A DNA stretch of 64,000 bases from Eubacteriales bacterium (GTDB lineage: Bacteria > Bacillota > Clostridia > Oscillospirales > CAG-272): assembly GCA_045602385.1 (NCBI GenBank), contig JAZSBL010000025.1, forward strand, positions 384 through 64,383, written 5' to 3'. Under the pieces are notes generated by a model that saw only the letters and a list, made by a program, of their open reading frames with translations, ran no database searches and was not told where the DNA came from. Of this stretch, positions 1 to 64,000 are shown in pieces. The position numbers and the translations under genes are program-made. Positions within the stretch are counted from its first letter, which is position 1. Each line of letters opens with the position of its first letter.

Positions 1-999
1 TGCGGTGGGATTTTGGCAAGTGACCGTCTTGCTCTCCTCGCCGATTACAAGCTCAAAGCTCTGAGCCTCTCCACCACCGTTGCGGGAAGCAAGGTATGAC
101 TCAAGCTCCTTCACAAAACCCGCTCTGTCAACGCTAAACGCGACCCTGTATATAGGCTCAAATTCAAGCGCATCATCATGGAGATTTACTATCTCGCAAA
201 GCGCGTATCTTGCAGGGTGGTCTGCCGCCGCTTCCGCGCCGATCTCGGTCTTGATCTCCTCGTAAAGCGCCTTCGCGCTTGCAAGCGAGTGATTTCCGTC
301 ACCTATCGCAAAGAGGAGCGCAGGCGCATCCACGCCGTATTTCTCCTGCATAACGCCCTCTGCACAAAGGACATTGAGCGCCTCGTTTATCTTATCAAAA
401 TCGCTCTCGTCAACAAAGTATCCCGTAACGTGTCCGCTGTTTGCCATAAGGTCGAAATCGTATGCCTTTTTATAGCTTTCCGCCTTTGCCGCCACGGGCT
501 CTACAACGGTTCTGTCCTTATCGTCTATCAGGATCATTATATGTGGCATCTCTATTGCGGCTCCGCGACGAATAGCTACTCTCGGAGGAATTCTCTCAAG
601 CACGGTGCCCTCGGTCGCACGGGTGATCGTGACAGAGCCCTTGTTGTAGTTATACTCCTCAAGGTCGATAGCGCCGACTATTCCGCGCCTGACCTTGCCG
701 TCAGACTGTACTCTCTCAAGGTATATCATAGTGTTTTCATGGCACTTGAGCGTTCCGTTATCAAGATACTCTCTCATTCTTGCGTTGATCTTCGGGATCG
801 CTTCCGCCTCCATGTCGAGATATGCCTCCGGAAGCATCAGATCAAGTGTCGATGGCGTGCCGTCAACGTATGCTCTCGCGCTTCTCCAATACTCTCTCTC
901 GCTTGTGTACTGGTCGCAGGCTACGCACGCCCACTTGGTTCCTCTCTCACCTTCAAGATCGGGCAGATATATATTAGCAGGATAAAATAATTGTTTCAT
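1..999 (-). CDS. DUF1015 family protein (3' end cut by window edge)
   Basis: Missing from the ORF track because it runs off the window. My minus-strand translation from ATG 999-997 (RBS AAAGGAG, plus-strand 1007-1013) reads MKQLFYPANIYLPDLEGERGTKWACVACDQYTSEREYW...ATEGTVLERIPPRVAIRRGA...GDGNHSLASAKA and stays open to position 1. I recall this pattern as DUF1015. Plus-strand ORFs 178..990 and 695..985 are shadows of it. Confidence 0.7.
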   Translation of the reverse strand, partial: MKQLFYPANIYLPDLEGERGTKWACVACDQYTSEREYWRSARAYVDGTPSTLDLMLPEAYLDMEAEAIPKINARMREYLDNGTLKCHENTMIYLERVQSDGKVRRGIVGAIDLEEYNYNKGSVTITRATEGTVLERIPPRVAIRRGAAIEMPHIMILIDDKDRTVVEPVAAKAESYKKAYDFDLMANSGHVTGYFVDESDFDKINEALNVLCAEGVMQEKYGVDAPALLFAIGDGNHSLASAKALYEEIKTEIGAEAAADHPARYALCEIVNLHDDALEFEPIYRVAFSVDRAGFVKELESYLASRNGGGEAQSFELVIGEESKTVTCQNPTA

Positions 1000-1131
1000 T
1001 TCAAGACTCCTTTTGAGTTTATGCATATATGATAGCATAAAACGCACAACAAATCAATACCCAAAAGGAATTCTTGTATACGTATTCAAATGAAAAGCAC
1101 TGCCGGGAGCAATTTTTATTGAGATTTCCTA

Positions 1132-1160
1132 TTGACAACCATGTCGATTTTCCATATAAT
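1132..1160 (+). promoter_or_regulatory. sigma-A-type promoter of lysC
   Basis: TTGACA (1132-1137), 17-nt spacer, TATAAT (1155-1160); about 50 nt upstream of the lysC ATG. Confidence 0.6.
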
Positions 1161-1211
1161 ATGTATATAATTCGCATTTACTTGCATTTTACCGAAAGGA
1201 TATATATAACC

Positions 1212-2537
1212 ATGGCAATTAAAGTAGTTAAATTCGGCGGCTCCTCTCTTGCAGACGCGGAGCATTTCCGCCAGGTAGCCTCAATAGTTAAGGCTGACCC
1301 CGCGCGACGCTACGTTATCCCCAGCGCACCCGGAAAGAGATTTTCCGATGACACAAAGGTCACGGACATGCTCTACACATTCTACGAGCTTGTTCGCTCC
1401 AGAGCGGCAAGCGAGGTAATAGATGCGCAGTACGAAAGCATCAAGGCAAGATATAACTCTATAATTAAGGAACTCGGCATTAATCTCGACCTCACAGGTG
1501 AATACGAGTATATCAAGAACGCTATTCTCCACAGCTCAGGACGTGACTTTGCCGCAAGCCGCGGAGAATACCTCAACGGTATCATTCTTGCGAAATACTT
1601 GGGCTTCGACTTCATAGACGCCGAAAACGTTATCTACTTCAAGGAAAACGGAAGCTTTGACGAGGAAAAGACCAACGATATGCTCTCCCTTGAGCTTAAG
1701 GACCACAAGTATGCGGTAATCCCCGGCTTCTACGGCATCAACCCCAACGGAACAGTTGTTACCTTCTCTCGCGGTGGCTCTGATATTACCGGTTCTATCG
1801 TTGCGCGCGCGGCAGAGGCAGATCTCTACGAGAACTGGACCGACGTTTCGGGCTTTATGATGGCAGACCCCAGAATCATCAAGAATACCCAGCCCATCGA
1901 TACCATCACCTATCGTGTGCTTCGTGAGCTTTCCTACATGGGCGCAACCGTTCTCCACGAGGACGCTATATTCCCTGTTCGTTACGCCGGTATCCCGATC
2001 AACATAAAGAACACCAATCGTCCCGAGGATAAAGGAACAATGATCGTTTCTCAGGCTTCGGGCTACGACACCGAGCACGTTATCACCGGTATTGCCGGAA
2101 AGAAGGGTTTCTCGGTTCTCACTATCGAGAAGGATATGATGAACTCCGAGGTGGGATTTGGACGCAAGGTGCTTGAATCTCTTGAGGACTTCGGTGTTTC
2201 CTTTGAGCATCTCCCCTCCGGTATCGATACCATGAGCGTTGTCGTTCAGAATGCGCAGATCAAGGGCAACGAGGAGAAGATAATTGCCGCAGTAACCAGA
2301 AGAACCAAGCCCGACAGCATCACTCTTGAGGGCGGACTTGCGCTTGTCGCAGTAGTTGGACGAGGAATGGTAAAGGCACGTGGAACCGCCGCTCGCGTAT
2401 TCAACGCGGTATCCAATGCAGGCGTTAACATCAAGATGATCGATCAGGGCTCATGTGAGCTTAACATCATCGTAGGCGTAGACGAGCATGATTTCGAGAC
2501 CACTCTCAATGCTATCTACAATGAGTTTGTGAAATAA
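1212..2537 (+). CDS. lysC: aspartate kinase
   Basis: MAIKVVKFGGSSLADAEHF... carries the KFGGSS kinase motif, and the C-terminal part is ACT-like (LALVAVVGRGM...IKMIDQGSCELNIIV). Start moved from the track's 1074 to ATG 1212, which follows the promoter. Confidence 0.9.
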   Translation: MAIKVVKFGGSSLADAEHFRQVASIVKADPARRYVIPSAPGKRFSDDTKVTDMLYTFYELVRSRAASEVIDAQYESIKARYNSIIKELGINLDLTGEYEYIKNAILHSSGRDFAASRGEYLNGIILAKYLGFDFIDAENVIYFKENGSFDEEKTNDMLSLELKDHKYAVIPGFYGINPNGTVVTFSRGGSDITGSIVARAAEADLYENWTDVSGFMMADPRIIKNTQPIDTITYRVLRELSYMGATVLHEDAIFPVRYAGIPINIKNTNRPEDKGTMIVSQASGYDTEHVITGIAGKKGFSVLTIEKDMMNSEVGFGRKVLESLEDFGVSFEHLPSGIDTMSVVVQNAQIKGNEEKIIAAVTRRTKPDSITLEGGLALVAVVGRGMVKARGTAARVFNAVSNAGVNIKMIDQGSCELNIIVGVDEHDFETTLNAIYNEFVK

Positions 2538-2548
2538 CAAAACACAAG

Positions 2549-2579
2549 AAAAAAACCGTTGCGGTGCAACGGTTTTTTC
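2549..2579. terminator. bidirectional intrinsic terminator between lysC and truB
   Basis: The hairpin ccgttgc-ggt-gcaacgg is flanked by an A-run and a T-run (aaaaaaaccgttgcggtgcaacggtttttt), between convergent genes. Confidence 0.8.
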
Positions 2580-2580
2580 T

Positions 2581-3510
2581 TTATAATTCAAAAATTTTTA
2601 CTGATTTTATTACGGTATCCGCATCGCGGGCAACGGCCTCGCCGAGCGCGAAGAATTCGCCCCTCTCGTTGGCAATTCTGACCCTTTTGCCGACGGATAT
2701 ATCTGTCTTTATCTTTTTCTGATAGATCGGGCATCCGGCACGGAAAAGCTTCTCAAAAAACGCAGGCAATCTAACAATTTCAAGATCAGAAAACAGTCTT
2801 TCGGTGGGTAACAGTAACCCGTCACGCTCGTCTTCGCTCATCGTCTGTATTGCCTCAAGAGTGTGGCACTCTAAAATCGAAATTCCACACGCCTCAGTCC
2901 TCTCAAGAGCCGACATTGCCGCGCCGCAGCCAAGTCTTGCGCCGATATCCGCGCAAAGTGTCCTTATATACGTGCCGCCACTGCATTTTACGTCCAAAAC
3001 GTAGTCGGTGGCGCTATCGGTTGGCTCACAGGTAAGCGAAAGCACCTCTATCTCCCTCGCTTCGCGCTCGATAACAACTCCCTGTCTTGCAAGATCGTAA
3101 AGCTTCTGTCCGTTGACCTTCAAAGCAGAATACATCGGCGGTATCTGCTTTATCTTGCCCACAAATCCCGCACACGCACCAACGACCTCGTCTGCGGAAG
3201 GAATATTCTCGCTCCTCGTTAAAATTTCACCTGTCGTGTCCTCGGTATCGGTCGTTATGCCGAGACGCATTCCCGCGCGATATCCCTTTCTGTCAGAGGA
3301 GATATATTCGCAGGCCTTAGCAGCCCTGCCGACAAGAACCACAAGCACACCCGTCGCCATAGGGTCAAGCGTTCCCGCGTGACCTACGCGCTTTGTACCG
3401 TACAGCCTTCTTATTTTGTTTACCACGTCGTGCGAGGTCATCCCCGCGGGCTTATAAACGGGCAGGATTCCGCCGGGGAGATTGTCCCTTTCGGTGTGCT
3501 TGACTCCCAT
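2581..3510 (-). CDS. truB: tRNA pseudouridine(55) synthase
   Basis: ILPVYKPAGMTSHDVVNKIRR...GHAGTLDPMATGVLVVLVG is the typical TruB catalytic-Asp motif. Its ATG shares one base with the trmB stop (TGATG). Confidence 0.9.
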   Translation of the reverse strand: MGVKHTERDNLPGGILPVYKPAGMTSHDVVNKIRRLYGTKRVGHAGTLDPMATGVLVVLVGRAAKACEYISSDRKGYRAGMRLGITTDTEDTTGEILTRSENIPSADEVVGACAGFVGKIKQIPPMYSALKVNGQKLYDLARQGVVIEREAREIEVLSLTCEPTDSATDYVLDVKCSGGTYIRTLCADIGARLGCGAAMSALERTEACGISILECHTLEAIQTMSEDERDGLLLPTERLFSDLEIVRLPAFFEKLFRAGCPIYQKKIKTDISVGKRVRIANERGEFFALGEAVARDADTVIKSVKIFEL

Positions 3511-4163
3511 CAGTTGAACCTCACGATCGCAGAATTAATGGCATAGCCCTTTTCAGACCAGTTTTTCTCATACTCGGTCATTACGTTACCCTCGGCGCGG
3601 TCGCTGTTGTGAAGGTCGCGTGTCATCCACTCAACCGTACAGCCGAATTCCTCAAAGGATTCAAGTGAAAAATCAAACAGGCCCACATTGTCGGTCTTGA
3701 ATATAAGTCTGCCGTCCTCCTTCAAAATTCGCTTGTATCGCTCAAGGAATATACGGTGCGTCAAGCGACGCTTGGCATGCCCCGCCTTGGGCCACGGATC
3801 GCTGAAGTTGAGATATATACGGTCAAGACAATGCTCCGGAAACCACTCGTTAAGATTATCGGCATTGCCGATGATAAAACGGAGATTGTCGGGTCGCTCG
3901 TCAGAGCAAGCCATCGCTTTTTCAAGCGCTACGCAGCATACGTCAGGCACCTTTTCCATCGCGATAAGGTTCTCGTGGGGGCGCGCCTTTGCCGTTCCAA
4001 CGGCAAAATTACCCTTTCCGCAGCCTATTTCAAGGCAGAGTCCCTTGCTTTTGTCGGAAAAGGGTGACGCGGGATCCGCCATAAGCACCGACGGATCGGC
4101 TATAAGTAACTCGGCACAGGCTCTGATCCTCTCCTCGCCGTGCCTCTTTTTTCTCATTCTCAT
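3510..4163 (-). CDS. trmB: tRNA (guanine46-N7)-methyltransferase
   Basis: LEIGCGKGNF SAM-binding motif, PDNLRFI, NFSDPWPK; 217 aa, a typical TrmB length. Confidence 0.9.
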   Translation of the reverse strand: MRMRKKRHGEERIRACAELLIADPSVLMADPASPFSDKSKGLCLEIGCGKGNFAVGTAKARPHENLIAMEKVPDVCCVALEKAMACSDERPDNLRFIIGNADNLNEWFPEHCLDRIYLNFSDPWPKAGHAKRRLTHRIFLERYKRILKEDGRLIFKTDNVGLFDFSLESFEEFGCTVEWMTRDLHNSDRAEGNVMTEYEKNWSEKGYAINSAIVRFN

Positions 4164-4280
4164 AAATATATACCTCTATGTCATACTAAAACAAACAATT
4201 TAATGTAACGCCACGTCTATCGTGGAATTTCACCCCTACTCTCCTCTATTAAAAGTTTTTGGGGAGGTGGGGAGAGTGCA

Positions 4281-4328
4281 GAGAGGGGAGGAGACCTCTT
4301 TTTCCCAAAAAGGGTCTCCTCCCCTCTC
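4281..4328. other. long GC-rich inverted repeat (about 22-bp stem) between ychF and trmB; possible terminator or RNA-stabilising hairpin
   Basis: gagaggggaggagacc (4281-4296) pairs with ggtctcctcccctctc (4313-4328), and the inner cttttt/aaaaag also pairs. No clear U-tract on either strand. Confidence 0.4.
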
Positions 4329-4340
4329 TGCTATCTATCA

Positions 4341-5435
4341 TCAAACGTTAAATCTGAACAGAACGATATCTCCGTCCTTCATGACGTATTCCTTACCCTC
4401 ACTGCGGACAAGGCCCTTATCCTTTGCGGCAACCATATTTCCGCACTCAACAAGGTCGTCAAATGCGATGACCTCTGCACGAATAAATCCGCGCTCGAAG
4501 TCGGAGTGGATCTTACCTGCCGCCTGGGGCGCCTTAGTTCCCTTTGTGATAGTCCAAGCACGAACCTCCTCAGGTCCCGCGGTCAGATAAGAGATAAGAC
4601 CGAGAAGCGAATAGCTCGCCTTGATAAGCTTGTCAAGTCCGCTCTCCGCAATTCCCATATCCTCAAGGAACATCTGCTTTTCCTCGCCCTCAAGCTCCGC
4701 TATCTCGGACTCAATACCGGCGCAAACAGCAATAACGGCACTGTTCTCTGTTGCGGCAAATTCCTTGACCGCCATATATGCGGCATTATCTGTCGGCTCT
4801 GCGGCAACCTCATCCTCGCTTACGTTTGCAACGTAAATAACAGGCTTACGTGTCAAGAGCGGTGTGTCGAAAAGACAAGCCTCCTCGTCTTCTGTAAGAG
4901 TCATTGTACGCGCGCACTTGCCCGACTCAAGAACAGCATAAATACGCTCGAAGAGCTCAAGCTCGCCCGCGAGGGTCTTGTCGCCCTTCATAGCCTTCTT
5001 GGTTCTGTCTATTCTTCTCTCAACCATCTCCATATCCGAGAAGATAAGCTCCATATTGATAGTTTCAAGATCGCGCATGGGGTTGACCGAGCCGTCAACG
5101 TGGATTATATTTTCGTCCTCAAAGCAACGGACCACGTGGATTATCGCATCGCACTCGCGGATATTGGACAAGAACTTGTTTCCAAGTCCCTCACCCTGGG
5201 ATGCGCCCTTTACAAGTCCCGCGATGTCAACGAACTGAATTACCGCAGGGGTGTACTTCTTGGGGTCGTACATCTTGGCAAGCACGTCAAGACGGCTATC
5301 CGGCACAGTAACAACTCCCACGTTGGGTTCTATTGTGCAGAAGGGATAGTTTGCCGACTCCGCTCCCGCATTTGTCAAAGCGTTAAAAAGTGTTGATTTT
5401 CCTACGTTGGGAAGTCCCACGATACCAAGTTTCAT
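4341..5435 (-). CDS. ychF: redox-regulated ATPase YchF
   Basis: MKLGIVGLPNVGKSTLFNALT P-loop, full-length 364 aa, C-terminal ...GKEYVMKDGDIVLFRFNV. Confidence 0.95.
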   Translation of the reverse strand: MKLGIVGLPNVGKSTLFNALTNAGAESANYPFCTIEPNVGVVTVPDSRLDVLAKMYDPKKYTPAVIQFVDIAGLVKGASQGEGLGNKFLSNIRECDAIIHVVRCFEDENIIHVDGSVNPMRDLETINMELIFSDMEMVERRIDRTKKAMKGDKTLAGELELFERIYAVLESGKCARTMTLTEDEEACLFDTPLLTRKPVIYVANVSEDEVAAEPTDNAAYMAVKEFAATENSAVIAVCAGIESEIAELEGEEKQMFLEDMGIAESGLDKLIKASYSLLGLISYLTAGPEEVRAWTITKGTKAPQAAGKIHSDFERGFIRAEVIAFDDLVECGNMVAAKDKGLVRSEGKEYVMKDGDIVLFRFNV

Positions 5436-5540
5436 ATATTTCTCCTTGTGGCTTACTTAAAATGCCCATATTTTCCTATTTTACGTATATTATACAACAT
5501 TTGCAGTAAAAATTCAAGCATTGGGCTGAAATTTGCAGAC

Positions 5541-5578
5541 AAAAAAAGGGCGGCTACGCCCAGAGGTGGACGTAGCCG
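5541..5578 (-). terminator. intrinsic terminator ending the fibre operon
   Basis: On the minus strand, cggctacg (5571-5578) pairs with cgtagccg (5551-5558) and is followed by T7 (plus-strand A-run 5541-5547). It lies 12 nt after the stop of 5590..7068. Confidence 0.75.
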
Positions 5579-5589
5579 TAATTTCTTAT

Positions 5590-7068
5590 TTAATTTGGAT
5601 GTGCATTCCACTTGTATGAGCCATACGAGCTTCCTATTCCTCTTTCGAGTTCAAAGTATCCGTCGGTACATACGACCCTTGAGTCTTCCTTGAGTCCATT
5701 ATGCCACTCATCATGGCTGTTATTAACGATTTCCTGCCATTCTGCCATGGTACCATTAAAGTTGATGGTAACTACCTTGATATCCGAGCCGAAGTTTCGT
5801 GAGAATGTGTTTTTGCCAAGATATTCAAGGGTGTTTGGCAACGATACGGCGGAAAGTGAAGACGTGTACGCAAGCGCGTTGCCCTCTATTCTCTTTACTC
5901 CCTCTCCGACTGTGATGTTCTGAACTCCTGAGCCATAGTCAAAATTATTTTCGTTCTTATAGAGCTTTGCAATGATCTCAACGGGAATTCCGTTGACCGC
6001 TCCGGGTATCTTGGTAGGATTGTTCAACGTATCGACCGCTTCCACGCGGTAATAGTTGATTATTCCGTCTCCGTCGCTGTCTACCGGTATAAGATTGAGA
6101 TTTCCTGTATACGTGTAGATCAGTCTTACGGTAATGTTGCTCGTTGCTCCCTCTATCTTATAATTATCCCACTTTACGCTCATGTCCTGAGCTGCGGCCG
6201 CCTGCGCATATTCAGCAAGCTTTGCATCAACAATTGCCTGACCTTCACTCGACAGATTCTTAGCTGAGCTCTTGAAGCTTTCCTGATACACAACATTACC
6301 GTCGTTATCAACGAACATTATCTGATATATACTATCCCATTTAGCCGAAAGCGTATAGCTGTTGGTGTTTCCTGCCGAGTAGTAGTAGACAGCCTCTGCA
6401 TTGGCATTCAGCCAATATGCAAACGGAAGACCACCGTTATCCGGACCGCTTTCTCTTACGTAATACTCAATGGTATTATCCGTGATGCAATCAACGGCAT
6501 ATTGCTCGTTGCCGTTCATATACGTGATCGTGTAGATAACAGGCTTAAAATCAAAGTTGATAAGCATCTCGCCCGATGAAATGTTTTCGTTCAGCGTGTA
6601 TGTAACGTATAGCGTTATCTCCTCGCCGGGCGCGATCGGCGTGCCACTATAATAGTTCATGCCCTGCGCCGATGGAACAACGTTTGATCCCGCCTCGTCA
6701 AGCGACGCGGTAATAGTCACCTTGTCGGCAGCCCCGCCAAGCGCCGTGTCATACCGTGTTCCTGCATAAACGTACGTGTTGCTCTCGGACTCGTTTTTCG
6801 CGGTGATCCTATAAACGATCTTTTGCCCCGCGTTGCCCGTGACCGTGGTATTTATATTGGTCGGCAACAGTAACTTGTTGGATTGTGTGGCATCGGTGCC
6901 GTCCCATACGGTAACATCCCGAATCACCATGCAATCAAAATCCATAGCTTCAGCATTAACCGAACCGTTAATTAACAAATCCGAGCTTATGCTTGCGTAT
7001 CCTATGCACGCAAATATAGACATAAGGGAGAGCGAGATTCCGATAAGGCACTTTAACCATGTCTTCAT
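5590..7068 (-). CDS. secreted multidomain protein: TasA-like N-terminal module, Listeria-Bacteroides-type repeat and BspA-type LRR (putative fibre-associated adhesin)
   Basis: Signal peptide MKTWLKCLIGISLSLMSIFACIGYASISSDLLINGSVNAEA. Flg_new-like segment YTITYMNGNE...FAYWLNA...YTLSAKWD. LRR_5-like segment IEGNALAYTSSLSAVSLPNTLEYLGKNTF. I prefer ATG 7068 over the track's GTG 7077 because of RBS spacing. Confidence 0.6.
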   Translation of the reverse strand: MKTWLKCLIGISLSLMSIFACIGYASISSDLLINGSVNAEAMDFDCMVIRDVTVWDGTDATQSNKLLLPTNINTTVTGNAGQKIVYRITAKNESESNTYVYAGTRYDTALGGAADKVTITASLDEAGSNVVPSAQGMNYYSGTPIAPGEEITLYVTYTLNENISSGEMLINFDFKPVIYTITYMNGNEQYAVDCITDNTIEYYVRESGPDNGGLPFAYWLNANAEAVYYYSAGNTNSYTLSAKWDSIYQIMFVDNDGNVVYQESFKSSAKNLSSEGQAIVDAKLAEYAQAAAAQDMSVKWDNYKIEGATSNITVRLIYTYTGNLNLIPVDSDGDGIINYYRVEAVDTLNNPTKIPGAVNGIPVEIIAKLYKNENNFDYGSGVQNITVGEGVKRIEGNALAYTSSLSAVSLPNTLEYLGKNTFSRNFGSDIKVVTINFNGTMAEWQEIVNNSHDEWHNGLKEDSRVVCTDGYFELERGIGSSYGSYKWNAHPN

Positions 7069-7095
7069 GTATCTCACTCTCCCCTCGTTTGTAAT

Positions 7096-8796
7096 TTACT
7101 GTTCGTTATTTTCTTCTGTGGGAGTGATCATTGCAGTGAATATCTGTTCAGCCTTGCGTCTGACTACTCCGATGATCTTTTTCAAGGGATGACCGATAGT
7201 CTCGGGATCAACCTTGTAATTTCCTCTTGAGACCTCCGCCTCTCTAACGATCTCCCTGTCGTTGTGGATATCTCTTGTAGGAACAAGGACTACGTCTCCT
7301 GCCTCAACGGAGTTTCCGTCGGGATCGTAACGGTAGGTCTTATCGGGACGCTCCTTCCAGAACACATCGATAGCGTCTACACCGATCTCCTCGGGCTCTT
7401 CAATCTCAGGGATGGCGGCGATAAGCTCCTCGACCTCAGCTTCGGGCTCTACAAGCTCCTCTGTCTTTGCTTCTTCATCGGGTGTCTCGTCCGCCTCGAC
7501 CTCAGACTCCTCTTGCTCTACCGTTGCCTCAACCTCAAGTACCTCGTCCGCCTCAACCTCGGGCTCCTCAAGAACCGTTTCAATAACCGGCTCGGGCTCT
7601 GTGGGCTTTTCGGGTGCAGGGGGTGTGTTTACTACGACCTTAACCACGGGACGTACAACGTTCGTGATATTGGGCTGTACTATCGTTGTGGGAGCGGTAT
7701 CCTTGGGCTCTGCCTCGGGCTCGCTGTATCCTTCAACGCTTACAGTATAAACGTAGAGAAGCTTACTGTCTGTGGGAATTATGAACTTGGTGCAGGTCTT
7801 GTCTGCATTTTCGTTCATAAGTATGGGTGCCTGGATCGTATCACGGATCTCAAGCATCTCGTCAAAGGTATCAACCATAATAATCTGGTATCCACCTGTC
7901 TCGAACATATTGTTGATCTTCTGGATATAGGACTTGTACTGCGAGATTATCTTCTTTACACGTGCTGTGTAAGTGATATCGGGTGTTCTTGTAAGGTAGA
8001 TAAATGCTACAAGAACAAGGATACAAAGCACATCCAGAACACCTATAACGATAGCCGATGTCTTAAATGCCTCGCTTCCCGCTCCTCTTGTGCAGGCGAT
8101 CATCTTCGCCTCCTCGTCCGGAACTGAGGAAGTCATTTTTATGTTGACCGTTTTGGTCGTAAGAGGTATACGAAGCTCGGAAGTGTAGTTATCAACCGCG
8201 CTGCCCGAAAAGGCCTCGCAATCGCTCAACACATCAACCTCAAGGGTCAAGACGATGTTGCTTGTAGTGCTTGTAAGACCATAGGTGTCAAGGAATCTGT
8301 TGGCAAGATCGTTGTACTCGTCGTAATTGATAACCACGATCTCGTTGATCCTTAATCTGTCAGAGCTGCTCTGCGACTTGTTCTGCACGTTGACAAGCTC
8401 GTATTCGGGATTGAATATGGCGCTCTTGGAGCTGTTATCGATTATCTCAAGCTTTGACTTGATGGTATATGAATAACGGTAATTTACGTCCTCGGTATCC
8501 ATATCGATCTCGTATGAAAAGTCCGCTATAATGCGATCGATAAGAGATGCGACGTAAGACTGATTTTCCGCCAAATGATCTTCCTCGTAGAATTCGTTTT
8601 CCTTTAAGAATACGTTATAACTGATATTTCCGCGCTCGGTGTAGCCGATGTAGTATTTACTCTCCAGCTGTACCGAAACGAGAGCCGAGATTATAACCGC
8701 TACCGTCAGAACGACTGCAATCACTATCTGGGTAAATATCCATTTTTCACGGTTTTTTCTGTACAAGGCACGGTGTTTCTTTTCTTTTTCCGACAT
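7096..8796 (-). CDS. DUF5305-like bitopic membrane protein with a Pro/Glu-rich linker and an extra C-terminal domain
   Basis: N-terminal TM (WIFTQIVIAVVLTVAVIISALV), an ectodomain of about 215 aa, and a second TM (AIVIGVLDVLCILVLVAFIYL). Then a cytoplasmic region, an acidic linker (EPEAEPKD...PEKPTEPEP...EEPEVEADE) and a domain of about 90 aa (YRYDPDGNSVEAGDVVLVP). Start set at ATG 8796 behind AAAGGAGG. The DUF5305 assignment is from recollection of this architecture next to SipW genes. Confidence 0.5.
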   Translation of the reverse strand: MSEKEKKHRALYRKNREKWIFTQIVIAVVLTVAVIISALVSVQLESKYYIGYTERGNISYNVFLKENEFYEEDHLAENQSYVASLIDRIIADFSYEIDMDTEDVNYRYSYTIKSKLEIIDNSSKSAIFNPEYELVNVQNKSQSSSDRLRINEIVVINYDEYNDLANRFLDTYGLTSTTSNIVLTLEVDVLSDCEAFSGSAVDNYTSELRIPLTTKTVNIKMTSSVPDEEAKMIACTRGAGSEAFKTSAIVIGVLDVLCILVLVAFIYLTRTPDITYTARVKKIISQYKSYIQKINNMFETGGYQIIMVDTFDEMLEIRDTIQAPILMNENADKTCTKFIIPTDSKLLYVYTVSVEGYSEPEAEPKDTAPTTIVQPNITNVVRPVVKVVVNTPPAPEKPTEPEPVIETVLEEPEVEADEVLEVEATVEQEESEVEADETPDEEAKTEELVEPEAEVEELIAAIPEIEEPEEIGVDAIDVFWKERPDKTYRYDPDGNSVEAGDVVLVPTRDIHNDREIVREAEVSRGNYKVDPETIGHPLKKIIGVVRRKAEQIFTAMITPTEENNEQ

Positions 8797-8823
8797 TTCT
8801 GTAAACCTCCTTTCTCTCAAATT

Positions 8824-9951
8824 TTAATTTGCCGGGTTAACCAGCTCGCGTAGCCACAGGGTTGGGTATCCGACATAGGATATTTTGACGTCGGTAAGTC
8901 CGACGATATCCGATTCGGTCCTGAAGCCTCTGTCCTCGTCCTGATTGAAATCACCCTTGGTATAGTATCTTACCTGACCGTTGATGCGCTCAATCCGAAC
9001 GACTCTGTGAACTATTTTATTTCCACCGTCCTCAAAGACGATGATTTGTCCTTCCTTTATGGGCTGACCCTCATATCTTTCGTAGATGATCGCATCGCCC
9101 TTGTTTATCTCACCCGTCATGCTCTCGGTCGCTATTACTAAAGCTCCGTACCTGAATTGGCAGGAGACTAGCATCGCTATACCCACAAGAGCCGTCACGG
9201 TGATCGCCGTTCCTATCATAGAGAGCTTTTCTCCACTTCTTACGGCATTTTTCTTTTGCTTCTGGTAAAGTGCCGATATAAACGCCATAACCGCTATCGG
9301 CAGGATCAATTTGATACACACTCGAAGTGCATCGGATATTCCCGACTGTGTAGGAAGAAAATAAACATAAAGCGTTGTAATTACCCTGAACGCTATATTG
9401 GGCAGGGGACCGTAGCGCTTTGATACGTAGTGGTAAAGCAGATTACCGCTTATTGCAGGAAATAAGGTCATTCCAACAAGATCCATAAAATCGTTAAAGC
9501 TTGTGATCCCGGCAATACTCGAATATGCAAGCACCTCCGCTGTAACAGAGGAGATAAATGCAATCACGTCTACGATCTTGTTTTTTTGTGCCAAAAGCGC
9601 GTATCTGATTATCTCGACCTCTACGATGATCGCCGCAAGCGGAAGAATTCTCTCGAGTAAGATTCCGAAATTTACGAAATAGGGATTTTGGTAAAAGCCG
9701 AATATCACGCCGGAAAATTGCATCAGTACCGCGTAAACCACCGCAACGGCTGCCATAACCAACAGTACGCCACGCTTGTTAATTGATAGCGCGGCTCTCC
9801 TTTTGATGAGAAATACCGTTAAAAGTGTCATGGGGAGCAGCGCGCACGCCGCGACTATTTTGCTGTTCCCCATGTCAACGAATAATAAGGCGAGGAGGAC
9901 TGCAAATATTATAAAAGAAACGGTATACAGAACCTTTTTATCCTTCGTCAT
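8824..9951 (-). CDS. SipW-like (ER/archaeal-type S26) signal peptidase I fused to an N-terminal polytopic membrane domain
   Basis: C-terminal 115 aa: ATESMTGEINKGDAIIY (catalytic SM), KIVHRVVRI (His box), YYTKGDFNQDED. They are preceded by about 255 aa with roughly 7-8 hydrophobic helices. Confidence 0.75.
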   Translation of the reverse strand: MTKDKKVLYTVSFIIFAVLLALLFVDMGNSKIVAACALLPMTLLTVFLIKRRAALSINKRGVLLVMAAVAVVYAVLMQFSGVIFGFYQNPYFVNFGILLERILPLAAIIVEVEIIRYALLAQKNKIVDVIAFISSVTAEVLAYSSIAGITSFNDFMDLVGMTLFPAISGNLLYHYVSKRYGPLPNIAFRVITTLYVYFLPTQSGISDALRVCIKLILPIAVMAFISALYQKQKKNAVRSGEKLSMIGTAITVTALVGIAMLVSCQFRYGALVIATESMTGEINKGDAIIYERYEGQPIKEGQIIVFEDGGNKIVHRVVRIERINGQVRYYTKGDFNQDEDRGFRTESDIVGLTDVKISYVGYPTLWLRELVNPAN

Positions 9952-10007
9952 CTGCAGCCATCCTTTCTTACCTATACTGTTTGTTTAGCGTTTAAAATCT
10001 CTGCTTA

Positions 10008-10559
10008 TCAGGGGTTGGGAGTTACCGCAACACCTGTTGCCGTGAACTCAACTCTGAAGTTCTGTGTGATTGAAGCGTCCGTTGCAAAGGTCTGGGAGAG
10101 GGTGACCGTTACCGTGAACTGAGCGGTTCCGCCGTTTGCGGGGATTTGGTTGCTTGCATCAAGGCCTGTCCAGGCTCCTGCTACGATAGAAATATTTGCA
10201 TCGTAGTTATCGCCGGTATTTGTGTAGTTGACCGTAGGATTGGTAACTGTTACCGGGAAGTCGTGATCGTTCTTTACCGTGTAAGTAACAACGACCTGGT
10301 CACCCTTGTTTCTGAAGCCGCCGACGTTAAGGTCGATGGACTGGCCGCCGAGAGCCTCCTTGCCATAATTGTTTCCGGATGTGATACCACCCTTTGTCAC
10401 CTGCTCGGATACCGCCGAGAATGTAACTGCGGGAGCGGGAGCTCCAACCGATACGTTACCGCCGATTTCCATGTTTACCGTAAATGCCGCGTAACCGATA
10501 CCGAGCGCGAGTGCTGCAACGAGAAGCAGCGCGATTACTAATGATCTTCTTCTTTTCAT
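10008..10559 (-). CDS. small secreted TasA/camelysin-like protein with a SipW-cognate-type signal (putative major fibre subunit)
   Basis: MKRRRSLVIALLLVAALALGIGYAAFTVNMEIGGNVSVGA resembles the TasA leader/first strand (..GGGTWAAFND...SGTLDLS, recalled). The rest is a beta-rich, Thr/Asn/Val-rich 183-aa protein. RBS AAAGGAG precedes ATG 10559. Confidence 0.55.
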   Translation of the reverse strand: MKRRRSLVIALLLVAALALGIGYAAFTVNMEIGGNVSVGAPAPAVTFSAVSEQVTKGGITSGNNYGKEALGGQSIDLNVGGFRNKGDQVVVTYTVKNDHDFPVTVTNPTVNYTNTGDNYDANISIVAGAWTGLDASNQIPANGGTAQFTVTVTLSQTFATDASITQNFRVEFTATGVAVTPNP

Positions 10560-10655
10560 TGTTTTTTCTCCTTTGGAAAAAATATTTTTTTGTTTTTGAG
10601 GCGTTCCCTAACCGCCTTTTTGCCCAAAACCCACTATTTTGGGCTTTGTAGGCAC

Positions 10656-10688
10656 ATTTTAACATTCCATGACTACAGCTTGACTACA
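10656..10688 (-). promoter_or_regulatory. candidate activator-dependent promoter of the fibre operon: two 11-bp-phased direct repeats plus an extended -10
   Basis: Minus strand reads TGTAGTCA-agc-TGTAGTCA-tggaa-TG-t-TAAAAT. Repeats sit at 10681-10688 and 10670-10677, the TG at 10663-10664 and the -10 at 10656-10661. There is no good -35, and the proximal repeat ends 8 nt from the -10. Confidence 0.45.
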
Positions 10689-10758
10689 AAACTGAAAAAT
10701 TTTTTAAAAAATATTTTTTGGGGCAAGAAATTTGTAAAAAAATCCCCCGCGAGAGCTT

Positions 10759-10988
10759 CAAATTTTGATTTGTCGGGATGTTGTAAATTGAAACAGGGCA
10801 TCCTCATCCACCACTGCGTGGTCCCCCTTCCCCTGCCTTGGGGAAGGCTTTGGTTTAACTGCGGCGAATATATATTTGTAGCCGTGAAAATAATTTTACT
10901 GTCTGTAAATTTTGAATGGCTTCCGCTTTGCGTATGCCTTCCCCAAGGCAGGGGAAGGGGGACCGCGTTCCGCGGTGGATGAGGATGC
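10759..10988. repeat. mosaic REP-like intergenic element containing a 51-bp imperfect inverted repeat
   Basis: Left arm 10799-10849 gcatcctcatccaccactgcgtggtcccccttcccctgccttggggaaggc. Right arm 10936-10988 is its reverse complement except in the central roughly 12 nt. Each arm has an internal ccttcccc/ggggaagg hairpin, and the arms are 86 bp apart. Module 10759-10776 is shared with 21705-21722. Confidence 0.7.
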
Positions 10989-11075
10989 ACGGTTTAATCG
11001 GCGCAAGGCGGATTTCTGTAATAATTTACTGCTGTGAATCCCCCTATAAATCACAATTGATTTATTCGTGTATAT

Positions 11076-11103
11076 ACAAAAACGGGCGGCTTTCGCCGTC
11101 CGT
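11076..11103 (-). terminator. intrinsic terminator after the response regulator gene
   Basis: Minus strand: acggacggc-gaaa-gccgcccgt with one mismatch, followed by tttttgt; 17 nt after the stop at 11120. Confidence 0.65.
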
Positions 11104-11119
11104 TTTCCTTTTTATTATA

Positions 11120-11923
11120 TTATTTGATTTTGGAAAGCTGATTTTCAAGGTAGCCTACCGTAAACTCAGCCCAGGAGTACGCTCCCATATACTGTCCCGT
11201 AAATGAATTAATAGCGCGGGTATCTCCCTCAAGGAAGCGGTAGTAGTCGCAATCCACTATTTTCGTGTTTACAAGTATTCCCTGCCTGCTCTTCAATATG
11301 AGATCCTTTACGTCAACTCCGTGCAAGGTCTTTACAAGGCTTGCAATATAAACCTGCAAATTCTTCTGCTTGGTTCTGTCGTATTCCTCATCCTCCCAAA
11401 GCATTGCCGCAAGCTCGGGGTAGGTTGCCGACGTTCCTCGCTTGTCCACAAGATAGGCAAGTATCTCCTTGGCCTGCTTGCGCTCGAATTTAAGCGGCGC
11501 GCCGTCCACGAACACGTCAAAGTTGCCAAAGGTGAGTATTTTTATCCTCTTTTCGGGGCTCCACTCTATCGGGTGGCGGAGGTTTTCAAGCTCGTTTTTA
11601 ACCGCCGCGGGCGTAACCGGCTTTAATATGTATCCCGAAAGACGGAGATCTATTCCCTCCTTCATATACTCGGAAAATCCCGTTGCAAATATTATATTTA
11701 TTTTCGGGTTTATCATTTTAAGCTCGCGCGCAAGCTCGATGCCGCTCATTTCGGGCATGTGTATGTCCAAAAAGGCAACGTCCATTTTATTCTCTCGCGC
11801 AACCAAAAGCGCAGACGCAACGTCACGGCACGGAAACACTTTTGCTCCCGTTGCAACCTCTGAAAGCGCGCTTTTCATAAGCTCCAGCGCAAAATATTCG
11901 TCGTCAACAGTTAAAATGTTCAT
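11120..11923 (-). CDS. response regulator, REC plus winged-helix/BTAD (SARP-type, COG3947-like)
   Basis: REC domain: MNILTVDDEYFALELM...DVAFLDIHMPEMSGIELA. Output domain: ILTFGNFDVFVDGAPLKFERKQAKEILAYLV...DCDYYRFLEGD. ATG 11923 overlaps the kinase stop (ATGA). Confidence 0.8.
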   Translation of the reverse strand: MNILTVDDEYFALELMKSALSEVATGAKVFPCRDVASALLVARENKMDVAFLDIHMPEMSGIELARELKMINPKINIIFATGFSEYMKEGIDLRLSGYILKPVTPAAVKNELENLRHPIEWSPEKRIKILTFGNFDVFVDGAPLKFERKQAKEILAYLVDKRGTSATYPELAAMLWEDEEYDRTKQKNLQVYIASLVKTLHGVDVKDLILKSRQGILVNTKIVDCDYYRFLEGDTRAINSFTGQYMGAYSWAEFTVGYLENQLSKIK

Positions 11924-13200
11924 TCCCGTCTCCCTTGCTCGCACGGAATCTCGATCGTAACGCGTGTTCCAACGCCAAACGTGCTCTTGATGCTGAGCTT
12001 GCCCTTACAGATGCGGCGTATTCTGCTACGCACGTTGTCAAGTCCTATGTGTCCCTGCTTATTTGACTCAAACGCCTCGACGTCAAAGCCGACTCCGTCA
12101 TCTATAATTTCCACAATATATTTTTCCTCTTTTATATACGTGGATATTTTAAGCGTTCCGCCCTCCGATCTCTTGGTAATTCCGTGTTTTACCGCGTTTT
12201 CAACTATCGGCTGCACAGAAAGCGGGGGGATAAAGAAATCCTTGCAATCAACAGAGTAAATTATATTAAGCTTTTCCCTGAATCTCGCCTTCTCTATTTT
12301 AAGATAGCATTCAACGTGCTCAAGCTCCTTCTGAAAAGGTATGCGCTGCTCGCTTGAAAGCGCGTCGATATTACTGCGAAGGTAACGCGCAAAGTCGATT
12401 GTCAGATTCTTTGCCTGCTTAGGTGATACGTCACACATTGCCGCAATTGCGGAGAGAGTATTATAGGTGAAGTGGGGGTTTATCTGCGAGAGCATTAACG
12501 CGCTCTTCTGCTCCTCTATAAGCCTCTGCTTTTCCAGATATATGTTTGTATAAAGCACAAGCATGCTTATAACAATACTTACATACGTCAAGGATATGCC
12601 ATGAATCGAATAATCCGCAATAATTCCCGCCAGGGGCAACAGGGCGTATATAATAAATGCTACACGATTGCTTCTTGAAGACGTCTTGGCAAAGATCGCC
12701 AAAAGCACAATAGCCGCAAAGGACGTTATCGAAAACGCGAAATGCAAAAGCACCATCACGGTATTCTCACTATGCACGTAATGCCCATTGGAGCTGACAA
12801 CGAACGAATAGCCAAAGAACGCGTTTCCAATCGCAAAAAGAACCGAGAGCACGCAAAAAACACTAAATACGTTTAGCGTGAATGCAGCGCCCCGACTATT
12901 GGTGTAAAGATTTATACGAAGGTATCTCATAAAGCAGATTGTCGCGATCTGCCCGGCGCAGGATGCTATGGTGTTGGATATAATTGTCGCCATGGCAAGC
13001 TCCGTTTGTCCCTCGCAAATCCAGCTCACCGTATCCGCCATCAGCGCGAGCATTACAAATCCAAGCAATATGATAAAGCTCTTAGTTCCCGATCTTTGCT
13101 TTAACCATTCACCAAAGCATGCCGAAAAAATAATGGCAATGACTATAAATCCAAAAAAATTCAAGGCTATGTTTACGTAAGCTAATTCTATCCTTGGCAT
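11920..13200 (-). CDS. sensor histidine kinase, LytS/YehU-type (His_kinase plus HATPase_c) with a 6-TM sensor
   Basis: LSQINPHFTYNTLSAIAAM (PF06580-type H box), PLSVQPIVENAVKHG (N box), DDGVGF, GIGLDNV. Start set at ATG 13200 behind AAGGGGGAG. Confidence 0.8.
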   Translation of the reverse strand: MPRIELAYVNIALNFFGFIVIAIIFSACFGEWLKQRSGTKSFIILLGFVMLALMADTVSWICEGQTELAMATIISNTIASCAGQIATICFMRYLRINLYTNSRGAAFTLNVFSVFCVLSVLFAIGNAFFGYSFVVSSNGHYVHSENTVMVLLHFAFSITSFAAIVLLAIFAKTSSRSNRVAFIIYALLPLAGIIADYSIHGISLTYVSIVISMLVLYTNIYLEKQRLIEEQKSALMLSQINPHFTYNTLSAIAAMCDVSPKQAKNLTIDFARYLRSNIDALSSEQRIPFQKELEHVECYLKIEKARFREKLNIIYSVDCKDFFIPPLSVQPIVENAVKHGITKRSEGGTLKISTYIKEEKYIVEIIDDGVGFDVEAFESNKQGHIGLDNVRSRIRRICKGKLSIKSTFGVGTRVTIEIPCEQGRRE

Positions 13201-13279
13201 GCCACTCCCCCTTATATTTGCCGTGACCGCCGGACCTCCCGCCAAGCCAGGGCGCATTGCAATGTACCTTCTATATTAC

Positions 13280-13308
13280 ATTATAATACATATCCTCCGT
13301 TTTTTCAA
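13280..13308 (-). promoter_or_regulatory. sigma-A-type promoter of the kinase/regulator operon
   Basis: Minus strand: TTGAAA (13308-13303), 17-nt spacer, TATAAT (13285-13280). Confidence 0.55.
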
Positions 13309-13352
13309 TATTTTGCGGCAATTTTTTCCTGATACTCCTTTACACCGCACAA

Positions 13353-13390
13353 GAAAAGCAGGCGCGACAGCTATGTCGCGCCTGCTTTTA
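13353..13390 (-). terminator. intrinsic terminator after the ACP gene
   Basis: Perfect 11-bp stem gcaggcgcgac (13358-13368) with gtcgcgcctgc (13375-13385), flanked by A- and T-runs. Confidence 0.75.
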
Positions 13391-13393
13391 CCC

Positions 13394-13609
13394 TTATTTC
13401 AGTGTTTCAATGTAAGCCGCAAGCTTTGCGGGTGTATTGTATGCGGGAGTGATGTCTATCTCCGCATCGACCTCGTTTTCAAGCTGAAGCACAAGCTCCG
13501 CAAGATCAAGAGAATCAAGTCCCATCTCCATAAACGTCTGGTCGGGGGTGTATTCGGACACTTCCTTTTCCTGATATTCTGCGATTATTTCTATTATCTG
13601 TTCTACCAT
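13394..13609 (-). CDS. acyl carrier protein (stand-alone)
   Basis: MVEQIIEIIAEY...FMEMGLDSLDLAELVLQLENE carries the DSL phosphopantetheine-attachment motif. Start moved to ATG 13609, giving about 71 aa. Confidence 0.75.
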   Translation of the reverse strand: MVEQIIEIIAEYQEKEVSEYTPDQTFMEMGLDSLDLAELVLQLENEVDAEIDITPAYNTPAKLAAYIETLK

Positions 13610-13697
13610 GCGTTTTTTCCTGCCTTCATTAAGTTTTTGCGGCACGAGCCGATAGTTAATTATAACATTTTGTGCCTAACTTGTCAACCTTTTATTT

Positions 13698-15185
13698 TTA
13701 GCCGATCTCTTGGCTTGTCTTAAGCGTTACCCTTGCAGTCTTATATTCTCCGTCCCTATAATAGGTGATCTCTACCTGATCACCGCCATTGAACGCGTTT
13801 ACAACGTCCATAACGTCGTATATGATCGCAACCGGCTTGCCGTTGACCTCGGTAATAATATCATTTACCTTTAGATAATTCGCGGCGTCAGAGCCCTCGC
13901 TTATCGCGCTTACATACACACCCGTCACGGCTGCATAGAAGGTGTTCTTGGGGTGGGTCAGCGCATACGCTTCGTCGACCTCCTCGATGGCGCTCTGCCC
14001 GTTACTTGTGACGTTCTTGTAGTAGGTCTTTTCCTTAACTCCCACTCCTGTTATGCCAAGCAGGGGGCGAGGCATATAGATGCCGGAGCTTACGTTGTCG
14101 GCGCTGCCTGTCTGCATTATCGCCATTACGTCAATAAGCACTCCGTCTGCAGGGAGAGCAAAGCCCATTCCCGCACTGTCACTGCGCTTGAGTGTTATGA
14201 TTCCTATGATCTCTCCGCGTGCGTTGATGAGAGGTCCGCCCGAATTTCCCGGATTTACCGGGGCATCGGTCTGAACAACGTTCATTTTCTTTTCAAGCAC
14301 GCCGTCATCACCGTAAAACATAAGCTGACGGTTCGGACTTGATACGATTCCCGTTGTTACGCTCCATGCAAATTCCGCGCCCTCGGGGTTTCCAACGGCA
14401 TATACCTTCTCGCCATATCTGACGTCGCTTGACTTTGCAAAGGTCGCCGCGCGCAAGCCATCGCGCTCTATCTTAAGCACCGCTATGTCGTCGTTTACGT
14501 GATATCCGACTACCGCAGCATCTACCGCCACATCCTCTCCGTAAAGCTGGACGGTAACGGCATCCGCGTTTTCTATTACGTGGTAATTTGTGACAATGTA
14601 GCCGTCCTCTGTAATTATCGCGCCCGATCCCGTGCTTATCGAAAGATTGCTTCTGGCTTGTATAAGCACGACCGAATTCATAAAATCCGCGAGGAGATCC
14701 GCTGACGCCTCGGTATCGGGCTGCGTACTGCCAATATTTGATACGGTTACGTTGGTCGTGTTGTTCGCTCCGGGCTTTGCCGCGTTTGCGCCGTTTACCG
14801 CGGGAAAAAATCCAAGCAAAACCGAAAGCGCAAAGGCTACGAGCAACACGATTGAGCCGGCAGAAAGAATAGAGGAAACCAATAGTGCTTTACTCTTTTT
14901 CTCCTTGCTTCGGGGCGGCTCGTGACAAGCAGATTGTCCGATTGTCCCATTTTCCGCCGCGCCTTCTTCCTTGGCGCCCGACTCTGTGTCACCCGACTCC
15001 GTTTCCGCTGTCTCTTCCTCGGTCTGTTTCTCAGACCGGTTTTCAGACTGCTCCTCGGGTTTATCCTCAGATTGCCCCTCAGGCTTTTCCTCGGGCCGCT
15101 CTTCCTCACGCCAGCCCCAACTGAAGGCCTTTACGTCCTCCTGTGAGTCTTCTCCGTTTATATTGTTATTTTCGTTATCGATCAT
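13698..15185 (-). CDS. HtrA/DegP-family serine protease with an acidic N-terminal tail, one TM and a C-terminal PDZ
   Basis: Catalytic motifs TNYHVI (His), DIAVLKI (Asp) and GNSGGPLIN (Ser). PDZ-like C-terminus GVYVSAISEGSDAA...ITEVNGKPV. Confidence 0.85.
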   Translation of the reverse strand: MIDNENNNINGEDSQEDVKAFSWGWREEERPEEKPEGQSEDKPEEQSENRSEKQTEEETAETESGDTESGAKEEGAAENGTIGQSACHEPPRSKEKKSKALLVSSILSAGSIVLLVAFALSVLLGFFPAVNGANAAKPGANNTTNVTVSNIGSTQPDTEASADLLADFMNSVVLIQARSNLSISTGSGAIITEDGYIVTNYHVIENADAVTVQLYGEDVAVDAAVVGYHVNDDIAVLKIERDGLRAATFAKSSDVRYGEKVYAVGNPEGAEFAWSVTTGIVSSPNRQLMFYGDDGVLEKKMNVVQTDAPVNPGNSGGPLINARGEIIGIITLKRSDSAGMGFALPADGVLIDVMAIMQTGSADNVSSGIYMPRPLLGITGVGVKEKTYYKNVTSNGQSAIEEVDEAYALTHPKNTFYAAVTGVYVSAISEGSDAANYLKVNDIITEVNGKPVAIIYDVMDVVNAFNGGDQVEITYYRDGEYKTARVTLKTSQEIG

Positions 15186-15263
15186 AAATGCTTCTCCAAA
15201 AAACTTGATATATCAAGTATACGCCAACTATGAAAGTCGGCGTACTTGAAATGTCATAAAAAT

Positions 15264-15953
15264 TCAGTTGAGTATCTCGAACTTGTAGCCAACGCCCCAA
15301 ACAGTCTTGATCACCCACTTGTCAGACACGTTATCAAGCTTCTCGCGAAGTCTCTTGATATGTACGTCGACAGTTCTGGAGTCGCCAAGATAGTCAAAGC
15401 CCCAAACCTTGTCAAGAAGCTGATCGCGTGTGAATACGCGGTTATAGTTCGACGCAAGGAAGTAAAGAAGCTCCAGCTCCTTGGGGGGGATATCCACGCT
15501 CTTGCCCTTAAGCTTAAGTTCATATTTCTCATGGCTTATCTCGATATTTTCGAATCTGATAACCTCGTCGTCAGACTGAGGCATGCTTGCTCTGCAACGG
15601 CGAAGCACCGCCTTGATCCTTGCGGAAAGCTCCTTGTTATCGATGGGCTTTACCATGTAATCATCTGCGCCAAGCTCAAGGCCAAGCACCTTGTCAAACA
15701 CGTCTCCCTTTGTGCTGATCATAATGATCGGCTTCTGCGAGCTCTCACGGATCTCGCGGCAGACCTGCCAGCCATCCTTTTTGGGAAGCGTGATATCAAG
15801 TACGGTGATGTCAGGATCATACATCTTGAAAAAGCTGATTCCTTCGCTTCCGTCACACGCGACCTTAACGTCGTAGCCCTCGGACTCAAAAAAAGCTCTT
15901 ATCGGCTCGGATATCGACACCTCGTCCTCAATGACCAAAATTTTAGTTTCCAT
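15264..15953 (-). CDS. OmpR-family response regulator (no adjacent kinase)
   Basis: METKILVIEDE...ITVLDITLPKKDGWQVCREIR is the REC domain. IPPKELELLYFLASN...VDVHIKRLREKL...TVWGVGYKF is the winged helix. Start set at ATG 15953. Confidence 0.85.
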   Translation of the reverse strand: METKILVIEDEVSISEPIRAFFESEGYDVKVACDGSEGISFFKMYDPDITVLDITLPKKDGWQVCREIRESSQKPIIMISTKGDVFDKVLGLELGADDYMVKPIDNKELSARIKAVLRRCRASMPQSDDEVIRFENIEISHEKYELKLKGKSVDIPPKELELLYFLASNYNRVFTRDQLLDKVWGFDYLGDSRTVDVHIKRLREKLDNVSDKWVIKTVWGVGYKFEILN

Positions 15954-16251
15954 TATATTTAAGTCTCCGTTCCGCCGCAATGCGGCTCTTTGCTATTCTT
16001 TATTCTAAACTTCCTTTTGGAAATTTGTGTGATTGCAAGTTGAATTCTTAACGAAATTTGCCGAAAAAATTAACCGCGTTAAATTTGCGGTCACACGGAA
16101 TTCGCAGTATATTTATCTTGCGTTAATAATTATAACACAAAAAACACGATTTGTACAGTGATTTTGAAAAAATTTTGAGTAATTTTTTAACACATTTAGA
16201 ATTGAGTCACACAAAGGCAACATTTATATGCCAAAATAAACAAAATGTGAA

Positions 16252-17061
16252 TCAATTGGTGGGCGCGAGGATCACCGTCGTCCCCTCCCCCCGCACAACG
16301 TCGCGTCCGCCGTATCCTACGGCGGTAAGTGTCAGGGCATAGCGTTTGTCGGGGCTAAAGCAATACTCTCCGCGAAAGACGCCGTTGCTTGCCACAACTC
16401 CCGCCACCAACACCTCGAAATGCTCCCCCTCGCCGCTGAGGTCTGCAAAAAAGAGCCGCACGCCCGCCGCAAAGCAGTCCTCCGCTTTCACCTTAAAGCG
16501 AACTCTCCCGACGTCTATCCCCCGCACGGTGATTTCGGGCAGATACCCGTCATCCTCCTCTCCGCTTTCATCCGCATTGATAGAAATATCGGGAACGCCA
16601 TCCACCTCCAAGGTCAATATCTCTCCCGCATCACCGAGATAGCGGGCGGCGCGGCAATCAAGCGACAGGCATTCTCTGCCTCTGCCCGTCCTTTTGAAAT
16701 ACAAACGCGCCAAAACGCCGTCCGGCGCGGTGTTGCTGCGCGAATCGATCAGAAATCTCAGCTCTCCGCCAAAGTCTATTTCCGTATAGCTGACACTCTC
16801 GTCGGTCGCGCCGCCCGAAAGATAGATAAGGCTGTCGGGGGTGTAATCAAGCTCGCAGAGCATGGCGCATATTCCAAACTCCGATTCAAGAGATATTTCT
16901 ATCTCCAGAATACCGTCCTCCGCCTCGCTTGCTCGGCATAAAAGGCGGGCGCCGCTATCCGCCCCATCTCCCGCCTCCACGGGCAGACAAACAAGTCCGC
17001 CGAGCAACGCGGCAAGGATAAGCAGCGCGACGGCTCTTAACAGCACCTTGTATCTCATCAC
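16252..17061 (-). CDS. secreted hypothetical protein (possibly cohesin-like fold)
   Basis: Signal peptide MMRYKVLLRAVALLILAALLGGLVCLPVEA. The segment ILEIEISLESEFGICAMLCELDYTPDSLIY recalls cohesin-type strands. It looks GC-rich by eye relative to its neighbours. Confidence 0.4.
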   Translation of the reverse strand: MMRYKVLLRAVALLILAALLGGLVCLPVEAGDGADSGARLLCRASEAEDGILEIEISLESEFGICAMLCELDYTPDSLIYLSGGATDESVSYTEIDFGGELRFLIDSRSNTAPDGVLARLYFKRTGRGRECLSLDCRAARYLGDAGEILTLEVDGVPDISINADESGEEDDGYLPEITVRGIDVGRVRFKVKAEDCFAAGVRLFFADLSGEGEHFEVLVAGVVASNGVFRGEYCFSPDKRYALTLTAVGYGGRDVVRGEGTTVILAPTN

Positions 17062-17242
17062 GTCCTCCCAAAAAACGAATTAATAAATATTATTTTGATT
17101 TTTTTCCTTATATTCCATATTATCCCTTGTCCGATCGCGTTTGAAAACAAAAATATCGGGCAAAATAAAAACGCGGAATAAATCTTTTGATTTTTTCGTA
17201 AATATCACAAAACCGCAAAAGCGGTGTTGGAGAAGAACTGAA

Positions 17243-17563
17243 ATGAAAAAGATCATAATTGCATTTTCTCTTGTGCTTGTGCTCGCGCTCAGCATATTGC
17301 TTGTGGCGTGCGGTAACAACAACACGACCGACGAGGGCACAGGTAAGCCCTCAAGCACAAACACGGAAACAACAACGGGCATGTTTACAGAAACCGTGTC
17401 CGAAAGAGAGACCGTTGCAGAAACGGTAACAGACAGCCTCCTTGACGAGGCCGAAAGCAAGCTTGAGGAAATGAGCGAGGACGCCACCCACGGCGTAGAG
17501 GACAGCACCGGCGGTCATTCTACCAGAGGCGGCAAGCGCACGCTTATCCCCAGAGGTAAATAA
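17243..17563 (+). CDS. small lipoprotein, Thr/Glu-rich
   Basis: MKKIIIAFSLVLVLALSILLVACGNNN has a lipobox (LVAC). Start moved from 17141 to ATG 17243. Confidence 0.6.
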   Translation: MKKIIIAFSLVLVLALSILLVACGNNNTTDEGTGKPSSTNTETTTGMFTETVSERETVAETVTDSLLDEAESKLEEMSEDATHGVEDSTGGHSTRGGKRTLIPRGK

Positions 17564-17570
17564 ACAAAAA

Positions 17571-17603
17571 GAAGGGTTGACCGCGATTTGCGATCAGCCC
17601 TTC
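17571..17603. terminator. hairpin between convergent genes (lipoprotein and permease)
   Basis: gaagggttga...tcagcccttc forms a 10-bp stem with one G-U pair. The T-run tttttgttt follows on the minus strand. Confidence 0.5.
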
Positions 17604-17621
17604 GTGTTATGAGGCTACATA

Positions 17622-18818
17622 CTATATTATAAGAAGCGCGAACGCGGTCAGGATAATCAAAAATCCAAAGTTGAACGCGCTGAAAAGCCCGATATAGGAG
17701 AGCGTCTTGCCCTTTGTGTGCGAGGTATACTCACGGAAGGTGATAAGGCTGGCAAGCGAGGATATGAGCGTTCCCACACCGCCGATATTTACGCCGAGCA
17801 AAAGCTCCTTGTAATTAGTGGTAAATTCAGAGAGCAATATTGCGCTGGGCACGTTACTGATGACCTGACACGAGCCTATTGCCGTGAGAAGCGTGCTTCT
17901 GTTAAGGAGTGACGCGAAGAAATCGTTTACCGCGCCGATGCGTGACACGTTGCCCGCAAGCAAGAAGAAGCAGACGAAGGTCAAAAGCAGGGGGTAATCG
18001 ACCTTCAAAAGTGCCTTTTTGTCGGTAAAGAAGACCGCAAAGAAGACAAGCGGCAGGCAGATATAGTAAGGAACTACACGGAATACCGTCAGAATCGCAA
18101 TTGCGAAAAGAACAAGGTAGAATACCGCGCGCTTGGGATCTGTGCGCTCAACCTCGTTTTCGGTAAGCTCCAACGGCTCGCGCGGGATAATAAAGCAGCA
18201 GAGTGTGAAAAGAATTATCGAGAGAATGAACGGGAATACCATTATTCCCATAAATTCCATCGTGGGAATATTGAATTTCGTGTAGATATAGAGGTTCTGG
18301 GGGTTGCCGAAGGGGGTCAACATGCCGCCGAGGTTTGCCGCGATATTCTGGAAGATGAATATCGGCGCCATGTGCTTTTCCTTGCCTGTTGCCGAAAGCG
18401 AAATATAGCCGAGGGGCAAAAAGGTGAGCAGCGCCATGTCGTTGGCTAAGAACATCGAGCCTATAAATGTGATGTAGACCAGCGCCAGTGCAAGCGTGCG
18501 AGTGTTGCCCGCACATTTTACGATTCTTTTCGCCGTAATGGTGAAAAAGCGGATATTTTTAAGCGCGCAGATGACCGCCAGGGTGCAGAAAAGGCAGGTC
18601 AGCGTCTTGAAATCGAAATAACCGATATATTGCGAGTCGGGTTTTACGATAAAGCAGGAGATAAGCGCGAGAGTGGCGGCTATCACTAATACGAAATTCT
18701 TTTTTGCAAAATCCGCGACCGTGTGGCGCGCCGCGTCAAGCACGTGTGTGACTTCTTGCGCGGATATATGATGCCCGTGCAGATGCGGTCTCTGCGGTAA
18801 AAGCCTCTGATTTGCCAT
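17622..18818 (-). CDS. ArsB/NhaD-superfamily anion permease (YbiR-like)
   Basis: About 10-12 TM helices with motifs such as FLANDMALLTFLPLG and NLGGMLTPFGNPQNL. Start moved to ATG 18818 behind GGAGGAAC. Confidence 0.6.
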   Translation of the reverse strand: MANQRLLPQRPHLHGHHISAQEVTHVLDAARHTVADFAKKNFVLVIAATLALISCFIVKPDSQYIGYFDFKTLTCLFCTLAVICALKNIRFFTITAKRIVKCAGNTRTLALALVYITFIGSMFLANDMALLTFLPLGYISLSATGKEKHMAPIFIFQNIAANLGGMLTPFGNPQNLYIYTKFNIPTMEFMGIMVFPFILSIILFTLCCFIIPREPLELTENEVERTDPKRAVFYLVLFAIAILTVFRVVPYYICLPLVFFAVFFTDKKALLKVDYPLLLTFVCFFLLAGNVSRIGAVNDFFASLLNRSTLLTAIGSCQVISNVPSAILLSEFTTNYKELLLGVNIGGVGTLISSLASLITFREYTSHTKGKTLSYIGLFSAFNFGFLIILTAFALLII

Positions 18819-18920
18819 ACCTGTTCCTCCTATGTCCAAAATTTCAAACCAAGGATAGAGTATAGCACGAAGAAGGCAAATTGTCAAGCGGGTTTTATAA
18901 AAAATTTTAGGGCAAAAATT

Positions 18921-18960
18921 TGGACACATCATTTTAGGAATTTCCTATATGATGTGTCCA
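18921..18960. other. near-perfect 20-bp palindrome (terminator of the collagen-like gene and/or operator of the permease gene)
   Basis: tggacacatcat (18921-18932) pairs with atgatgtgtcca (18949-18960), and the spacer is itself palindromic (aggaa/ttcct). It lies between stop 19043 and start 18818. Confidence 0.4.
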
Positions 18961-19042
18961 TTATTTTTGAAAAATTATATAATCAGTCCTAACAAATTTT
19001 GATTATCTCCTTGAATGATTGCGTACAGTTTTCCTTTGTCCA

Positions 19043-21001
19043 TCAATACCATATTTCCCCATCATTACACACAACCACAAATCCATAGCTATTATAATTC
19101 CAATATCCATCACTCTTTACAATATTATACCACTCTTCACAAGCTCCCGAAAATCTTATCTCTTTAATGTCGCAGTCATAGAAGGCATAATCATCAATAA
19201 TTTGTATGGTTGAAGGGATTTCAACGATTATGTTTTTTAAATTACTGAATGTATAGGATGCGATTCTATTTATTTGTTCTCCATCTGGCGTTTCAATCGG
19301 AATGCTTATAACTGTTGCCATTCCAACAATGCTTGAAGTGCCGTCTCCGTTAGATTCATAAACAAAACCGTTTGTTTCCTTATCTGCTCCAGTACAGGTA
19401 ATGTTTGCATTTAGTAACCATTTGTTACCGCCTAAAGCATTATCTATATCAATTTCTTGCCATTGCTTTTGGCTTCCTGTATATATTACATTCGTCAAAG
19501 AACCACACTCCATAAAGGCTCCGTAATCAATTCTTACTATGCTACTAGGAATTTCAATGTCTGTTAATGAGTCAAGGTACATATATGCACCTATTCCTAT
19601 AACAGAAACGCTCTGGGGAATTATCGTGTTTTTACACCCGATAACTAAAGTATCAGTAGCCGTCTCTATAATTGCATTGCAGTTGTTTCTTGAATCGTAT
19701 ACTGGATTGTTAGGATGCACAACTATACTTTTCAAAGAATCACAACCAAAGAATACTGGGGCATCCGGTCGACCTAAAGATACAACGCTTTCTGGAATTT
19801 CTATACTAATTAGAGATTTGCAATCTCCAAAAGCCGAAAAACCAATGCTAGTTATACTATTAGGTATTGTCATAGTAAGAAATGTTTTATCTCTCCACGT
19901 CCCCTGAAATGCGCGATCTGCTATAGTAGTAACAGGCTTTCCATTATATGTTGAGGGGATAACGGGATGAGAGTCATTCCCGTCATAGCCCAGAACACAG
20001 TAACTTTCTCCATCATCGGATAGTTCAAGAACAAATCCATTGGTATCGCAATCAAAGCCACATACACTACAAACAGTACCAACGTAGTTATGGCTTGCTT
20101 CAATCACAGTTTGTTCAACAAAGACTTTTTTGCAAATTTCACAATGGCTACCTTCTGTTATGCCATTTGTCGTACAGGTTGCCTGTACTGCTTTATCAAT
20201 TACTGTAGCATGGCCAAATAACGCACAAATATTATTTGTTGCTACATCATAGATCCATTCTTCCTCGGTACCGGTATATTCAGGATAATGCTTTTTGAAG
20301 ATTTCATAAACAGATAAGCCATCATTTCCTTGTTCCCCCTGAGGGCCCTGTGCGCCGTCCTGACCATCTTTTCCGTCCGCGCCATCGGCTCCATCTTTGC
20401 CGTCGGCACCGTTAGCTCCGTCCTTACCGGGCGCGCCGACAAGAGAGAGCAACCATTCTTCAACGGTTCCCTTATATCCGTTCTCTACAGCAAGGTCGTA
20501 TGCGGATTTGCCGTCAAGACCGTCTTTACCGTCTGCACCGTCTTTACCATCCGCTCCGTTAGCACCATCTTTACCGTCGGCACCGTTAGTTCCGTCCTTA
20601 CCGGGCGCGCCAACAAGAGAATTGAGCCATTCCTCAACGGTTCCCTCGTAGCCCTTTTCTACGGCAAGCTCGTATGCGGATTTTCCATCAGCGCCGTCTG
20701 CACCGTCAGCGCCGTCGGCTCCGTCCTTACCGTCAGCTCCCGCAAGAGATGCCACCCACTCCTCAAAGGTTCCGGTGTAGCCTCTGGCGGTCAATTCCTC
20801 GTCAATATCGTAAGGATTTTTGTATATTTCGGTATAATCCTTGTTCTCCGCCTCGGTTTCTGCAGAAGTCGGATTTTCAAGCCCGTCCGCGGAGAGATTG
20901 CTCTCTGTTTCCTGCGCTTCAGGCTGCGTTACGTCACACGCGCCAAGCGGAAGCACCATACAAACAATCAAAAGCAAAACCACAAATAGTTTACGTTTCA
21001 T
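19043..21001 (-). CDS. lipoprotein with three collagen-like G-X-Y tracts, a Cys-rich region and BspA-type leucine-rich repeats
   Basis: MKRKLFVVLLLIVCMVLPLGAC lipobox. Three G-X-Y runs (GADGKDGADGADG..., GAPGKDGTNGADGKDG..., ...GQDGAQGPQGEQGNDG) are separated by KSAYELAVEKGYEGTVEEWLNSLVG-type units. The C-terminal half has LRR_5-like units (IPNSITSIGFSAFGDCKSLISIEIPESV). Confidence 0.7.
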   Translation of the reverse strand: MKRKLFVVLLLIVCMVLPLGACDVTQPEAQETESNLSADGLENPTSAETEAENKDYTEIYKNPYDIDEELTARGYTGTFEEWVASLAGADGKDGADGADGADGADGKSAYELAVEKGYEGTVEEWLNSLVGAPGKDGTNGADGKDGANGADGKDGADGKDGLDGKSAYDLAVENGYKGTVEEWLLSLVGAPGKDGANGADGKDGADGADGKDGQDGAQGPQGEQGNDGLSVYEIFKKHYPEYTGTEEEWIYDVATNNICALFGHATVIDKAVQATCTTNGITEGSHCEICKKVFVEQTVIEASHNYVGTVCSVCGFDCDTNGFVLELSDDGESYCVLGYDGNDSHPVIPSTYNGKPVTTIADRAFQGTWRDKTFLTMTIPNSITSIGFSAFGDCKSLISIEIPESVVSLGRPDAPVFFGCDSLKSIVVHPNNPVYDSRNNCNAIIETATDTLVIGCKNTIIPQSVSVIGIGAYMYLDSLTDIEIPSSIVRIDYGAFMECGSLTNVIYTGSQKQWQEIDIDNALGGNKWLLNANITCTGADKETNGFVYESNGDGTSSIVGMATVISIPIETPDGEQINRIASYTFSNLKNIIVEIPSTIQIIDDYAFYDCDIKEIRFSGACEEWYNIVKSDGYWNYNSYGFVVVCNDGEIWY

Positions 21002-21047
21002 TTTCTTTGGTCCTTTCCCTGCTCGATTCAATTCGGCAGTTTAGTTT

Positions 21048-21076
21048 ATTATACTCAATCTTTGAGTATTTGTCAA
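21048..21076 (-). promoter_or_regulatory. sigma-A-type promoter of the collagen-like lipoprotein gene
   Basis: Minus strand: TTGACA (21076-21071), 17-nt spacer, TATAAT (21053-21048). Operator O1 fills the spacer and part of the -10. Confidence 0.55.
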
Positions 21077-21094
21077 TACTCAATGTTTGAGTAT
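21051..21094. promoter_or_regulatory. two 19-bp palindromic operators (ATACTCAA-N3-TTGAGTAT)
   Basis: O1 at 21051-21069 is atactcaaTCTttgagtat and O2 at 21076-21094 is atactcaaTGTttgagtat. Their centres are 25 bp apart, and each sits inside one of two divergent promoters. Confidence 0.55.
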
Positions 21095-21097
21095 GGT
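21070..21097 (+). promoter_or_regulatory. candidate promoter of the XRE gene
   Basis: TTGTCA (21070-21075), 16-nt spacer, TATGGT (21092-21097). Its -35 overlaps the -35 of the divergent promoter, and O2 fills the spacer. Confidence 0.4.
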
Positions 21098-21125
21098 AAT
21101 ATTTTTCTATAAGGAGGGGAAACAT

Positions 21126-21344
21126 ATGGACTACAGGACAAGAATAAGAAACGTGCGCGAGGACCGCGATCTTACGCAAGCGGAGGTCGGTCGCGTTCTG
21201 CAAAAATCCCAGCAGGGTTACAATCATATTGAGGCAGGTAGAGCCGAGCTGAAAATAGAAGATCTCATTCGCCTTTGCGAATTTTACGATCTGTCGGCAG
21301 ATTATTTGATAGGCATTACCGACACGCCCAAAAAACTAAAGTAA
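21126..21344 (+). CDS. XRE-family helix-turn-helix transcriptional regulator (72 aa)
   Basis: MDYRTRIRNVREDRDLTQAEVGRVLQKSQQGYNHIEAG is a Cro/CI-type HTH. GGAGGGG RBS precedes ATG 21126. Confidence 0.8.
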   Translation: MDYRTRIRNVREDRDLTQAEVGRVLQKSQQGYNHIEAGRAELKIEDLIRLCEFYDLSADYLIGITDTPKKLK

Positions 21345-21346
21345 AA

Positions 21347-21378
21347 CAGGACAACTCCACGGTTGTCCTGTTGTTTTT
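21347..21378 (+). terminator. intrinsic terminator of the XRE gene
   Basis: caggacaac (21347-21355) pairs with gttgtcctg (21362-21370), followed by ttgttttt. Confidence 0.75.
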
Positions 21379-21419
21379 ATTTCTATTTATTATATTTCTC
21401 CGACTTCGTGGATATTAAA

Positions 21420-21725
21420 AGGATTAAACGGCGGCACCGCGTGTGGTTCCCCGAAGCGAATAAAATGAGCTTTGGGGGTTCCGAGCAAGGCACCGCCCTG
21501 CGGTTTACGAGTTTACCAAGGGGTTGTCGACTTGAAACCAAGGCCCCTTTGTGTAAAGGGGGCTCCCGACGCAGTCGGGTGGGGGATTGTTTTGTGGCGT
21601 GTTGTTGCTTTACAATCCCTCAGTCAACTTCGTTGACAGCTCCCTTTACACAAGGGAGCCTTACGCAAGGCGAAAACCGACAAGAATTTGTAGCCGTAAA
21701 CTCTCCGACAAATCAAAATTTGTCG
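21420..21725. repeat. mosaic REP-like intergenic element containing a 51-bp imperfect inverted repeat
   Basis: Arms at 21540-21590 (aaggcccctttgtgtaaagggggctcccgacgcagtcgggtgggggattgt) and 21612-21662 (reverse-complement architecture). Each arm has two internal hairpins. Flanking modules atttgtagccgt and ccgacaaatcaaaatttg (21705-21722) also occur at 10.7-10.9 kb. Confidence 0.7.
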
Positions 21726-21744
21726 CTATCAATCATTCCCCCGA

Positions 21745-21776
21745 AAAGAAAAGGTCGGTCAACTAACGTGACCGAC
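21745..21776 (-). terminator. intrinsic terminator of the thioesterase gene
   Basis: gtcggtca (21754-21761) pairs with tgaccgac (21769-21776), and the T-rich cttttcttt follows on the minus strand. Confidence 0.6.
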
Positions 21777-21791
21777 TTTGATCTATTGGAT

Positions 21792-22544
21792 TTACAGCTT
21801 TTCAAGCACTGCGCAGGCTTCAAGGCAGGTTTCACCCTGCTCGTTTGTCGTGCGGACGTAGAGCATTCCGCTCTCGTCTATCTCGCTTCGCGACACTGTC
21901 AACGTTGCGCCGAGCGCAGACTCCTTTAAATAGGAAAGCGACAGGCTCTTTATGCGCATGGGTAACTCCGCCGCCGAAAGCTCCTCTATATAGTCGCAGA
22001 TCATATCGGGATAGCGTGTATTATTCATATGCATGTTATAGTCGATATCAGAATAGACTATTTTCCTCTTTCCGACCTCGCGCATAGCAGTGTCCTTTGG
22101 AACTCTCGCCTTTTTGAGCAGGGTGTCGGGATCGATGGGCTCATCATAGTAGAACTTGCCACCGAATATATCGTAATGGTCGGCGCGTACCATGGTCTTT
22201 TTATTAATATCGATAAGCACCCAGGTGCTTGCCGCCTCTGCCACTATCTCGCCGTCGCGCTCGATCTCAAAATAGCGGTTGAAGATATAGCTTTTCGCCT
22301 CTTTACACCATGTTCTGACCTCTATATTCTCGTATGCGTGGAGCGGCTTTTTGATATTCAGCGATATTGCGCCCAATATAAAGGCAAGTCCATGCTCATC
22401 GCGCAGCCAATCAAGCGGCAGGCCCGAATCCTCACACTGGCGATTGGCGGTTTCCTGCATATATTCAACTATCTTTGAGGGGCGGACGCATCGGTTTGCG
22501 TCGGTATCGTGCCAGTTTGTCTTTATTCTGTACGTAAATTTCAT
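21792..22544 (-). CDS. acyl-ACP thioesterase
   Basis: MKFTYRIKTNWHDTDANRCVRPSKIVEYMQETANRQ...LAFILGAISLNIKKP...DIDYNMHMNNTRY shows the double-hotdog FatA/B-like pattern; 250 aa. Confidence 0.8.
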   Translation of the reverse strand: MKFTYRIKTNWHDTDANRCVRPSKIVEYMQETANRQCEDSGLPLDWLRDEHGLAFILGAISLNIKKPLHAYENIEVRTWCKEAKSYIFNRYFEIERDGEIVAEAASTWVLIDINKKTMVRADHYDIFGGKFYYDEPIDPDTLLKKARVPKDTAMREVGKRKIVYSDIDYNMHMNNTRYPDMICDYIEELSAAELPMRIKSLSLSYLKESALGATLTVSRSEIDESGMLYVRTTNEQGETCLEACAVLEKL

Positions 22545-22593
22545 ATTTGAAAATTACGGGACACCGCGCGGTGTCCCGTATCTCCTTTAAAAA

Positions 22594-23553
22594 TTAAAGC
22601 TTGTTGTCAGAGCCGAGAACGTTGACGATCTTGTGTTTGACCATCTTCTTGACCTCTGCACGTGCAACCGAGAGGTAACCTCTGGGGTCGAAGATAGAGG
22701 GATCCTCGTTGAATACACGGCGGATTCCCGCTGTCATTGCAAGACGGATATCAGAGTCGATATTGATCTTACATACTGCCATGCCCGCAGCCTTGCGGAG
22801 CTGCTCCTCGGGGATACCTACCGCATCGGGAAGCTTACCGCCAAGCGCGTTGATCTCTGCTACGTACTCCTGGGGAACGCTGGACGCGCCGTGGAGTACG
22901 ATCGGGAACTCGGGAAGTCTCTTCTCGATCTCTTCAAGAATGTCAAATCGGAGCGGAGGGGGGACGAGTATTCCCTTCTCGTTTCTCGTGCACTGCTTGG
23001 GTGTGAACTTGTATGCGCCGTGGGACGTACCGATGGAAATTGCCAACGAGTCAACGCCTGTGCGGTTAACGAAATCCTCAACCTCCTCGGGACGGGTGTA
23101 TGAGGAATGCTCTGCAACAACGTCATCCTCGACGCCTGCGAGAACTCCGAGCTCACCCTCAACTACTACGCCGTGAGCGTGTGCGTACTCAACTACCTTC
23201 TTTGTAAGTGCTATATTATCCTCGTACGCGTGGTGCGAGCCGTCGATCATGACCGATGTGAATCCTCCGTCGATGCACGCCTTGCAGATCTCAAAATCTG
23301 CACCGTGGTCGAGGTGGAGTGCGAGGTCGATTCCGCTGTCCTTTACTCCTGCCTGTGCAAGTGCGAGAAGATACTCGTGCTTTGCGTACTTACGTGCGCC
23401 TGCAGATACCTGAAGGATAACGGGGGACTTTGTCTCCTCTGCCGCCTCTGTGATCGCCTGAATTATCTCCATGTTGTTGATGTTGAAGGCTCCTACTGCG
23501 TAACCGCCCGCATACGCCTTCTTAAACATTTCCTTAGTTGTTACAAGTGCCAT
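22594..23553 (-). CDS. fba: class II fructose-1,6-bisphosphate aldolase
   Basis: MALVTTKEMFKKAYAGGYAVGAFNINNME...LHLDHG...GTSHGAYKF. Start set at ATG 23553. Confidence 0.9.
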   Translation of the reverse strand: MALVTTKEMFKKAYAGGYAVGAFNINNMEIIQAITEAAEETKSPVILQVSAGARKYAKHEYLLALAQAGVKDSGIDLALHLDHGADFEICKACIDGGFTSVMIDGSHHAYEDNIALTKKVVEYAHAHGVVVEGELGVLAGVEDDVVAEHSSYTRPEEVEDFVNRTGVDSLAISIGTSHGAYKFTPKQCTRNEKGILVPPPLRFDILEEIEKRLPEFPIVLHGASSVPQEYVAEINALGGKLPDAVGIPEEQLRKAAGMAVCKINIDSDIRLAMTAGIRRVFNEDPSIFDPRGYLSVARAEVKKMVKHKIVNVLGSDNKL

Positions 23554-23618
23554 TGTTATATTTCCTTTCAAAAGACTTACAGAGCCTTGTGTTCAAGTCT
23601 CCTTTAATAACAAATACT

Positions 23619-23647
23619 ATTGTACCATATAAGAAAATTAAAATCAA
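23619..23647 (-). promoter_or_regulatory. sigma-A-type promoter of fba
   Basis: Minus strand: TTGATT (23647-23642), 17-nt spacer, TG-g-TACAAT (-10 at 23624-23619). Confidence 0.5.
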
Positions 23648-23674
23648 GGGTGTTGCGGCATTTTTGTTGAATTT

Positions 23675-24232
23675 TTATCTGCGCTTTCTTAATTTTTTCA
23701 ATATCGACTTCAAAAGCGGAGTGTTGTTCCGCAAAACAACAGCAGGCAGGATGTTTAAAAACAAATTGACTACCGCTACCGGCAGGGCTATTGTCAATGC
23801 AAGCGGCATTTTTAAGGTGAGCATCGCCAAAAATCCTGCAGGGTATGCAAGTCGGTGGGTAAGCACGCCCTTATTACATTCAATTATAAATTTTTCGATG
23901 TATTTGGGGTCGTCGGGGGACGCAAGCGTCCCCTTGCTGAATCCACCAAGTCCGCCAAGCTCCCAGACCTTATCCTTCCAGCGCTTGACCTTGAGCTTTT
24001 TATAAAGCTTTCTCTCGCGCTCGGTAACGTTATAGGCGGGGTTATCCACCCCAAACCACGAATCGGGCATTTTGTTTATTGCGATAGCAATAGCTCCGTC
24101 TATCGCAAACTGCAAAGCGGTGCAGAAAACTGTTGCGATAACGATATAGTACCACGCCGCCGTGCCAAAAACAATATTGAATATTGATATTATCAGCATC
24201 GCAATGCCGATTACCGTTAGATATAGCTTCAT
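23675..24232 (-). CDS. CrtO-like membrane acyltransferase family protein (glycosyl-4,4'-diaponeurosporenoate acyltransferase family)
   Basis: KLKVKRWKDKVWE...IEKFIIECNKGVLTHR...LRNNTPLLKSILKKLRKRR parallels S. aureus CrtO as I recall it (VRKWKHKI...IEKMIIETKRAELIHW...QRYNRPRL..LKRR). Confidence 0.5.
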   Translation of the reverse strand: MKLYLTVIGIAMLIISIFNIVFGTAAWYYIVIATVFCTALQFAIDGAIAIAINKMPDSWFGVDNPAYNVTERERKLYKKLKVKRWKDKVWELGGLGGFSKGTLASPDDPKYIEKFIIECNKGVLTHRLAYPAGFLAMLTLKMPLALTIALPVAVVNLFLNILPAVVLRNNTPLLKSILKKLRKRR

Positions 24233-25059
24233 GACTCTCCGTAAACGAGGGGCTTCTTGTAAAAGTCCTCATAGACTCTTACCCACGCCTCATAGTTCTC
24301 TTTCTTCATCTTTTCTTTTGCCTCTGTCGCAGGCAACGACAAATCGGGATATATAGCGGGAAGGATATGGACGGTATACTCCTGCACGAAAAATCCGTCG
24401 CCATCCGGCACGTCGCTATCCTCCATAGTGATAAATATCGGTACTATGGGCGCCTTGTTCCGCAGAGCCAGCGCAAATGCGCCGTCCTGCATCGGCTTGG
24501 GCTTGCGATAGTTCCACCACATGCTCTGCTCCGGGTAAATCAGTATCGTTTCCCCTCGCTCAAGCAACACCTTGATCGCGCGCAAAAGCTTCTTCATTGT
24601 CGCCATCTGGCTTGAAAGCGGCAAGGTGTTACAGTGCCGCATGAAAAGCCCAAACGGCTTTGGCGGATTGGTGTAATTCCCCTCTCTGATGACCTTATAA
24701 AGCATTTTCCCGTCCATGTGGTCGCGCAGCGCTACCCAGACCGCGTAATTATCACAAACGCTGAAGTGATTGCAGGTGACGAATTTGCCGCCTTTGACCG
24801 CGGTGAAATTCTCTATCCCCCTCACCTCCTTGATGATAAGCTGCCGATTTTCTATCATGTTATCGTAAAAGCGGGTTGCCGCCCTGTTTGCGATCTTGTT
24901 TTTGATTTTATTTATCAGCTTTTCATTCAAATAATCGACCTTGTCGGGCATAAGAGGATAGGTTTCGGGATCATCCTCTACGTCAAGATGCCAAAGCTCC
25001 TTCGATTCAAGGTTCGCAATTCGCCGTAAAAGCTCCTCCTTATGCGCGTTTCTTGCCAT
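24229..25059 (-). CDS. PlsC-family (lysophospholipid/1-acylglycerol-3-phosphate-type) acyltransferase
   Basis: H-x4-D box in FVTCNHFSVCDNYAV and a later block ILIYPEQSMW. It overlaps its neighbours by 4 and 20 nt. Confidence 0.7.
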   Translation of the reverse strand: MARNAHKEELLRRIANLESKELWHLDVEDDPETYPLMPDKVDYLNEKLINKIKNKIANRAATRFYDNMIENRQLIIKEVRGIENFTAVKGGKFVTCNHFSVCDNYAVWVALRDHMDGKMLYKVIREGNYTNPPKPFGLFMRHCNTLPLSSQMATMKKLLRAIKVLLERGETILIYPEQSMWWNYRKPKPMQDGAFALALRNKAPIVPIFITMEDSDVPDGDGFFVQEYTVHILPAIYPDLSLPATEAKEKMKKENYEAWVRVYEDFYKKPLVYGES

Positions 25060-25990
25060 AATTGTCGCCCTCCCCCAATCTGTTTGCGAAGGTCTCCTCG
25101 GATTCCGCTATGATCAATGCGTGCTCAAGTATTTCTCTTGCGCATCTTTCCTTTTCGGCGCGCTCGGCTTTGCCAAAGCTCGCTCTTCTTTTGCATATTT
25201 CTTCGTAAAAGGGAGAGCGTCTTGCGTAATCCCAAAAATATTCGCCGTATATAACGTCATCGTACTGCCACGGCTTTTTATATAGCGCATAGTGGACTAT
25301 ATTTTGTTCCTCTTCTCTGACGTGAGGCATGGGCTCTCTGTTCCAAGCGCTTGATAAAAGATATATCTTGTCGCGGCAGAGGTAATTAAGATATGCCTGA
25401 TCGGGGTCAAGGAGATCAAAGTCGTATCCCGTTATAAGATCTATGAAGCGCTCCTCTACCCTCTCTCGCCTGAACTCGGCAAGATTCATAAGAAGTATTC
25501 CAGCGTTGACGTAGGTGTCGGGGTCAAGACCGAGCGCGCGTCTTGTATAGATCCTGAACTCACGCGTGCTTCTTATAAAATTCTCCGGCGCGGCGCCCAA
25601 AATATTGTTGCCAATGTCGGTGTTATACAGTTCGGCTATATCGCCCAAAACCACTATGTCGCAATCAAGATAAAGCACCTTGTCGTATTTGGGGAATAGC
25701 GAGGCAATAAAAAGTCTGTAATACGTGACGATAGAAAAATGGTACACGTTCTTAAGCCTTGACTGTATTTTGCCGACGTCCTCGGATATATCAACAAAGT
25801 CTATCTTAAATCCTTCCTTTTCGTTTTGCATGATCTTATCGACGTTTTCATCCCTAAGTCCGGTGTTCAGCACGGTGATACGGTATTTGTATTCCTTTGA
25901 TGCGTTTTCAATAAGAGAGGATATGGCTATATCAAGATACGGTATATAATTGTCATCGGTTGAAAAGAAAATCGGTATTTCCTTGCGCAT
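25040..25990 (-). CDS. glycosyltransferase family 8
   Basis: IPIFFSTDDNYIPYLDIAISSLIENAS...VLYLDCDIVVLGDIAELY (DxD)...NAGILLMN are typical GT8 blocks. Confidence 0.8.
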   Translation of the reverse strand: MRKEIPIFFSTDDNYIPYLDIAISSLIENASKEYKYRITVLNTGLRDENVDKIMQNEKEGFKIDFVDISEDVGKIQSRLKNVYHFSIVTYYRLFIASLFPKYDKVLYLDCDIVVLGDIAELYNTDIGNNILGAAPENFIRSTREFRIYTRRALGLDPDTYVNAGILLMNLAEFRRERVEERFIDLITGYDFDLLDPDQAYLNYLCRDKIYLLSSAWNREPMPHVREEEQNIVHYALYKKPWQYDDVIYGEYFWDYARRSPFYEEICKRRASFGKAERAEKERCAREILEHALIIAESEETFANRLGEGDNYGKKRA

Positions 25991-26026
25991 TATATTTACT
26001 CCTTTGATTGGTTTTGATATACCACG

Positions 26027-26055
26027 ATTATATACGCGCCACAGCTATGAGTCAA
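26027..26055 (-). promoter_or_regulatory. sigma-A-type promoter of the GT8-PlsC-CrtO-like operon
   Basis: Minus strand: TTGACT (26055-26050), 17-nt spacer, TATAAT (26032-26027). Confidence 0.55.
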
Positions 26056-26097
26056 CCTACTCTCGCGCCAACTGTCTCTACTTGGAAAATTCTTGCC

Positions 26098-26136
26098 GTA
26101 GAGTTCGGCGATCGCAACTCTACGAATCGTAGAGTT
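26098..26136. promoter_or_regulatory. three copies of GTAGAGTT (direct, inverted, direct) upstream of the GT8 promoter
   Basis: gtagagtt 26098-26105, aactctac 26116-26123, gtagagtt 26129-26136. They can form two mutually exclusive hairpins and lie 45-85 nt upstream of the -35. Confidence 0.3.
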
Positions 26137-26140
26137 GAAC

Positions 26141-26172
26141 AAAAAAGCCTTGTTTTCCAAGGAAAACAAGGC
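26141..26172 (-). terminator. intrinsic terminator of the XRE-TM gene
   Basis: Perfect 12-bp stem gccttgttttcc (26147-26158) with ggaaaacaaggc (26161-26172), then T6 on the minus strand (26141-26146). Confidence 0.85.
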
Positions 26173-26181
26173 TTTAAATGT

Positions 26182-26784
26182 TTATTTTGACTTTGGTTTT
26201 GTTATAAATGAGCTTATCACGATGGCGATCTGTCCCGCAACGCCCGCAAGGTAAATCAACGCCACGTTTGTTCCAAAATAAAGGAACGTAACGTGTATGA
26301 CCACAAACACCGACCACATAAGCAAGGAAATTATGTAATAATTATGCCTTGTGTTGAACCACAGGGAATTCAAAACAAGCTTGACGATGAAAACAACAGG
26401 CAACGCATATACAAAATATAAGAATTGAAACGTCATCTGTCCCGTTATCAGCGTGGTAAAGATAAAGGCCAGCAGAGCAACTATCCAGGCTCCGCACTCC
26501 GCCACGTAAGCGACCGCCCTTCGATTAAATCCGGGAGCGCCTTCTTCACAGGGCAGCTTCTCGGCCTTATCGTGATCCTCCGTTACCATATAATCAAGCG
26601 TAACACCGAAAAGCTCCGCTATCTCGATAAGCACCGATATATCCGGGGTTGATTCCGCCCTTTCCCACTTTGATATCGTTTTATCCGAATAATTCAGCTT
26701 CTCCGCAAGCTCAAGCTGCGTCATGTTATTCATCACGCGAAGCTCACATATGTTCTTCGCGACTGTATTCTTTATATCTTTCAT
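26182..26784 (-). CDS. membrane-anchored XRE-family HTH protein
   Basis: MKDIKNTVAKNICELRVMNNMTQLELAEKLNYSDKTISKWERAES is the HTH, followed by about 4 TM helices. Start set at ATG 26784. Confidence 0.7.
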   Translation of the reverse strand: MKDIKNTVAKNICELRVMNNMTQLELAEKLNYSDKTISKWERAESTPDISVLIEIAELFGVTLDYMVTEDHDKAEKLPCEEGAPGFNRRAVAYVAECGAWIVALLAFIFTTLITGQMTFQFLYFVYALPVVFIVKLVLNSLWFNTRHNYYIISLLMWSVFVVIHVTFLYFGTNVALIYLAGVAGQIAIVISSFITKPKSK

Positions 26785-26832
26785 TAAATGATCTCCACAA
26801 TTTACGTTAATCGCCGCATGCGGCAACGCTTT

Positions 26833-26861
26833 ATTATACCATAAATTATAATGTTTGTCAA
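26833..26861 (-). promoter_or_regulatory. sigma-A-type promoter of the XRE-TM gene
   Basis: Minus strand: TTGACA (26861-26856), 17-nt spacer, TG-g-TATAAT (-10 at 26838-26833). Confidence 0.55.
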
Positions 26862-26883
26862 CACGGGGGGGATCCACGGGTGC

Positions 26884-26916
26884 AAATCAAAGCGCCCTTC
26901 CCTTCGGTCGGGCGCC
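26884..26916 (-). terminator. possible terminator of mazF
   Basis: GC stem gcgccc (26892-26897) with gggcgc (26910-26915) and a 12-nt loop, followed by tttgattt on the minus strand. Confidence 0.4.
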
Positions 26917-26921
26917 TGTAT

Positions 26922-27377
26922 TCAGCCTAAAAGTCCGTTGTCGTGCTTTGCAACCGCGTGCTCGCTTGCCGCTACCGTTCCACCGCTACGGGTGACCGCC
27001 GCCGCGCCCTCGTAACCCTCAGGCACCACGCCCAATCCAAAGCTTACGGCTATCGCGGAATTGATCCTTGCCATAACGCTCCCCTCAAGATGTCCCATCT
27101 TTTCCTTTAATCTGCGCTTATCAAGTGTTCTGATCTGCTCTAAGAGAACGACAGAATCCTTGGACAATCCGACTCCGTCCGCATGTATATCTATGTGCGT
27201 GGGAAGCCGCGCCTTGCCCATTCTTGATGTTATTGCCGCCGCGATCACCGTGGGGCTATACTTATTCCCTACGTCATTCTGTATTATAAGCACCGGGCGA
27301 AGGCCGCCCTGCTCGCTCCCAACAACCGGACTCAAGTCTGCGTAAAATATATCTCCTCGTTTTATTGTCGGTATCAT
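26922..27377 (-). CDS. mazF: MazF/PemK-family endoribonuclease toxin with a C-terminal extension of about 35 aa
   Basis: [51 protein letters not shown]...[13 protein letters not shown] is the classical MazF/NdoA sequence. Start set at ATG 27377 behind GGAAAGGAAG. The tail [36 protein letters not shown] is extra. Confidence 0.85.
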
Positions 27378-27648
27378 TGCCGCTTCCTTTCCGCGCCGCG
27401 CACCAAAATTCTCTGCTCTTATTCTTGACACGGCGAGCCCCGCTTTAAACATTTCGGGAGAATTATCTTTGCTTTTTTATAAGAGAATCGCTCTGCGATT
27501 TCTCTCATTATTATTCTATGCTTATTCGACAGGCTTTGACAAGCCGACTATTTGCACATTATTTTGTACAAAAAGTGTTTCATTACATGAAAAAAAGTGT
27601 GATATATAACAAAATTTCCACTTTGTCACTTTAATTTGCTAAAATCTA

Positions 27649-27677
27649 TTGACGATTTTCATTCGCAGGACTATAAT
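27649..27677 (+). promoter_or_regulatory. sigma-A-type promoter of serC-serA
   Basis: TTGACG (27649-27654), 17-nt spacer, TATAAT (27672-27677). Confidence 0.6.
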
Positions 27678-27747
27678 AAACGTATATTCGGTTTATGCCA
27701 CAAGAAAAAAACACACTATCCAACCAAGATAGAGAACGGAGAAAACG

Positions 27748-28845
27748 ATGAACAGAGTTTATAACTTTTCCGCAGGTCCCTCCATGCTTCCCGTCCCCGT
27801 GCTTGAGCGCGCCGCGGCAGAAATGCTTTGCTACGGCAATTCCGGCATGTCGGTTATGGAGATGAGCCATCGCTCCCCCGACTACGATGCAATTATTAAA
27901 AAAGCAGATGCCGATCTCCGCGAGATCATGAATATTCCCGACAATTATAAGGTTCTCTTCCTCCAGGGTGGCGCCTCTACACAGTTCGCATCAGTTGCCC
28001 TCAACCTTATCAATCGCGCTCCCTCAAAAAAGGCTCTTTACGCGGTTTCCGGTCAGTTCTCCGGAAAGGCATACAAGGAAGCTGTAAAAATGGGGCTTAA
28101 TGCCAAGTGCATTGCAACCACAAAAGACACAAACTTCGATCAGGTGCCCGTAATTACCAAGGATATGGTAGATCAGGATGCGTCCTATCTCCACATCTGC
28201 TTCAACAACACGATCTACGGCACAAAGTATAGCTACATACCCGATTGCGGAGACGTTCCGCTTGTCGCAGACCTTTCCTCCTGCATTATTTCCGAGCCCA
28301 TAGATGTAACCAAGTTCGGCGTTATCTATGCAGGCGCGCAGAAGAATATGGCTCCCGCGGGTCTTACCCTCGTTATAGTGCGCGAGGACTTGCTCGGTCT
28401 TGCCGATGAGACCATTCCCACTATGCTTGACTGGAAGACTCTCGCAGACAACGATTCAATGTACAACACTCCTCCCTGCTACGCTATCTACATGGCAGGA
28501 CTTGTATACGAGTGGATCAAGGATCTCGGCGGTCTTGAGAAGATGAAGGAAATGAACGAGAAGAAGGCGGCTGTTCTTTACAACTACCTTGATTCTCAGT
28601 CTTACTATATCGCTCCCGTCAAGGAGGAATCCCGTTCTATGATGAACGTGACCTTCGTTACGGGTAACGCCGACCTTGACAAGAAGTTTGCAAGCGAGGC
28701 CGCAAAGGCAGGACTCAAGAACCTCAAGGGGCACAGAAGTGTTGGCGGTATGCGCGCGTCCATCTATAACGCTATGCCTTACGACGGCGTAGTTGCCCTT
28801 GTCGAATTTATGAAGAAATTCGCCCAGGAAAATCCCAAGGATTAA
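27748..28845 (+). CDS. serC: phosphoserine aminotransferase
   Basis: MNRVYNFSAGPSMLPVPVLERAAAEM...GGMRASIYNAMP; 365 aa. Confidence 0.95.
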   Translation: MNRVYNFSAGPSMLPVPVLERAAAEMLCYGNSGMSVMEMSHRSPDYDAIIKKADADLREIMNIPDNYKVLFLQGGASTQFASVALNLINRAPSKKALYAVSGQFSGKAYKEAVKMGLNAKCIATTKDTNFDQVPVITKDMVDQDASYLHICFNNTIYGTKYSYIPDCGDVPLVADLSSCIISEPIDVTKFGVIYAGAQKNMAPAGLTLVIVREDLLGLADETIPTMLDWKTLADNDSMYNTPPCYAIYMAGLVYEWIKDLGGLEKMKEMNEKKAAVLYNYLDSQSYYIAPVKEESRSMMNVTFVTGNADLDKKFASEAAKAGLKNLKGHRSVGGMRASIYNAMPYDGVVALVEFMKKFAQENPKD

Positions 28846-28855
28846 GGTGAAGAAA

Positions 28856-30013
28856 ATGATTAAGAACATTAAGCTTTTAAATAAGATCGCCAAGGTTGGC
28901 ACGGATAAGCTCGACACCAAGTATTTCAACGTGGGAGAGGATGTCGATGCCCCCTACGGAATAATGGTTCGTTCCGCAAACATGCTTGAAATGGATTTTA
29001 ACCCCGAGCTTCGCGCAATCGCGCGCGCAGGCGCCGGCGTTAACAACATTCCGATCGACCGCTGCACAGAGGCCGGAATCGTTGTATTCAACACTCCCGG
29101 AGCAAATGCGAATGCGGTAAAGGAGCTTGTTATCTGCGGACTTATGCTTGCTTCCCGTGACGTTATCGGCGGCGCAAAATGGGCATCCACCCTCACAGAA
29201 GACGTTGCAAAGCAGGTCGAAAAGGGTAAATCAAAATTTGCCGGCGTAGAAGTGCGCGGCAAGACTCTCGGAGTCATCGGACTTGGCGCTATCGGCGGTA
29301 TGGTAGCAAATACGGCTATCCACCTTTCCATGAACGTTGTTGGTTGCGACCCCTACCTCTCGGTTGAGGGCGCATGGAATCTTAACCATCACGTAACCAA
29401 GGCAACTCAGTATGACGATGTCTATGCCGCTGCCGACTATGTTACGCTTCACGTTCCTTCCACCCCCACCACAAAGGGCATGATCAACAAGGAAACCATT
29501 GCGAAAATGAAGGACGGCGTGAGAATATTGAACTTCTCCCGCGCGGACCTTGTTGTTGCCGAAGACCTTAAGGAGGCTCTTGCTTCGGGCAAGGTCGCGG
29601 CATACGTTACCGACTTCCCGACCGAGGAGGTTCTTAACCTTCCCGGAGTGGTCGCCATCCCCCACCTCGGCGCATCCACCGAGGAAAGCGAGGACAACTG
29701 CGCAGTTATGGCCGCTCTTCAGCTTTCCGATTACATGATCAACGGAAACATCACTAACAGTGTAAACTTCCCCGCGATCTCTATGCCCAGGAGCACTGAC
29801 TACCGTCTCTGCATCCTCCACAAAAATCTCCCCAGCATGCTTGCGAAGTTCACGACTCTTTGCTCCGAACAGGGTATCAACATCGAGAACATGACAAGCA
29901 AGGCGCGCGGTGACGTCGCGTTCACCATGCTCGACGTAAACGACATGCCTGCCGCATCTTCTCTTAACGCGCTCAAGGCACTTGATTCGGTAATGCGCGT
30001 CAGAATAATCTAA
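28856..30013 (+). CDS. serA: D-3-phosphoglycerate dehydrogenase
   Basis: NAD-binding motif GKTLGVIGLGAIGGMVA, catalytic region PHLGASTEES, C-terminal ACT-like domain. I prefer ATG 28856 (RBS AAGGTGA); GTG 28847 from the track remains possible. Confidence 0.9.
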   Translation: MIKNIKLLNKIAKVGTDKLDTKYFNVGEDVDAPYGIMVRSANMLEMDFNPELRAIARAGAGVNNIPIDRCTEAGIVVFNTPGANANAVKELVICGLMLASRDVIGGAKWASTLTEDVAKQVEKGKSKFAGVEVRGKTLGVIGLGAIGGMVANTAIHLSMNVVGCDPYLSVEGAWNLNHHVTKATQYDDVYAAADYVTLHVPSTPTTKGMINKETIAKMKDGVRILNFSRADLVVAEDLKEALASGKVAAYVTDFPTEEVLNLPGVVAIPHLGASTEESEDNCAVMAALQLSDYMINGNITNSVNFPAISMPRSTDYRLCILHKNLPSMLAKFTTLCSEQGINIENMTSKARGDVAFTMLDVNDMPAASSLNALKALDSVMRVRII

Positions 30014-30046
30014 AAAAAAGACCGGGAGGTCAATTCCTCTCGTCTG

Positions 30047-30081
30047 CCCCACCGTGGCAATAGTCGCGGTGGGGTCTTTTT
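30047..30081 (+). terminator. intrinsic terminator of serA
   Basis: ccccaccg (30047-30054) pairs with cggtgggg (30067-30074), followed by tcttttt. Confidence 0.75.
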
Positions 30082-30221
30082 GTCTCTTCCCACTTGGTAG
30101 TTTTAATTAAATGTTAAATATTAGTACTTACGGTTAATTTGAAATAAAACGGCTTGACTTTGGCAAATATTAGTATTATAATAAGGTAAAGATACATTTT
30201 ACGACAAAATGCATCCTTCAT

Positions 30222-30836
30222 ATGACGGAGGAAATAATGGCAAAAAGAGAATATTACAAGGTCCGCTCCAAGCTCACACGCGACCAGGTTCTTACAATAC
30301 CGAACATTCTGACCTTCTTCCGGTTGGCTTTGATACCGGTTATCGTCTGGCTTTACGCATTCGCAGGTTGGCGTGAGTGGGCAGTGCTGGTAATTCTTGT
30401 TTCAGGATTTACCGACATATTGGACGGTTTTATAGCGAGAAAATTTAATATGATGAGCGATCTCGGCAAGGCTATAGACCCTCTTGCGGACAAGCTTACA
30501 CAGCTTGCGGTTCTCGCCTGCCTCATAACAGACTTTCCCCTCATTGCCCTGCCCGTTGGCATAATGGTAGTAAAAGAGCTTAGCTCCTTTATTCTCCGCT
30601 TCATTCTGTTCAAGAGGACCGAACAGGTGAGAGGCGCGCACTGGCACGGCAAGCTAAACACCTTGCTCCTGGTGGCGATGATTGTTTTACACATACTCTG
30701 GCTTGACATTCCTGAATTGGTGTCTAACGTAGCCATTCTGACCTGCGCCGCTTCAATGATTTTCTCCTGTACGCTTTACACGATCGAAGTCGTGGGAGAT
30801 CTTATCAAGTCAAAGAACGCATCTGACAGTCAATAA
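30222..30836 (+). CDS. CDP-alcohol phosphatidyltransferase (PgsA-like)
   Basis: Exact D-G-x2-A-R-x8-G-x3-D-x3-D motif in DGFIARKFNMMSDLGKAIDPLAD; multi-TM. ATG 30237 is an alternative start. Confidence 0.8.
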   Translation: MTEEIMAKREYYKVRSKLTRDQVLTIPNILTFFRLALIPVIVWLYAFAGWREWAVLVILVSGFTDILDGFIARKFNMMSDLGKAIDPLADKLTQLAVLACLITDFPLIALPVGIMVVKELSSFILRFILFKRTEQVRGAHWHGKLNTLLLVAMIVLHILWLDIPELVSNVAILTCAASMIFSCTLYTIEVVGDLIKSKNASDSQ

Positions 30837-30837
30837 A

Positions 30838-30885
30838 AAAGAGAGAGAAACAGGACAATGTCCGTTTGTTTCTCTCTTTTTATTA
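30838..30885 (+). terminator. intrinsic terminator
   Basis: Long imperfect hairpin gagagagaaacaggac...gtccgtttgtttctctc followed by ttttt. Confidence 0.6.
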
Positions 30886-30971
30886 TATATAATGCCATAT
30901 TGCGCTTTTGTGTTGACTTTGCCCCCGCCTTTTGCTATAATTGACGTATAAAGACGGAAAGGAGTGAGAAC

Positions 30972-32435
30972 GTGATAAGCTGTAAAAACAAAATTGTCGC
31001 TGCAATTGCCGAATTTCAGACGTCACGCGCGTACCCCGCGATCTTCGCCGCACTGTGTGCGATCTCAGGCTTGTGCGACATGCGTGTATATATTCCTATT
31101 CTTATAATACTCTGCGCCCTCGTTCTCTTCTCTGCGCTCTTCGTCAATGACAACAAGGTCTTGCTTGTGCCGATGCTGATGATATATTACGCGCTTGGAA
31201 CCGATAATAAGGACACCTACGACGCAACAAACGGAGATGTTTTTGCCTCTATTGATCCTACGGCATGGAACGTCATCGTGGTTCTTGCAATAATCGCGGT
31301 GTCCGTTCTGATCGCCAGATTTGCGATCGACGGCACCTTCAAGTCCGCCGCAAGGTCCGCCGGCCGCGCGTTTTGGGGAATTCTTCTTATAGATGCGGCC
31401 CTTCTGACAAACGGTCTGTTCTTTCCCGGATGGACGGTGAATAATCTTTTGTGGGGGCTTTTGCTCGCGTTCTTCCTGACCGCGTTTTATTTGATATTCT
31501 GCTCCGTTATCAAGAGTCATGACGGTCAAATCATCGTTTATGCCTGCAAGATCGCGGTGCTTACATCTTATATTATTTTCGCACAAATGATTTTCAAGAT
31601 AATCAGCGCGCTTGCAACCGATACTCTGGTGTTTTTCAATGAAGCCACCAACAGATGGGTGCTAGACCGAAATCAACTCTCCATGTCATGGGGAATTACA
31701 ACCATAGTGGGCGGCGTTCTTATACTCGGAATCCCCGCCGCCCTGTATCTGGCAAGAAATGAAAAGCGCCCTATTATATATTCCGTTTCCGCAATTCTGT
31801 TTGCCGCAACGCCATTTATAATGAACACACGCTCCTCGATGCTTACCGGAACGATCCTCCTATTTGTTGGCGCAATCGTTGTATGTGTATCGGGAAAAAA
31901 CAAACGTATAAATCTCCTATTCTTCTCATCTCTGCTTGCGACTGTGACATTGGCTATAATAGGTGTGTGTATATATTTAGACAGCACCGGTAGGCTTTCC
32001 TACTATCTGAAGGAATTATGGCTCTTGGCGCGGTTTGACGTCCTTGATGATAGACTGGCTCTCCTTCACATAGGCGAGCAGCACTTCCTGTTGAGCCCGG
32101 CCTTTGGTGTAGGTCTGCTTGAAGGGGCTGCACCCGAAGGATTGGCGTTCGACAACGTCTTTGCGAACATGTACCACAACATAGTCGTTCAGTTTGCTTC
32201 ATCCATGGGATGTGTGGGGATTGTCGCATTTATATTCCACTTAAAGGACTTCTTTGCGGTTGGATTAAAGAAACCGCGCTCGGGAAGAATTCTGCTTTTG
32301 CTTATACCTGCGGCAATAATTCTTATTTCGCTTGCGGATAACTTTTTCTTCTATCCCAACTTCATGATATTCTACGCCGCGTTCTGGGCATTGGCAGAAA
32401 AGGATGCGGATATAACCAAAGAACGGTTTAGCTAA
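30972..32435 (+). CDS. O-antigen ligase/polymerase-like polytopic membrane protein
   Basis: About 12 TM helices and a late loop RLALLHIGEQHFLLSPAFGVGLLEG reminiscent of the Wzy_C/O-antigen ligase family. GTG start as in the track. Confidence 0.5.
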   Translation: MISCKNKIVAAIAEFQTSRAYPAIFAALCAISGLCDMRVYIPILIILCALVLFSALFVNDNKVLLVPMLMIYYALGTDNKDTYDATNGDVFASIDPTAWNVIVVLAIIAVSVLIARFAIDGTFKSAARSAGRAFWGILLIDAALLTNGLFFPGWTVNNLLWGLLLAFFLTAFYLIFCSVIKSHDGQIIVYACKIAVLTSYIIFAQMIFKIISALATDTLVFFNEATNRWVLDRNQLSMSWGITTIVGGVLILGIPAALYLARNEKRPIIYSVSAILFAATPFIMNTRSSMLTGTILLFVGAIVVCVSGKNKRINLLFFSSLLATVTLAIIGVCIYLDSTGRLSYYLKELWLLARFDVLDDRLALLHIGEQHFLLSPAFGVGLLEGAAPEGLAFDNVFANMYHNIVVQFASSMGCVGIVAFIFHLKDFFAVGLKKPRSGRILLLLIPAAIILISLADNFFFYPNFMIFYAAFWALAEKDADITKERFS

Positions 32436-32448
32436 GCTAAACCGTTCT

Positions 32449-33618
32449 TTATTTTAATCCAACGTCCTTCATAAGAGTCTTTAATGCTCTGAATTCCCTG
32501 TCGGATAAATTGTGTGTCGCCTTGATCTCCTTTGCCGCGCTTCTTGCCCTGCCCGGAGATATCAGCTTAAACCACCTTGCGATCTGGCAAAACGGTAAAA
32601 GCCACTTGTGTTTTTTTAGTATTGGGTAAGAATACTTTATGCTGTCGTATGGCATGAATACTCGGCTGAGTATATATCCTCTGCCGCCGCCCGCCTTTTC
32701 CTTGGCAAGCAATATCGCGTTTGACTTGGAGCCATACGCGCCGCACCGCAGAACAAACACCTCTACCCTCTTGCCAAGTGAGCCAAGCTCTCCCGAGCCA
32801 AACCAAAAGGATGAAAGCTCCCTCGCCACGCATTCAAAGACCTCAAGTCCTCCGCGGCGCAAAAGCTCAACTCTCTTTTTCTCGTTGCCGTCCTCTCGGC
32901 ACAGCAAGCAGAGATCGAGGAATGGTCGCACACCTATTCCGCCGTCCTCAAAATGCTTGGCGGTGTGCGCTACGTGATAGAAATAGAACATCTCGTCGTA
33001 AAGCAGCTTGTGGTGCTTCTTGCCCTGCGCGTTTTCGGTATAGGACCGGACGTCCAGCGCAACTGCGCGCGAGCTTTCCGCGCGATCCTCCTCCAAAAGG
33101 TCATAATGCAGCTCTATATGAACCTTGCCGGGGGCGTCAAAGGATACGTCGTGCAGGCTCTCCTTGGCCTTTTTGTAACCAAGCAAGCATACCATGCACT
33201 CCTCTGCGCGCGCAAGGTCTTCTTTTTTTACAAGAATATCAATATCGCAGCTTGTCCTCATCCACGGCTCCGGGTAAAGCCCTCTCATCACCGCGCCCTT
33301 GAGCGGAATAAAATCTATTTCCGAATTTTCGAATGCGTCACAGATACGCGCAAGCTCAAAGTCCTGCCTCTCCTGACGTATAAGGGCGGTAAACTGCTCT
33401 GCCTCAAACAAGGCAAAGCTTGGGTCTTCCTCTCCTATAAGATTGTTTTTGACAAGCACGTGGCCGACAAGATGCGCCATGTCGTTGCGCTTGGCATATT
33501 TATATATCTCGTCAAGGCTTGTCTTTATCTTCTCTCGCTCGTCGGATGTTATGCTTGCGCTTGCGCCGAGCTCGGCGGCAAGGAGCCTAAACACCGCGCG
33601 AATGGTCGATATCGTCAT
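32449..33618 (-). CDS. uncharacterised nucleotidyltransferase family protein (PF14907-like), paralog 1
   Basis: IDFIPLKGAVMRGLYPEPWMRTSCDIDILV and HIELHYDL. It is similar to 38373..39554 (VDYMRLKGSVIKRLYPCSEMRLLGDADVLI). Confidence 0.65.
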   Translation of the reverse strand: MTISTIRAVFRLLAAELGASASITSDEREKIKTSLDEIYKYAKRNDMAHLVGHVLVKNNLIGEEDPSFALFEAEQFTALIRQERQDFELARICDAFENSEIDFIPLKGAVMRGLYPEPWMRTSCDIDILVKKEDLARAEECMVCLLGYKKAKESLHDVSFDAPGKVHIELHYDLLEEDRAESSRAVALDVRSYTENAQGKKHHKLLYDEMFYFYHVAHTAKHFEDGGIGVRPFLDLCLLCREDGNEKKRVELLRRGGLEVFECVARELSSFWFGSGELGSLGKRVEVFVLRCGAYGSKSNAILLAKEKAGGGRGYILSRVFMPYDSIKYSYPILKKHKWLLPFCQIARWFKLISPGRARSAAKEIKATHNLSDREFRALKTLMKDVGLK

Positions 33619-33647
33619 CCTGTCGCCTCCTCTTTCGCGTTTTTTGT

Positions 33648-34815
33648 TTAGAATTTTCTCCAGACCATCTTGTTTACTACGCCGACGTAGGACTGAATGA
33701 TCTTAACTACCTTTGTAGATACGTTCTCCTCGACATAATCGGGGACGGGAATACCGTAGTCGCCGTTTCTATTCATCTCAACGGCTGTTTCAACCGACTG
33801 CAAAAGTCCGACCTCGTCAATGCCCGAAAGAATGAAGCAGGCCTTATCGAGCGCCTCGGGGCGCTCTGTGCTTGTACGGATGCAGATCGCCGGGAAGGGC
33901 TTGCCTATTGAGGTAAAGAAGCTCGATTCCTCGGGGAGCGTTCCGCTGTCCGATACGACCGCAAAGGCATTCATCTGCAAACAGTTGTAGTCGTGGAATC
34001 CGAGAGGCTCGTGCTGAATCACTCTCTTGTCAAGCTTAAATCCGCTTGCGGCAAGACGGTTGCGGCTTCTGGGGTGGCAGGAATAAAGAATGGGCATATC
34101 GTACTTCTCTGCCATCTTATTTATTGCAGTGAAAAGACTGTTGAAGTTCTTTTCGGTGTCGATATTTTCCTCTCTGTGGGCAGACAAAAGAATGTATTTG
34201 CCCTTTTCAAGTCCAAGACGCGCATGAATGTCCGATGCCTCGATCTCGGAAAGGTTGTTTTTGAGAACCTCTGCCATGGGAGAGCCTGTTACGTAAACTC
34301 TCTCCTTGGGGAGTCCGCACTCGTGGAGATACTTGCGAGCATGTTCTGAATATGCGAGGTTGACGTCGGAAATAATATCAACGATGCGGCGGTTGGTCTC
34401 CTCGGGAAGGCACTCGTCCTTACACCTGTTGCCCGCCTCCATGTGAAAGATCGGAATATGCAATCTCTTTGCACCGATCACGGACAAGCAAGAGTTGGTG
34501 TCACCAAGTACAAGCACCGCGTCGGGCTTAAGCTCCGCCATAAGCTTGTACGACTTTGCGATGATATTACCGCAGGTCTCGCCAAGATCCGCACCGACCG
34601 CATCAAGATACGCCTCGGGAGCGTCAAGCTTGAGATCCTTGAAGAACACTCCGTTGAGGTTATAGTCGTAGTTCTGTCCCGTGTGAACGAGAACCGTGTC
34701 AAAGTATGTACGGCACTTGTTTATTACCGCCGCAAGACGAATTATCTCGGGGCGTGTGCCGACGATTATCATAAGCTTTAATTTTCCGTTGTTCTTAAAC
34801 ATCGCATTCGAATTG

Positions 34816-34823
<8 letters not shown>
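33648..34823 (-). CDS. fnlC: UDP-N-acetylglucosamine 2-epimerase, FnlC/CapG type
   Basis: KLMIIVGTRPEIIRLA...VLVLGDTNS...ILLSAHREEN. It is in the same locus as fnlA and fnlB. ATG 34802 (MFKNNG) is an alternative start. Confidence 0.8.
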
Positions 34824-35880
<1,057 letters not shown>

Positions 35881-35911
35881 ATGTCAATACCCTTCCGCAA
35901 ATATATCAAAA

Positions 35912-35953
35912 ATTATTCCACAATTTCAAAAAAAGTATCCGGCTTGTTCGGGT
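35912..35953 (-). repeat. duplicated copy of the fnlB 3' end (direct repeat partner of 37171-37212)
   Basis: 37 of 42 nt are identical at a constant offset of 1259 nt. It would encode ..PNKPDTFFEIVE*, compared with the genuine fnlB end ..DPNKPDTFFEAVE*. Confidence 0.85.
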
Positions 35954-37170
35954 TATGCCTCAACCGTAGGTTTTGTTTTGCTCAATTTGTTTTTTAATCT
36001 TGATTTACAAGCGGCTGTTATTTTCTCTATTTGTCTTACAAGTATGTGCAACAAAATTGCACTAATATAGATAAGCGGTAATGTAATAGCAAATGCGAGA
36101 CAAGCAGCAATATTGTAATCATACTTGTTTATTAGCATCATAAATGCTCCTGCTTCAACGGATAGCATCAACGGCCAATGTATCGCATAAACCTCAAATG
36201 ATATTTTTCCTAACCATCTAAAAAGCTTAAACTCGAATATGCGCTGCATTACGGAAGATTTCATTGTTACAAAAATAATTAGTGCAATTCCTACGGCACG
36301 TAGTAATTTCGTGTCCAAATAAGGTATTTTGCCCCATAATGAATATATACCCGTAAAATACATCGGACACGCAGCAAAATACAATCCTACCGCATAACAA
36401 CAAATCCAAAACCACTTTTTGTGCAATATATTTTCATAATACCTACCAAGCAGGGTCTCATTTTTGTTAAACAACAAATCAGCTACAAAAATCCCCAAAA
36501 AGAATGGGATGTATTGCGGTAAATGTTGAACAAAAAGCGCTGCACTAACAGCGATATATGATAGCCTACGATATTTCGAGTCTTTCAAAACATAGCATGC
36601 CACCATTGAGAAAACATATCCCCAAAACTCATATCTAATAGTCCAAAACGGCCCAACATAGTCGCTCATACGACAAAAAGGATTAAAGAAAATATTTTTT
36701 AGGAGATTCATGATTGACGGTGTAAAATTGCAATAATCATCCAAGAAATCACCGTATGGTACTTTGTCCAAGATATTTAAATGATTTTGCAATCCAAACA
36801 CCATGCAAACATAAGTAAACAACGTAGCCAAAAGAACTATCGGTAACAATCTAAAATAACGGTTTGCACATTTTTTAATGACGTCTTCTCCGGAAGGCTT
36901 TTTTGTAAACACAGAAATGCCTACCAAAAGTCCCGTAAGGACAAAGAAATATCTTACTGCGATATCTCCATTTACTAAAATAGATAGCGGCGTTTTTGCA
37001 AAAACAGTCAAAATGCTTTCATCTTGCTCTGCAAACTTTTCAAAATACATTTGCGGGAAGTAAACACATATAAAATGACAGATAATCACGTTAATCGCCA
37101 TCAATCCTCTTAAACCGTCAAGAAATTCAAATTTTCCGGCTTTGGGTTTGATCGTTAAGTTGTTGTCCAT
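35953..37170 (-). CDS. acyltransferase-3 family O-acyltransferase (cassette flanked by a 42-nt duplication)
   Basis: MDNNLTIKPKAGKFEFLDGLRGLMAINVIICHF... with about 10 TM helices. ATG 37170 follows the fnlB stop as TAAtATG. It looks AT-rich by eye. Confidence 0.8.
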   Translation of the reverse strand: MDNNLTIKPKAGKFEFLDGLRGLMAINVIICHFICVYFPQMYFEKFAEQDESILTVFAKTPLSILVNGDIAVRYFFVLTGLLVGISVFTKKPSGEDVIKKCANRYFRLLPIVLLATLFTYVCMVFGLQNHLNILDKVPYGDFLDDYCNFTPSIMNLLKNIFFNPFCRMSDYVGPFWTIRYEFWGYVFSMVACYVLKDSKYRRLSYIAVSAALFVQHLPQYIPFFLGIFVADLLFNKNETLLGRYYENILHKKWFWICCYAVGLYFAACPMYFTGIYSLWGKIPYLDTKLLRAVGIALIIFVTMKSSVMQRIFEFKLFRWLGKISFEVYAIHWPLMLSVEAGAFMMLINKYDYNIAACLAFAITLPLIYISAILLHILVRQIEKITAACKSRLKNKLSKTKPTVEA

Positions 37171-37171
37171 A

Positions 37172-38371
37172 TTATTCCACCGCCTCAAAAAATGTATCCG
37201 GCTTGTTCGGGTCAAACTGCTCGTTTGCCCACATGAGCGTTACGAGATCGTCCGTGTCCGAAAGATTTATAATATTGTGAGTGTATCCCGGCAGCATATG
37301 CACCGCCTCAATCCTCTCACCACTGACTTCAAAATTAAGCACCTCGTCAGAGCCGATTCTTCTCTGCTGTATGAGCGCACTGCCCGAAACGACGATGAAG
37401 AACTCCCACTTGGTGTTGTGCCAATGCTGACCCTTGGTGATTCCCGGATTTGAGATATTTACCGAGAACTGACCGCAATTTGCGGTTTTAAGCAGCTCGG
37501 TAAAGCTTCCCCTCGCGTCAATATTCATCTTCAAGGGGAAGGACGCCTTTTCTCGCGGGATATAAGAGAGATAGGTACTATACAGCTTCTTTGCAAAGCT
37601 TCCCTTAGGTATCTCGGGCATAACAAGCGTCGCGGGCTGATTCTTAAAGGATTCAAGCAGCTCTACTATCTCACCTAAGGTCACCTTGTGCGTCACAGGC
37701 GCGGCACAATATTTGCCACCATCGCAAAGAACGGTATTTATACCGTCAAACTCACAGCGATGCTCCTTGCCTTCAAGCGCATCAAGCATCTCCTCGACGA
37801 GATCGTCGATATAGAGAAGCTCAAGCTGAACCGTGGCATCATTTACAGTGATGGGAAGATCGTTTGCGATATTGTTGCAGAACGTAGCGACCGCGCTGTT
37901 ATAATTCGGTCTGCACCACTTGCCGAAAAGGTTCGGGAAACGGTAGACAAGCACCTTTGCGCCCATCTCCTCGCCGTATGCAAACACAAGCTCCTCGCCC
38001 GCCTTCTTGCTTCTGCCGTAATCGGAATCATATCTGCCGATGCAGGTCGCCTGAATCGAGCTTGACACCATCACGGGGCACTTGTTATTATACTTTTTTA
38101 GTGTATCGAGAAGTGTTGACGCAAAGCCAAAATTGCCCTGCATAAACTCCTCGGGATTCTGCGGGCGGTTTACTCCCGCAAGATTGAATACGAAATCCGA
38201 CTTCGCGCATGCCTCATCAAGTAATGCCGCGGGGGAATCAATATCGTATTCGTATATCTCCTCTATGGCAAGCGCGGGGTGTGTCCTGTCCTTGCCGTCT
38301 TTTATGTTTTTTAGCGCCGCGCAAAGATTCTTTCCTACAAATCCCTTAGCGCCTGTTACAAGTATTTTCAT
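37172..38371 (-). CDS. fnlB: CapF/FnlB-type bifunctional reductase/epimerase (SDR plus C-terminal cupin)
   Basis: MKILVTGAKGFVGKNL Rossmann fold and a C-terminal cupin HWHNTKWEFFIVVSGSALIQ. ATG 38371 follows the upstream stop as TAAgATG. Confidence 0.85.
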   Translation of the reverse strand: MKILVTGAKGFVGKNLCAALKNIKDGKDRTHPALAIEEIYEYDIDSPAALLDEACAKSDFVFNLAGVNRPQNPEEFMQGNFGFASTLLDTLKKYNNKCPVMVSSSIQATCIGRYDSDYGRSKKAGEELVFAYGEEMGAKVLVYRFPNLFGKWCRPNYNSAVATFCNNIANDLPITVNDATVQLELLYIDDLVEEMLDALEGKEHRCEFDGINTVLCDGGKYCAAPVTHKVTLGEIVELLESFKNQPATLVMPEIPKGSFAKKLYSTYLSYIPREKASFPLKMNIDARGSFTELLKTANCGQFSVNISNPGITKGQHWHNTKWEFFIVVSGSALIQQRRIGSDEVLNFEVSGERIEAVHMLPGYTHNIINLSDTDDLVTLMWANEQFDPNKPDTFFEAVE

Positions 38372-38372
38372 C

Positions 38373-39554
38373 TTATACCTCAAAATTAAAGTCGAGTCCG
38401 ACCAGCTTAAGCTCTGCCTTGTAAGATTCTATCTCTGAAGCATTGATGGCGGAAATGCTCTCCCGTTCGCGCCTTATGTGATCTCGTCTGAACAGTAGCA
38501 CGGTCACAAGTCGTCCTGCCCAGGCAAATGGCAGAAGAATTGGGCATTTTCTAAGCCACGGACGATCCTCACACATGGTTTTAAAGCTCGGAAAAACAGC
38601 GCTCCAAAATCTCTTTTTTCTCACCTTATCCGCGTCCGCACCATTTGCAAGCGCGGCGGCCTCATAGCGCGAGCGGTCCTTAGTTGTTCCGTACACACCA
38701 CCGCTAAACACCTTTTGGGTGATAAAGTCCGTTACCTCATCGCCCTCCGCATCCTTGAACCATACGTCAAGAGTTTTCACTATGTTTTTATAAAACTCGG
38801 CTATTCCAAGCTGCTCCAATGTGGCATGTACATACTCGTGGTCTATATCTGCATTCGCCTCAAGCAAAACGTGTATGTCAACAAGGTGCTTTATACCTAT
38901 TCCGGCATATCTGTAATGCTTGGTAAAATGAGATACGAGGTATATAAGCTCGTTTTCCGCGCTCAACGTGTACTCGTGTCCGCCATCTGCCACTTTTTGC
39001 GCGTGATCCCAGCCGTCACCGAAGTATGCATAAAGATCCTTTGTATACGAAGGGATAATTCTCTTGTGCAGCTCTATGCCAAGATCGCCTTTTTTCCAGA
39101 CCCACTCGTGATCACTGGTAAGCAGATGCTTATATCCGAGAGTCTCCATAAGCAGCTCTATTCTGCCCATCTGCTCCTTGCGGATAAGCACGTCCGCATC
39201 GCCAAGAAGTCGCATCTCACTGCACGGATACAGTCGTTTTATTACCGAGCCCTTTAGCCTCATGTAATCCACTCCGTTTTTCTCAAACGCGAGGCAGAGA
39301 GTTTCAAGCTCGCTCTCTTGATTTTGATTCAGCAGAGCCAAAAACATGGCAGAGGCGTATATTTTGCGCTTTTCGTCATGAGATACGAATTCCTGCAGGT
39401 CTCTGCCACCATAATAGATAAGCGGCATTATCTGCTGACTTTTGGCAAATTCGTACAGCCTTGAATAGTCAAAATCCTCCGGGAGAGGAGTATTCTGAGC
39501 CTTCAACGCATTGTTTATGAGGATAATTACTCCTCTCTCAAAGCTTGATAGCAT
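38373..39554 (-). CDS. uncharacterised nucleotidyltransferase family protein (PF14907-like), paralog 2
   Basis: VDYMRLKGSVIKRLYPCSEMRLLGDADVLI, GIELHKRI. Its start overlaps the fnlA stop (TAATG). Confidence 0.65.
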   Translation of the reverse strand: MLSSFERGVIILINNALKAQNTPLPEDFDYSRLYEFAKSQQIMPLIYYGGRDLQEFVSHDEKRKIYASAMFLALLNQNQESELETLCLAFEKNGVDYMRLKGSVIKRLYPCSEMRLLGDADVLIRKEQMGRIELLMETLGYKHLLTSDHEWVWKKGDLGIELHKRIIPSYTKDLYAYFGDGWDHAQKVADGGHEYTLSAENELIYLVSHFTKHYRYAGIGIKHLVDIHVLLEANADIDHEYVHATLEQLGIAEFYKNIVKTLDVWFKDAEGDEVTDFITQKVFSGGVYGTTKDRSRYEAAALANGADADKVRKKRFWSAVFPSFKTMCEDRPWLRKCPILLPFAWAGRLVTVLLFRRDHIRRERESISAINASEIESYKAELKLVGLDFNFEV

Positions 39555-40600
39555 TATTTTGCGTCCTTTGCGATTTCCTGTCTGATATATTCAAGCGAAA
39601 GAAGCTTTTGCTTTACCTCTTCAACGTCAAGAAGCTGGGTATTGTGAGAATTGAACTCAGTAAGAGTATTTCTCTCTGTATCACCCTTGTTGAAGTACTT
39701 ATCGTAGTTGAGTCCGCGCTTGTCGCAGGGCACGCGATAGAACTCGCCCATATCGATGGCGTTTGCGCATTCTTCGTTTGTAAGAAGTGTTTCATACATC
39801 TTCTCTCCGTGACGGATACCGATGACTTTGATGTCCTCCTTGTTACCGCCGAACAGCTCGCAGACGGCCTCCGCCTGTGTTTTGATAGTACAAGCGGGCG
39901 CCTTCTGAACAAGGATATCTCCGCTCTCTCCGTTCGCAAACGCGAACAACACAAGGTCTACCGCCTCGTCAAGCGACATAATAAATCTTGTCATCGTGGG
40001 ATCTGTTACCGTAATGGGGTTGCCTGCTTTGATCTGGTCGATCCAAAGCGGAATTACAGAACCGCGGGAGCACATTACGTTGCCGTATCTCGTGCAGCAG
40101 ATCTTGGTCTGCTCGGGTTTTACCGTTCTCGACTTCGCAACGATGACCTTCTCCATCATCGCCTTGCTCGTTCCCATCGCGTTTACGGGGTACGCCGCCT
40201 TGTCGGTGGAAAGGCATACTACGTTCTTAACTCCCGCATCTATTGCCGCGGTCAGCACGTTCTCTGTACCGATTACGTTGGTCTTTACCGCCTCAATGGG
40301 GAAAAACTCGCATGAGGGCACCTGCTTGAGTGCCGCCGCGTGTAATATGTAGTCAACACCGTGCATCGCGTTGCGTACGCTTGCGATATCGCGCACGTCG
40401 CCGATATAGAACTTGATCTTCTCCGCTACCTCGGGCATCTTAGCCTGAAACTCGTGGCGCATGTCGTCCTGCTTCTTCTCGTCGCGCGAGAAGATTCTGA
40501 TCTCACCGATATCGGTGTCAAGAAAGCGGTTAAGCACCGCGTTACCAAAGGAGCCTGTTCCTCCGGTGATAAGTAATGTTTTGTCTTTGAAAAGTGACAT
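39554..40600 (-). CDS. fnlA: UDP-GlcNAc 4,6-dehydratase/5-epimerase, CapE/FnlA type
   Basis: MSLFKDKTLLITGGTGSFGNAVLNRFLDTDIGEIRIFSRDEKKQDDMRHEF...TDKAAYPVNAMGTSKA. Confidence 0.9.
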   Translation of the reverse strand: MSLFKDKTLLITGGTGSFGNAVLNRFLDTDIGEIRIFSRDEKKQDDMRHEFQAKMPEVAEKIKFYIGDVRDIASVRNAMHGVDYILHAAALKQVPSCEFFPIEAVKTNVIGTENVLTAAIDAGVKNVVCLSTDKAAYPVNAMGTSKAMMEKVIVAKSRTVKPEQTKICCTRYGNVMCSRGSVIPLWIDQIKAGNPITVTDPTMTRFIMSLDEAVDLVLFAFANGESGDILVQKAPACTIKTQAEAVCELFGGNKEDIKVIGIRHGEKMYETLLTNEECANAIDMGEFYRVPCDKRGLNYDKYFNKGDTERNTLTEFNSHNTQLLDVEEVKQKLLSLEYIRQEIAKDAK

Positions 40601-40603
40601 GGT

Positions 40604-41905
40604 CTATTTCTCCATTTCGTTCCAATTTATATTTAAAACCATAATTTTATGCTTGCCTGTATGCGCTGTATCAACCACGATCTTATCAAACGATCTGCCA
40701 AATCGAGGATGCAGATCGCTCCTGTATGCCGTTGCGTTGATCGGCGACTCGAATCTTGCCACCGTGTAAAGCTTCTCGGCTTGAGTGTCAAAGATCAACA
40801 GGTTTCTGTAATTTTCCGGATCTGCATAGGTGTCGGTCAACATGTATCTGCCGTTCAAGGTAAAGCCCGGATGTCCGTCGATTACTAATTTTTCTTTATC
40901 ATAACATCCTTTTTTTGTGCCATCTATTCCGTACACGTCGTAGCAACTGCTGGCGGCAAGCTTGTGATGCGCCTGCGCGTTAACGTGTCTTGAAAAGAAT
41001 CGTCTGTAGATTTTTCTCAAAAATTGACCAAGCGCCCCCGTTTTCTGCGTAACCGCCGAGTAGGCGTTTCCAAGTGCCCTTCTCCTCACACTGAATATAA
41101 CAAAACTATCGCTATCGATCCAGCCGAGATGCGACCAGGAATTCGTTTCCCAGCCCTTAAGGCAAGTCAAGATTTTACCGTCAGTGTCTGCAACAAAGCA
41201 TCTGGTCCGAAAACCTCCGCCTGTGTCAAATCTGTGGTAAAAAGCAAATTTTGTACCTGTCGGGTCTAGCATGATATGCTCCACCCAGTGCTTAGCCCCT
41301 GCAAATTCCTCGCGATAATCGGTATTTATGATCGTTTCTATATCAATGATCTTTTTGGTTGCCCCTGTATTGAGATCCATCTTATATATGCCGTCAACGT
41401 CGGTTACCTGCTTGTTGTATCGCTCGTCGCGGATATATTCGTAGTGATATGCCCTGCACCAATACGCTCTCTCAAAATTAATTGTTATCGAGAAGGAGGC
41501 GTCGGGACTTATTCCGTATATTGCCATCGGCAAGGTTTTATAGATCGTTCCGTCTGTGTTATATATTCTTGCAACGTATTTGCCGTCCTCGGCATCGTTG
41601 AATACTATTCTTTCCTCGCCATCGTAGCTTATCCACTGCGACATAGCTCCCTGCTGCCAATTGCACGCACGGGTGGTCGCAACGCGATGCCATTCCCCGT
41701 CCGGCAAAGAAAACCAACCAACGTCGATCGTATCATCCTGCAGGAAATTTCTCTCTTCGTCATCGCTATCCCATCTGTGACAAAGAAGCTTGTCCTCGTT
41801 TGAGCTTAGTGGGCAGTAATTATAATATCCAAACCAATATCGTGCGTCATCAGGGCTTTCAAAACCCACGTCCGCAAAATCGCTTATCAAATACTTTTTA
41901 TCCAT
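40604..41905 (-). CDS. hypothetical protein, possibly beta-propeller (TolB/oligogalacturonide-lyase-like)
   Basis: MDKKYLISDFADVGFESPDDARYWFGYYNYCPLSSNEDKLLCHRW... is rich in W/Y/D-G turns, with no TM or signal peptide. Start set at ATG 41905, which overlaps the wzx end. Confidence 0.35.
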   Translation of the reverse strand: MDKKYLISDFADVGFESPDDARYWFGYYNYCPLSSNEDKLLCHRWDSDDEERNFLQDDTIDVGWFSLPDGEWHRVATTRACNWQQGAMSQWISYDGEERIVFNDAEDGKYVARIYNTDGTIYKTLPMAIYGISPDASFSITINFERAYWCRAYHYEYIRDERYNKQVTDVDGIYKMDLNTGATKKIIDIETIINTDYREEFAGAKHWVEHIMLDPTGTKFAFYHRFDTGGGFRTRCFVADTDGKILTCLKGWETNSWSHLGWIDSDSFVIFSVRRRALGNAYSAVTQKTGALGQFLRKIYRRFFSRHVNAQAHHKLAASSCYDVYGIDGTKKGCYDKEKLVIDGHPGFTLNGRYMLTDTYADPENYRNLLIFDTQAEKLYTVARFESPINATAYRSDLHPRFGRSFDKIVVDTAHTGKHKIMVLNINWNEMEK

Positions 41906-43181
41906 TGCACACGTCCGTCCTTTCCTCGCGCTTGATTTCAACGAGTATATCCGACAACAGCATAACAGTTCTCGCCACGTATCCGCAAAGGAATCCTATC
42001 GCAAACGAGACTATGCCTACGCCGAAATAGGAAAGCAGAAGTGACACGACTATCTGTATCAAGGTTGCCGCAATAGCTATAACGTTCAACGCTCTTACCT
42101 TTTTTGCCGCCATCAATACACTGGAAAGCGAATCCGAAAGCTTAAACGGAACGCTCAGAAGCAAAACGTACGCGGTTGCCATTGCTCCCACGTAATTTGG
42201 CAGGATAACGGGCAACAGGAAATGTATGCCCACTATGCCACACGGAATCAACGCAAGCATTATTGCTCCGCCAGCCAAAATCGGCTTTTTGCACATTTTG
42301 AAGCAATCCGCTATTTTTTCTCTCTTGGCATATTCCGAAACTATTCTCGGCGCGTACACTCCCGCAATCGACGTGGGGAGCTGAAGAACCAGAAGAATAC
42401 ACGTATATGCAAACGACCAGTATCCCAGCTGCTCCTTGGTCAGAAACAGCAGTATAAGCGTACCTCTTATGGCATCAAGTCCGGTTGTTGTTATGTATGA
42501 CGCGGTAAAGAGCGGCAGTCCCTGCTTTACAAGCGAGAACCACTCCTTGATGCTGAATCTGAACTTCACCTTTATCGGTCTGAAAAGGTAAAGTCTTACC
42601 GTAGATACGGCAGAGGTGCAGCTTCTGAGTATCATAGTGACAAAGGGTTGCACCCAATAAAAAGGGAGCAGCAGGCAGGATATGATCGGGTTCGCTACGC
42701 TCGCCCTCGCCATTTTTTGAAACTCCTTACCAGATCTATAGGTCGCCGACAAAAGACCGCCGTAGAGGCTTGTCCATATCGAAATGATCTCAACTACCCA
42801 GCAAAGTCCGGTCTTCCAATCTCCGGACACGAACGAAATCGTTGCCAAAGTTAAAAATATCGCCGTGATCGGGAAGCAAACAAGCAATATCCACGCATTT
42901 GCCACCTCCACAACACGTTTCGCCTTCTCTTCCTCGCCCTTAGCCATATATAAAGGATACAGTCTTTCAACGGCGTGGAACACTCCGAAATGGAGGAAGA
43001 AAAGATATCCCGTTATGATGCTGAACTGCTTAAAGAACCCAAGCTCCTCGGCAGTTATGAACCTTCCTTGCACAAGCGATCCGATAACACCGACAATACT
43101 CGCAAACATGCCCGCGCCGGACACCGCAACGACCGCCTTGAATATATCGTTATTCTTAAGCTTTTGTATCAAGGCCTTCAT
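41898..43181 (-). CDS. wzx: oligosaccharide flippase (Wzx, MOP superfamily)
   Basis: 427 aa with about 12-14 TM helices, located among glycosyltransferases. Its N-terminus MKALIQKLKNNDIFKAVVAVSGAGMFASIVG is typical of polysaccharide flippases. Confidence 0.7.
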   Translation of the reverse strand: MKALIQKLKNNDIFKAVVAVSGAGMFASIVGVIGSLVQGRFITAEELGFFKQFSIITGYLFFLHFGVFHAVERLYPLYMAKGEEEKAKRVVEVANAWILLVCFPITAIFLTLATISFVSGDWKTGLCWVVEIISIWTSLYGGLLSATYRSGKEFQKMARASVANPIISCLLLPFYWVQPFVTMILRSCTSAVSTVRLYLFRPIKVKFRFSIKEWFSLVKQGLPLFTASYITTTGLDAIRGTLILLFLTKEQLGYWSFAYTCILLVLQLPTSIAGVYAPRIVSEYAKREKIADCFKMCKKPILAGGAIMLALIPCGIVGIHFLLPVILPNYVGAMATAYVLLLSVPFKLSDSLSSVLMAAKKVRALNVIAIAATLIQIVVSLLLSYFGVGIVSFAIGFLCGYVARTVMLLSDILVEIKREERTDVCNG

Positions 43182-44416
43182 TTTAATTCATCCCACTTTT
43201 CCGCAGTATCAATATGCTTTTCATTGTATATTCCCTGCGCAAGCTCCTTGATAACTATATCAAAGCACTTGGCGATATGCTCAACGTCAAAACAATTGAC
43301 GCATCTCGCCCTCATCGCCTCTCCGATCTCTCGCGCAGCATCGGGATTGTCTATAACAAAATTCATCTTTTCTCTGATGGCGTCAACGTCGCCCTCTTTT
43401 ACCAAAAGGTCATCTCTGCCTATTTGATAAGGAACAGAGCCCGAATAGCTTCCGATAACCGGAATTCCCGTTGACATCTCCTGTACCAGCGCCAGCGAGA
43501 AGGTCTCTACCCAGTTTGCTCCGCGCTTGGGAACATGCAACGCGCAATCCATAGCGCTGAGATAGTCGGGAAGCTCCTCCCATCCTATGAGTCCGGGCAT
43601 AAGTATCTGATCCTCCACCCCGCACTCTGCGGCCTTATCTCGAATAGCCTTGATCTCGCTTTCAGAGCCGCTGCCGAGTATCATACACTTGACTCTTTTG
43701 TCGCAGGGCAAGGCCTCGATTATGTCCAAAATACCCTTCTCGGCATTGAATCTAGACGCACTTCCAAACACGAAGCAATCCTCAAGTCCCAGAAGCCGTC
43801 TTACCCTTTCTCTGCCCTCGGGCTTGAAAGTGAAATATGAGGTGTCTACCCCTATCTGCGTGTTTATAAATATCGGACCCTTATATCCCTCCTTGCGGAA
43901 GGCTGTTATTGCATCCGGATAGTGGACAAATATTGCATCGGACCCCTTGACATTTCTCTTTATAATTGTGTCATTATACATTCTTATCAATCGGTGTTTG
44001 ATAGATAGATGCTTCTTTCGTTCAAGATCTCCACGCATGGTAAACACGTAGGTCTTCGCCCCAACCGCTCTCGCGCCTCTTATTGTCTGACAGAGAGATG
44101 GAGAACCGTGCGTGCCTATGTAATATACCACGTCAGGTTTTTCCCTCTTGATGTTGGGCACTATGTCACCCGACGACCAGCCGCCAAAGCGATCCTGCTT
44201 TATCTCGATCGGAACGACCTTGAAGCGCTCCTCTTCATATTCGGAGCCGTTATATTCTATTACTCTTCCAAAGGAATACGCCTTTTGCGCGCCTACACTG
44301 TATTTTTTGGGAGACAAAATAACGATCCCGTTATTCTTATCCAGCTCCTTTAATATCAACCACCTTCTCCACAGACTCGGTCTGTTGAGGTTGGTTGCAA
44401 CTATCATCAGTTTCAT
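43178..44416 (-). CDS. glycosyltransferase family 4
   Basis: C-terminal GT-B block FVFGSASRFNAEKG...ETFSLALVQEMSTGIPVIGS. Confidence 0.8.
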   Translation of the reverse strand: MKLMIVATNLNRPSLWRRWLILKELDKNNGIVILSPKKYSVGAQKAYSFGRVIEYNGSEYEEERFKVVPIEIKQDRFGGWSSGDIVPNIKREKPDVVYYIGTHGSPSLCQTIRGARAVGAKTYVFTMRGDLERKKHLSIKHRLIRMYNDTIIKRNVKGSDAIFVHYPDAITAFRKEGYKGPIFINTQIGVDTSYFTFKPEGRERVRRLLGLEDCFVFGSASRFNAEKGILDIIEALPCDKRVKCMILGSGSESEIKAIRDKAAECGVEDQILMPGLIGWEELPDYLSAMDCALHVPKRGANWVETFSLALVQEMSTGIPVIGSYSGSVPYQIGRDDLLVKEGDVDAIREKMNFVIDNPDAAREIGEAMRARCVNCFDVEHIAKCFDIVIKELAQGIYNEKHIDTAEKWDELK

Positions 44417-45567
44417 TTGTTGTTTTCTCCAACTTCGTTAAATAGGATGGAAAGATCACGCCTGAAGCACTCGTCAAGCGAGCGAATCGTCTCGGTTGCG
44501 TTCGCATTTTCAAAGTTTACGCTCATTATGCACACGGCAATTTTTTCGGGCTTCTGTTCATCGTAAAATGACACGCATCCGGCAACAGGTGATTGCCTGA
44601 TTGCCTCAAAGGACGAGGATACGACCGAAAGTCCGTTTGACAGATACGTTAAGACCTTAGACGGAAAAGACGTTTGTGCAAAGGACGCATCCGGGATCTG
44701 CGTTGCCAGACCAATATGACATTTGCGAAGAAAATTATCAAACTCCTCGCCCTTCAAAAGACCGTCGTAGGTTACGGTTGCGGCAGATTTGGCGTTTGCC
44801 TTGCTAATTAAAGCTTTTATTTCCTCTATCTGCGCATCAGACCCAAATCCAAGCAGATGCACGTGATATCTCTCATCAAGATATTCAGCTGCTTCTGCCG
44901 CTGCTACCGCTCCGCCCTTTCTTGGGTCAAGCGTGCCGGCATAGACAACGTGTATTTTCCCGTCTCCCAAGCTCGGCTTTTCTCCGTCATATGCTTTATA
45001 TATGCCATAAAGCAACGCGGACGGCTTATTGTCCTTGTTGCATCTCTCGTTGAGATGCTTGTTTGAACAAACGTAACCTTGAGCCACGTCAACCAGATCA
45101 AATTCGTGGTTTTTGAGCTTGTCGGGGAGATCGCTTGTTACATCCTGATATATTTCGCACATCTGAAGGATCAATTTATATTTTTTGACTTTTTTTAGAT
45201 CGCGGAGCATCTTGACGTAGTTAAGAGAGTGATAAACCAACACCACATCTTCTTTTCTCACGTGCAGTAACAAATACACAAACATCTGCAATCTCAGAAA
45301 ATGCATGTCCAGCCTTGCAAAAAAGGAATTCCCCTTGCCTAGGCTGAAGAATTTTTTGAGTGTCTTGCCCTCTCCAAGTTTAATTCTGCCGCCCAAAACA
45401 GGTTTTTTCCCGAGAGTTCCACTCATCGATACAAATTCCACGCTGTAATTTTCTCTATCTACACTGTCTGCCAGATAATCCATAAGATTGGTGGCGGCCA
45501 GATAGTATTCTCTGTTTTGCTGGCTTTCCTTGGTGTCGTAATAGCCAACGTAAAATATCCTTTTCAA
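44413..45567 (-). CDS. glycosyltransferase (GT-B, GT4-like)
   Basis: HVVYAGTLDPRKGG...HLLGFG...FPSKVLTYLSNGLSVVSS. It overlaps both neighbours by 4 nt. Confidence 0.6.
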   Translation of the reverse strand: MKRIFYVGYYDTKESQQNREYYLAATNLMDYLADSVDRENYSVEFVSMSGTLGKKPVLGGRIKLGEGKTLKKFFSLGKGNSFFARLDMHFLRLQMFVYLLLHVRKEDVVLVYHSLNYVKMLRDLKKVKKYKLILQMCEIYQDVTSDLPDKLKNHEFDLVDVAQGYVCSNKHLNERCNKDNKPSALLYGIYKAYDGEKPSLGDGKIHVVYAGTLDPRKGGAVAAAEAAEYLDERYHVHLLGFGSDAQIEEIKALISKANAKSAATVTYDGLLKGEEFDNFLRKCHIGLATQIPDASFAQTSFPSKVLTYLSNGLSVVSSSFEAIRQSPVAGCVSFYDEQKPEKIAVCIMSVNFENANATETIRSLDECFRRDLSILFNEVGENNK

Positions 45568-45586
45568 AAGTTCTCTCCTCTGAATA

Positions 45587-46696
45587 TTATCTTGTTATAG
45601 ATTCCAAAAAGCTCAAGGCTTCATGGCGCACAGAGTCAAAAGCATGTCTTGCCCTTGTGTTTTCTCTATTGTTCTCTCCGAGAGCCTTGCGATGCTCCGG
45701 AGAATTATAAAGCTCAAGGATCTTATTCCTCAACTCGTCAACATCGCAGGGCTTAAACGTCAATCCGTTCTCGCCATCTCTTATCTCGTCGGCGGTCTCG
45801 GGAAAATCCGACATTATTACCGGCAACCCAAGCGCGCCCGCCTCAAACGCGGGTCTTGCCTGGTGCCCTTTTGTTGACGGGAACACAAGTGCATCGCATG
45901 CACGGTAAAGCGTTGGCATATCAAACACCTTGCCGAGATAGGTTATATTATCCGTATGAATCTTCTCCGCCTCAACAGCTCCGCCCGCGGCGACCAGCTG
46001 AATGTTGGTGCTGACTATTTTTGACATCGCCGCCGTTATCACGCTGTGTCCCTTAAGCTCGTCCGTTCCTCCCACGTAAAGAAGATTAAATTTAACCTTA
46101 TCAAGTCCAAATCTTTCGCACGCTTCCTCTCTTGTAAGCCCGACATTGTATTTGTCAAGCTCAATACAATCGCGTATGACCGCCTGATCTTTTACCTTGA
46201 GCGCGGAAATCTTCTTATCATGTTCCGAGATAAACAGTACTCCGTCACAATGCTTATTTATAAGGTGGCGACAATAATGATACGCAACATTGTCAACCTT
46301 AGTCTCTCGTATATACATAACCGCCTTTGCACCGGCTTTTCTTACCGTTTTAGCTGCCCACGCCAGCGTTATAGAATTAAGTATTACAATATCATAGCCG
46401 GTTTTCAATATTTCAGCGAGACGCGCGGCACTTTTTCGGGTCCTCAAACAGTTTTTTGCAAACGTACGTGTAAGCAGGCCCGGACCACCGTTGTATGCGG
46501 AGATCATTCCCATATCAGCATTAATCGCTACAGTTTTTATCCCGTCAAGCTTTTTTAGCTCTCCGTCGACCTCGCTTTCAAGGTGTGGCAAGCACACGGT
46601 TACGTCATGCTCTCCCGAAAGCATCTTGCACGCGTCGCGCAGGCTGACGCCCGCGCCGCCCCAGGAGTCACAATGATGGAGTATCAAAATTTTCAT
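45587..46696 (-). CDS. glycosyltransferase family 4
   Basis: MKILILHHCDSWGGAGVSL...LLYVGGTDELKG...FEAGALGLPVIMSD. Confidence 0.8.
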   Translation of the reverse strand: MKILILHHCDSWGGAGVSLRDACKMLSGEHDVTVCLPHLESEVDGELKKLDGIKTVAINADMGMISAYNGGPGLLTRTFAKNCLRTRKSAARLAEILKTGYDIVILNSITLAWAAKTVRKAGAKAVMYIRETKVDNVAYHYCRHLINKHCDGVLFISEHDKKISALKVKDQAVIRDCIELDKYNVGLTREEACERFGLDKVKFNLLYVGGTDELKGHSVITAAMSKIVSTNIQLVAAGGAVEAEKIHTDNITYLGKVFDMPTLYRACDALVFPSTKGHQARPAFEAGALGLPVIMSDFPETADEIRDGENGLTFKPCDVDELRNKILELYNSPEHRKALGENNRENTRARHAFDSVRHEALSFLESITR

Positions 46697-47984
46697 TTTT
46701 TCTCTCTCCTCCCATTATGATGGGTGCCACGACAAACAAGACACCAAGCGTTTTATATGACAAAACCGAATTGACTGTCGCGATGAACAAATACGCCACG
46801 ATCGCCGCAAGCAGGGCGCGCTTAGCGCGCTCTTCGCGGATAAACGAACATGCAAACTTATATCCGTATGCTATGAGCGCAAAGAAGAGTCCGCCAAGCA
46901 AAAGTCCGCCAACCGCCAAAATGTCAAGTATCGTAGAGTGATCCCACTGACAAGCGTAATCTCCAAAAATATAATTTCCAAGTATAGGATGCTTTAAGAA
47001 ATTGTTAAAGGTATCCTTATAAATCAATATTCTAAAGGTCGTGTCTTCTTTGCCTACATCGGTGTTGCCGGATAGGTATTCCGCTATATCCGCACATCTG
47101 TCACTTAGCACCTCGATAGTAATATTTTCAGACAAGTACCGCATCGCATCTTCGAGTGCGCCCGAAAAAAGGAGCACAAGTGGTGATACAACTATAAACA
47201 ATCCCAACACTATAACCACGATCTTGTTTTTTATACTCAATATCCAATAAACAAGCAATGCCACGATAGCTCCGAGAATTGCAATAAAGTATCCGCCCAA
47301 AAATACAGATGCCAAGTTGCACGCAAAGATGATACCAAAAATTACCTTGTGTTTTGTTGTCCCCAATTTATATAAGAGAACAGGAACAATTATAGCAAGG
47401 GGGTATGAGCCGGAATATCCAAGTGTAAACAGTGACGTGCCTTCATTATACGCCTCATTTTTGGCAAGCTCCGGATTTATAATAACGGTTATGAGATTAG
47501 CCAATGCTACGACGAATAATACAGCAATTGTAAAATTGGAAACCAGACGGCGCTCATCCTCCGTGAGGTTCTTTACGCTCAAAATCAGACCTGTAAGGTA
47601 AATCAGCATAAAAAGGGCGTTTCCTATCTGCTTAGTCATAGGAATCATTCCAAGAAACGTCATCTGTGGCAAAGAATCTCTACCTATCGCCATTATGAGC
47701 ATGTACATTGCCGAAAAAACCATGAAAACAACCAGGAAGTTTTGCGTCTGGATATTTTTTCTTGCTTCACCGCGGTTGCGTCGCGCGTTAAGGTACAAAT
47801 ATGCGCATATACCAAAGTCTATCGCTCCCGAGACCGCCGCGCCTGCCGCAAACAACAATGCCTGGTTGGCAAATCCGCACCATGTTTTGAAAATCAAAAT
47901 ACATACCAGAACACAATATTCGGTTATTCGGTAATTTTTTAGGGAAATCCTGTTATTCATTTTCCTGTTTCCTTGTTTCATCAA
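46668..47984 (-). CDS. wzy: O-antigen/EPS polymerase (Wzy-like)
   Basis: About 11 TM helices, a large late loop, looks AT-rich by eye, and sits between glycosyltransferases. The start is uncertain (47984, 47981 or 47960). Confidence 0.55.
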   Translation of the reverse strand: MMKQGNRKMNNRISLKNYRITEYCVLVCILIFKTWCGFANQALLFAAGAAVSGAIDFGICAYLYLNARRNRGEARKNIQTQNFLVVFMVFSAMYMLIMAIGRDSLPQMTFLGMIPMTKQIGNALFMLIYLTGLILSVKNLTEDERRLVSNFTIAVLFVVALANLITVIINPELAKNEAYNEGTSLFTLGYSGSYPLAIIVPVLLYKLGTTKHKVIFGIIFACNLASVFLGGYFIAILGAIVALLVYWILSIKNKIVVIVLGLFIVVSPLVLLFSGALEDAMRYLSENITIEVLSDRCADIAEYLSGNTDVGKEDTTFRILIYKDTFNNFLKHPILGNYIFGDYACQWDHSTILDILAVGGLLLGGLFFALIAYGYKFACSFIREERAKRALLAAIVAYLFIATVNSVLSYKTLGVLFVVAPIIMGGERKNENFDTPSL

Positions 47985-49116
47985 TCAAAGCCATTATTCT
48001 TTCGGCTTGCCTTATGTTATTTTTCTCACGCAAAACAAATTCCTTTGCGCGTCTGCCCACGTCTTCTCTCTCGTCTGCACTTTTTGCCATTACTTCAGAT
48101 ATCGCCCTTGCAATACCCTCTGCAGAGCAATCATCTATCGTGTAAAGATAGTCAAAATACTCGCGGGGTATCCCGGGAAGCTTCGTCGTCAGCAGTGGCG
48201 TTCCCGATGCCATATATTCCATCACCTTGGATGGAAATGACAGATTTCCGTACACTATATTATCAGGGCGCGGATTGATAAGCAGATTTGCATCAATTTG
48301 AGCCTGAATTGCCTCTGCGTTGGTAACTATTCCGCAATATTTTATTCTTTTATCCAATCGGCTCTTCTCGTTAATCCATTCCGCTAGCTTTCCGTTACCA
48401 TATATATTTAGCTCAAAATTTTCTGCGCTTATATGGCCCACTGCATCCACCAGCTCCTCAATGCCGGTGAGGGGGGCTATGCTTCCCGCATAGACACAGG
48501 TAAAATTTTCTTCCGCCTTGTCCATGTGTGATTTTTTACAAATCGCCTCTTCGCAGCTACCCTCCACAATAACACGCGGTGCAGCCTTTTGATTGACAAA
48601 ATCGTTCATAGCCTCGGTTAAAAGAACATACCCATGATAATGTTTCATCAAAAACGACGTTAATCGCTCAAAGAACTTACTTCCGCCTCGAAGCTTTTCC
48701 GGGATATCCGTTATGATTGCTATTGCGGGAACCCTATATTTTTTTGCAACTCTAAGTGCATTCATAGATGCCAGCGGATTTATTGCATCGCATATTATCG
48801 CCTCCGGTTTTTCCCTCTTGCACACTGCCTCGGAAAGCTTTCTCATGGACATATAGTTGCAAAGCTTATGGAGTATTCCCCTATTTGATCCTAACACATG
48901 ATACTCTATATTCCCTTGGTTTTGGCAAGTAGGATCAACATCCACCAAAGCACTATACGGGGGGTTTGATATGGCGCAAACATCCGTGTGTACAGCCAGA
49001 CCTTTAACAATCAGCAAATTGAATTTTTGCGCCTGATGTCCGGACGTTATTTTCCCCGCCTTAACCAGTTGTGAGAAGTAATCTTCATTGATAGCTGAAC
49101 TTAAATATAAAACCAT
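47953..49116 (-). CDS. glycosyltransferase family 4
   Basis: FTCVYAGSIAPLTGIEELV...NLSFPSKVMEYMASGTPLLTT. Confidence 0.75.
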   Translation of the reverse strand: MVLYLSSAINEDYFSQLVKAGKITSGHQAQKFNLLIVKGLAVHTDVCAISNPPYSALVDVDPTCQNQGNIEYHVLGSNRGILHKLCNYMSMRKLSEAVCKREKPEAIICDAINPLASMNALRVAKKYRVPAIAIITDIPEKLRGGSKFFERLTSFLMKHYHGYVLLTEAMNDFVNQKAAPRVIVEGSCEEAICKKSHMDKAEENFTCVYAGSIAPLTGIEELVDAVGHISAENFELNIYGNGKLAEWINEKSRLDKRIKYCGIVTNAEAIQAQIDANLLINPRPDNIVYGNLSFPSKVMEYMASGTPLLTTKLPGIPREYFDYLYTIDDCSAEGIARAISEVMAKSADEREDVGRRAKEFVLREKNNIRQAERIMALIDETRKQENE

Positions 49117-49173
49117 TTTCCCTTTCCCATTCTAAACGCAATAGCACGCCTCGCCCCGCTGGGCGTTGGGTTG

Positions 49174-49425
49174 TTACTTTTCGTTTAGATCCTTCTTGAT
49201 TTGAGTGGTGCTGATTTCGGGAGTCCTCGGGAGATAAACCACCTCAACTCCCTCTTCTCTTAAAAAGTCAAACTTACCCTTACAATCATCGCCCATAACA
49301 AAGGTGTCTATATGATATTCGTGTACGTCTGTCCGCTTTTGCTCCCAGCAGGTTTCAGGAATAACAAGATCTACGTATCTGACAGACTCAACGAGAGCCT
49401 TTCTCTGCTCATAGGAGAAATTTTT
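49174..49425 (-). pseudogene. 3' fragment of a glycerol-3-phosphate cytidylyltransferase gene (tagD-like), lacking the N-terminal HxGH half
   Basis: My translation reads KNFSYEQRKALVESVRYVDLVIPETCWEQKRTDVHEYHIDTFVMGDDCKGKFDFLREEGVEVVYLPRTPEISTTQIKKDLNEK*. This parallels the B. subtilis TagD C-terminal two-thirds as I recall it. The frame is closed upstream by TGA at 49426-49428 and has no start codon. Confidence 0.7.
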
Positions 49426-49640
49426 TCAAAAGCCTCGCTAAGTGATAGCATTTTCTCGTAATCTTTCCGCGGCATTCCCACATCTATGTCATCGTCCCAT
49501 GGAATAAATCCCTTGTGCCTTATTGCACCAAGCATGGTTCCACCCAAAAGATAATACCTCAGGTTGTGGATTCTGCAAAACAGATCGAACTCCTTGAATA
49601 TTTCAAAACACCCCTGCTGAATCATTCGTGTTCGCTTCAT
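49371..49640 (-). pseudogene. 5' fragment of a LicD-family phosphotransferase gene (first 75 or so codons only)
   Basis: ...YYLLGGTMLGAIRHKGFIPWDDDIDVGMPRKDYEKM is the LicD N-terminal signature. The ORF then runs out of frame into the tagD fragment and stops at 89 aa, whereas the family is usually about 270 aa. Confidence 0.7.
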
Positions 49641-49656
49641 TTGTGATACGCCCCTA

Positions 49657-50610
49657 TTATATATTTTCGTTGTACAAGGACGATAATTCTTTATATCCGT
49701 TTTGCCTGAGCTTTGTAGCGCGCCTCATAGCACGAGCCATATCACCCGGAGCCCGGCGCTTTACAATTCTCTCTGTCAATTTCCAAAAATTACACCAGTC
49801 CATCGCCAACCGGGATTTTATTCCCATTTGGTGCTTGTGGCTCAAATACTCTCTGTTAAGCACATACATATACGTGCTTTTTTTGGAAGGTATTCTATAT
49901 TCCTGACTCGCCAGGTGCATTACGTGTATTCTGTCATCATAAATGCACCTCAAGCTCTCCGCTTTCGCCTTCTTGTAATAGGCGTAGCTAAAATCCAGAT
50001 CCTCAGCATAGGCATAGCTTGTCAAATTCTCGTCCCATTCAATTCCCCACTTTTCAATGAGGGATTTCTTAACAGAGAAAAAGAAGCCCATTGCCCACTC
50101 GGTGTCCACCTGTCCCTTAACCTCATTTGGGAATCGGCCAAGCACGGACGCCGTAACGTGTCCTATTTTTCTCTTCTTAAACGAACGGGTGCCGAAAAGG
50201 TAGCTTACCCATCCGTTATTTTTCTTGCTGTTGTCGTCAAGCCCTGCAAGCATAGAGATCTGCCGGTCGGCCATGATGCTATACAATGTCTGCAAGGTGT
50301 CGGGATAAACATCCACGTCGTCATCAGAGTAGACGAGTATCTCCTCGGAGGCGTAACGAAGAGCGGTATTTCTTGCGACGGTCGATGACGGAACGGCTTG
50401 ATATACGTATACCGTTCCAGTTTCCGTGCAGGCATCCAAAATAGCCTTGATCCGTCGACGGTTCTCCTCGTCTTGGCTCTGATCAACCACTACAATTTGA
50501 CTCGGCACATATTCTGAAGCCATATAAGTTTGTATTGTTCGTTTTAGTGTTTCGGGGCGATTCATCGTGGGGATAAGTACCGATATTGGCAAAATACTCT
50601 TCACGTTCAT
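49657..50610 (-). CDS. glycosyltransferase family 2
   Basis: ISVLIPTMNRPETLKRTIQTYMAS...VVVDQS...YSDDDVDV (DxD). Confidence 0.8.
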   Translation of the reverse strand: MNVKSILPISVLIPTMNRPETLKRTIQTYMASEYVPSQIVVVDQSQDEENRRRIKAILDACTETGTVYVYQAVPSSTVARNTALRYASEEILVYSDDDVDVYPDTLQTLYSIMADRQISMLAGLDDNSKKNNGWVSYLFGTRSFKKRKIGHVTASVLGRFPNEVKGQVDTEWAMGFFFSVKKSLIEKWGIEWDENLTSYAYAEDLDFSYAYYKKAKAESLRCIYDDRIHVMHLASQEYRIPSKKSTYMYVLNREYLSHKHQMGIKSRLAMDWCNFWKLTERIVKRRAPGDMARAMRRATKLRQNGYKELSSLYNENI

Positions 50611-50622
50611 TGCCTCCTTTTT

Positions 50623-51729
50623 TCAAATTTGTCTTAATTCTTCAAAAATTTCAACGTGGCGCGCCGCCATCTTCTCTATGGTGTACATGCGCACGGTTTC
50701 TCTGCTGCTCTTAAATAACAGCGCCTTATTCTCTGTGTCCAACACAGATTTTATTTTCTCTGCCAGGGAATCTCTGTCTTCTGCGGGAACGATATATCCG
50801 TTCTCGCCGTCCCTGACCATTTCAAGCGCGGCAATACATCTGTTAGTAGACACTATCGGCAAGCCATATGCCATCGCCTCGTTTATAACAAGTCCCCAGA
50901 TATCCTCTCTTGTCGGCAAAACAAAGAGATCCGCCGCGGCATAATAATATCCAAGCTCTCCCTTGGTCTTGAAGCCCACAAAATGAAGATTATCAAGTCC
51001 AAGCTCGCGCCTCAGATCAAGATATTCCTCTGTCGGCTCGCCGCCAACAATATATATTCCGGTATTCTTATCAAGCTTGCTTGCCGCCTGCATCAGTATA
51101 TCAAAGCCCTTGCGGTGGATGAACTGTCCAACCGATAGGATAATTTTTTCTTCCTTAACTCCGAGCTTTTCGCGCAACGCACTCGTGCCCAGTTCCACAA
51201 GCTCATCCGCTTTTACAATATCAGACTCGGAAACCGAGGTGAAAGGATATTTCCATATTTTCTGCTCGGATATTCCTATCGACAAAAGATACTGTTTATG
51301 CTCCTCGCAGGTTGTGAAATGTCCCGCCGCTCCGCAAATAAAATATTTTTTCAAAATACTTATCGGGAACCGGTCTTTTTTATGGAATCCGCCGTCGTAC
51401 TCTATGTAATACTTCTTTTTGTGTCGGCGACAGTATGAAATTGCGCTCATTGTTGCGGGGGATACATAATTTGTGAAAATGACGATGTCAAAATCATTGT
51501 TTTTTACGTAATCGCGTAACGCGCCGCCAACACTTCTGTCCGTCTTGAACGGCTTTAGATTTAATTGTACTGCTGTGAAATTTTCTGCAGCCTTTCCCCT
51601 CCACTTGCCATCTCTGTCCGACGCAGTCTCTCTCTCGAAGCACACCGTCAGGTCGCAATACTTGCCGAGCTCGTTGAAAAAATCAACTCTGTACGGAGAC
51701 GGAACGTTGGTTGAAAACATTATTTTCAT
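50623..51729 (-). CDS. glycosyltransferase family 4
   Basis: ILSVGQFIHRKGFDILM...REDIWGLVINEAMAYGLPIVST. Confidence 0.8.
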   Translation of the reverse strand: MKIMFSTNVPSPYRVDFFNELGKYCDLTVCFERETASDRDGKWRGKAAENFTAVQLNLKPFKTDRSVGGALRDYVKNNDFDIVIFTNYVSPATMSAISYCRRHKKKYYIEYDGGFHKKDRFPISILKKYFICGAAGHFTTCEEHKQYLLSIGISEQKIWKYPFTSVSESDIVKADELVELGTSALREKLGVKEEKIILSVGQFIHRKGFDILMQAASKLDKNTGIYIVGGEPTEEYLDLRRELGLDNLHFVGFKTKGELGYYYAAADLFVLPTREDIWGLVINEAMAYGLPIVSTNRCIAALEMVRDGENGYIVPAEDRDSLAEKIKSVLDTENKALLFKSSRETVRMYTIEKMAARHVEIFEELRQI

Positions 51730-52949
51730 ACAGAAATCTCCGTCAAATTATACATTTCAACGTATTCGTTGTTATCTTTGAGTCCGTAGGTAGCCGCGCA
51801 AGACACACAACGACTTGTTACATCCTCTGTTTTACTCATTGTTGTTATTGCCTGATAGATTGCATCAACATCGCAAAACGGAACACAGACGCCACAACCA
51901 ACTCCGTCCTCGGCAACAACCGCGCGCTCAACTATCTCTTCACACGCTGTACCCTTGTATACAACAATCGGCGTTCCACAAGCCATCGCCTCAACCGTGG
52001 TAAGACCAAACGTTTCTTCCCTGCTTGGATTTACAAAAATATCCGCCGCGGTGTACCACTGCGCGAGCTCTGTTGCGTTTTTCGTTCTCGTGATCTTTAT
52101 AATGTTATCGGGCAGCTCAGCCACCTGCTTGTCGGTAAGCCCAACAAGAACTACCTTATATGTGTCGTCAAGCATTTGGGACAACTTTACAAAATCGTCA
52201 AGGCCCTTTGCCTTACCCCAATTCTGCGCCACTCCGATTACTATTTTCTTGTTTTCAAGGCCGTATTTTTCACGGATATCGCTCTCTGTGGGCTTGAATG
52301 TACTCGTATCTATTCCGTTATGTACGACCTTTACGGGGTATTCCCTCAAAAATGACTGCTTTACAAGATCGGCAAGCCATTGCGAGGGCGTTATGATGGT
52401 CATATCCTTCACACCCGTGAACGCAGCTTTTTTTCTTGTAAAATTATTCTCTGCGTTACTAAACACCTTAGACGAGGGATAAACGTGCTTTTGTGGGCAA
52501 TTTCCACATTTGGTCTGCCACTTGTTGCATTGTGCCAACATGAAATGGGCACAATGCCCCGTAAACGACCAGCAATCGTGGAGTGTCCAAAACACCTTTT
52601 TATCTGCCTTTTTGAGATAATCAAACAGTATCTCTACGTTGATGCAATATCCGTGAAGGTTGTGCAAATGGATTATATCGGGATCGTACTCCTCGATCTT
52701 GGCTACAAGCTCCTTTGTTGCCTTTTTTGCGTTGAAGCCCTCGTTATCAAAGATTCGCGCCATAACGCCATTGAATTTAACATCAAGTCCGCCGCCAATG
52801 CGCCAAGAATCCTCGGGCGCGTAGAATGCCTCTCTCGCCGCCGCTATCTTGCACTCGTGCCCCTGCTCTTTGAGGGTATCGTATATTCCGTTCATTATGC
52901 GCGGCGGTCCGCCAACGCTGAAAAACGAATTTATCTGTAAGACCTTCAT
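51726..52949 (-). CDS. glycosyltransferase family 4
   Basis: MKVLQINSFFSVGGPPRIM...HLHNLHGY...REETFGLTTVEAMACGTPIVVY. Confidence 0.8.
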   Translation of the reverse strand: MKVLQINSFFSVGGPPRIMNGIYDTLKEQGHECKIAAAREAFYAPEDSWRIGGGLDVKFNGVMARIFDNEGFNAKKATKELVAKIEEYDPDIIHLHNLHGYCINVEILFDYLKKADKKVFWTLHDCWSFTGHCAHFMLAQCNKWQTKCGNCPQKHVYPSSKVFSNAENNFTRKKAAFTGVKDMTIITPSQWLADLVKQSFLREYPVKVVHNGIDTSTFKPTESDIREKYGLENKKIVIGVAQNWGKAKGLDDFVKLSQMLDDTYKVVLVGLTDKQVAELPDNIIKITRTKNATELAQWYTAADIFVNPSREETFGLTTVEAMACGTPIVVYKGTACEEIVERAVVAEDGVGCGVCVPFCDVDAIYQAITTMSKTEDVTSRCVSCAATYGLKDNNEYVEMYNLTEISV

Positions 52950-52977
52950 ATTAACTCCCCATCAGTTATTATCGAAT

Positions 52978-54018
52978 TCACATTATGTATTTCAAGAAAC
53001 AGAGTCGTTTTGAACTTGACGCCTTAACCGCCAAACAAGAAAGACTCACTGTAAACACGATAGTCAATATAAGCAACAGAAGATTGTGTATATCAAATGC
53101 CCCAAACGCCGTCGCGCTGAAAATCGCTTTTAATATCTTGATCACCACGTAATGCAATACGTAGATCATTGTGCTTGTCTTTCTCATATAGAAGAAAATC
53201 GGATTCGGTTTTATTTCGATCGTCAAAGTGAGCCGCATTGCGAAATACGCCATGGGCAACGCCGACAGCCAAAGAAAGGTGAACGGCGCGTTTAAAAACA
53301 TTACAGCAACCACAGACTCAACTCCAAGCAAAATAAAGAACAAGCCCGTAAGTATTGCGTTCTTTTTGTGTTCCTTTTTGATTGTCTGTGTTGCCATGAT
53401 CGCCGCGAGAGCTACGTATGGCAAAGCAAAGTAAAACCCGTTTTGCGTACCGATTATCGGAGTCACGTTCTTATTGATAAGGGCAATAAATCCCCACTCT
53501 GACGTAACACCTAAAAGTGTGGAAAGCATATATCCAAGCAGCCAAAGTGCGCAGGATATTCCAAACACCAAATATTTATTAAGCACACAGGAAAGCAGAA
53601 AAACGATCAAGCTTCCCCATATCAGCGCCGACATGAACCAAAGCGGACTTCCGTTGGTTGTGAAAACAAATTGCTTCAAATACCACATCGGAGAGTTGAT
53701 ATGCGAGCCAAATGCCACATCCACCAAATTAAATATGACAAACCAAATTGCATAAAATCGTATCAACCTCAGAAAATACGCAAAATAAACTTTGAATTTT
53801 TCTTTGAATGTTTCGCAATTCAGCAGTTTCTTAAAAAGGAAATATGACGACGACAAGAAGAAGTATGGCACCGCAAAGCGCGTCACAAGCCCTATTCCCG
53901 CATCGAGCCAGAATATATTTTCAAAAGGCTTGGCATGGATTACCACCACCAATATGGCACAGATAAACTTAAACAGATCCACTGCAGCATATTCTTTTTT
54001 GTGCTCTGCTTTAATCAT
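52978..54018 (-). CDS. acyltransferase-3 family O-acyltransferase (third copy in the locus)
   Basis: MIKAEHKKEYAAVDLFKFICAILVVVIHAKPF... with about 10 TM helices. Confidence 0.7.
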   Translation of the reverse strand: MIKAEHKKEYAAVDLFKFICAILVVVIHAKPFENIFWLDAGIGLVTRFAVPYFFLSSSYFLFKKLLNCETFKEKFKVYFAYFLRLIRFYAIWFVIFNLVDVAFGSHINSPMWYLKQFVFTTNGSPLWFMSALIWGSLIVFLLSCVLNKYLVFGISCALWLLGYMLSTLLGVTSEWGFIALINKNVTPIIGTQNGFYFALPYVALAAIMATQTIKKEHKKNAILTGLFFILLGVESVVAVMFLNAPFTFLWLSALPMAYFAMRLTLTIEIKPNPIFFYMRKTSTMIYVLHYVVIKILKAIFSATAFGAFDIHNLLLLILTIVFTVSLSCLAVKASSSKRLCFLKYIM

Positions 54019-54038
54019 ATATCAAAACTCCTGATTTT

Positions 54039-55214
54039 TTATTCTACCCCTCGTTTTTTCTTGTCTTCAAACAGCTTTTTAACTGACGTTATCGAATAAA
54101 CAAAGAAAGGTCTTAAGTCCTCCCACGAGAAGATCTCATCAACTGTGTTTTTGAAATTAAAGAACGAGGGCTTTGCAGAAAACCGACTCTTTGACTTTAA
54201 AAACCACAGAACATCCATGTGTATATATCTAAGATAGACACCCTCCGGATATTCGGAAAACTCGGTTATCTCTCCGCCATCCGCCTCGTCAAGAAGCTGG
54301 CGCGCGAGGTCTATACCGCACGTAAAGCATATCTTTGCGGTCCCGTTTATTCTGGGGTTTATCTCAAGTATTTTTGCAACTCCGTCGCGCGGGTCACGGA
54401 TAAGGTCGAGTGAGGCATAGCCAGTCCAACCAAGCGCTTTTAAAAGCGCGATGCAATCGTCTTTGATCTTCTCGTCCTTTATTGTCACATTTATCGTGCT
54501 TGAGCCGCCGTTTGTCGGATACCAACGAAGCTTATCCATCAAAATGAAGCTCTTGCATTCACCGCGGTGATCCATTACCATTTCAACCTGATATTGGCTT
54601 GACGTTTGCGGTATGTACTCTTGCACAAGTGACGCGCCAAACTTTTCCTCGGTCAGCGCAAAAAGCCTTTCCAACTCTTCTCTGCTCTCAACTACATTAA
54701 ATCCGTTTGCGCCGTACCCGCTCCTCGGCTTGATAACCAACGGATATTTCCACCCGCTATCATCAAACTCCGAAAGGCGCGAAAAGATCGCGGTCTTAGG
54801 GCATGGTATGCCGTTATCCATGCACACCTGCATGGTCTTTTGCTTATCTGCCGCCATACCAAAAATCTCGGGTGAGTTAACGGCAATATAAGAATACGCG
54901 GAAAGCTCCTCTTTGTGATCTGCAAGGATGGTTGCGGCAAAATCATTCATCGGGACAACAAGATCATATCTTCCCGTTTCTATCGCTTCTTTTATCCCAT
55001 TGTACGTGCCTTGCACATCGTGACGGTCGAAAATGCCCATCACCTTCTCGTCGGTATATCGGTAAACATATCCCACGTCAAGCTTTGAGGAGCAATACAC
55101 CGAGACGCAACATCCCTGTAAGGAAAACCCCTTTATCATCGGGAGTACCTGTCTGGATCCGCCGTCAACAAGCAACACCCTCTTGCCGCTCGTGAGCTTA
55201 CTTTTTCTCGACAT
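54039..55214 (-). CDS. ATP-grasp domain protein
   Basis: YPLVIKPRSGYGANGFNVV...SLVQEYIP...ASLDLIRDPRDGVAKILEINPRING (ATP-grasp fold blocks). Confidence 0.75.
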   Translation of the reverse strand: MSRKSKLTSGKRVLLVDGGSRQVLPMIKGFSLQGCCVSVYCSSKLDVGYVYRYTDEKVMGIFDRHDVQGTYNGIKEAIETGRYDLVVPMNDFAATILADHKEELSAYSYIAVNSPEIFGMAADKQKTMQVCMDNGIPCPKTAIFSRLSEFDDSGWKYPLVIKPRSGYGANGFNVVESREELERLFALTEEKFGASLVQEYIPQTSSQYQVEMVMDHRGECKSFILMDKLRWYPTNGGSSTINVTIKDEKIKDDCIALLKALGWTGYASLDLIRDPRDGVAKILEINPRINGTAKICFTCGIDLARQLLDEADGGEITEFSEYPEGVYLRYIHMDVLWFLKSKSRFSAKPSFFNFKNTVDEIFSWEDLRPFFVYSITSVKKLFEDKKKRGVE

Positions 55215-56217
55215 AAATGCACTCTCCGTTTCTTTTCAATGCCATTGTTGTGAACACCACACGGTCGGTATTCTCGGTGCCAAGCGGAAAACGCATTACA
55301 CCGTACTGTAAAATAAGCGGGAAAATATCTTTTTTGAGCTTAAGCTCGTCCTTTATCTCGCTGTTCACACTTTTGAGCCTTGCATAGCGGTCAAGCTCGT
55401 TCTCGCCACCCTCAACTCCTGTTGATATGAACACCCTGCCGTCCTTGAAGCTTCCACAGCCGTGGCAGGGGCCCTCGGCGTTTGCAAGTATCTCTAACTT
55501 TTTAGTCTGCCTGTCCATTCGGATTATATGGTTCTGATCGGGCACGCTTCCCGCGTCGGTGCCCCACGTCAGATATTTTTCGTCAAAGCAGATACCGATG
55601 GCGCGCCAGTCCTGGCTTCCCTCGCCCACCGTTTCCCAGGTAAGTCCGTTGTCAAAGCTTCGCATCAGCTTGTTCTCTCTGTCCTCGTCACCCGTACCGA
55701 GCCATATACAATTCTCGTACGGATCGTATTTGACAAAGTGTATGTGTCTTACCTCGCTCTTGTCAAGCGTAAGTATTTTCTCAAAGCTCTTGCCGCCGTC
55801 TACACTCCTGTACAGCGCGGTGTCATTCTCTCTGTTCATATTTAGCGTATACTCACCGAAGAACACCGTACCGTCAGGCGTTACGCAAACGCCCTGATGT
55901 CCCGGCTTGTTTCCGCGAAAGCCGCGGAATTCACTCTTGACCTTGCCGTCAGAGCCAACGAGATACGCCACTCTCTTTGCCACCACAAGCACGTCGCCGC
56001 CGGGCATGGGCAAAAGGTGGTGTATTCCCTGTCGGAGCAGCTGTCTTGAAAGACGGAGCATGCCGATAAGCCTCTCTTTTGCGCCGCCAACCGTGTATTT
56101 CGGGGTCACTCTCTTTCCCTCGTAATCAACGGCGAAAAAGGCCATGCCCTGCGCTATCCATATTCGTTTTTCCTCGGTATAGAGGGCTCTGCCCTTTGCA
56201 ATCCTTTTAAGGTTCAT
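55198..56217 (-). CDS. BNR/Asp-box repeat beta-propeller protein (sialidase-like fold)
   Basis: Asp-box-like motifs SVDGGKSFEKI and SFDNGLTWETV, with no signal peptide. It overlaps its neighbours by 17 and 11 nt. Confidence 0.55.
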   Translation of the reverse strand: MNLKRIAKGRALYTEEKRIWIAQGMAFFAVDYEGKRVTPKYTVGGAKERLIGMLRLSRQLLRQGIHHLLPMPGGDVLVVAKRVAYLVGSDGKVKSEFRGFRGNKPGHQGVCVTPDGTVFFGEYTLNMNRENDTALYRSVDGGKSFEKILTLDKSEVRHIHFVKYDPYENCIWLGTGDEDRENKLMRSFDNGLTWETVGEGSQDWRAIGICFDEKYLTWGTDAGSVPDQNHIIRMDRQTKKLEILANAEGPCHGCGSFKDGRVFISTGVEGGENELDRYARLKSVNSEIKDELKLKKDIFPLILQYGVMRFPLGTENTDRVVFTTMALKRNGECIYVEKK

Positions 56218-57415
56218 AAGTTTTCACCGTTTCGTTGATTTCTTCTTCAAGCTTGTCCATATAGGTCTCAAGCGTGAAGTTCTCCGCGAAATATTTTCTT
56301 GCGTTCTCTCCCACAGAAGAATATTTTTCGGGGTTATCTATATAGTCTGCCATTATCTCGGCAAGACCCTTATAGTCGCCTGCCGCAACGCAAGCTCCGC
56401 AATCCGCCTCGCGTATGGCCTCGTTTGCCGCACCGTTGATTGCCGCCAATATCGGCTTGCCTGTGGTCATATATACCTGCAATTTGCCGGGCATGGTGTT
56501 TCCTACGGCATTGTTTCCTCGAAGCGTGAGGATCAGCGCGTCCGCTTTTTTATAGAACGCGGGCATGTCCTCCCTCTTTTGATTGCCGTAGAATATAAAT
56601 TTGTCCTTGACTCCAAGTTCCTCTGCAAGTTTCTCAAGCTCCTCTTTCTTTGATCCGTCGCCGACCATGTGAACGGCGAAATCATTTCTGCCTTTAAGCT
56701 CCGCGGCCGCCCTCACAAGCACGTCAAGAGTCTGTCCCTTGCCCATGTTGCCCGCGTACATAAAGTCAACTATTCCGTTGTCCTCCGCGCGCATGTCGAT
56801 ATCAAGAAGTCTTGTGTCGGCATGCTGAGGAATGTAGCTCATTTTCGACCTGTCAATTCCAAGCTCGGTCTCAAAGTAGTCGATAAACGGTCTTGACGTG
56901 ACCGCAACACGGTCGCAAGCCATATAAAGCTTTCTTGAAAAGCTCTTAACGTATCCGTATATCGGGCCTCTGCTCATCTTAAGCATACCCTGCGCCGACT
57001 CGGGCCATATGTCAAGGCAATAGCAGATAAGCGGCACGCGGTGCTTTTTAGCATACGCCACCGCCGGCTCAAGCATTAGCACCGGCGAGAGCTGGTAGCA
57101 TATAACTACATCAAAATCTCCGTCAAGCGCGAGTGCTTTTTTCTTTCCGTTTCTCGCAAAGCTGTAATAATTCAACACAAGATGAACCGGGTCTCGTCGT
57201 CTTGGAGTAATATTGCAACGTATAACCTTAACTCCGTCAATTTCCTCCTCGCACCTCTTGCAGTCCTCATATCCTTCAAATATATCTCCTGCAGGATAGT
57301 TTGGGAGCCCTGTAAGTACTGTTACCTTATGTCCTCTTTTTACAAGGGCGGGGGCTATCTCGTTTATTTGAAATTGCTCGGGATAATAATACTGGCTTAC
57401 TATTAATATCTTCAC
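56207..57415 (-). CDS. glycosyltransferase family 4, WbuB-like (candidate L-FucNAc transferase)
   Basis: KILIVSQYYYPEQFQINEIAPALVKRGHKVTVLTGLPNYPAG matches the WbuB/WcaI-type N-terminus as I recall it. I prefer GTG 57415 behind AAGGAGGGG over the track start 57487. Confidence 0.7.
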   Translation of the reverse strand: MKILIVSQYYYPEQFQINEIAPALVKRGHKVTVLTGLPNYPAGDIFEGYEDCKRCEEEIDGVKVIRCNITPRRRDPVHLVLNYYSFARNGKKKALALDGDFDVVICYQLSPVLMLEPAVAYAKKHRVPLICYCLDIWPESAQGMLKMSRGPIYGYVKSFSRKLYMACDRVAVTSRPFIDYFETELGIDRSKMSYIPQHADTRLLDIDMRAEDNGIVDFMYAGNMGKGQTLDVLVRAAAELKGRNDFAVHMVGDGSKKEELEKLAEELGVKDKFIFYGNQKREDMPAFYKKADALILTLRGNNAVGNTMPGKLQVYMTTGKPILAAINGAANEAIREADCGACVAAGDYKGLAEIMADYIDNPEKYSSVGENARKYFAENFTLETYMDKLEEEINETVKTYEP

Positions 57416-57440
57416 TCTAGTCCCCTCCTTTGCGCATAAT

Positions 57441-58136
57441 TTATTTAAGTATTTCTTCTCTTTCCTCAACCTCAACGGCTGAAACAAGCTCTGTCATTAT
57501 CTTTTTAGGCTTCTTGCCAAACACGGTTGCAATGATCGCGACCACCGTGTACCATATCATCTTAACGTCATACCACACGCCCATTTTAGAGGGGTAATAC
57601 GCCTCAAGCTCAAGTCGGGTGGGCAGAACGAGTCTTTCATAGTCGCTCTCGTCCTCAACCGTGTCGCCGTATATGTAGTCGTATATCGCGGACGGGCTTG
57701 TAAGTCCCGGACGGACCGATGCCGCAATGCCGTACTTACCCGATCTCATGGTAGCAACCTGATCCATTGCCGCGGGACGTGGGCCTACCACCGACATGTC
57801 GCCGATAAGCACGTTTAAAAGCTGGGGCAGCTCGTCTATCTTGGTCTTGCGCATAAGATTTCCAAAGGCAAATATCCTGTTTGTGTCAGCCTTGAAGGAC
57901 GCCTCACTCTTCTCGCTCTCCTTCTTCGGCACTCTCATGCTTCTGAACTTGAACATCGCAAACTCGCGGTTGTCCTTGCCCACGCGTCTTGCAACATAGA
58001 AGATCGGACCGAAATCCGACACCAGAATGCCTATTATGGCAATTATCCATATAGGCGCAGTGACCGTAATTCCCGCAAGCGCGGCAAGTATATCAAACGC
58101 TCTTTTTATGAAAAAATAACCTTTTCTTTTCTTCAT
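57441..58136 (-). CDS. undecaprenyl-phosphate sugar phosphotransferase (small WbaP/PglC-type priming enzyme)
   Basis: FIKRAFDILAALAGITVTAPIWIIAIIGILV...GPIFYVARRVGKDNREFAMFKFRSMRV...DELPQLLNVLIGDMSVVGPRP. Confidence 0.85.
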   Translation of the reverse strand: MKKRKGYFFIKRAFDILAALAGITVTAPIWIIAIIGILVSDFGPIFYVARRVGKDNREFAMFKFRSMRVPKKESEKSEASFKADTNRIFAFGNLMRKTKIDELPQLLNVLIGDMSVVGPRPAAMDQVATMRSGKYGIAASVRPGLTSPSAIYDYIYGDTVEDESDYERLVLPTRLELEAYYPSKMGVWYDVKMIWYTVVAIIATVFGKKPKKIMTELVSAVEVEEREEILK

Positions 58137-58256
58137 TTTGTCCCCCAAAAACATGCAATTTTGACCCTAAAACCGCATTTTTGACATTCCTCTATACACA
58201 ACTGTGGCGCAAGAGCCGCCCTGACGCGTCACCCTTGCGCAACAAAAATTCAATGA

Positions 58257-58937
58257 TTATACTATTCTCCTGAGCACGCACTCAAACGCCTCTGCGTACT
58301 CACAGCCCGACTGCGCGCCACGATATGCCGCAAGACCCAAGATCGCCTCTTCGCTTCTCGGATGCGGGTAGGGGCGCATAACCCCCCTGTATGCCGCCAA
58401 CGCGTTAAGCTTTACGTCAACTCCGCCTCTGCCGACCTCAACGTAGGTGTTGGGAACAAATTTATTCATCGCGCTATTGACCGCCCACTCGGTAGAGGAA
58501 AGCACCTCCATAAACCAAAGCTCTGAGAGTGGCTTAACTGTATCTCTCCTTTGGAAGAGCCTGATTGCCGCCTGACATGCAAGCGAGGTGTGCAAATGGT
58601 CGTTGTTTGTATCCGACGGATGATGTGTAATTACCACATCGGGCTCCGAATCAGCTATCGCCTTCTCGATGAATTGCACCAAGTGGAGATGCGGAACTGT
58701 ATTCATTTCAATGTTGGGAAAATCTCCCTCATATATCTTGCCCACGCCAAGCAGCTTGGTGCTTTCATAAAGATCGCTCTCAAGCTCCTTGTCCTCGGGA
58801 CGGAACGCCCTGGCCTTGGCCTCGGCACACATAATGCATACGTCCACCGCGTGACCCTCACTTGTAAGCTTATGTATCGTGGCACCCGCGCCCAGCACCT
58901 CATCGTCGGGATGAGCAACAACAAGTAAATACTTCAC
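58257..58937 (-). CDS. PIG-L/LmbE-family deacetylase
   Basis: KYLLVVAHPDDEVLGAGATI...HHPSDTNNDH. Start set at GTG 58937 behind GGGAGA. The track's N-terminal 59 aa come from an AT-rich leader and are unlikely to be coding. Confidence 0.8.
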   Translation of the reverse strand: MKYLLVVAHPDDEVLGAGATIHKLTSEGHAVDVCIMCAEAKARAFRPEDKELESDLYESTKLLGVGKIYEGDFPNIEMNTVPHLHLVQFIEKAIADSEPDVVITHHPSDTNNDHLHTSLACQAAIRLFQRRDTVKPLSELWFMEVLSSTEWAVNSAMNKFVPNTYVEVGRGGVDVKLNALAAYRGVMRPYPHPRSEEAILGLAAYRGAQSGCEYAEAFECVLRRIV

Positions 58938-59030
58938 AATTATCTCCCACGCGCCTGTTTTTGGGCAAAAAGAATACCGAAAGTGGCAAAATTGATCCAA
59001 ATCGGCGCGCTTATTAATATATTTTATATT

Positions 59031-59059
59031 ATTATAACATAGTATGTAGGCGTTGTCAA
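59031..59059 (-). promoter_or_regulatory. consensus sigma-A promoter at the head of the polysaccharide locus
   Basis: Minus strand: TTGACA (59059-59054), 17-nt spacer, TATAAT (59036-59031); about 90 nt upstream of GTG 58937. Confidence 0.6.
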
Positions 59060-59184
59060 CAATATTTATAAGCGAATAATACAAAATGTACTGCTTTTTA
59101 TGTCTTTTCACCATAACATAAATGAATTTAGCGCAATAAAAGCCGCACCAAATAATAAAAATTAATTTTTTTTCAAAAAAACTA

Positions 59185-59213
59185 TTGAAAAAAGCATTTT
59201 AGTGTGATATAAT
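59185..59213 (+). promoter_or_regulatory. sigma-A-type promoter of tRNA-Trp
   Basis: TTGAAA (59185-59190), 17-nt spacer, TG-a-TATAAT (-10 at 59208-59213). Confidence 0.6.
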
Positions 59214-59241
59214 ATATCGGTCGCAGGAAAAAGCGACAAAT

Positions 59242-59317
59242 AGGGGTATAGCTCAGTTGGTAGAGTACCGGTCTCCAAAACCGTGGGTCGTGGGTTCGAG
59301 CCCTTCTGCCCCTGCCA
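59242..59317 (+). tRNA. trnW: tRNA-Trp (anticodon CCA)
   Basis: 76 nt: AGGGGTA acceptor pairing with TGCCCCT, GCTC/GAGT D-stem, anticodon loop CTCCAAA, TTCGAGC T-loop and an encoded GCCA end. Two non-canonical pairs by hand folding (27-43 C-U and 50-64 U-U). Confidence 0.85.
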
Positions 59318-59322
59318 AAAAT

Positions 59323-59357
59323 ATCGGATAGCCAGTCGGCTATCCGATATTTTTTTG
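59323..59357 (+). terminator. intrinsic terminator of tRNA-Trp
   Basis: 11-bp stem atcggatagcc (59323-59333) with ggctatccgat (59338-59348), followed by T7. Confidence 0.85.
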
Positions 59358-59439
59358 TGGCAGAGGCAGAAGAGGCGAGAAATCACGGCGAGGCTTCGCC
59401 GAGCCGCGGCGATGTTTACGGTTTTGCTTGCAAAATGAC
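59327..59439 (+). repeat. 113-bp direct repeat, copy 1
   Basis: gatagccagtcggctatccgatat..gtggcagaggcagaagaggcgagaaatcacggcgaggcttcgccgagcc..gtttacggttttgcttgcaaaatgac; 110 of 113 nt identical to copy 2. Confidence 0.95.
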
Positions 59440-59520
59440 GGCATTAAAGCCGTCAAGTAAACTCGCAATTTGCCCCATCGGGGCAAATATAGGTTCAGAG
59501 CCCGCGAGCTTAAAATTGCC

Positions 59521-59633
59521 GATAGCCAGTCGGCTATCCGATATTATTTTGTGGCAGAGGCAGAAGAGGCGAGAAATCACGGCGAGGCTTCGCCGAGCCA
59601 CGGCGAAGTTTACGGTTTTGCTTGCAAAATGAC
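59521..59633 (+). repeat. 113-bp direct repeat, copy 2
   Basis: Offset of 194 nt from copy 1, with three substitutions and no indels. Confidence 0.95.
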
Positions 59634-59663
59634 ATGTTGCACATAGCCACTCAAATATTACAT

Positions 59664-59702
59664 AAAAAGCGCAGAGAGCTTTCGCCCTCTGCGCAATTTT
59701 TT
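59664..59702. terminator. bidirectional intrinsic terminator (ends the lipoprotein gene)
   Basis: gcgcagag (59669-59676) pairs with ctctgcgc (59687-59694), flanked by A5 and T6. Confidence 0.75.
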
Positions 59703-59731
59703 ATTTACGACTTAATGTCGTTAAGATCCGA

Positions 59732-61378
59732 TTACTTTGTGATCTTGTAGTACTCTGTCTTCTCGTCAACAACGAAGCCAACAACGCAGCCTGCTTCATC
59801 ATCAAGAGTGTAAATTACTCCGTAGTAGCTCTCAACATCGTCAACGCTGAGGATCTTGTTACCATCCTCGTTGTAGAATGTGTACTCCTTGGTACCGTCC
59901 TTCTTGTTAAGCTCTGCGGTTACGTAGAACTGAGCGGCAGAGCCGGCGTAATCCTCGATCTCTCTGCGAGCGCCGTCGCTTGTTCTTACGTAGTATACTA
60001 TCTCTTCATCCTCTTCGCAGCGGATGATCATGTTCTTACCCATAAGGCGTACAAGCTCCTCGTCGGTAGCGGGAGAATAGACCTGCTCGCCCTTATAGTT
60101 GTATACCTTTTCGTTGATAACAACGTAGTAGTCATTAGCTTCATCTCTGTTGTAGAAACCGTTAGCTCCGCTAATTACCTCGAAATCTGCATTGAGAAGG
60201 TAGCGGTTTCCTGCATCGGTGGTGTAAAGGAAGTAGCCGGGAGCTACCTCTGTGGGAACGTCATCGAACTCAGGAGCAATAACGACTGCAACCTTTGCAT
60301 CCTCGGAAGAGAGAGATACTGTTACACCCTCAGCGGTGTTGAGCTTCTTGTCCTCTATGTAGTAGATCTCAGCGATGTTCTCGATGCCCTCTGCATACTT
60401 ATATGCATCAGCATACTTCGTGGGAACTGCCATGCTTGTGTTGTATCCAACACCGCTTACGATATAGTCGAGGTCAACCTCTTTCTCTACATCCTTTTCC
60501 TTCTCTGCAGCAACGTCAATTACAAGGCTTTCAAGGTTAGCCTTCTGTCCGTCGTAGTACCAGAAGTCAAACTTATATGTAGTCTCATCAGGAAGAACGT
60601 CTACCATCTGAACGAGGACCTTAGTGTCAGAAAGAACGGAGATGAAGGTATCATCAACGGTTCCGTAAGGAACGGTCCAGTAGAACACTTCCTTGAGGTT
60701 AAGGTCGTAAACTGTGAAGCTGTTTTCATCCTTCTCGTAATAGTAGCTGGTAGTCTTTACGAGATTAGAGGGAAGATTGCCGAAGAAAGGAGCGGTCGCG
60801 ACTGTGGATACGCCGTTGTCACTTACACGGTAGATCTTGCCGTTGAACATAAAGAGGTCATACGATGTGGTAACGTAGGAAGCGAGACCGTTAGTAGCAG
60901 GTACCCACTCACCGGTGTACTCGTCGTATACCATATCTACGTTGTAGTCCTGCTGATCAATGTAATTACCTCTTGCATCAAAGAGAGATACCGTTGTAAT
61001 GGGGTCTTCCTCATCACCGTCTGTCTCTGCAACAAGAAGGAGGGTCTGATCCCAAACGCTAACGGTGTCGTAAGCTACGAGATCCTCGGTGGAAACGCTG
61101 TAAATAACAGTGCCGCTCTCAGCGTTGTAGAACTTTGTGTCGTTGTTCTTTTCCTTGTCTGTTCTAAATACGATGATCTCACCGTCGGTGGTTACGTATT
61201 CAAGGCGGGAAAGCTCTCCCAAAGAAGAAGCGCTCTGAAGAACGGGGGCTGCTGTTTCTCTGTCGCCATAACCTTCAAAGTAGGTCTTTGCATCCATTTC
61301 CTCTGCCTTATTTCCGCAGGAAGCGAATACAAGAATCATGCAAACAAAGAGACATGCAAGTAAGATGATCTTTTTCAT
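59732..61378 (-). CDS. lipoprotein of unknown function (548 aa)
   Basis: MKKIILLACLFVCMILVFASCGNK lipobox. Start set at ATG 61378 behind AAGGAG. Tyr/Asp/Glu-rich repetitive beta-type sequence. Confidence 0.6.
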   Translation of the reverse strand: MKKIILLACLFVCMILVFASCGNKAEEMDAKTYFEGYGDRETAAPVLQSASSLGELSRLEYVTTDGEIIVFRTDKEKNNDTKFYNAESGTVIYSVSTEDLVAYDTVSVWDQTLLLVAETDGDEEDPITTVSLFDARGNYIDQQDYNVDMVYDEYTGEWVPATNGLASYVTTSYDLFMFNGKIYRVSDNGVSTVATAPFFGNLPSNLVKTTSYYYEKDENSFTVYDLNLKEVFYWTVPYGTVDDTFISVLSDTKVLVQMVDVLPDETTYKFDFWYYDGQKANLESLVIDVAAEKEKDVEKEVDLDYIVSGVGYNTSMAVPTKYADAYKYAEGIENIAEIYYIEDKKLNTAEGVTVSLSSEDAKVAVVIAPEFDDVPTEVAPGYFLYTTDAGNRYLLNADFEVISGANGFYNRDEANDYYVVINEKVYNYKGEQVYSPATDEELVRLMGKNMIIRCEEDEEIVYYVRTSDGARREIEDYAGSAAQFYVTAELNKKDGTKEYTFYNEDGNKILSVDDVESYYGVIYTLDDEAGCVVGFVVDEKTEYYKITK

Positions 61379-61421
61379 TTTATCAATCTCCTTATGGTTT
61401 ATTTTGGTTTTACCCGAGGTC

Positions 61422-61450
61422 ATTATAGCACCATTTGACCGCCTTGTCAA
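61422..61450 (-). promoter_or_regulatory. sigma-A-type promoter of the lipoprotein gene
   Basis: Minus strand: TTGACA (61450-61445), 17-nt spacer, TATAAT (61427-61422). Confidence 0.55.
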
Positions 61451-61514
61451 CCTTTTTTGGAAAAAAGTGCCTTGGGACAAGGCCGGGGACACTGTTTTTT
61501 CAGATGTTTTAAGA

Positions 61515-62912
61515 TTATTTTTCTCTTCTTTTATAGAAAAATGCGCCAATTCCCATAATCACCGCGAAAACTATAAGATAGAAAAGAACAGGAAAAGCGA
61601 ACTCTCCGTTTGCCGCCGCACTCTGATACGGACGGATTCCGTGCGCGTATACCGCAACAAATACCATAAACAGTGATGCCAAAATCGAAAGGATCGGCAT
61701 GACCGTGTTCTTGAAAATGCTCTTTCTTCCCTCTTTCTTTATAAAGATAACAAACATCGGGATATAGAGCGCGTATAGGGTTATAATAGGAAGCTCCGAG
61801 GAGTCAAAGCTGAACGCGCCGAAGATGGGAGCGGTAAGGTTTGCGCCGTAAAAATAGAAGTACCATGCGCCGCAGATAAGAAGAGCAAGAATACCCGCAT
61901 TCTGGGGCATGTTGGTCTCGGGGTCCACCGAGGCAAGCGTCTTGGGCTTGGGGCCGACATCACGCACCGCAAGAGAGTAGATCGCGCGCGGACAGGCAAT
62001 CATTAATCCGTTGAGTGTGCCAAGGCAGGATATGACGACAAACGCGTTCAGTATCGTACCGCCAACGCCGCCGAAAAGATTGGTTATGGCGGCTGTTGAG
62101 CCGTCCTTCATCAGCACCTCTACCGACGCGCCGCCCGTAAGTCCCACAAAATAAAGGATATAAACAGCCATGATTATCGCCGTGCCTATAACCAATGCGC
62201 GCGGCAGGTCGCGCTTGGGGTTCTTAAGCTCGGAATTTATCGAGGTCGCAACTATCCAGCCCTCGTAGGCGAATGCCGCCGCCGCGATTCCCGCAAAAAC
62301 GGTTGAAAAATCACTGCTTGTGTTCTCTACCGAAAGTGCAAATGCAGTCGTGGTATTTCCGTTTATAAGTCCGACGATCGTACCGATAATTATTATTGTT
62401 GCGAGCGGAACCAGCTTGATTACGGTCGCGCTTACCTCCAGCTTGCCCGCAAGCTTCGGTGAAAGCATGTTGAGGGCATAAAGCAGGCACATGTAGAACG
62501 CTCCAAGCGCCATACAAAGTCCGCCGGTTATGTCCGCCGCGGGGTCAAACAGGAGCAGCGTGTATCTTGCCGACACCCACGCGAGAACTCCCGTCATCGC
62601 AGGAAAATAAATAATGGCGATAAACCACCCGATCATATAGGCGTATTTCTTGCCTATGATCGCCTCCGCGTAGTCAACGACACCGTTGACCTTAACGTAT
62701 CTCGTTGCAAAGTTAGCGAAATTGAACGCGCAGATTATCATTATAATTCCGCCGATCACCCATGCGAGAATGCCGATCAACAGATTGCCGCCGGTATAGT
62801 TGAGAATGTCTTGCGCCTTAAAGAAAACGCCCGATCCTATTACGATTCCGACGACCATGCAGATCGCCGTGAAAAGTCCGTAGCGCTTGTGAAGCTGATT
62901 GTTGTTATCCAA
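61515..62912 (-). CDS. APC-family amino acid permease
   Basis: HKRYGLFTAICMVVGIVIGSGVFFK signature and 12 TM helices. TTG start at 62912 behind GAAAGGAA. Confidence 0.85.
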   Translation of the reverse strand: MDNNNQLHKRYGLFTAICMVVGIVIGSGVFFKAQDILNYTGGNLLIGILAWVIGGIIMIICAFNFANFATRYVKVNGVVDYAEAIIGKKYAYMIGWFIAIIYFPAMTGVLAWVSARYTLLLFDPAADITGGLCMALGAFYMCLLYALNMLSPKLAGKLEVSATVIKLVPLATIIIIGTIVGLINGNTTTAFALSVENTSSDFSTVFAGIAAAAFAYEGWIVATSINSELKNPKRDLPRALVIGTAIIMAVYILYFVGLTGGASVEVLMKDGSTAAITNLFGGVGGTILNAFVVISCLGTLNGLMIACPRAIYSLAVRDVGPKPKTLASVDPETNMPQNAGILALLICGAWYFYFYGANLTAPIFGAFSFDSSELPIITLYALYIPMFVIFIKKEGRKSIFKNTVMPILSILASLFMVFVAVYAHGIRPYQSAAANGEFAFPVLFYLIVFAVIMGIGAFFYKRREK

Positions 62913-62959
62913 GTGGCTTTATTCCTTTCTGATTGTATTTATAACACGTACCGCTGTCT

Positions 62960-62988
62960 ATTATATCACACCGCCTGCACATATGCAA
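62960..62988 (-). promoter_or_regulatory. sigma-A-type promoter of the permease gene
   Basis: Minus strand: TTGCAT (62988-62983), 17-nt spacer, TATAAT (62965-62960). Confidence 0.5.
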
Positions 62989-63103
62989 CACAGGTTTTCA
63001 CAAAATAAAGAGGCCGTTTTGATTTCTTGTTATGGGGTGATGCCGACACAACGATCACTTCCAAAATTTTTTCGGATTTTTTTATTTTTTTATTCGTAGC
63101 ATA

Positions 63104-63132
63104 TTGAAAAATCGACGTTTTTTTGCTATAAT
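63104..63132 (+). promoter_or_regulatory. sigma-A-type promoter of the CofE-like gene
   Basis: TTGAAA (63104-63109), 17-nt spacer, TATAAT (63127-63132). Confidence 0.5.
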
Positions 63133-63221
63133 GAAATGTAAATTTGTTTTTTGTCCGTTTTTTCGGCTTGGAAAGCGGCAAAACTCGGTTTGTAATCTAT
63201 TTTTTCAGGAGATGATATACA

Positions 63222-64000
63222 ATGGAAAAAACCAGAAGAGTCGGTACTGTATCAAGAGGTATTCGTTGTCCTATTTTCCGTGAGGGTGACGATCTTGCAA
63301 AAATGGTGACCTCCTGTGTTCTTGAGGCGGCAGAGTCCGAGGGCTTTGAGCTTCGTGACAGGGACGTTATCGCTCTTACCGAATCTATCGTTGCACGCGC
63401 GCAGGGTAACTACTGCTCGGTTGACGATATCGCGGCAGACGTCCGCGCAAAGCTTGGCGGCGAGACCGTCGGCGTAATTTTCCCCATCCTCTCGCGTAAC
63501 CGCTTCGCAATCTGCTTGCGCGGAATTGCAAAGGGCGCAAAGAAGGTCGTGCTTATGCTCAGCTACCCCTCCGACGAGGTTGGAAATCACCTTATCAGCA
63601 TGGACGCAGTCGACGAGTCGGGTGTTAACCCCTACTCCGACGTGCTCACACTTGAAAAATACCGTGAGCTTTTCGGCTACGAGAAGCACGAGTTCACCGG
63701 TGTTGACTACGTTGAATACTACGGCAACCTCGTACGCGAGTGCGGCGCCGAGGTCGAGATAATCTTTGCAAATCAGGCAAAGGCTATCCTTCCCTACGCA
63801 GATCATATCATCAACTGTGACATTCATACACGCGCACGCACAAAGAGAATACTTCTCCAGAACGGCGCAAAGGTTGTTTGCTCTCTTGACGATATTATGA
63901 CAGCCCCCGTAAACGGAAGCGGCTGCAACGAAAAGTACGGTCTTCTCGGCTCTAACAAGTCGACCGAGGACAAGATAAAGCTCTTCCCCCGTGAGTGCCG
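63222..64000 (+). CDS. F420-0:gamma-glutamyl ligase (CofE)-like domain protein, 3' end cut by window edge
   Basis: Missing from the ORF track because it runs off the window. My translation from ATG 63222 (AGGAG RBS) reads MEKTRRVGTVSRGIRCPIFREGDDLAKMV...RDVIALTESIVARAQGNY...YGLLGSNKS. ORF 63252..63827 (-) is its shadow. Confidence 0.55.
   Translation, partial: MEKTRRVGTVSRGIRCPIFREGDDLAKMVTSCVLEAAESEGFELRDRDVIALTESIVARAQGNYCSVDDIAADVRAKLGGETVGVIFPILSRNRFAICLRGIAKGAKKVVLMLSYPSDEVGNHLISMDAVDESGVNPYSDVLTLEKYRELFGYEKHEFTGVDYVEYYGNLVRECGAEVEIIFANQAKAILPYADHIINCDIHTRARTKRILLQNGAKVVCSLDDIMTAPVNGSGCNEKYGLLGSNKSTEDKIKLFPREC

Follow-up and report, generated by a model that had tools for sequence, protein, structure and literature searches.

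The 64-kb stretch of DNA analyzed here (the window) carries on its minus strand a set of four genes, encoding a pilin-like protein, a signal peptidase, a DUF5305 protein and a 492-aa protein, downstream of the genes of a two-component system (Table 1). The four genes had been described as co-directional with gaps of 56, 27, and 27 nt, and a check of the open reading frames agrees, given ATG starts; gene calls in relatives have matching lengths of 375, 566, and 492 aa. The response regulator gene likely starts at the ATG at 11923, which yields a protein of 267 aa as in relatives. The operon is closed by an intrinsic terminator 12 nt after the stop codon, earlier described as strong, which has a stem of 12 bp followed by a T-run. 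The same window also holds a large polysaccharide-type gene cluster, which is unannotated.

Table 1. Positions of the genes, signals, and subregions of the locus within the window.
Feature	Position	Strand	Description
Sensor histidine kinase	11920..13257	minus	multi-TM N-terminal part, then PF06580 His_kinase and HATPase_c
Response regulator	11120..11944	minus	receiver and weak OmpR/PhoB-type winged-helix domain
Promoter/operator (candidate)	10656..10688	minus	two TGTAGTCA direct repeats and extended -10 TGTTAAAAT
First repeat	10688..10681	minus	TGTAGTCA
Second repeat	10677..10670	minus	TGTAGTCA
Extended -10	10664..10656	minus	TGTTAAAAT
Conserved 5′ UTR	10560..10655	minus	two hairpins and strong SD
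Hairpin 1	about 10654..10621	minus	
Hairpin 2	10616..10600	minus	invariant loop UAGGGA (10610..10605)
SD	10574..10567	minus	AAAGGAGA
Four-gene set	10559..5590	minus	pilin-like, signal peptidase, DUF5305 protein, 492-aa protein
ORF 1, pilin-like, putative major subunit	10559..10008	minus	183 aa; leader, predicted donor strand, beta-sandwich core
Pilin leader	10559..10488	minus	residues 1-24, MKRRRSLVIALLLVAALALGIGYA
ORF 2, dedicated signal peptidase I	9951..8824	minus	375 aa; about 9 TM helices and SEC11/SipW-type catalytic domain
ORF 3, DUF5305 protein, TafG-like	8796..7096	minus	566 aa from ATG, upstream TTG at 8820 a possible start; PF17231 (3.7e-10) at residues 142-350
ORF 4, adhesin-bearing protein, putative minor subunit	7068..5590	minus	492 aa from ATG; CIGYA leader, strand-like segment, sandwich, beta-grasp, LRR
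ORF 4, N-terminal part	7068..6541	minus	leader and pilin-like beta-sandwich (residues about 47-176)
ORF 4, C-terminal part	6540..5593	minus	beta-grasp (Flg_new-like) domains, then BspA-type LRR domain
Intrinsic terminator	5541..5578	minus	12-bp stem, 8 GC pairs, 4-nt loop, T-run

The arrangement is conserved well beyond this genome. In 25 species of uncultured gut Clostridia the four genes keep synteny with the two-component genes upstream, in the order histidine kinase, response regulator, pilin, signal peptidase, DUF5305 protein, and tip protein (the 492-aa protein and its counterparts). The histidine kinase gene comes first in this six-gene cassette, directly upstream of the regulator and pilin genes wherever the locus is long enough; the peptidase and DUF5305 genes occur in every locus of sufficient length, the latter always third in the structural operon. 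The cassette occurs widely in metagenomes of animal guts (25 GTDB species), and the pilin family comprises at least 151 clusters at E ≤ 1e-30 and thousands of weaker matches (7689 clusters at E ≤ 1e-3). Between close relatives the bodies of the pilin and of the tip protein are exchanged, and the machinery is retained. Replacement of the exposed parts around a constant machinery is typical of surface filaments. Both this exchange and the constant gene set and order in 25 species argue for a fiber, and below for one linked by donor strands. Across the locus set, the conserved cassette includes no chaperone, usher, sortase, or extra minor pilin gene, and a motif check of the two exported proteins (the cargoes) finds neither LPXTG nor a type IV pilin leader (G↓F-x-x-x-E). 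With these motifs and genes absent, readings as type IV, sortase-assembled, or chaperone-usher pili are rejected. No LPXTG or SLH anchor that would attach a fiber to the cell wall or membrane is encoded, which counts against the fiber.

Expression is presumably tied to the two-component system. The histidine kinase matches His_kinase (1.2e-20) and HATPase_c (1.1e-10), and the response regulator matches Response_reg (3.1e-20) and, under the Pfam cutoff, Trans_reg_C (8.6e-4). The regulator is 69-94% identical across loci, is invariably adjacent, and is presumed to activate the pilin promoter. There the TGTAGTCA repeats, which recur with an 11-bp period, stand where a -35 element would be expected and abut the extended -10. 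The second repeat is invariant in 21 aligned species loci and both repeats are present in 20; the -10 bases T30, A31, A33, and T35 are likewise invariant in the 21 loci. The promoter, a candidate in the preliminary description, is real as a conserved element in about 21 species. Since the regulator has an OmpR-like domain and the repeats an 11-bp period, the one may bind the other. In the 5′ UTR, the UAGGGA loop is presented by differing stems (including GAGCG/CGCUC, GGGUG/CACCC, and GAGCCU/AGGCUC) in 22 of 24 distinct motif-containing loci. Both hairpins are based on per-sequence folds and not on an RNAalifold consensus: on a MAFFT alignment of the 5′ region RNAalifold recovered neither, because gaps split the arms. 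An Rfam search of the 5′ UTR gave no match above noise. No CsrA homolog was found in the 64-kb window with an approximate query, a search that is uninformative for the whole genome.

The signal peptidase begins with a domain that by hydropathy has about 9 TM helices (residues 1 to about 264) and in which polar residues are conserved. It is followed by a catalytic domain (about 265-375) in which, across 25 sequences, the motifs of Ser (ATESM), His (VHRV), and Asp (KGDFNQDED) do not vary. The peptidase had been called SipW-type. The assignment holds for the broader ER/archaeal class (TIGR02228, 69.4 bits, cutoff 51.85; Peptidase_S26; human SEC11C 1.5e-11 and SEC11A 5.9e-10) but not for SipW itself, as the enzyme scores 43.2 bits vs. 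a cutoff of 190 for the SipW equivalog NF046067 and is not an orthologue. A CPBP-protease-like nature of the 9-TM domain, considered from E-x-x-R and N-x-x-Y-H-Y motifs, found no HMM support. The next gene product was correctly recognized as a DUF5305-like membrane protein: it matches PF17231 and has two TM segments (24-42 and 248-266) that flank an extracytoplasmic domain (about 43-247); the remainder is cytoplasmic and has an acidic linker rich in P/E and a small domain at the C-terminus. From the literature it is presumed to be an accessory of the peptidase. In Haloarcula, deletion of the peptidase gene tafD leads to accumulation of unprocessed pilin and loss of fimbriae, and DUF5305 (TafG) is a conserved neighbor of TafD (PMC11821415, PMC12337348); this association favors a donor-strand fiber here as well.

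Leaders ending in G-Y-A are confined to the pilin and tip proteins, a restriction that again supports the fiber. The leaders are short (24-25 residues) and Sec-like, with a very hydrophobic core, and they are nearly invariant within each class (invariant or nearly so in the pilins of 44 homologs); RR occurs in 84% of pilin leaders and is absent from the tip leader. The preliminary description had proposed a motif common to both proteins, and the pattern GYA...L-x-I-x-G-x-A is indeed conserved in 245 homologs of pilin size and 77 of tip size. Counted from the putative cleavage site, both classes have L at +6, I/V at +8, G at +10, and A/V at +12; position +2 is hydrophobic in 91-100% and +4 acidic in 43-48%, and +6, +8, and +12 are hydrophobic in >90% family-wide. 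The window pilin has F at +2 but V, not an acid, at +4. This register is that of the donor strand of AbpX (W2/E4/L6/L8/A10/I12), as solved by cryoEM in Pyrodictium abyssi (Sleutel et al. 2026, bioRxiv 10.64898/2026.01.04.697558), and the agreement is a further argument for strand exchange.

Very probably the leader is removed. Retention as a signal-anchor, with both proteins tethered to the membrane, possibly docked to the 9-TM domain, and a peptidase that acts elsewhere or as a release switch, is a highly improbable arrangement, even though Sec signals do not usually have so invariant a hydrophobic core (LLLVAALALGIGYA), the conserved polar residues of the peptidase TM domain could bind a TM helix, and the Clostridium perfringens model proposes membrane-anchored intermediates preceding SipW cleavage. 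The residues at -3 (G) and -1 (A) fit the signal peptidase I rule, the putative GYA site aligns with the AbpX processing site TYA↓QW, and in the homologous archaeal system the tafD deletion accumulates unprocessed pilin.

In the AF2 monomer of the pilin (pLDDT 89.7), residues 21-44 form a coil that precedes a beta-sandwich core (45-176); the donor strand is predicted at residues 25 to about 44, AFTVNMEIGGNVSVGAPAPA. The 492-aa protein (pLDDT 91.4) carries a donor-strand-like segment after its leader, and residues 21-46 are unstructured in both models and lead into the sandwich. The roughly 20 unstructured residues after both leaders count in favor of a donor-strand fiber, and in AbpX monomers the residues after the leader are likewise unstructured (bioRxiv 10.64898/2026.01.04.697558). 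Foldseek matches of the pilin are mostly donor-strand pilins (7pnb, CfaB, TasA 8aur, Fim, Caf1, Pap), which points the same way. The matches are weak, and this counts against the fiber: the best, the Saci_0406 thread (7pnb), has E 2.6e-3 and TM 0.34, and the TasA fiber (8aur_A) ranks eighth with E 1.8e-2 and TM 0.34/0.28. No family was assigned to the window pilin by Pfam and NCBIfam, and a PDB sequence-profile search gave insignificant Ig/Fn3 matches only (best C5a peptidase, E 0.018). Among 44 homologs, no polar residue of the core but N97 is nearly invariant, the other two nearly invariant positions being V45 and F47/F168, and an Asn/Glu/Lys isopeptide triad is not evident as a conserved feature. 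The mature protein has a pI of 4.35 and 7.5% Asp+Glu.

The pilin and the 492-aa protein are related over more than the short segment first proposed. BLASTP aligns them over 93 residues (31% identity, E 0.018), and hhalign pairs the pilin family with the N-terminal domain of the tip proteins at 97.4% probability (E 1.2e-11, 155 columns; pilin 1-169 with adhesin 1-173), or 94.6% after removal of the signal peptide. As judged by these profiles, the shared module is the whole pilin domain, far beyond chance: the first 175 or so residues of the adhesin correspond to the entire pilin, and the module is conserved in orthologues. The match supports a donor-strand fiber. The 492-aa protein was thought to contain Flg_new and LRR domains. 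LRR_5 is matched just under the Pfam cutoff (25.5 bits), whereas Flg_new is not matched in the window protein itself and is backed by homolog annotations and by fold matches to YwfG (4e-7) and to beta-grasp domains; Foldseek also matches TpLRR (1.3e-3). In other species the C-terminal part is replaced and the N-terminal module retained.

From profile and gene context, the nearest characterized relatives are archaeal AbpX and AbpX-like loci, Tafi sharing the DUF5305 partner. The pilin family aligns with the AbpX family at 95.7% probability (E 1e-8, 153 columns), falling to 79% (E 1.5e-5) without the signal peptide and to 68% for the core, without leader and donor strand; the AbpX profile is shallow, its homolog search having given only 5 close sequences, all archaeal. 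The match supports the fiber, but as it weakens without the signal peptide and for the core, homology is held at moderate confidence, and the drop for the core, together with the failure of the tip N-domain alone to match AbpX in hhalign, counts against the fiber. AbpX and the gut pilin both measure about 160-180 aa, have leaders ending in ...G-x-(x)-Y-A, and have a donor strand that is hydrophobic or aromatic at +2, acidic at +4, and hydrophobic at +6/+8/+12. The abpX loci, including those of Bacillota, encode a 10-TM signal peptidase I, DUF5305, minor or tip proteins, and histidine kinases (bioRxiv 10.64898/2026.01.04.697558); the gut locus likewise has a multi-TM peptidase, DUF5305, a minor or tip subunit with the pilin module, and a histidine kinase nearby, and its ER/archaeal peptidase of about 9 TM helices beside DUF5305 is a parallel that favors a donor-strand fiber. 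In contrast, the gut pilin is too distant from AbpX for BLAST, its peptidase has about 9 TM helices instead of the 10 reported, the operon is a minimal one of four genes with no LPXTG/SLH anchor or extra minor pilins, the tip bears Flg_new-like and LRR domains, and the hosts are uncultured animal-gut Clostridia. AbpX-like subunits are acid-rich (about 15% Asp/Glu, pI about 4) and assemble in a calcium-dependent manner (bioRxiv 10.64898/2026.01.04.697558), whereas the gut pilin is not; its low Asp+Glu content makes calcium-triggered assembly doubtful and, with the Val at +4, counts against the fiber.

The pilin core also resembles the common CARDB/DUF11/DUF7507 Ig-like domains, which occur as non-polymerizing repeats in giant adhesins, a further point against the fiber. 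Hence the peptidase and DUF5305 protein might only mature two non-polymerizing surface or secreted proteins, one Ig-like and one an LRR adhesin, with an N-terminus that merely signals export and cleavage. So generic a core, the weak fold matches, and the lack of an encoded anchor, chaperone, or usher would all fit. This account is nevertheless unlikely: in both cargoes a strictly alternating amphipathic pattern runs on for 14 residues or more beyond the site, where cleavage does not need it, its register agrees with a solved donor strand, and the gene context is linked to fibers in archaea by genetics and cryoEM.

The resemblance to Tafi (TafA/E pilins, TafC tip, TafD, TafG) lies in a dedicated signal peptidase I beside a DUF5305 protein, a comparison that extends to the Sec-type DUF1102 clusters of Thermococcales and Archaeoglobales, in conserved enzymatic genes next to variable structural ones, and in a major pilin with a two-domain tip or initiator, joined by donor-strand exchange in Tafi and probably here. 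The topologies differ: TafD has 4 TM helices, its catalytic domain at the N-terminus, and an Ig-like domain at the C-terminus, whereas the gut peptidase has its 9 TM helices N-terminal and its catalytic domain C-terminal. Furthermore, Tafi pilins use Tat, in contrast to the short, very hydrophobic, Sec-like gut leaders, and the gut locus has no equivalent of TafB or TafF.

With TasA-SipW-TapA and BsaA the locus shares an ER-type peptidase and, putatively, a fiber subunit and a second cargo of the same peptidase. The cleavage context of TasA, G-T-W-A↓A-F-N-D, appears similar to the putative one of the gut pilin, G-I-G-Y-A↓A-F-T-V. In both of these systems the subunit polymerizes through an N-terminal donor strand; the second cargo is the nucleator TapA in Bacillus subtilis and the vWA protein BsaC in C. 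perfringens. However, SipW lacks the 9-TM domain, the TasA and BsaA operons lack DUF5305, and the isopeptide triad is not apparent in the gut pilin. Membership in the TasA/camelysin family, as first suggested, finds no HMM backing: the window pilin does not match Peptidase_M73 (PF12389) at E ≤ 0.1, and PF12389 is not among the best 25 of the 62 Pfam families matched by 44 family members at E ≤ 1. This non-match counts against the fiber. The thread of Sulfolobus acidocaldarius, the best structural match, is a filament of the TasA superfamily linked by N-terminal donor strands, but the match is weak and thread loci lack TafD/TafG-type genes. A version in Clostridia with two cargoes, one an LRR adhesin, was not known to have been described when the locus was first noted; with the multi-cargo operon sipW-bsaA-bsaB-bsaC of C. 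perfringens (PMC11580942) and the Bacillota abpX loci (bioRxiv 10.64898/2026.01.04.697558) now published, that novelty is partly overtaken.

Taken together, the locus probably encodes a chaperone-free, donor-strand-complemented extracellular fiber of the TasA superfamily, nearest to AbpX-like and Tafi-like systems, and can be read as a distinct gut subfamily within these fibers. The core of the preliminary description, a fiber with a major subunit and an adhesin that share a peptidase, stands on the motif, the synteny, the ER/SipW-type enzyme, and weak fold matches; TasA family membership does not stand, and the novelty only in part. The compact operon most likely makes a strand-linked surface fiber from a small and an adhesin-bearing subunit. 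The two-component system would switch on the one promoter via the TGTAGTCA direct repeats, and the 183-aa and 492-aa subunits would be exported through leaders ending in G-Y-A. The SEC11/SipW-type peptidase, with its 9 or so extra TM helices and aided by the DUF5305 membrane protein, would cut after GYA and free an amphipathic N-terminal strand (A-Φ-S/T-(D)-x-L-x-I/V-x-G-x-A/V), which would insert where the beta-sandwich of the following subunit is incomplete and so link subunits head to tail. As the 492-aa protein has the same strand and sandwich, it would be incorporated into the same fiber, probably as tip or nucleating subunit like TapA or Tafi TafC, though it might be interspersed, and would present its beta-grasp and LRR domains to a ligand on a host, a food particle, or a microbe.

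The fiber may possibly serve instead as a biofilm-matrix scaffold in the sense of TasA, BsaA, or AbpX, with released fibers that bundle or gel and with the 492-aa protein serving, like TapA, to nucleate or cross-link them instead of being a tip adhesin. Such a role, though not the expected one, would suit the closest characterized relatives (AbpX, TasA, and C. perfringens BsaA), which are matrix fibers, the missing anchor, a two-component control like that of biofilm loci, and the unannotated polysaccharide-type cluster in the window. Against it, LRR and beta-grasp adhesin-type domains in a C-terminal part exchanged between species suggest ligand-specific adhesion, and the low acidic content speaks against AbpX-like calcium gelation. 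A more speculative and rather improbable extension is that the 9-TM peptidase and DUF5305 protein form a membrane-embedded platform that assembles Gram-positive donor-strand pili, a monoderm "usher" that recognizes the invariant leader helix and couples GYA cleavage to strand insertion, that the leader-coding DNA serves as a homology arm for swaps of pilin and adhesin cassettes between strains, and that the UAGGGA hairpin exerts translational control.

To our knowledge, the surface fibers of gut Oscillospiraceae-like Clostridia have hardly been studied. The locus would be a bacterial relative of the recently described archaeal AbpX/Tafi fibers and not a new type of machine. If the donor-strand reading is true, mesophilic gut bacteria also use the AbpX/Tafi machinery of archaea (a multi-TM signal peptidase I and DUF5305), and four structural genes under one promoter make a compact bacterial system in which to study donor-strand assembly that needs no chaperone; the exchangeable LRR or other adhesin modules would then be determinants of niche or host binding. 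Together with the two-component system, the TGTAGTCA repeats and the hairpin with the UAGGGA loop offer a regulatory circuit that can be tested.

The operon comprises four ORFs running in the same direction on the minus strand (10559..5590) that encode a small subunit (pilin), a signal peptidase, a DUF5305 protein and a large adhesin (tip protein), each preceded by a Shine-Dalgarno sequence. With the start codons used here the genes are separated by 56, 27 and 27 nt; these gaps and the other coordinates and numbers of the preliminary description are confirmed. When one genome was scanned for each GTDB species, 25 loci turned up, every one of them in a MAG from the gut of a ruminant or other animal, assigned to uncultured Clostridia, Eubacteriales or Oscillospiraceae. 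Where the contig reaches far enough, a single strand carries the histidine kinase, response regulator, pilin, peptidase, DUF5305 and tip protein genes in that order, and the four genes proposed to form one operon are kept together in the relatives. The fourth structural gene carries an N-terminal pilin-like module in every locus, followed by a C-terminal part that is either window-like or entirely different. The tip protein of the related locus L004 (348/363 aa) has a different C-terminal part, yet still reads ...CVGYAAITSNMILHG. Two tip-type genes lie in tandem in locus L023 (4293-7256), and a further tip-like ORF in locus L007 (6120-7959) is truncated and begins with a GYA leader of its own; such genes may be a reservoir of adhesin cassettes. 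Elsewhere in the window, a long co-directional run of ORFs with N-terminal motifs of sugar-nucleotide/polysaccharide biosynthesis, recognized by eye, is probably a capsule or EPS cluster.

Coordinates of the operon, its regulatory elements and other features in the window
Feature	Position	Strand	Description
Palindromic element	10791-10995		about 205 bp, between response regulator terminator and pilin promoter
Palindrome arms	10817-10891, 10893-10967; outer 10791-10812, 10974-10995		
Promoter element	10656-10688	-	two TGTAGTCA direct repeats, 11-bp period, abutting extended -10 TGTTAAAAT
Hairpins in pilin 5' UTR	10600-10654	-	two hairpins
183-aa pilin	10559..10008	-	ORF
Twin-arginine motif of pilin	10545-10559		residues 1-5
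375-aa signal peptidase	9951..8824	-	ORF
9-TM domain of peptidase	9232-9951		residues 1 to about 240
566-aa DUF5305 protein	8796..7096	-	ORF, ATG start at 8796
Tail of DUF5305 protein	7096-7800		residues about 330-566
492-aa tip protein	7068..5590	-	ORF, ATG start at 7068
Terminator	5578..5541	-	GC-rich 12-bp hairpin and T-run, 3' of last stop codon
Polysaccharide-type ORF run	about 32400-58200	-	motifs, by eye
Epimerase-like	33648-34823	-	motif MIIVGTRPEIIRL, by eye
Dehydratase-like	39554-40600	-	motif LITGGTGSFG, by eye

The pilin matches no family in Pfam or NCBIfam, and the tip protein has a sub-threshold match to LRR_5. By BLASTP the two proteins share 31% identity over 93 residues (E 0.018). 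Comparison of a profile of 44 pilin homologues with one of 32 adhesin homologues gives 97.4% probability (E 1.2e-11) and pairs pilin residues 1-169 with adhesin residues 1-173; the probability is 94.6% without the signal peptides and falls to 77% when the next 20 residues are also removed. The shared N-terminal module, at first seen as the end of the signal peptide and the first strand, therefore extends over the whole small protein. The AF2 models are confident (pLDDT 89.7 for the pilin, 91.4 for the tip protein), and both consist of a leader helix, about 20 unstructured residues and a beta-sandwich. In the tip protein model the sandwich is followed by beta-grasp-type domains and then an LRR-like C-terminal domain, a reading supported by Foldseek matches to YwfG (a Lactococcus surface lectin, 4e-7) and TpLRR (BspA-type, 1.3e-3). 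For the pilin model, Foldseek ranks the Sulfolobus thread subunit first (7pnb, E 2.6e-3), followed by CfaB, the TasA fibre 8aur, Fim, Caf1 and Pap pilins, all weak (TM about 0.3) and strikingly of one kind. An exhaustive profile search with the pilin returned 7689 clusters at E<=1e-3 and 151 at E<=1e-30, and the best matches were nearly all proteins of 162-197 aa aligned end to end. A few of these best matches are giant DUF7507/DUF11 repeat adhesins, and the pilin core therefore belongs to the CARDB/DUF11-like Ig class.

The pilin leaders are nearly invariant (MKKRRTLIISLLLVAALALGIGYA) and those of the tip proteins make up another conserved class (MK.W.K...I.LS.MC.F.C.GYA); within each locus the leader is confined to these two gene classes. 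Both have G at -3 and A at -1, consistent with a signal peptidase I site. The motif noted after GYA in the window is kept across 245 pilin-size and 77 tip-size proteins: A at +1, a hydrophobic residue at +2 (91-100%), S/T at +3, an acidic residue at +4 (43-48%), L at +6, I/V at +8, G at +10, A/V at +12 and a hydrophobic residue at +14. From this pattern the segment is predicted to be an amphipathic beta-strand, for which a cleavage signal alone would have no need. The pilin leader is short and very hydrophobic, i.e., Sec-like. A twin arginine (MKKRR-T-L-I, matching Z-R-R-x-Φ-Φ) occurs in 84% of pilin leaders vs. 1% of tip leaders, and given that the archaeal Tafi depend on Tat, the pilin could be exported by this route.

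The peptidase, initially called SipW-type, scores above the cutoff of TIGR02228, the archaeal/ER-type signal peptidase I (69.4 vs. 51.85 bits), and also matches Peptidase_S26, but reaches only 43 bits with the SipW equivalog model, far under its 190-bit cutoff. Its catalytic part (residues about 255-367) aligns to human SEC11C (E 1.5e-11) and SEC11A (E 5.9e-10), and 25 distinct orthologues all carry the Ser (ATESM), His (VHRV) and Asp (KGDxN...D) motifs unchanged. N-terminal to it lie about 9 hydrophobic segments, within which several polar residues are conserved. This 9-TM domain matches no Pfam family; its conserved polar/aromatic motifs (NPYF, E-x-I-R, FMDLVG-TLFP, N-x-x-YHY, G-x-x-PNI-FR) suggest a role beyond anchoring. 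The 566-aa product, described from the start as a DUF5305-like membrane protein, is indeed a DUF5305 member (E 3.7e-10) with an extracytoplasmic domain between two TM segments and a cytoplasmic tail. The tail contains a long acidic Pro/Glu-rich linker, ends in a basic domain of about 80 aa (YRYDPDG...GDVVLVP...) and matches no family.

In the Tat-fimbriae (Tafi) of Haloarcula and Natrinema, TafG (DUF5305) is found with a dedicated signal peptidase, TafD, whose deletion stops pilin processing and fimbriation; the loci also encode a major pilin, minor pilins and a two-domain tip or initiator protein, and subunits assemble by donor-strand exchange, as modelled or seen by cryoEM (PMC11821415, PMC12337348). 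AbpX of Pyrodictium abyssi forms a donor-strand fibril (cryoEM, January 2026 preprint) in which W2, L6, L8, A10 and I12 of the mature N-terminus occupy the neighbor's groove and E4 binds calcium (bioRxiv 10.64898/2026.01.04.697558). Its precursor, cleaved between ...LLALTAIGLTYA and QWSETLSLSATIS, shows the same site and strand register as predicted for the cargos of the window. The pilin aligns to an AbpX profile of five sequences with 95.7% probability (E 1e-8, 153 columns), falling to 79% without signal peptides and 68% for the core only. The window pilin is low in acidic residues (7.5% D+E), which disfavors AbpX-style calcium triggering. In archaea and Bacillota, a 10-TM SPase I and a DUF5305 accessory protein are commonly encoded alongside abpX-like genes, as are AbpX-like minor subunits, tip proteins and histidine kinases (bioRxiv 10.64898/2026.01.04.697558). 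Strict membership of the TasA/camelysin (M73) family does not hold: Peptidase_M73 is absent from the best 25 of the 62 Pfam families matched by the 44 pilin family members scanned, and AbpX itself gives only a sub-threshold match to it. The system belongs rather in the TasA superfamily at large, closest to the AbpX-like and Tafi-like loci. The preliminary description knew of no two-cargo version with an LRR adhesin in Clostridia; the multi-cargo SipW operon bsa of C. perfringens (PMC11580942) and Bacillota abpX loci with tip proteins were already described.

No non-coding element of the locus is more conserved than the promoter proposed earlier, which about 21 species share. It lacks a -35 element. 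A weak winged-helix domain of OmpR/PhoB type is present in the adjacent response regulator, and since such a domain fits direct repeats of 11-bp period, the TGTAGTCA repeats are probably the regulator's binding site. The pilin 5' UTR (about 95 nt) contains two hairpins, at the same position in L004-L031, and has no family match in Rfam. In hairpin 2, stems differ with mutual compensation around an invariant UAGGGA loop, 42-51 nt before the start codon, and the Shine-Dalgarno sequence AAAGGAGA lies 3' of it. A two-GGA CsrA-type arrangement, as in the B. subtilis hag leader, can be hypothesized at this hairpin; the 5' UTR could control translation, in a CsrA-like way or otherwise, or stabilize the mRNA. 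The palindromic element upstream looks like a MITE-like insertion. It appears to be absent from the close relatives L017 and L001, because DNA similarity to them starts only at 10777, just downstream of the palindrome.

Conservation along the locus is mosaic. By protein identity to the window, locus L001 has a conserved DUF5305 protein (98%), tip protein (91%) and response regulator (94%) and a diverged pilin (31%), peptidase (57%) and kinase (61%), whereas L007 retains the pilin (83%) and peptidase (76%) with a tip protein of 30% identity (224 N-terminal aligned residues only). At the DNA level, similarity to L017 covers the promoter and 70 nt of leader-coding sequence (93%), is lost across the pilin body and the start of the peptidase gene, returns in the rest of the peptidase gene and DUF5305 (84%), and is lost again just past the tip leader before resuming in a downstream ychF-like gene (88%). 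Over 5447-10777 compared with L017, L001 and L007, the promoter, leader-coding segments, peptidase catalytic domain and DUF5305 are 84-98% identical, and the pilin body (with the 5' part of the peptidase gene) and tip body are replaced, with breakpoints just past the leader-coding regions. Because similarity drops over the pilin and tip bodies and is kept in the flanking segments, the exposed parts are exchanged as cassettes whose breakpoints lie beside the conserved leader-coding stretches, as is typical of surface filaments on which diversifying selection acts.

From the gene content, homologies, synteny and conserved motif and promoter, we infer a pathway in which both cargos would be exported and the dedicated peptidase, helped by the DUF5305 protein, would cleave after GYA. 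The freed N-terminal strand would then enter the incomplete sandwich of the next subunit, and the 492-aa subunit, built in through the same module, would display its beta-grasp and LRR domains on the fibre. As strand and sandwich are both present, this subunit could act as nucleator, as cap or at interspersed positions; judging from TapA and TafC, it most likely nucleates the fibre or sits at its tip. No LPXTG or SLH anchor for the fibre was found among sequence motifs. The original reading as a fibre operon is right in substance, with three qualifications: the placement in the wider superfamily, the multi-cargo operons and tip-bearing loci described before, and polymerization, which is inferred. 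The locus adds to this recently recognized type of system a distinct, abundant gut-Clostridia subfamily with a pilin-LRR fusion subunit.
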